From positions 1 through 14,133 of the forward strand of contig JBHLPF010000056.1 of the NCBI GenBank assembly GCA_048939765.1: a stretch of 14,133 bases of DNA, given 5' to 3'. The stretch comes from Promethearchaeota archaeon. Its GTDB lineage: Archaea; Asgardarchaeota; Thorarchaeia; Thorarchaeales; Thorarchaeaceae. Under the pieces are notes generated by a model, which saw only the letters and a program-made list of their open reading frames with translations, did no database searches and was not told the origin of the DNA. The position numbers were made by a program, and so were the translations under genes. This document shows, piece by piece, positions 1-14,133 of the stretch (its first letter is position 1; each line of letters opens with the position of its first letter).

Positions 1-243
1 CGTGAATCCAGGCATTGAGGAATCGAAAGAGGTTGTGCCGTGTGCGGAGTATAGGCCATTCAATGTGACAGGTAATGATTCCGCAGTTCCTTCAAAAGAC
101 CCTTCGCCTTCCGCTGAATAGTTTGAATCGTTCTCTGGTAAAGGATATTGCAGCCCTGATGCACCTATTAGAGGTGTTGGTCCTTCAATCGATGGTGCAA
201 GAAAGAAGAGTATAATCACTGTAAGTGCGGCAATTCTTTTCAT
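1..243 (-). CDS. Secreted/surface protein, N-terminal part only (runs off window edge)
   Basis: Not in ORF track. ATG at 243 opens 81 codons to the edge: MKRIAALTVIILFFLAPSIEGPTPLIGASGLQYPLPENDSNYSAEGEGSFEGTAESLPVTLNGLYSAHGTTSFDSSMPGFT. Signal peptide (KR + hydrophobic core), N-X-S sequons NDS and NYS, G-rich RBS-like GGGTTGGTTGGG just upstream. Confidence 0.8.
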   Translation of the reverse strand, partial: MKRIAALTVIILFFLAPSIEGPTPLIGASGLQYPLPENDSNYSAEGEGSFEGTAESLPVTLNGLYSAHGTTSFDSSMPGFT

Positions 244-306
244 CCCAACCAACCCTTTGTGACTGCAATTAGCCCGCCTATACTATCACATACACTCATC
301 AAGCAG

Positions 307-354
307 GAGAGCAAACAGAATGCTCTCGAAGAAATGAAAAATAAACTATCTTCG
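307..354. promoter_or_regulatory. Two adjacent inverted repeats upstream of the secreted-protein gene (possible operator or terminator)
   Basis: GAGAGCA-N7-TGCTCTC (307-327) and CGAAGA-N16-TCTTCG (327-354). The second encloses an A-rich tract that reads TTTATTTTT on the minus strand. Confidence 0.35.
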
Positions 355-435
355 TCTATTCGAACCTATTATACATCAATATATACATTAAAAGGCAAAT
401 AGATTGAACCACTGATTGGAGAACTAGACGCTCTT

Positions 436-1005
436 CTATGGTTTCTGCCAATCTGTGATGAATGTCTTTGCAGCTTTTATCCAAGTCTGAACCATCTCAA
501 TAGTGAACTCATAGCCTTTTGGAACTTCAACGGCTCCGTCTGCCACGGCCTGAGTCACTTTCATCAGAAGAACATCTGCATCAGAGTTCGCTAAGTCTTG
601 GTAATTCCTAATTCCCACTTGGACAATAGCTTCCGAGTCCTCCTCCGAAATACCTTCCAACCAGCAGAATCGGCTCATGGCTTGCCACTTCGCCGCCATA
701 TCTTCTGATACGTCACAAATCCTAGCAACTTGAATGGTGCCTGCTGCGAGTAGATCTTCCACAGTTACGATACCAGCCCTCCGCAGCTTTCGACCATAGG
801 CTGATCCAATTCCTTCAATCGTTTCAATTGGTAGTTCTACCAGTTTTGCAGCTGGTTCTTCAACCTTGGGCACATACTCCTCTGTAGAAGTTTCCTCTTT
901 CGAGCCCTTTGCATAAGACGCAGCTTCTTTTTCAGCTGAGCCTCTCAAGCAGGCAACTCCTATGACTAGAGGAGCTAATAGCAGATATATCAGAAAAGGA
1001 TCCAT
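436..1005 (-). CDS. Membrane-anchored helix-hairpin-helix protein (DUF4332-like)
   Basis: Likely start ATG 1005 (MDPFLIYLLLAPLVIGVAC) with AAGGTGG RBS upstream. N-terminal TM helix, acidic linker, then tandem HhH-like repeats IETIEGIGSAYGRKLRRAGIVTVEDLL and LEGISEEDSEAIVQVGIRNYQDLA, ending VQTWIKAAK. Confidence 0.75.
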   Translation of the reverse strand: MDPFLIYLLLAPLVIGVACLRGSAEKEAASYAKGSKEETSTEEYVPKVEEPAAKLVELPIETIEGIGSAYGRKLRRAGIVTVEDLLAAGTIQVARICDVSEDMAAKWQAMSRFCWLEGISEEDSEAIVQVGIRNYQDLANSDADVLLMKVTQAVADGAVEVPKGYEFTIEMVQTWIKAAKTFITDWQKP

Positions 1006-1151
1006 TAAGTCTTCCACCTTACCAACAGAATAATACTGGTTGCTAACCCTCCATAAAGAACCTTCGCTGAATTTGTCCCTGAATCCTTTCACTTCAGTCT
1101 GCTGATGGTTTATCCAGAATCATATTATTAATAGAAGCGGACAAAACGAAA

Positions 1152-1631
1152 TTGCAGGTGTCACATGAAGTGCGACTTCCGGGGACAAATATCGAGGTCT
1201 TGGTTAGTTCCAATATCATTGAGATTCGAGATAATGATTATCTCCAGAGTATAGAATACAGTGGGAAGAAGTATGAGGACGTCCTCGATGAGATTCAACG
1301 CATAATGCACAACCGGGGCTGGGAGATTACGAAGCGTGTGATCAAATTTGTGTTGGATAGACTTGGCTTGCCAGAGGTTGAGTATTTTCCACCAGGTGAG
1401 CTGAGTGCCAATGAAGACACAGGCTTGAGTGAGATGATTGACAGCATAAAGGAACTCACAGGCCTAGAGGCTGAGGAAGCGAAAGCGCTCGCCGCTGAGG
1501 GCGAAAAGGATCTCAATTTCAAATTCCATGCCGAGAACGTCCCAAAGGAAGAGCCTTCTTCACAGCGGAATCACCAATCCAAGGATTCGAGTTTTGATTG
1601 GGAAGAAGCTCCTTCAGTTGGTTCTGAGTAG
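1152..1631 (+). CDS. Hypothetical protein: globular N-terminal ~80 aa plus acidic low-complexity tail
   Basis: 159-aa ORF filling the gap before AOR, TTG start (GTG 1158 is an alternative), AT-rich TATA-like TATTATTAATA at 1123-1133. No family recognised. Confidence 0.65.
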   Translation: MQVSHEVRLPGTNIEVLVSSNIIEIRDNDYLQSIEYSGKKYEDVLDEIQRIMHNRGWEITKRVIKFVLDRLGLPEVEYFPPGELSANEDTGLSEMIDSIKELTGLEAEEAKALAAEGEKDLNFKFHAENVPKEEPSSQRNHQSKDSSFDWEEAPSVGSE

Positions 1632-1693
1632 CTCGCCGCATTCTAAGATTTTCAAACCTATATGCGACATGCATCATTATTCATAACACTAGC

Positions 1694-1701
1694 ATAAATA
1701 G
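1694..1701 (+). promoter_or_regulatory. TATA-like box upstream of AOR
   Basis: ATAAATAG about 45 nt upstream of ATG 1745 in an AT-rich intergenic region. Confidence 0.35.
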
Positions 1702-1744
1702 AGTCTTTCCCATATATTAGGTCATTAGGGGGTTTTCACGAGAG

Positions 1745-3526
1745 ATGAGTAAAATTCTGCGAGTCAACATGACTGATATGAGTCACAAGTGGGAGGATGT
1801 GCCATCCGCCTATGAGACATTAGCTGGACGCGCTTTTACGTCTGCTGTTGTCAATGTAGAGGTTGAAGCGACGTGTCACCCGCTTCGTGAAAAGAACAAA
1901 TTCGCTATTTCGCCTGGCCTGCTGGCCGGAACTCTTGCACCATCCTCAGCACGATTAAGTGTTGGGGGGAAGTCACCAATGACGGGAGGCATAAAGGAGG
2001 CAAATGCCGGAGGTCTCACTGGGACAAGACTTGCTCGAATCGAAGTTAGGGGAGTTATCATCGAGGGAATGCCAAAGGATGACAACTGGTATAGCCTACT
2101 CATACGGAAGAACAAGGCAGAGATTGTGAAGTCAAACGATTATGCTGGCATGGGTCTCTATGATCTTATTGCGAAGATCTGGAAAGACTACGATTCCAAG
2201 CCAGGAATAATTGGGTGTGGGATCGCAGGGCAGCGACTTCTCACAAACGCAGGTATATTTGGCAACAACATCGAGAACTCGGATCCCGGTCGATATGCTG
2301 GTCGGGGCGGGCTTGGTGCTGTTCTTGGATCCAAGCACATTGTGGCTATCATAAGTGATGATACTGGCGGAAGTCGTCCCGAGGCCAGGGAAAAAGACAA
2401 ATTTGAGATGGGCAGGAAAAAGCTCGTAGCAGCATTGAACAAGCATCCTGTAACAGGGAAGCTCAAGGATGACAAGGGCAAGCCATTTGGCGGACTGAAG
2501 AACTATGGCACCAATATTCTTCAGAATATTATCAGTGAGGCAGGAGGTCTCCCAACAAGGGGCTTTCGTTCCGGTCGATTCGATAAAGCTGCAAAGATCT
2601 CTGGAGAAGCTGTCCATGCACTGGTTGATAAGTGCAAGGAGAAGTACGGCGACAAGTCAGAGGGGCGATATGGCCACCCATGCCATCCGGGATGCATAAT
2701 GGCATGCTCCAACGTCGTGCCTTACGAAGATTCAGGGAAGCTCCATGTTGCACCGCTTGAATACGAGTCAGCTTGGTCGCTCGGGGCAAACCTTGATATC
2801 GGAGTCCTCGACGATGTTGCAGAACTCAATCGATTGTGTAATGATATCGGTCTGGATACAATTGAGGCTGGCAACACCATTGCGATGTTCATGGAGGGCG
2901 GTGTTATCCCATTTGGAGATGGTCCTGCAGCGATCGAGCTGCTGAAGAAGGCCTATGATGAGAAGTCTGTGGAAGGCAAGCTTGTCTGTTCGAGCGCACA
3001 GATTGCTGGCGAAACTCTTGGTGTATCTAGAATTCCATCGGTGAAAGGACAGGCACTTCCTGCATATGACCCGCGACCGATTAGAGGAATTGGTGTTACA
3101 TATGCAACCTCCACAATGGGAGCTGATCACACGGCCGGATATACCATAGCAGCTGAGATTCTTGGCGTAAAGGGTAAAGTGACAGACCCACGAAGTCTTG
3201 ATAAAGCGGAGCTTTCACGCGCATATCAAGCCACAACGGCCTACATTGATTCGACCGGCTACTGTCTATTCATCGCATTCTGCATCTTGGATGATGATGA
3301 CGGATTTGCCGGAATGAAGGACACTGTCGACTCCTTCCTCGGCATGAAGATTGATGTCACAGAGTATGGCTCAGCGATTCTTAAGAACGAGCGGGAGTTC
3401 AACAAGAAAGCTGGCTTCACGAATAAGGACGACAGGTTGCCTGAGTTCTTCTATACCGAGCCATTGCCGCCACACAATGTGGTCTTTGAAGTCAGCGATG
3501 AAGAGCTGGATAAGGTGCACGGATAG
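1745..3526 (+). CDS. aor: Tungsten-dependent aldehyde:ferredoxin oxidoreductase (AOR family)
   Basis: MSKILRVNM start, KSPMTGGIKEANAGG, AGRGGLGAVLGSK, [4Fe-4S] ligands CHPGCIMAC and DSTGYC, EYES, CNDIGLDTI, VKGQALPAYDPR, GADHT, DDRLP; 593 aa. Confidence 0.97.
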   Translation: MSKILRVNMTDMSHKWEDVPSAYETLAGRAFTSAVVNVEVEATCHPLREKNKFAISPGLLAGTLAPSSARLSVGGKSPMTGGIKEANAGGLTGTRLARIEVRGVIIEGMPKDDNWYSLLIRKNKAEIVKSNDYAGMGLYDLIAKIWKDYDSKPGIIGCGIAGQRLLTNAGIFGNNIENSDPGRYAGRGGLGAVLGSKHIVAIISDDTGGSRPEAREKDKFEMGRKKLVAALNKHPVTGKLKDDKGKPFGGLKNYGTNILQNIISEAGGLPTRGFRSGRFDKAAKISGEAVHALVDKCKEKYGDKSEGRYGHPCHPGCIMACSNVVPYEDSGKLHVAPLEYESAWSLGANLDIGVLDDVAELNRLCNDIGLDTIEAGNTIAMFMEGGVIPFGDGPAAIELLKKAYDEKSVEGKLVCSSAQIAGETLGVSRIPSVKGQALPAYDPRPIRGIGVTYATSTMGADHTAGYTIAAEILGVKGKVTDPRSLDKAELSRAYQATTAYIDSTGYCLFIAFCILDDDDGFAGMKDTVDSFLGMKIDVTEYGSAILKNEREFNKKAGFTNKDDRLPEFFYTEPLPPHNVVFEVSDEELDKVHG

Positions 3527-3542
3527 ACACACGAGTCTAGAC

Positions 3543-3571
3543 AGGGGAGCTAACGCTCCCCTCTATCTTTT
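3543..3571 (+). terminator. GC-rich hairpin plus T-rich tail after aor
   Basis: Perfect 8-bp stem AGGGGAGC-TAAC-GCTCCCCT (3543-3562) followed by CTATCTTTT, 16 nt after the aor stop. Confidence 0.7.
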
Positions 3572-3624
3572 GAAAAGGCCAATATCTCATACCTTATCAG
3601 GAGCAACCACAAAGGAGACTCAGC

Positions 3625-3933
3625 ATGATCGAGATTCACCTCTACGGATGTCTCCGTGACCTTGTAACCGGAAGTCGTCCAGATGAAGACACCGTGCTAT
3701 ACCGTGAGGTGACTTCAGAGCAGACATTTGCTGATCTCATTTCTAGCCTCGGCCTCACAAAGGATGAGATTGGGGACTGCTTTATCAACGGGACATTGGC
3801 AAAACTGGATGATCCGATAAAGGATGGCGATCGAATTGGGATGTTCCCATTCAATATGGTTCTTCTTTGTGGCGGTCAACATTTGAAAGGGCATGGCTAT
3901 ACTAAGGATGACGTTGATGTTGACTACTATTAG
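3625..3933 (+). CDS. MoaD/ThiS-family beta-grasp (ubiquitin-like) protein with C-terminal extension beyond GG
   Basis: AAGGAG RBS at 3612-3617. MIEIHLYGCL start, FING, IKDGDRIGMFP fit the MoaD/ThiS pattern. LLCGG is followed by QHLKGHGYTKDDVDVDYY. Confidence 0.85.
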   Translation: MIEIHLYGCLRDLVTGSRPDEDTVLYREVTSEQTFADLISSLGLTKDEIGDCFINGTLAKLDDPIKDGDRIGMFPFNMVLLCGGQHLKGHGYTKDDVDVDYY

Positions 3934-3942
3934 GTGACACAT

Positions 3943-4185
3943 ATGAGAGTGAGTGTGAAACTCTATGCGACCCTTCAAGAATATTCGCCTCCTGAAACAG
4001 AACTGGGTAAGGAATTCTCAGTGGACCTAACGGGGAGAACTGTTATCGAACTTCTGTCCAAACTGGGAATCAAAGATGAGCAGGCAAAAATAGTCATGGT
4101 GAACGGAATCCGCATTGATACCTTGAGTTATGAATTGAAAGAGAATGATTTGATTGTGATATTCCCGCCTATTGGTGGCGGCTAG
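3943..4185 (+). CDS. MoaD/ThiS/SAMP-family sulfur carrier (ubiquitin-like)
   Basis: AGGTGA RBS (3932-3937) overlaps the upstream stop, supporting ATG 3943. VKLYATL, VMVNG, LKENDLIVIFPPIGGG with free C-terminal Gly-Gly. Confidence 0.93.
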   Translation: MRVSVKLYATLQEYSPPETELGKEFSVDLTGRTVIELLSKLGIKDEQAKIVMVNGIRIDTLSYELKENDLIVIFPPIGGG

Positions 4186-4198
4186 AAGTCTTACTCAA

Positions 4199-4339
4199 AT
4201 CTTGATTCACCTCGACATGCAGGAAGATTGGAATAGCAGATGTGCAAGTGAACCTTCGCTCCCTTCCTGTGAAGCAGGCGATAGAATCGAGTTACGTCCA
4301 ATTGGCCTTGGTTTAGAATATGGCGGACATCTTAAGTAG
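4199..4339 (+). pseudogene. Decayed, internally deleted copy of the extended MoaD-like gene (3625-3933)
   Basis: Reads ILIHLD...GDRIELRPIGLGLEYGGHLK* versus MIEIHLY...GDRIGMFPFNMVLLCGGQHLK. GATTCACCTC is shared (3633-3642 and 4204-4213). About 40 codons are missing and there is no equivalent start/RBS. Confidence 0.65.
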
Positions 4340-4381
4340 AGGCACGTAGAGTCATTTTGATTGCTCTGGGTGAGCTCCTTG

Positions 4382-4621
4382 ATGGTCAATGTGAAGCTAT
4401 ATGCAGGCTTGAGGAAATTCATGCCAAGTGATACTGAACTAGGCGATTTCTTTCAATACGAATTTCAGGGGAGCACGGTAAGCGATCTGTTAAAGACACT
4501 TGGCATAAAGGAAGTGCACGTACAAAATGTCATGATCAACGGGGAGCGGGCCATCGACTTCAGTGAGACTCTAGCTAAAGACGATCTTGTATCGATCTTT
4601 CCGCCCATTGGTGGCGGTTAG
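4382..4621 (+). CDS. MoaD/ThiS/SAMP-family sulfur carrier (ubiquitin-like), paralog of 3943-4185
   Basis: GGTGA RBS at 4369-4373, ATG 4382. VKLYAGL, VMING, DDLVSIFPPIGGG. About 39/78 identities to the upstream paralog by hand alignment. Confidence 0.93.
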   Translation: MVNVKLYAGLRKFMPSDTELGDFFQYEFQGSTVSDLLKTLGIKEVHVQNVMINGERAIDFSETLAKDDLVSIFPPIGGG

Positions 4622-4644
4622 CTTATGGCCAAAGGATTACTGAA

Positions 4645-5922
4645 TCAAATCTTGAGAATGAAACGCGGCATCAGGCGGGCCACGATTTCACACATATTGA
4701 GATTCACTGCTCTTCTGACAACCTCTCGTCCTCTATAGCTATACTCGAGTTCACGCGGATTAGAGAAGACCTTCTCCGATTCATGACCTGTCGACATGTC
4801 TGTGACATAGTGGCGTGTCCCTCCTTTTGATTCAATGACTCGATTGATTCCAAGAATTGAATCAAATTTGTATCCTCCACCATGCGGGAGGATATTGGCT
4901 CTTAGAAGCCGGTGAGAAACTCCGTATCTTTCAGCACGTCGTGTAAAACCGAGATGCTCCACTGCTTCAACATCGAAGTTGGGTTTGCCTTTCACAAGAT
5001 ATGCTGGTAGGTCTGCTCGAAGGGCAATTGGGAGCAAATTCCCGTCTTCCGTTATATTCTGACATCCCAGCAGATGATGATTCATGTTCTGAAGCCCTTG
5101 ATGTATAGGGTTGCATATTTCAGTGAACTCACCAAAAATGGCTTCAGCGGCATGAAGTCGTTTCTTTCTACTCAGCTCGCAGGCAAAGTCATTGAGCTTC
5201 AAGTACTCCACGGCAGCCTCGTCCTTGACCACCCAAGTCTTCCCAAATGGCGTATCAATTTCCTCGGCCATTTCACTAAGAATAGGGCTCTTGTGACGAT
5301 ATAATCCAAAACCGAAATGAGTGGAATTATCCCCTTTCAGCTCGGGGACGGATCCGTGAATGACGAAAATATACCTGTAGGAGGAATCAGCCTCCTCATC
5401 CAAAGGTTTGTGTCGATATAGGTCAATGAAGTGATTACTTACAGCGAAATCCCATTCAATGACGACGTCGTCTATGACCTCTTCCGATCCTAGAACCGTA
5501 CTGATATTGTCAATGAGCGAATCAATCTTTGGAAGATTATCGAGCCCACCAACGAGCATTCCACAGGCATTAGGCATGGAGTCAAGGAATATAACCTTCC
5601 TATCACCATCCCCCCAGGATAGCTTTCCCCCATAACCCAAACCGCTATTCCATCTTTTGACATTTCGAGTAACGGTCGCATCCGGAGCACCTACAAAGGT
5701 GGCATCAGGTTCCATGCCGAGCTGGAAAAGGGCATGATGGATTTTGGCCAATCCATATTTCATATTTGCGACACAGAGGGCATTTGCAGAATCCATCAGA
5801 CCACTTGAGAACACATGACCTGAGGCTCTGTCTAGCACATCATTTCGAGATAAAGATTCAAAATCTCTTGTCACTCTTTTCATCTCCAGATTCTTCCCAC
5901 TCATGGCAGACTGATTTGTCAC
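4645..5922 (-). CDS. Divergent RtcB-superfamily protein (putative metal-dependent nucleotidyltransferase/ligase)
   Basis: RtcB-like motifs in correct order: APDAT (D81), GLGYGG, PNACGM (C120), SNHFIDL (N163/H164), FVIHGS (H189), PIHQG (H274), LPHGGG (H347), ELEYSYR, C-terminal VARLMPRFILK. GTG start overlaps the upstream TGA (GTGA); ATG 5904 is an alternative. Confidence 0.75.
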   Translation of the reverse strand: MTNQSAMSGKNLEMKRVTRDFESLSRNDVLDRASGHVFSSGLMDSANALCVANMKYGLAKIHHALFQLGMEPDATFVGAPDATVTRNVKRWNSGLGYGGKLSWGDGDRKVIFLDSMPNACGMLVGGLDNLPKIDSLIDNISTVLGSEEVIDDVVIEWDFAVSNHFIDLYRHKPLDEEADSSYRYIFVIHGSVPELKGDNSTHFGFGLYRHKSPILSEMAEEIDTPFGKTWVVKDEAAVEYLKLNDFACELSRKKRLHAAEAIFGEFTEICNPIHQGLQNMNHHLLGCQNITEDGNLLPIALRADLPAYLVKGKPNFDVEAVEHLGFTRRAERYGVSHRLLRANILPHGGGYKFDSILGINRVIESKGGTRHYVTDMSTGHESEKVFSNPRELEYSYRGREVVRRAVNLNMCEIVARLMPRFILKI

Positions 5923-6575
5923 TGAGTTTCCACTAGTAGTTCTTCTCCGAAAAGGTCCTCAATGGAGGCCATCCTCGCGCTTAGGCGGTCTTCGACAACA
6001 AAAAGAAACTCAAGTAGTTCTTGATGCAGACTGTCTCCTAGCTCTTTGCTGACTTCGTAATTCAATTTGCCATAGTCATGCTTACGTTTCTCCATGTATT
6101 TGGTCATTATGCTCTCCATACTCCCCGTCTTACCAATAAAACCGCGAAGCAGTCCCATGAGACCAAGGCGGTCCAAGGTGTCTGCATCATAGACGATTTT
6201 TTCCTCTGGGGTAACTGGCGGTATCTTGGAGGTTGGAGTATGCCGGACAACTACTCGTGTAATTGTATCACGCACGTCCTTGTCAACATTGAGACCGTCA
6301 AGAAACTCCTCTGCTAGAGTACCCCCAAAGAGACCATGAATGTGTGAGAATACTCGATTGGTCTTACCAATGTCATGCATTAGAGCTCCAGCAATGCACA
6401 CAAACGGGTCGACGTCCTTGTCGATGTTCTTGGCAATCTCAATGGCATATTTACAGACCGTGAAGACATGAGAGTAGTCATGGCTGTCACTTTCTGCATG
6501 AGCCGCTCTCACAAACTCTTGCATCTGAAGCAACATCTTCAGCTCTTTCTCAGTTAGCATTCTTGCAAAGACCAT
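5919..6575 (-). CDS. HD-domain metal-dependent phosphohydrolase
   Basis: HDYSHVFTV, ALMHDIGK, SHIHG, VVRHT, VYDADTLD give a complete H...HD...H...H...D set. Start uncertain (ATG 6584, 6575 or 6560). Confidence 0.92.
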   Translation of the reverse strand: MVFARMLTEKELKMLLQMQEFVRAAHAESDSHDYSHVFTVCKYAIEIAKNIDKDVDPFVCIAGALMHDIGKTNRVFSHIHGLFGGTLAEEFLDGLNVDKDVRDTITRVVVRHTPTSKIPPVTPEEKIVYDADTLDRLGLMGLLRGFIGKTGSMESIMTKYMEKRKHDYGKLNYEVSKELGDSLHQELLEFLFVVEDRLSARMASIEDLFGEELLVETQ

Positions 6576-6715
6576 TTTGCTCATTCTAATATGGATGCAT
6601 TCCGAGTTAAAGAAATCGCACACACCTTTTATTCGACTTCTGTATCAAATATCAACCACATTAGATTCATAACATACCACTATCATTGTGTGTATGGTTA
6701 GGGAGACCGTGTAGG

Positions 6716-8332
6716 ATGACACCACCATCTGACCCATCAGAAGTATCTCCGGGATTTGATGAAGCGATGTATCTTGATATTCTTCGAGACAATCCGCCCC
6801 TGAAGCGCTATGTATCCCGGGGGGACACACGAGATTCAATTGATATCATTGGGCCCCACGAAGACGCTGACCGTGCAATCTTTCGAGCAATTCGTTTTAC
6901 AATGCAAGATGGCATTCCGCGATTTCAGCCTATTCTGGGAAGTGCTGGGATGGGAAAAACACACTTATTCTGGTCATTGAAAGACCGAGAAGACTACTTC
7001 AAAAGAGGAAGATTCCTGGCTGTCTATGTACCATCTCCTCCCGCTCCAATTCGCATTCCTCTTCATATTCATGCCTGTATTGTTGATACGGCAGGAGAAG
7101 ACATCTTCAATCAGGCTGTTGATATGCTATTGATTAAGTTTGGTGGTCTGGGTGGCGTTTCGCATGAAACATATGACTACACATATGCAATGGAGCGACT
7201 GCTATGCGACTATCCTGGAATATCGGCAGATGTTATGAAGACGCTTCTGAGGTATCGGCTAGACCCGGCTAACAGTGATCTTGCTAGACGCTGGCTTTTT
7301 GGTGATGCGCTCAGTAATGAAGAGATTGTTCGGCTTGGTGTTCGAACCGTATTGGAAGAAGACGATGTTACACTGGCAACCCTCAAGCTTCTTGCTGAAG
7401 GATCAACATTGCCTATCCTACTATTCATTGATGAGATGGAGGGACCATATAATACGCATGGCGAGGAAGCTGAGCGTCGGTTCTTTGAGACATTGAAGCG
7501 ACTATACAATGAAACACGAAACATCGTTATTGTTGCATCAAGTCTGACAGAGATCTGGGATCGGATCTATGAACTTGCTGATGCTCCGATGAAGTCTAGG
7601 ATGGAACGGGTGGTTCATCTACAGCCTTTTGAGAAGGACGATGTGGCTGAGTTCATTCATAAGACCATGAAAGAGTTCTGGACAGAACAGAATGTTGAGC
7701 CCCCTCCAGAGGCATTATTCCCATTCACCGAGAAGGACGTAGAAGAGATATTCGTAAAGTCGGATGGAGTGCCAAGGGATGCAATCAAACACGCGATCTC
7801 CAGACTGGATTCCATCCTATTTGAAAAAGAAGAGGTTGAGGTTGAGGAACAGCCAGACTATGTCATCAAGCTTACACCTACGGTTGTAATCAGTTCCATA
7901 ATCAAGGCGATGGAAGTGACAGGAAAATCCACGGGTATTGATGTGGAGATAGATGCAGATGCAACCAAGGCGACCAAGGAATCTACATCGATTGTCCTAG
8001 TTACAAAGGGTGGTGTCACCAGAAAGGTGGGAATTGATGTTCCTGGAGTTAAGGATTGGAATCGCAGTGGAGGTGTTGCGGCGTTCTATTCAGCAAAACG
8101 TCTTCAGAAACTAATCGAATCTGGTGCCATCAATATGGGAGTCATCGCTGTTCCAGAAGCCACTGCCGGTGCCAAATTCGAGGCAGCCCTAGATGACTAT
8201 GGTGACTCATTAGTTGCAGTTCGACTTACTGAAGAGAGTGGACTTGACTTAGTAGAACGCACTACAGAGGGCCGACTATTGAAGGCTCAGAAAGATATTC
8301 TTACTGGCATTCTAGAACCTATTTTTGATTGA
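6716..8332 (+). CDS. AAA+ P-loop ATPase (BrxC/BrxD-like) with unassigned alpha/beta C-terminal domain
   Basis: Likely ATG 6716. Walker A GSAGMGKT, Walker B LLFIDEME, sensor-1-like VIVASS, Arg-finger-like KSRME, FPFT and sensor-2-like GVPRDAIK. Large helical insert with ARRWLFG between Walker A and B. Confidence 0.85.
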   Translation: MTPPSDPSEVSPGFDEAMYLDILRDNPPLKRYVSRGDTRDSIDIIGPHEDADRAIFRAIRFTMQDGIPRFQPILGSAGMGKTHLFWSLKDREDYFKRGRFLAVYVPSPPAPIRIPLHIHACIVDTAGEDIFNQAVDMLLIKFGGLGGVSHETYDYTYAMERLLCDYPGISADVMKTLLRYRLDPANSDLARRWLFGDALSNEEIVRLGVRTVLEEDDVTLATLKLLAEGSTLPILLFIDEMEGPYNTHGEEAERRFFETLKRLYNETRNIVIVASSLTEIWDRIYELADAPMKSRMERVVHLQPFEKDDVAEFIHKTMKEFWTEQNVEPPPEALFPFTEKDVEEIFVKSDGVPRDAIKHAISRLDSILFEKEEVEVEEQPDYVIKLTPTVVISSIIKAMEVTGKSTGIDVEIDADATKATKESTSIVLVTKGGVTRKVGIDVPGVKDWNRSGGVAAFYSAKRLQKLIESGAINMGVIAVPEATAGAKFEAALDDYGDSLVAVRLTEESGLDLVERTTEGRLLKAQKDILTGILEPIFD

Positions 8333-8392
8333 ATATCATGGGAAGAGGAATTTCGTATAAAGGCCACTCTATGAGTTTCTCCGCATAGCAGG

Positions 8393-8974
8393 CTAGTTCT
8401 CTTGCTGACCATTTTCTGAAGAGTCAGGCGCAGCTGGTGCATCTTCCTCCTCCTCACCTTTGCAGACAAGTTCCGGCAATACGATGATTGCAATGAAAAT
8501 AAGAGCGATAACAGCCAAGCCCGTGGGAGTTCTGAGAAACATCGACACTTCTCCAAGATAGGGGATTCTCAATATCACGACGCCTATTATCTCATCTATT
8601 GTGCGATTACCGGGGTCATTTGCGTGATTCGCATCGCCTTTTGTGAAGAAGTAGTAGGTTTCGCCCACAATGTCGATTGCCACAACTCGATGAACAACCG
8701 GTGCATCGGGAAACCACTCATCCTGATACACGATAATGTCACTGAGATGTATGTCTTCGGCTGGCCGCCCTTGCAGCACCAGAAGGTCTCCTCGTTGGAG
8801 TGCTGGAACCATTGAATCACTTGTCACGACTACCAAAGGACTTGAGGTTCGCATGGTGAGTATGAAACCACCATAGCCCCCAATCGTGATTAGAACGACG
8901 ATGAAGAGTACTATGACAGTCTTTTGCATCTCAGAGCGGCTGTCCCATCCCAATGCTTGGCGCACTCGTTCCAT
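8393..8974 (-). CDS. sec11: Signal peptidase I, archaeal/ER type (S26B)
   Basis: N-terminal TM, VVTSDSMVP (catalytic Ser), RGDLL, VVHRV (His), TKGDAN..ND, C-terminal TM and acidic tail. Likely start ATG 8974. Confidence 0.95.
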   Translation of the reverse strand: MERVRQALGWDSRSEMQKTVIVLFIVVLITIGGYGGFILTMRTSSPLVVVTSDSMVPALQRGDLLVLQGRPAEDIHLSDIIVYQDEWFPDAPVVHRVVAIDIVGETYYFFTKGDANHANDPGNRTIDEIIGVVILRIPYLGEVSMFLRTPTGLAVIALIFIAIIVLPELVCKGEEEEDAPAAPDSSENGQQEN

Positions 8975-9093
8975 TACTTGTGCCTCGACAGATGAGAGGA
9001 ATTGTGGTTGACTAATAAAACTGACTGCGCTATTCTGCTCGACAAGCCTAGAACGCAACGTTAAACTGGGCGTAGCGAGTCTTCCATTATATC

Positions 9094-10233
9094 ATGAGCA
9101 GTCTATGGGTAAAGACGTGGAAAAGCACGCCTCAAATTGACTGTGGTCTTTGCGGAGAGGCGACCTGCGCCAGCTTTGCAAGGGCTTTGGTTGTAGGTAG
9201 GACTGAATTAGACAAATGTCCTCTTCTTGCCCTAGACAAATACAAAGACCGTCGAGAGGAGTTGGAGCATCTAAGCAAGAGAAGACCAAAACTGATAGGA
9301 AAGTCTGCGGCGAAGCTACCAGAAGGAGGAATGCTTCTCACACGTCCCTGTCAAGACACAGATGAAAAGGTCATGGCGGAACTCCGAGTGTTCAATGGTG
9401 TCGAAGCTGGCGAGCCGATTTACTTTGGAGTGTTTGAACCCTCGCTTCTCTGCGATTTCATGGACTGTATCGCGGATAGATTTGAACTAGTACGTTGCAG
9501 TAGAGACCTTGGATATGGCAGAGCAGAGATCGAAGACATGAGCATCACAATACTGCAAGATGGCAGAGTGAATATGAGGAGAGTCAGTGACGAGCAGCGT
9601 GTTTTAGACCTATTCAGACAGATTGAGCGTGCAATCTATGGTTCAATTATATGCAACTGCTGTGGCCATGATCTCCTCTCGGTGGTATCTGGATTTGCGC
9701 CACTAGAGAACGAACCCCATACTGTGCTTTCAGCTGGGAGCACACTTAGTCTAGACACTGAGATTCTTGAGAACAGAATGACTTCTCCTGAGATTAAATC
9801 TATCCTTCACAAGGCTGGAGTTATGGAGCACATCGAGACGGCTATCGAGCAGCTCAATGCGCTCCTTGCCAAGATTGATGCTAAGGACTTCTCAGCCACT
9901 TTCATGGATCATGACGCTGATTCAGGATTCTGCTCGATAGCGAATGTTGCAGTCAACAGCACTGACGATTCTCTATTCACCATCGCTGTGATTGCGCTGG
10001 CTCTGCTAAAGGCCGTTAATAATGCAGTAGCTGGGTTGTCAGAGATTCAAACTATATTTCGTGAAGGATCCGAAGCCCAAGTTGAAGCCGGACTCCAGCT
10101 ATTATCGAACGCGGAAGTCGGTCAATTGAATCCATCATTGGAATATTCAGATGATCTCATTGAGATAGTTGCGCACCTGACACGCGTAAATCGCACCATC
10201 AATTTACTTAGAGATCATGGCTGGAAATCCTAG
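9094..10233 (+). CDS. Fe-S cluster-binding domain protein of unknown function
   Basis: N-terminal PQIDCGLCGEATCASFARAL...KCP (CxxCxxxxC...CP, as in RnfB/AcsC N-terminal FeS domain). Extra Cys motifs TRPC, RCSRDLG, ICNCCG. Helical C-terminal region. TATA-like GTTAAAC at 9060-9066. Confidence 0.85.
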   Translation: MSSLWVKTWKSTPQIDCGLCGEATCASFARALVVGRTELDKCPLLALDKYKDRREELEHLSKRRPKLIGKSAAKLPEGGMLLTRPCQDTDEKVMAELRVFNGVEAGEPIYFGVFEPSLLCDFMDCIADRFELVRCSRDLGYGRAEIEDMSITILQDGRVNMRRVSDEQRVLDLFRQIERAIYGSIICNCCGHDLLSVVSGFAPLENEPHTVLSAGSTLSLDTEILENRMTSPEIKSILHKAGVMEHIETAIEQLNALLAKIDAKDFSATFMDHDADSGFCSIANVAVNSTDDSLFTIAVIALALLKAVNNAVAGLSEIQTIFREGSEAQVEAGLQLLSNAEVGQLNPSLEYSDDLIEIVAHLTRVNRTINLLRDHGWKS

Positions 10234-10688
10234 TGGGTCCATTCCTTTGTGGCCTTGTCAATAATCCTCTGCGCATTCGGGTGCTGAGCCGTGTCAATTC
10301 GCCACTCATGTACCCACTTCCACTCACCACTTGCCTGAATGAAATTCTGGAAGATCTTTAGGTTCTGCGCTTCAAGACGAGCACATTTCATAGCTTGGAT
10401 GTCATCACACCTGATAGGAGGACATATTGTCGAGCTAACAACATACCACAGATCCTCACCCAATTTCGTTGCTGCTATCACAGCTGGACATGGATCTATG
10501 TTCTCACGAAAGATTACTTGATCTCCCTCATTGATAGATACATCTCCTTCAACGATTGAGCCATCCTTTCTCCTAACGGTGGTGATAAAATCAGTTAGCA
10601 CCCTTTCAGCGCCTTTCTTGACATCATTCAAACTGGCCTTAACAACAATCCCTTCATATAATGCGGAACCTTCGGAACTCATCTTCAT
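10230..10688 (-). CDS. Hypothetical protein with four Cys
   Basis: GGAG RBS just upstream of ATG 10688; 152 aa; DPCP and CPPIRC...KC. Its stop overlaps the convergent gene's stop in CTAG (10230-10233). Confidence 0.75.
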   Translation of the reverse strand: MKMSSEGSALYEGIVVKASLNDVKKGAERVLTDFITTVRRKDGSIVEGDVSINEGDQVIFRENIDPCPAVIAATKLGEDLWYVVSSTICPPIRCDDIQAMKCARLEAQNLKIFQNFIQASGEWKWVHEWRIDTAQHPNAQRIIDKATKEWTH

Positions 10689-10830
10689 GACTCCAATTCA
10701 TCTATGATTAATGCAAGCAAATCACACTTTATCTTTTGCCGAAAGCAATCATCTATGTATTTTCTCGTCAGAACTAACCTTAGTCCTTAAAAGATGGCTT
10801 AGAAACTTGCACGGGTGCTCGGTGGATGAA

Positions 10831-12210
10831 ATGAGGATAACCCCGGTTCGCTCTGAAGGACTCGCACACCTCTCGTATTTTGTGAGCTCCGAAGGCGAAG
10901 CAATGGTAGTTGACCCTCGGCGTGATGTCGACGTGTATCTGGATTTGGCGGATAAGAGTCAATCAAGAGTCACTCACATCTTTGAAACGCACCGAAACGA
11001 GGACTATGCGATTGGGTCTCTTGAATTGCAGTATCATGTCCCACTCGTTGAGATTTGCCATAGTAAGGAAACCAGATTCAAGTATGGAAACCATTCACTC
11101 ACTCATGAGGATTCATTCAGAGTGGGATCCATGAAAGTCACTTGCCTCCATACCCCTGGACATACAGATGATAGCATGTGCTACCTACTCTCGGACATGT
11201 CAGTGAGTGCCAGCCCTATAGTTATCTTCACGGGAGACACACTCTTTGTTGGGGAGGTGGGAAGAACAGATCTAGTTGACAAGAAGCGACATGAGGAGAT
11301 GTCTAGGAAGTTATACTCTAGTCTGCAAGAAACAATACTTCCACTCGGGGATGGCATCATAGTCTATCCAGGTCATGGTGCTGGATCCGTATGCGGCGGG
11401 GATATCGGAAAGAGGGAGTTCTCTACCATTGGTTTCGAGCGTAGTAATAGCAAGTGGTTGAGCTTGGACGAAGATGAATTTGTGCGAAGGAAATTGAGTC
11501 AGAGTCTCACATATTCCACGTACTTCAAGCACTGCGAATATCTCAATACTATTGGTCCTCCACTAATAGCAGAGCTTGCGACGCCTCGGGCTCTCGATCC
11601 AGAAACTCTTGACAAATTGAGAGGTGAGCCAGACCACGTTGTAGTAGATACGAGGTCTCCTGACTTCTTTGTCTGCGGTCATGTCCCCGACGCAATTAGT
11701 GCACCTCTCAAAGATATGGGACTGTTTGCTGGATGGGTAATGGAGCCAGATTGGAAATTCCTGTTGGTATTGGAGAGGAGTGAAGATCTGCAATTGGCAA
11801 GGAGTATCTTGCTAAGAATTGGATTTGACAATGTTATTGGGTATTTGGGATCTGGAATGGACGGATGGTATGAGACGGGAAGACCAAGAAGCACCATCAG
11901 AACCATTGATTTGGACGTCTTGAAAGATGTCTTTGAAACTGGAACTCTGGAGATGGTTGATGTGCGCCAACCACATGAACAAGAACGGGAGTATATTGAA
12001 GGTTCGAAATTCATTCCATTGACAGATATTAGGGCGCAGTCTTCTGAAATCGATCAGGAACAATCTATTGTGACCATGTGTCCAGGCGGAGTCAGAGCAA
12101 CAGCAGCGGCGAGCTTGCTGAAGAGAGCAGGACATGAGAACATTTCAGTTTCTCTTGATGGAATCAAGGGGTGGAGGCAGAAAGGCTATCCGATTAAAAC
12201 TCAGGAGTAG
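10831..12210 (+). CDS. MBL-fold persulfide-dioxygenase-like domain fused to two rhodanese domains (CstB-like)
   Basis: GGTGG RBS, ATG 10831. VVDPRRD, FETHRNEDY, HTPGHT, FTGDTLF, YPGHGAGSVCG. First rhodanese (VVDTRS...GHVPDA) lacks an active-loop Cys; second (VDVRQ...CPGGVRA...LDGIKGW) has it. Confidence 0.92.
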   Translation: MRITPVRSEGLAHLSYFVSSEGEAMVVDPRRDVDVYLDLADKSQSRVTHIFETHRNEDYAIGSLELQYHVPLVEICHSKETRFKYGNHSLTHEDSFRVGSMKVTCLHTPGHTDDSMCYLLSDMSVSASPIVIFTGDTLFVGEVGRTDLVDKKRHEEMSRKLYSSLQETILPLGDGIIVYPGHGAGSVCGGDIGKREFSTIGFERSNSKWLSLDEDEFVRRKLSQSLTYSTYFKHCEYLNTIGPPLIAELATPRALDPETLDKLRGEPDHVVVDTRSPDFFVCGHVPDAISAPLKDMGLFAGWVMEPDWKFLLVLERSEDLQLARSILLRIGFDNVIGYLGSGMDGWYETGRPRSTIRTIDLDVLKDVFETGTLEMVDVRQPHEQEREYIEGSKFIPLTDIRAQSSEIDQEQSIVTMCPGGVRATAAASLLKRAGHENISVSLDGIKGWRQKGYPIKTQE

Positions 12211-12255
12211 AATTCGTAGGGATTATCGACACAATAGAGGAAGGTGAATCATTGT

Positions 12256-13839
12256 ATGTCACAGGGATTCTCAGGTCGTTCCGACGTGCTTGCAAAGAAT
12301 GGTCTTGTAGCGACTTCTCAGCCTCTAGCCACGCAAGCTGGACTCAGGGTGCTTCAAGCTGGTGGGAACGCCATCGATGCGGCAATCGCAGCAGCAGCCG
12401 TCCTCGATGTTGTAGAGCCGTTCAGCACGGGATGTGGCGGGGATGCATTTGCATTGATTCATATGCCAGGAGCAAAGAAGCCCTTAAGCTACAATGGTTC
12501 AGGGCGGGCGGGCTCTCTTGTATCCTTTGAAGAACTCAAGGAAAAGGGATGGACTGAGATACCTCTGCTAGGTGGTGCATCTGTTACCGTTCCCGGTGCC
12601 ATGCATCTCTGGTTCTATCTTGTTGAGCAACATGGCTCTCTTGAAATGAGTGAGGTGCTTTGCGATGCTATCCATTATGCTAGAGAAGGGTTTCCGGTTT
12701 CCCCCATTATTGCCAGATCTTGGGCCGGAAATGTTGATGGTTTGCTGAACGACGCAGCTAAGGGCATATTCATGCCTAATGGTCGAGCTCCACTGACAGG
12801 CGACATAATGCGGAATAGGGATCTCGCTGCAACTTTTGAGCGTCTCTCAAGGGAGGGGGTGGATGCTTTTTATGCCGGCGACATAGCCGAAGCGATTGTC
12901 AACACCGTTCAGAACCATGACGGATTTCTCACTATGGATGATATGGAGCGGCACAGGTCTCTCCAGACGGAACCAATCTCTACAGACTATCGAGGACTTT
13001 GTGTATACGAGCATCCTCCAAACGGCCAAGGCTTTGCAGCACTCGAAATGCTCAACCTGATGGAAGAGTACAACATCTCAGGGTATGATTCCCTGGCGGC
13101 GGAGCGTTTCCACATTATGATTGAGGCCAAGAAACTCGCTTATGCGGACCTTATGCAGCATTGCGCGGATCCAGAATTCTACAAGGTTCCTATACCTCAG
13201 CTCATTTCCAAAGTGTATTCGAAAACTAGAGCTGAACTCATCAAAATGAATGAAGCATCTGGCTCTTTTAGAACAGGCATTCCATTGGGGCAAGATACAA
13301 TCTATCTTTGCACTGCCGATAGTGACGGACAAGCCGTGTCGTTCATCAATAGCTTGTACCTGGGTTTCGGAAGCGGGCTTGTTGTTCCTGGGACCGGAAT
13401 CAAGCTTCACTGCCGGGGTAACCTCTTTTCACTGGATCCTGGTCATCCGAATCGATATGAACCCGGAAAACTACCTTTCCACACAATCATTCCGGGTGCT
13501 CTCTATGAGGGAGATCACTTTCATGGCGTGTTTGGTATCATGGGAGGCGCGCACCAAGCCCAAGCACATGCTCAGTTTGTCAGCAATATTGTCGACCATG
13601 AGATGTCTCCACAACAGGCCATAGACCATCCTCGGTTCAATCACGATCAAGGTTCTAATACAGTGGCGGTAGAAGCGGGAGTTCCTCAGACCGTTCAAAT
13701 CGAACTCCTTCGACTGGGACATACCATCGTGGAATCACCCATGGCGGCTTTTGGTGGAGGACAGGCAATTCTCAGATGTGGCAGTGGTTGGATTGCGGGT
13801 TCCGACCATCGAAAGGATGGCATGGCCGCGGGCTTCTAG
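12256..13839 (+). CDS. ggt: Gamma-glutamyltransferase family protein (Ntn hydrolase)
   Basis: AGGTGA RBS 12242-12247. VATSQPLA, GGNAIDAAIA, GCGGDAF, VTVPGA, PPNGQG, autocleavage/nucleophile Thr in QDTIYL, GFGSG, PGKLPFHTIIP, GIMGG, GSDHRKDG. Confidence 0.95.
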   Translation: MSQGFSGRSDVLAKNGLVATSQPLATQAGLRVLQAGGNAIDAAIAAAAVLDVVEPFSTGCGGDAFALIHMPGAKKPLSYNGSGRAGSLVSFEELKEKGWTEIPLLGGASVTVPGAMHLWFYLVEQHGSLEMSEVLCDAIHYAREGFPVSPIIARSWAGNVDGLLNDAAKGIFMPNGRAPLTGDIMRNRDLAATFERLSREGVDAFYAGDIAEAIVNTVQNHDGFLTMDDMERHRSLQTEPISTDYRGLCVYEHPPNGQGFAALEMLNLMEEYNISGYDSLAAERFHIMIEAKKLAYADLMQHCADPEFYKVPIPQLISKVYSKTRAELIKMNEASGSFRTGIPLGQDTIYLCTADSDGQAVSFINSLYLGFGSGLVVPGTGIKLHCRGNLFSLDPGHPNRYEPGKLPFHTIIPGALYEGDHFHGVFGIMGGAHQAQAHAQFVSNIVDHEMSPQQAIDHPRFNHDQGSNTVAVEAGVPQTVQIELLRLGHTIVESPMAAFGGGQAILRCGSGWIAGSDHRKDGMAAGF

Positions 13840-13911
13840 GGATGTGAAATGCCGCTACCGGAAACATTGAACTAGTCCATAGCTAGCCACCTTCAGTCTA
13901 AGGTGATTCTA

Positions 13912-14133
13912 GTGGAGGAATACCGAGAAGAGAGTGACCTGTTAGGAACTAGGAAGATCCCCAAAGATGCCTATTGGGGTGTACAGACACTCAGGGCGCG
14001 GGAGAACTTCGGAGTGTCTCTTGTGAACCTGAATAACTATTCGACGCTCATTGAAACCTTGGCAATGGTGAAGAAGGCATGCGCTCTTGCAAATCGTGAT
14101 CTTGGCCATCTCTCAAAGAAGTATGCTGATGCC
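13912..14133 (+). CDS. aspA: Aspartate ammonia-lyase (fumarase/aspartase family), N-terminal part only
   Basis: Not in ORF track. AGGTGA RBS 13901-13906, GTG 13912: MEEYREESDLLGTRKIPKDAYWGVQTLRARENF...LAMVKKACALANRDLG. SDLLG and QTLRA.ENF favour AspA over FumC. Confidence 0.85.
   Translation, partial: MEEYREESDLLGTRKIPKDAYWGVQTLRARENFGVSLVNLNNYSTLIETLAMVKKACALANRDLGHLSKKYADA

Follow-up and report, generated by a model that had tools for sequence, protein, structure and literature searches.

To our knowledge, RtcB is the only enzyme type that seals 3'-phosphate ends via a His-GMP intermediate, and the members studied so far all act on RNA or DNA ends. Bacterial RtcB paralogues such as RtcB2 are ordinary members of the family PF01139, in which the RNA-binding residues are kept and the partners are linked to RNA. 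With E. coli RtcB2, a component of the RtcB2-PrfH ribosome-repair module (PMC9223846), the protein described here has in common that it is an accessory RtcB-type enzyme with a dedicated partner, found beside or replacing the housekeeping ligase. In contrast to the RtcB2-type paralogues, its family lies outside PF01139 and is without an RNA-linked partner.

In the active site of RtcB (RtcB residue numbers are those of the Pyrococcus horikoshii enzyme) the metal M1 has Cys98, His234, and His329 as ligands, and the metal M2 has Asp95, Cys98, and His203. His404 attacks GTP at its alpha-phosphate, and Asn202 and Asn330 contact the phosphates (PMC9745838, PMC8051266). The guanine-specific contacts are made by Lys480 (to O6) and Glu206 (to N1/N2) (PMC9745838), whereas the strand with the 5'-OH end is held by Arg238, Arg190, and Gln194 (PMC8051266).

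The window analyzed here is a stretch of 14,133 nucleotides from the genome of a Promethearchaeota archaeon. One of its genes codes for a protein that we refer to as RtcB-like. With the RtcB ligases (PF01139; 4DWQ/1UC2 of P. horikoshii, 2EPG of T. thermophilus, and 7P3B, the human RTCB) it shares the predicted fold and, according to the alignments, the bridging Cys, the three metal-binding His, the Asn in front of the second His, the nucleophilic His in an HGxG loop, the guanine-pocket Tyr together with the C-terminal Lys, and an acid at the position of Glu206. It differs from them in being only 13–16% identical, in having no PF01139 match, and in being about 70 residues shorter; moreover, the partner of its family is an HD-domain protein and not Archease or RtcA. 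Its family is a second one that is deeply conserved in Archaea and Bacteria, and it is common in uncultured sediment lineages including the Asgard archaea. If active, the protein would stand either for a new route of nucleic-acid repair or for His-GMP chemistry used on metabolites; in the latter case, no earlier member of the RtcB superfamily would have been directed at a metabolite.

Gene, start site, and local layout

The open reading frame of the RtcB-like protein is situated on the minus strand and runs from 4645 to 5922, comprising 425 codons; the residue numbers used below follow this 425-aa numbering. An earlier interpretation made from the DNA letters alone, referred to here as the sequence-only reading, had described this 425-aa frame. 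The frame does exist, but translation probably starts at the GTG at position 5874 and not at 5922, so that the coding region, identified by the RtcB fold and the profile match, would extend over 4645..5874 (minus strand) with 409 aa, and the upstream 16 codons would be untranslated. We favor this start because a GGAG motif (5887-5884) is found 9 nt ahead of the GTG, because homologues have an ATG at the same place, and because the extension of one relative contains a stop codon. In detail, the relatives L038 and L039 show the same layout, with GGAGGTGA followed by an ATG at the position matching GTG 5874, and in L039 an in-frame stop codon lies inside the upstream extension. The nearest database entries of the RtcB-like protein are 409 aa long, which equals the length from GTG 5874.

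Directly upstream, on the same strand, lies the gene of an HD-domain phosphohydrolase (5919..6575, minus strand; PF01966), the sole operon companion in the window. The HD protein has 218 aa if translated from the likely ATG at 6575; its open frame extends to 6623. Between the two genes there is a spacer of 44 nt (5875..5918, minus strand), which was read directly from the sequence and contains the GGAG, a ribosome-binding-like motif. A 4-bp overlap of the RtcB-like gene with the HD gene was considered and rejected, since the downstream GTG start leaves this gap.

The 425-aa translation contains S115-MPNACG-121, N163-H164, H189, H274-Q275, A300-LRADLPAY-308, H347-GGGY-351, and Y396, and K424 is one residue short of the C-terminus. 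All residues and motif changes quoted in the sequence-only reading were found at the numbers given there.

Predicted fold and residue correspondence with RtcB

A structure model of the RtcB-like protein was calculated with AlphaFold2 from a 25-sequence alignment (mean pLDDT 89.3, pTM 0.88). When this model was used in a Foldseek search, all 16 matches with E < 0.001 were RtcB chains, the best one with an E value of 8.7e-9. Alignment to RtcB structures with VIA-align yielded Z scores of 19.7–23.0 and rmsd values of 3.2–3.5 Å over 300–315 aligned residues at 13–16% identity. The structures 4DWQ, 1UC2, 2EPG, 7P3B, and 9I8V were matched with Z 22–23 and an rmsd of 3.3 Å over about 310 residues; the RtcBs matched structurally come from P. 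horikoshii, T. thermophilus, human, and zebrafish. A Z score of 5.7 was obtained for the next unrelated fold. The model shows that the RtcB-like protein has the RtcB fold, which had been proposed from the sequence.

Pairwise BLASTP of the RtcB-like protein with the genome's own RtcB gave no significant match, and hhalign with profiles of low diversity reached an E value of 0.054 only, which is not significant. Global mode of hhalign was discarded, as the end-to-end overlap that it reports is meaningless. With a profile of 62 family sequences against 34 RtcBs, hhalign gave a probability of 90.5% and an E value of 1.3e-6 over 309 columns. A second profile-profile comparison, in which an alignment of 40 sequences was compared with 20 RtcBs, resulted in 89.6% and an E value of 1.9e-6.

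These profile-profile alignments reproduced the correspondence to P. horikoshii RtcB that had been drawn by eye. D81 is aligned with RtcB D65, C120 with C98, N163/H164 with N202/H203, H189 with H234, H347 with H404, Y396 with Y451, and K424 with K480; D167 is aligned with E206. The pairing of H274/Q275 with H329/N330 was obtained from the alignment of 40 versus 20 sequences and from focused sub-alignments. It is missing from the full-length alignment of 62 versus 34 sequences, in which the confidence in that stretch is low. The pairing of H274 is nevertheless backed by the topology of the two structure models, since the order of the secondary structure elements around the mapped residues is the same in the model of the RtcB-like protein and in that of the genome's RtcB (pLDDT 94.7). 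From the fold match and the alignment it would follow that the Cys and His residues cluster in one site.

Conserved residues of the putative active site

The conservation of these residues was counted in 135 unique sequences of the family. H164, H189, H274, and H347 are invariant (135/135), and C120 is found in 134 of the 135 sequences. The M1 ligand set Cys98, His234, and His329 is kept as C120, H189, and H274; the counterpart of the nucleophilic His404 is H347 in the loop PHGGGY (135/135); and N163 and Q275 occupy the phosphate-contacting Asn/Gln positions. In addition, the gene is under strong purifying selection (dN/dS 0.09 versus two relatives). The predicted nucleotidylation core thus appears to be intact, as had been claimed; the four invariant His and the low dN/dS both point this way.

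The residues corresponding to the guanine readers of RtcB appear to be kept as well. In the Lys480 column, K424 is a lysine in 116 of the 135 sequences, and in the Glu206 column (D167) there are 99 D, 8 E, and 13 N, Asp being a shorter acid than Glu. The sequence-only reading had considered that another NTP might be used. Because the guanine contacts seem to be retained as K424 and the conservative D167, the sequence provides no reason to expect this, and the suggestion is not supported; the specificity for GTP itself may or may not hold.

Lost or altered features of RtcB

The M2 ligand set is kept only in part, as H164 and the Cys are present but Asp95 is replaced. The Asp95 column contains K, M, or R (66, 43, and 11 of 135, respectively), or P117 if an ungapped register is assumed, and is never acidic. 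An asparagine two residues before the Cys, N118, is conserved in 130/135 sequences and might substitute for Asp95. The loss of Asp95 could also mean a change in the two-metal GTP chemistry as such. Furthermore, HN is altered to HQ and HGAGR to HGGGY, with Y351 in 123/135 sequences, and the guanosine-pocket loop PGSMG..SY is replaced by LRADLPAY with the conserved residues R302 and D304.

With respect to the RNA strand, the Arg238 column is occupied by P193 in the RtcB-like protein and is variable across the family, and there is no equivalent of the helical insert 126–200 of RtcB with its residues Arg190 and Gln194. As judged from the alignment, none of the known contacts to the 5'-OH RNA strand is present in the RtcB-like protein. 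The family is also more acidic than the canonical RtcBs (median pI 6.4 versus 8.65). An altered acceptor, as put forward in the sequence-only reading, is supported indirectly by the absence of Arg238, Arg190, and Gln194 and by 80 gene neighborhoods that are devoid of RNA-repair genes (see below). Since the fold and the catalytic His and Cys are kept and the RNA-strand contacts are lost, the protein probably performs the same chemistry as RtcB on another substrate.

Canonical RtcB in the same genome

The genome from which the window is derived encodes a canonical RtcB of 481 aa, which matches PF01139 with 593 bits, as well as Archease, both on other contigs. Because of this separate pair, the RtcB-like gene is not the housekeeping tRNA-splicing ligase, in agreement with the earlier proposal of a noncanonical paralog. 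Canonical RtcB was present in all sampled genomes of the source phylum (41/41), whereas the RtcB-like family was detected in 56 of 151 genomes of this phylum and in 5 of 26 genomes of the window's own taxonomic family. With the canonical enzyme being universal in the sample and the RtcB-like family being patchy, the RtcB-like gene resembles an accessory paralogue. Of five bacterial genomes carrying the RtcB-like family, four also contain canonical RtcB.

Distribution and conservation of the family

More than 1100 relatives of the RtcB-like protein were found at E < 0.001, all of them annotated as "hypothetical" and without Pfam domains. The protein itself had no match in Pfam (E 0.01), NCBIfam, PADLOC, or PHROGs, and sequence searches of the PDB with phmmer and hmmsearch did not return an RtcB. 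The Pfam model of RtcB (PF01139) gave a weak match (E 0.007) in only one of 40 diverse family members. A full-text literature search on RtcB-like, divergent, or paralogous families did not yield a description of this family either. Within the RtcB superfamily, the RtcB-like family forms a strongly conserved branch that is hitherto undescribed. The observed features go far beyond chance, given the more than 1100 homologues, the four invariant His, and the dN/dS of 0.09. A role in defence or in phages was also considered and was dropped because PADLOC and PHROGs gave nothing.

The identity to the RtcB-like protein amounts to 84–91% in close Asgard relatives, and members from Desulfobacterales, Spirochaetota, Bathyarchaeia, and Methanocellales still reach about 50%. 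In a scan with one genome per species the family was detected in 161 species, and the best-matching 80 loci were kept for the analysis of gene neighborhoods. These best 80 loci are all from uncultured organisms. The archaeal lineages among them are Asgard archaea, Bathyarchaeia, Methanocellales, and Korarchaeota-like archaea; the bacterial ones comprise Planctomycetota, Spirochaetota, Chloroflexota, Actinomycetota, Bacillota, Atribacterota, Armatimonadota, and others.

When 76 homologues were placed in a quick maximum-likelihood tree with midpoint root, the kind of phylogeny by which the sequence-only reading had proposed to check its claim, Archaea (32 members) were separated from Bacteria (44 members) with a branch support of 99. 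Recent inter-domain transfer is therefore not supported as the source of the identity of about 50%, and because of this split the cross-domain identity is ascribed to constraint. Longer fused forms of the protein were searched for by length and none scored, which is weak evidence. A fusion to an APH-family kinase was seen in one distant member, which lies amid radical-SAM, aminotransferase, SDR, and HAD genes.

The HD-domain partner

YpgQ, the nearest characterised relative of the HD partner, acts on nucleotides. The HD protein of the window matches PF01966 with an E value of 1.9e-11 and 44.7 bits at a cut-off of 22, and its closest solved relatives are 2PQ7, YpgQ (5DQV), and YedJ (3GW7), with E values of 1e-9 to 2e-10. 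With the YpgQ/YedJ group the HD partners have a similar size, the HD motif set, and sequence in common; they differ from it in forming a tight group of their own, with 44–49% identity between archaeal and bacterial members in the aligned set, and in traveling with the RtcB-like gene. Between the HD protein of the window and its counterpart from a Desulfobacteraceae genome the identity is 48%. Across 31 HD partners, the residues H26, H32-D33, H67-D68, H112, and D130 do not vary.

The HD gene adjoins the RtcB-like gene in the same direction in 34 of the 80 loci and is the only widespread neighbor. Whether it is located upstream or downstream depends on the lineage, and the association is found in the archaeal as well as in the bacterial part of the tree. 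Five genomes in which the HD and RtcB-like genes lie apart were checked. One of them contains an HD orthologue 1.4 Mb away; the other four contain only weak generic HD matches. An obligate partnership was therefore rejected, as the orthologue is missing in four of the five genomes. In Spirochaetales, the RtcB-like gene is followed by a gene for a protein of 203 aa, which turned out not to be a hidden HD hydrolase; besides these two genes, the operon there includes an aminomutase gene and two ATP-grasp genes.

Wider gene neighborhood

The 80 loci contain 131 further operon neighbors; the genomes are related and the counts are not independent. Genes for RtcA, Archease, PrfH, Ro, or toxin nucleases are not among these 131 neighbors. 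The following signals other than the HD gene are each confined to one or few lineages and are mutually discordant.

Eight Planctomycetota loci contain a TetR gene and a DksA/TraR zinc-finger gene, the DksA/TraR-type gene preceding the RtcB-like gene. Ddl-like ATP-grasp ligases are encoded in five loci from at least three phyla (eight proteins). Three of these five loci also contain an aminomutase of the KamA/AblA type, and the ATP-grasp locus from Atribacterota includes an Asp/Glu racemase and a class IV aminotransferase. The operon neighbors further comprise genes for ETF and acyl-CoA dehydrogenase. In six loci, the pair of HD and RtcB-like genes is immediately followed by the gene of Endonuclease Q, a DNA-repair enzyme (5ZB8, E 1e-63); these loci are confined to one Clostridia/Aerophobetes clade of the tree.

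Typically, c-di-AMP riboswitches govern osmolyte, potassium, and envelope genes. An Rfam scan of about 570 kb of the loci returned three c-di-AMP riboswitches (98–105 bits) as the only matches. They are located in the Actinomycetota loci L069, L071, and L075, where each of them is closely followed on the same strand by the RtcB-like gene, or first by a HEAT-repeat gene and then by the RtcB-like gene. As L071 and L075 are sister sequences, these are about two independent cases.

Possible substrates and alternatives

The synthesis of di-myo-inositol phosphate by IPCT/DIPPS and a phosphatase proceeds via an NTP-activated phosphomonoester, which is attacked by a hydroxyl group to yield a phosphodiester before the phosphatase step follows. 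RtcB chemistry in combination with an HD hydrolase would have the same logic as this CDP-alcohol osmolyte route, although this is a functional analogy only and the folds are unrelated.

For the RtcB-like protein, the following reaction can be envisaged. With a transition metal and GTP, a covalent H347-GMP intermediate would be formed. The GMP would then be passed to a phosphate monoester of the substrate, and attack by a hydroxyl group would lead to a phosphodiester and free GMP, or else the GMP-capped product would be released. A canonical RNA strand would not be the substrate; most likely it would be a small phosphorylated metabolite from amino-acid, osmolyte, or envelope metabolism. The HD hydrolase, where present, would act on the substrate or the product by removing phosphate or pyrophosphate.

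Overall, we tentatively favor that the RtcB chemistry has been transferred to a small phosphorylated metabolite, and place this somewhat short of an even chance. We lean to a metabolite because the strand contacts are lost and the pI is lower, because of the operons with ATP-grasp ligases and aminomutases and the racemase and aminotransferase in the Atribacterota locus, because the kinase fusion sits in a cluster of biosynthetic appearance, and because of the control by c-di-AMP riboswitches. We counted against it the nucleic-acid precedent of the RtcBs, the adjacency to Endonuclease Q, the nucleotide-type relative of the HD partner, the discordant neighborhoods, and the loss of Asp95. Since the HD gene is the only operon companion in the window, nothing local points to a metabolite or chooses between the readings. 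A more specific version, in which a small phosphomonoester is activated via His-GMP to yield a phosphodiester or a GMP-capped metabolite within an osmolyte or envelope pathway that is switched off by c-di-AMP in Actinomycetota and in which the HD protein trims the product, is rather unlikely as a whole.

The first alternative is that the protein processes nucleic-acid ends and, in a GTP-dependent reaction, ligates or caps the 3'-phosphates of damaged RNA or DNA by means of another strand-binding surface than that of canonical RtcB. The task of the HD protein could then be end healing, with de-capping or the removal of 2',3'-cyclic or 3'/5' phosphates as examples. All characterised enzymes with the RtcB fold join or cap 3'-phosphate ends of nucleic acids (PMC8051266, PMC10630183), and the guanylylation apparatus is retained in the RtcB-like family. 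However, Arg238, Arg190, and Gln194 are absent, two of them having been deleted together with the helical insert, and the family is more acidic than RtcB. The position of Endonuclease Q immediately downstream in the six Clostridia/Aerophobetes loci argues for nucleic-acid ends, yet this link is seen only in a single clade of the tree. The membership of the HD partner in the YpgQ/YedJ group and the DksA/TraR-type zinc-finger gene preceding in the eight Planctomycetota loci are also consistent with such a function, but RNA-repair partners were found in none of the 80 loci, and c-di-AMP riboswitches and operons with ATP-grasp ligases and aminomutases would be unexpected for RNA repair. Altogether we consider the processing of nucleic-acid ends possible but rather doubtful.

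Compared with the transfer to a metabolite, a modification of proteins or peptides is a distinctly improbable explanation. Here the RtcB-like protein would be the writer of a nucleotidylation or phospho-ligation and the HD hydrolase the eraser. Covalent His-NMP chemistry could in principle move NMP to a phospho-amino acid or a hydroxyl group, and the recurrent ATP-grasp neighbors belong to a type of enzyme that can modify proteins. On the other hand, no target protein recurs beside the RtcB-like gene, the RtcB superfamily offers no precedent, and an obligate pair of writer and eraser is unlikely because the HD orthologue is missing in four of the five genomes with non-adjacent genes that were checked.

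Finally, a redundant or back-up tRNA-splicing or RNA ligase with the activity of canonical RtcB, to which the common fold and core residues would fit, is very improbable, as canonical RtcB and Archease are present and intact, the strand contacts and the M2 aspartate are lost family-wide, and the family, although missing from the majority of the phylum's genomes, is about 50% identical across the domains, which argues for a constrained function of its own.

Gene surroundings of the RtcB-like family

Three of the family loci from other genomes carry a c-di-AMP riboswitch upstream of the RtcB-like gene. The riboswitches were identified as plus-strand Rfam matches to RF00379 with scores of 98-105 bits (L069:4671-4800, L071:3813-3943 and L075:3906-4036). 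In L069 the RtcB-like gene is situated directly 3' of the riboswitch; in L071 and L075 the riboswitch is followed by a HEAT-repeat gene and then by the RtcB-like gene. Besides these three riboswitches, the comparison of about 570 kb of family loci with Rfam gave no match.

At three further loci the RtcB-like gene shares an operon with genes for a KamA/AblA-type aminomutase and a Ddl-like ATP-grasp ligase (L113:2441-7866, L099:2599-7956 and L078:2665-6272). In the two Spirochaetales loci among them, the operon continues after the RtcB-like gene with a 203-aa protein that lacks annotation and with another ATP-grasp ligase. P0141, a distant family member of 743 aa, is a fusion in which residues 57-268 form an APH-family kinase domain and residues 340-730 the RtcB-like domain; the genes around its own encode an aminotransferase, an SDR, two HAD hydrolases and two radical-SAM proteins.

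In one Clostridia/Aerophobetes clade (six loci) the pair of HD phosphohydrolase gene and RtcB-like gene is followed by Endonuclease Q, identified by a match to 5ZB8 (E 1e-63), at L103:6209-7444, L092:3089-4318, L097:6217-7452, L112:2542-3786, L115:6201-7436 and L091:1702-2616. On the upstream side these loci contain genes for ETF and acyl-CoA dehydrogenase. Seven loci, six from Planctomycetota and one from Bathyarchaeota, have a gene for a pyruvoyl-dependent arginine decarboxylase on the opposite strand, 2-3 kb away (L068:1825-2376; L079, L080, L084, L086, L090 and L094).

Interrupted and second copies in Asgard genomes

An RtcB-like orthologue from the same genus as the window's organism (G139:C30:19825-21039) contains an in-frame TAA, and the copy of another Asgard genome (G097:C198:10120-11334) contains a TGA; both may be pseudogenes or assembly errors. 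All seven genomes of the Asgard family f22 (G067, G107, G112, G124, G135, G141 and G144) possess, beside the main copy, a second, much more divergent one scoring about 100-215 bits.

Other genes of the window

Divergent to the HD gene lies a plus-strand gene for a 548-aa ATPase (6686-8332), which archaeal ATPase_2, STAND and BrxC models match only below threshold and whose position beside the HD/RtcB-like pair is conserved only in the closest relatives. Further along the window, an S26 signal peptidase is encoded at 8393-9058 and an Fe-S protein of PF04060 at 9094-10233. Positions 10711-12210 encode a protein that combines a metallo-beta-lactamase with a double rhodanese, and positions 12244-13839 a gamma-glutamyltranspeptidase. 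Positions 1745-4621 hold an aldehyde:ferredoxin oxidoreductase gene (1745-3526), then three small ThiS/MoaD/Ub-Mut7C-like ubiquitin-fold genes (3625-3933, 3934-4185 and 4361-4621).

Follow-up and report, generated by a model that had tools for sequence, protein, structure and literature searches.

The window analysed is a 14,133-nucleotide stretch of DNA from an Asgard archaeon of the Thorarchaeales, and on its minus strand lie two neighbouring genes encoding a compact RtcB-fold enzyme, here termed X, and its HD phosphohydrolase partner, here termed HD (Table 1). As the preliminary description of this DNA had it, the pair is flanked on both sides by plus-strand genes, and no gene for archease, RtcA or RtcR is found within the window. 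Further minus-strand genes occur only farther off. The neighbours encode AOR, ThiS-like proteins and a STAND-like ATPase, and none is a kinase or biosynthetic gene. No minus-strand terminator-like site is predicted between HD and X; the promoter and terminator scan performed at the level of chance, its consensus being unsuited to archaea.

Table 1. Features of the X and HD locus and its surroundings, in positions of the window
Feature	Position	Strand	Remarks
ThiS-like gene	4361-4621	plus	flanks the pair
X gene	4645-5874	minus	most likely 409 aa, start GTG 5874
X longest ORF	4645-5922	minus	425 aa from GTG 5922
SD-like GGAG	5887-5884	minus	9 nt ahead of GTG 5874
HD-X spacer	5875-5918	minus	44 nt between HD stop and probable X start
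HD gene	5919-6575	minus	YpgQ/YedJ-type HD phosphohydrolase; start probably ATG 6575 (218 aa)
HD longest ORF	5919-6623	minus	234-aa numbering used for residues; alternative start ATG 6584
Divergent intergenic region	6576-6685		between HD and STAND-like ATPase genes, from the ORF map; the HD-X promoter presumably lies here
STAND-like ATPase gene	6686-8332	plus	flanks the pair
Other, more distant genes	436-1092, 8393-9058, 10230-10688	minus	

The two open reading frames do overlap, at a GTGA (5919-5922) in which the HD stop codon TGA (5921-5919) meets an in-frame GTG (5922-5920). The translational coupling that had been read into this overlap is nevertheless unlikely, as X probably starts downstream of it, at GTG 5874. 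Residues 1-16 of the longer frame lack conservation and are poorly modelled. In the closest homologs, a junction alignment with loci L001-L005 reveals a stop-bounded spacer of approximately 35 nt between HD and X, and a GGAG(G/A)TGA sequence kept 5-6 nt upstream of the X start, which has the context ATG ACA AGG in L001 and L002 and GTG ACA AGA in the window (from 5874-5872). Both the NCBI start of protein P0005 and the match to the family profile (4648-5871) agree with GTG 5874 and, together with the homologs' spacers and the conserved GGAG, make the shorter gene and its 44-nt spacer the likely arrangement. In the 11 remaining Thorarchaeota-clade loci, the gaps between the longest frames range from 2 to 1771 nt, with an overlap in none. 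Use of GTG 5922 would make 5875-5918 coding and produce a 4-nt gene overlap.

The upstream gene encodes an HD-domain protein, as previously recognised (PF01966, E = 1.9e-11, 44.7 bits against a cut-off of 22), comprising a single 218-aa HD domain; neither gene encodes a kinase domain, and there is no conserved kinase neighbour. Its full-length fold matches the HD pyrophosphohydrolases YpgQ and YedJ (PRK10119; PDB 5DQV, 3GW7), although the NCBIfam scores of 44.1 bits for PRK10119 (cut-off 286) and 33.7 for TIGR00295 (cut-off 172) fall short of the equivalog level. The invariant residues H48, H52, H83-D84, H96, H128 and D146-A147-D148 form an H..HD..H..H..D pattern, within which H52, H83-D84 and D148 constitute the H...HD...D metal-ligand motif. 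Within the YpgQ/YedJ/Lin1889 family HD is closest to Bacillus subtilis YpgQ (5DQV), yet it has two additional invariant histidines between the HD and the final D, H96 and H128, which are without counterparts in YpgQ in the alignment. The YpgQ/YedJ enzymes are characterised by a mononuclear Mn site and by the hydrolysis of (d)NTPs to (d)NMPs and PPi. YpgQ is a pyrophosphohydrolase cleaving (d)NTPs, and HD sites can be recognised as dinuclear by a motif of six ligands (PMC8177086); the extra histidines suggest, at the level of sequence, a second metal and hence a dinuclear centre. A further difference from the YpgQ family is that, across 151 Asgard genomes, the tight HD ortholog group (E <= 1e-82) is found only alongside X.

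In agreement with its preliminary description as RtcB-like, X is a true RtcB-fold enzyme; its nucleotidyl-transfer centre is apparently intact. In the Atlas, a 936-aa Metallophos-containing cluster is a structural neighbour of X. Sequence-level proof of homology to RtcB (PF01139; Pyrococcus horikoshii PH1602, 1UC2/4DWQ; Thermus thermophilus, 2EPG; human RTCB, 7P3B) was sought and rejected: X does not match PF01139 even at E <= 10, nor any NCBIfam model, searches of PDB with phmmer and hmmsearch did not find RtcB, and hhalign of X against 27 Asgard RtcBs gave a non-significant E of 0.05. Sub-threshold matches to PF01139 (E 0.04-0.3) occur in divergent X paralogs only. The mapping of residues between X and RtcB hence rests on the fold and the order of motifs.

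In the numbering of the 425-aa frame, the invariant residues of X include D81, N118, C120, N163-H164-F165, D167, H189, H274-Q275, H347-G348-x-G350-Y351 and K424. Approximately 70 columns are invariant over 47 family members, all catalytic anchors among them, and the anchors are also kept in paralogs with just 24-30% identity. Six anchors are collinear between the two families, with spacings of 33/104/33/94/75/78 in RtcB and 39/43/25/85/75/79 in X. In RtcB, Mn1 is held by Cys98, His234 and His329, Mn2 by Asp95, Cys98 and His203, and the nucleophile is His404; in human RTCB, Asn226, Glu230 and Lys504 contact GMP (PMC8051266, PMC8668186). By motif order and fold, the Mn1 ligands correspond to C120, H189 and H274, invariant in the 47 members and the paralogs. 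The Mn2 set is incomplete: the cysteine and H164 of the NHF motif are kept, and where RtcB has DxxC, X reads P117-N118-A-C120, its N118 being invariant. The invariant His347 lies in a P-H-G-x-G-Y motif 75 residues past the second Mn1 histidine and 79 before the C-terminus, compared with 75 and 78 for the nucleophile of RtcB. The loss of the aspartate (PNAC for DxxC) and the replacement of arginine by tyrosine (HGGGY in X, HGAGR in RtcB) may mean that NTP binding or adduct transfer differs from that of RtcB.

The main departures lie where RtcB holds its substrate. Arg238, Arg190 and Gln194 of P. horikoshii RtcB are the only charted contacts to the 5'-OH strand (PMC8051266), and the X family is without them. 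The position of Arg238 (His+4) is occupied by Pro in 35, Arg in eight, Ser in three and Gly in one of the 47 members, and the segment from the cysteine to NHF, at 43 rather than 104 residues, is shorter by about 60, so that X lacks the Arg190/Gln194 region. X is also smaller overall (~409 aa, against ~480 for RtcB), and its occurrence in Asgard archaea is patchy (56 of 151 genomes), whereas RtcB is universal (31 of 31). Canonical RtcB, archease and RtcA are encoded elsewhere in the same genome, unlinked to the pair, which argues against X being the housekeeping ligase, and X probably does not act on the canonical pair of tRNA exons.

The association of X with HD extends far beyond chance. An HD ortholog adjoins X in 32 of the 67 loci with full flanks, across at least ten phyla and in both gene orders; HD lies upstream of X in 21 cases, downstream in 13 and divergently in one, with a gap of at most 91 nt in 30 of these 35. 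The flanks are otherwise heterogeneous, no other neighbour family accounting for more than six of 149 flanking genes. In a quick tree of X, linked loci fall in at least eight well-supported clades, and, among the matches listed, 12 of 17 loci seeded with HD have X within 3 kb; three of four further HD genomes carry X elsewhere. The preliminary description had considered that the linkage might be confined to very close relatives and the phyletic patterns unrelated. Instead, linked pairs are found in Asgard archaea, Bathyarchaeia, Nano/Woesearchaeota, Desulfobacterales, Spirochaetota, Chloroflexota, Planctomycetota, Bacillota and Aerophobetes, and the two patterns are nested. Among the 151 Asgard genomes, all 12 with a tight HD ortholog also carry X, including three in which the genes are unlinked, and 44 of the 56 with X have no HD ortholog, a count of absences blurred by the incompleteness of metagenome-assembled genomes. 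As about half of X loci and most Asgard genomes with X are without it, HD is dispensable. The distances of X and HD are correlated (mirror-tree r = 0.69; Mantel 0/2000; 0.25 for pairs below 60% identity), a figure confounded by shared descent and thus consistent with pairing rather than independent evidence of it. The X family as a whole comprises ~377 clusters at 50% identity from Asgard and other archaea and many anaerobic bacteria.

No HD::X fusion was present among the best 150 matches of an exhaustive representative search, the one real fusion being of an APH kinase with X, and word-based searches with a single protein or profile query recovered no X fusion longer than 745 aa, which by the tool's own account is weak evidence. 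The APH::X fusion defines a branch 36% identical to X, in which an APH/choline-kinase-type phosphotransferase is joined to the X domain (P0143, P0273; three contigs). Its conserved gene cluster includes two HydE/PylB-like radical SAM enzymes, an ATP-grasp ligase, a HisC/CobD-like PLP enzyme, an SDR, two HAD phosphatases and a GT4 glycosyltransferase. A 412-aa gene 3' of X in Clostridia and Aerophobetes was considered as a second X paralog and rejected (hhalign E 0.25). X matched none of the PADLOC-DB 2.0 defence models, HD showed weak generic Cas3-HD similarity there (E 1e-4 to 8e-3), and phage and plasmid collections held no relatives of the pair; a defence-island or mobile-element reading was accordingly discarded.

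No publication on a pairing of HD and RtcB-like genes was found, as the preliminary description had supposed, and their travelling together in many archaea and bacteria makes this probably a new two-enzyme module. From the fold, the conserved residues, the linkage and the nested distribution, it is tentatively proposed, with a probability of roughly 0.4, that HD and X form a conserved module in which X caps or joins a phosphate end via a His-NMP intermediate and HD hydrolyses downstream of it. The catalytic steps, the nucleotide, the direction in which HD acts and the class of substrate would then be as follows. X would keep the nucleotidyl-transfer chemistry of RtcB, with two metal ions held by C120, H189, H274 and H164, and react with an NTP to form X-(His347)-NMP; GTP is the probable nucleotide, as X retains both D167, the guanine-contacting acid, and K424, the penultimate lysine. 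The NMP would be handed to a phosphomonoester end, giving R-pp-N, and this cap would either persist or give way to a hydroxyl, leaving a phosphodiester. HD would be an accessory enzyme hydrolysing the pyrophosphate-linked NMP adduct, the NMP-enzyme or the NTP, and so a de-capping, proofreading or turnover factor rather than a preparer of substrate. This we infer from the distribution of HD and from the chemistry of a relative 23% identical to it. Of the roles put forward earlier, that of a downstream 'eraser' is thus favoured and obligatory upstream preparation of ends disfavoured, since HD occurs only where X does and X is often alone.

That same nestedness bears on classical heal-and-seal repair, in which HD would first heal RNA or DNA ends by 2',3'-cyclic phosphodiesterase, 2'/3'-phosphatase or 5' processing activity, and X, a GTP-dependent 3'-phosphate/5'-OH ligase specialised for a substrate arising from stress or damage, would then seal the broken strands. 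Healing of ends by HD domains is established for HD-Pnk and CCA-adding enzymes, and the RtcB fold and catalytic set of X fit such a scheme, as do the Metallophos-containing structural neighbour and the genes flanking X in a few loci, namely PolX-type repair polymerases in four and calcineurin-like phosphoesterases in three. The PolX genes are however limited to a single Methanocellales/Halobacteriota clade, and the closest relatives of HD are nucleotide pyrophosphohydrolases, not cyclic phosphodiesterases. A substrate made by HD predicts that X should rarely occur alone, and the dependence observed runs in the opposite direction. With the strand contacts of RtcB missing from X as well (PMC8051266), heal-and-seal is considered unlikely. 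The loss of these strand-binding elements would suit small-molecule chemistry, in which X would guanylylate (NMP-ylate) a phosphorylated metabolite, giving an NDP-ester, and perhaps join this to an alcohol, with HD trimming or recycling the intermediate or the nucleotide by-product. The kinase-fusion branch in its biosynthetic-type cluster, Ddl-like ATP-grasp genes beside X in five loci and the precedent of CobU, a kinase and His-GMP guanylyltransferase that acts with CobS in assembling the cobalamin nucleotide loop, all point this way. The fusion is nevertheless confined to one small branch, a two-member cluster, and neither the window pair nor most X loci have a metabolic setting of this kind, leaving this reading doubtful. 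A broader version, that the X family are 'phosphate-end activators' acting via His-NMP on metabolites or on glycan or lipid head groups to give NDP-esters or phosphodiesters, rather than nucleic-acid ligases, with HD the hydrolase of the activated intermediate, is similarly held to be on the improbable side.

A nucleotide signal or protein NMPylation has also been envisaged, X making a dinucleoside polyphosphate or NMPylating a protein and a two-metal HD destroying the signal in the manner of YqeK or HD-GYP enzymes. We know of no RtcB-fold enzyme making such products, and no conserved sensor or effector gene lies near X, nor is there any PADLOC, phage or plasmid match. The H..HD..H..H..D pattern shared by HD and YqeK-type Ap4A hydrolases (PMC8177086) and the nesting of HD within the range of X do accord with this possibility, which is nonetheless judged very unlikely. 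Finally, HD and X might be neighbours by accidental hitch-hiking, or X might be a structural relic devoid of catalysis, in keeping with the half of X loci that lack HD and with in-frame stops in both genes in one genome of the same genus. By contrast, the adjacency recurs in both orders and at least ten phyla while other neighbours change, co-occurrence holds even where the genes are unlinked, and every catalytic anchor is among the invariant columns; the absence of any functional coupling is therefore extremely improbable.

The proposed capping or joining module resembles RtcB-archease and RtcB2-PrfH, in which an RtcB-type enzyme has a small operon accessory in part of its family range. Archease is an activation chaperone and PrfH a ribosome-rescue factor, whereas HD is predicted to be a metal-dependent hydrolase and thus a catalytic partner. 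HD-Pnk, Pnkp-Hen1 and Trl1 similarly associate a phosphoesterase with a strand-joining enzyme; the present pair differs in lacking a polynucleotide kinase or P-loop domain, in the HD subfamily involved and in that its candidate sealing activity is RtcB-type, not that of an ATP-dependent lysyl-AMP ligase. CobU and CobS share the logic proposed for X, in which a phosphomonoester and enzyme-His-GMP yield R-pp-G and a hydroxyl displaces GMP, and the kinase-guanylyltransferase architecture of CobU is mimicked by the APH::X fusion. CobU has a fold unrelated to that of X, and any parallel fits the fusion branch, not demonstrably the window gene.

RtcB, so far one well-bounded family with archease, RtcA/RtcR and PrfH as known partners, is to our knowledge the only enzyme class joining 3'-phosphate ends by means of GTP and a histidinyl-GMP intermediate. 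X would represent a second RtcB-type family, missed by annotation, which has kept the catalytic centre, shed the strand-binding parts and gained an HD partner. Its substrate would distinguish a new transaction at RNA or DNA ends, such as capping and de-capping or proofreading, from RtcB chemistry exported to metabolites; if true, the 'phosphate-end activator' reading would be the first role of the RtcB superfamily in small-molecule metabolism, a counterpart of CobU/CobS chemistry. Either would assign functions to two widespread proteins annotated as 'hypothetical' or generic 'HD domain', and possibly provide new tools for ligation or capping. As both are of small size and modelled with high confidence, the question is directly testable with standard assays.

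The only neighbour of X, a compact RtcB-fold protein, that is conserved across lineages is the gene for a YpgQ/YedJ-type HD phosphohydrolase (HD), found upstream of it in the window. Among 80 sampled loci from GTDB species representatives plus the window, X has a full-length HD ortholog as its neighbour in 35 (41-85% identity), including 32 of the 67 with full flanks (at least 900 nt on both sides). HD precedes X in 21 of them, follows it in 13 and is divergent in one, and the gap is at most 91 nt in 30 of the 35. Linked loci are found in Thor/Hermodarchaeota, Helarchaeota, Bathyarchaeia (involving a divergent HD variant), one Nanoarchaeota SAG, Desulfobacterales, Spirochaetota, Anaerolineae, Planctomycetota, Clostridia and Aerophobetes, and an HD-seeded scan added Woesearchaeota, Chloroflexia and Halanaerobiales; they occupy at least eight well-supported clades of a quick maximum likelihood tree of X. 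The same scan placed X within 3 kb of 12 of 17 tight HD orthologs among the matches listed. Immediately beside the unit lie 149 genes, with matches to 142 different Pfam families, none in more than six, and the few recurring flankers (ETF-alpha/ferredoxin, Ddl-like ATP-grasp, PolX and TetR) are clade-specific. The pairing recognised in the preliminary description is real and, spanning archaea and bacteria, extends beyond close relatives; the coupling through overlapping reading frames that it also proposed is unlikely.

The GTGA at 5919-5922 on which that coupling was based is present, but the overlap is probably unused. Residues 1-16 of the longest X ORF, whose numbering is used here, are unconserved in the family alignment and poorly modelled by AlphaFold. 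TAG is the HD stop codon in the closest relatives (L001 and L002, 83-84% identity), where it is followed by a spacer with a conserved GGAG(G/A)TGA and, 5-6 nt downstream, ATG-ACA-AGG; the junction in the window reads GGAGATGA, then GTG-ACA-AGA at 5874-5872. As the later start also fits the NCBI-annotated start of the homolog P0005 and the family-profile match at 4648-5871, the X gene is most likely 4645-5874 (409 aa), which leaves 44 nt with a Shine-Dalgarno-like GGAG between its start and the HD stop. The ATG at 6575 previously assumed for HD is the most likely start, and fits the 'MFSR/MVFAR' beginning of homologs. Judged by longest ORFs, the genes overlap in none of the other 11 loci of the window's archaeal clade, the gap being 2-91 nt in nine of them and, in the remaining two, 236 and 1771 nt; overlaps of 4-8 nt are present in Clostridia, Aerophobetes and one Nanoarchaeota SAG. 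Overlap-based coupling is not a conserved feature; HD and X are likely to form an operon.

Coordinates of the gene pair, its neighbours and a related fusion gene
Feature	Coordinates	Strand	Remarks
X ORF (longest)	4645-5922	minus	425 aa, ORF map
HD ORF (longest)	5919-6623	minus	234 aa, ORF map
ThiS-like gene	4361-4621	plus	immediate neighbour of pair
STAND-like ATPase gene	6686-8332	plus	immediate neighbour of pair
Three beta-grasp genes	3625-3933, 3934-4185, 4361-4621		after aldehyde:ferredoxin oxidoreductase gene (1745-3526)
P0273 kinase::X fusion gene	L207:7001-9247		

Homologs of X number more than 1167 in 90% clusters, all labelled 'hypothetical' and without Pfam domains, and an exhaustive profile search resolved the family into 377 clusters at 50% identity. 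The HD ORF matches PF01966 (E 1.9e-11); the X ORF has no Pfam match, even at E ≤ 10, and none in NCBIfam or PDB sequences. The alignment-based AlphaFold model of X is confident (pLDDT 90.8, pTM 0.90), and its only significant Foldseek matches in the PDB are RtcB chains (E 2e-8 to 7e-6). Compared profile against profile with 27 Asgard RtcBs, X gives no significant score (E 0.05), though the best alignment is collinear and has the catalytic motifs in register. From PD through Cys, N(HF), His, His and the nucleophile His to the C-terminus, the successive spacings are 33, 104, 33, 94, 75 and 78 in RtcB and 39, 43, 25, 85, 75 and 79 in the X family. Fold and motifs together uphold the initial RtcB-like assignment: X is a genuine, though very distant, relative of RtcB.

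In P. horikoshii RtcB (PhoRtcB), Mn1 is bound by Cys98, His234 and His329, Mn2 by Asp95, Cys98 and His203, and His404 acts as nucleophile; the GMP contacts of human RTCB are Asn226 and His428 at the phosphate and Glu230 and Lys504 at the guanine (PMC8051266, PMC8668186). The corresponding anchors kept in X are C120, H189, H274, H164, N163, D167, H347 and K424, all but the last also being invariant in Asgard paralogs of 24-30% identity. Not kept is the Mn2 Asp, P117-N118-A-C120 standing in place of DxxC; the Arg of HGAGR is Tyr351, the Arg238 position is Pro in 35 of 47 family members, and X lacks some 60 residues between Cys and NHF, the region of PhoRtcB Arg190 and Gln194, which bind the 5'-OH strand (PMC8051266). 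This combination suggests that the nucleotidyl-transfer centre has been retained and the only charted nucleic-acid contacts lost. X appears to resemble RtcB at the catalytic core, but differs from RtcB proper in failing to match its model and in lacking the Mn2 Asp and strand contacts, and is for these reasons best regarded as a compact family of its own within the RtcB superfamily. Canonical RtcB (C87, E 3e-178), archease (C64) and RtcA (C68) are encoded in the same genome, all unlinked to the window, and all 31 Asgard genomes sampled for it carry RtcB, as against X in 56 of 151; X is not the housekeeping ligase. The paralogs form a second divergent group (L200-L206, from genomes G026, G151, G003, G167, G102, G142 and G015; 404-447 aa) that keeps every catalytic anchor but not the terminal Lys, and some genomes have two or three X-family genes.

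Searching with a profile built from 30 X-linked HD proteins gives matches to B. subtilis YpgQ (5DQV, E 1.5e-24), Lin1889, YedJ and related structural-genomics HD hydrolases. YpgQ depends on Mn, acts on (d)NTPs as a pyrophosphohydrolase and has a mononuclear H..HD..D site; a six-residue H..HD..H..H..D motif, present in YqeK, has been read as the mark of a dinuclear one (PMC8177086). The X-linked family has invariant H52, H83-D84, H96, H128 and D148 (234-aa ORF numbering); for H96 and H128 the alignment shows no equivalent in YpgQ. It is probably a YpgQ-like hydrolase with two metals, scores far under the NCBIfam equivalog cut-offs, and is a new subgroup near YpgQ/YedJ. A second HD gene in the window's genome (G000:C78:39611-40189) is a paralog, with E 5e-34 to the profile.

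Across 151 Asgard genomes HD scores are bimodal, separating the tight group (E ≤ 1e-82), in 12 genomes, from a looser paralog (E 1e-25 to 1e-54) widespread in genomes with or without X. All 12 genomes with tight HD have X (adjacent or near in seven, unlinked in three, at contig ends in two), and tight HD is absent from 44 of the 56 with X. Tight HD is encoded elsewhere in 13 of 40 further genomes whose X locus lacks it, in at least one case (G038) adjoining a second X copy, and X is found elsewhere in three of four genomes whose HD has no adjacent X. The phyletic patterns are therefore nested, not unrelated, and HD depends on X rather than X on HD; that the two have no functional coupling is very improbable.

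X, with an NTP and two metals, would form X-(His347)-NMP, the nucleotide being likely GTP since X retains residues matching the Glu and Lys that contact guanine. The NMP would pass to a phosphomonoester to give R-pp-N, which may be the final product, a cap, or may undergo hydroxyl attack to give a phosphodiester. Because HD exists only where X does and X often lacks HD, HD would more likely act on an X product than prepare its substrate. De-capping, proofreading or turnover is the most economical role for HD (probability about 0.4), as the alpha-beta anhydride cleaved in NTPs by YpgQ-type enzymes is also the bond found in R-pp-G. Classical heal-and-seal, with HD healing ends upstream of X, would run counter to this order of action and appears unlikely. 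A nucleic-acid substrate finds some support in PolX adjacency in one clade, in calcineurin-like phosphoesterases adjoining X in three loci, and in a 936-aa Metallophos-containing cluster among the Atlas structural neighbours of X. A writer/eraser pair working through a nucleotide signal or protein NMPylation seems more doubtful still.

A role for the pair in a small-molecule pathway is also rather unlikely, though two proteins point towards it. P0143 and P0273 (743 and 748 aa, on three contigs) fuse an APH/choline-kinase-type phosphotransferase to an X domain 36% identical to that of the window, with all anchors present. Their conserved cluster, which looks like a small-molecule or glycoconjugate pathway, holds two HydE/PylB-like radical SAM proteins, an ATP-grasp ligase, a HisC/CobD-like PLP enzyme, an SDR, two HAD phosphatases and a GT4 glycosyltransferase. 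The domain layout would resemble that of CobU, a kinase and phosphate-guanylyltransferase.

Known RtcB partnerships (archease, RtcA/RtcR and PrfH) include no HD hydrolase, and, in keeping with the original impression of novelty, no description of the X family or the pairing was found in the open-access literature, of which coverage was incomplete. Neither protein matches known defence systems in PADLOC, and X has no relatives in phage or plasmid collections. X would represent a cryptic family within the RtcB superfamily, paired with a catalytic partner of its own.

Locus arrangements vary among lineages. In Clostridia and Aerophobetes (L055, L059, L066, L071, L075 and L078) the conserved order is an ETF-alpha/ferredoxin fusion, HD, X and a 412-aa protein with no Pfam match and no similarity to X. 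Planctomycetota loci L031, L042, L048, L049, L052, L058 and L060 hold a second X copy without HD, following a DksA/TraR zinc-finger gene and a TetR regulator and near a pyruvoyl arginine decarboxylase, an arginase/agmatinase and an other-strand Ser/Thr kinase; an HD-linked X copy is present at another site in these genomes. In L196 (G174:C30:18500-23500, the L007 locus), from the same genus as the window's genome, both genes carry in-frame stops, a TAA at about residue 27 of X, upstream of the invariant H36-F38-S39, and a TAG at about residue 181 of HD, which could reflect joint module decay, sequencing error or recoding.

The window is contig C17 of a 3.37 Mb Asgard (Thorarchaeota/Hermodarchaeota-like) MAG, in which, as originally described, the pair lies on the minus strand between plus-strand neighbours and archease, RtcA and RtcR genes are absent from the window. 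The STAND-like NTPase (548 aa), divergent from HD, has only sub-threshold matches to ATPase_2, nSTAND1 and BrxC/D and none in PADLOC, and its position beside the pair is conserved only in the nearest relatives within Thorarchaeota (L001, L002 and L008). Between 1745 and 4621, an aldehyde:ferredoxin oxidoreductase gene is followed by an unusual series of three small ThiS/MoaD/ubiquitin-like beta-grasp genes. Further along, a metallo-beta-lactamase-fold protein with two rhodanese domains, a persulfide-dioxygenase-like architecture (10711-12210), precedes a gamma-glutamyltranspeptidase gene (12244-13839).
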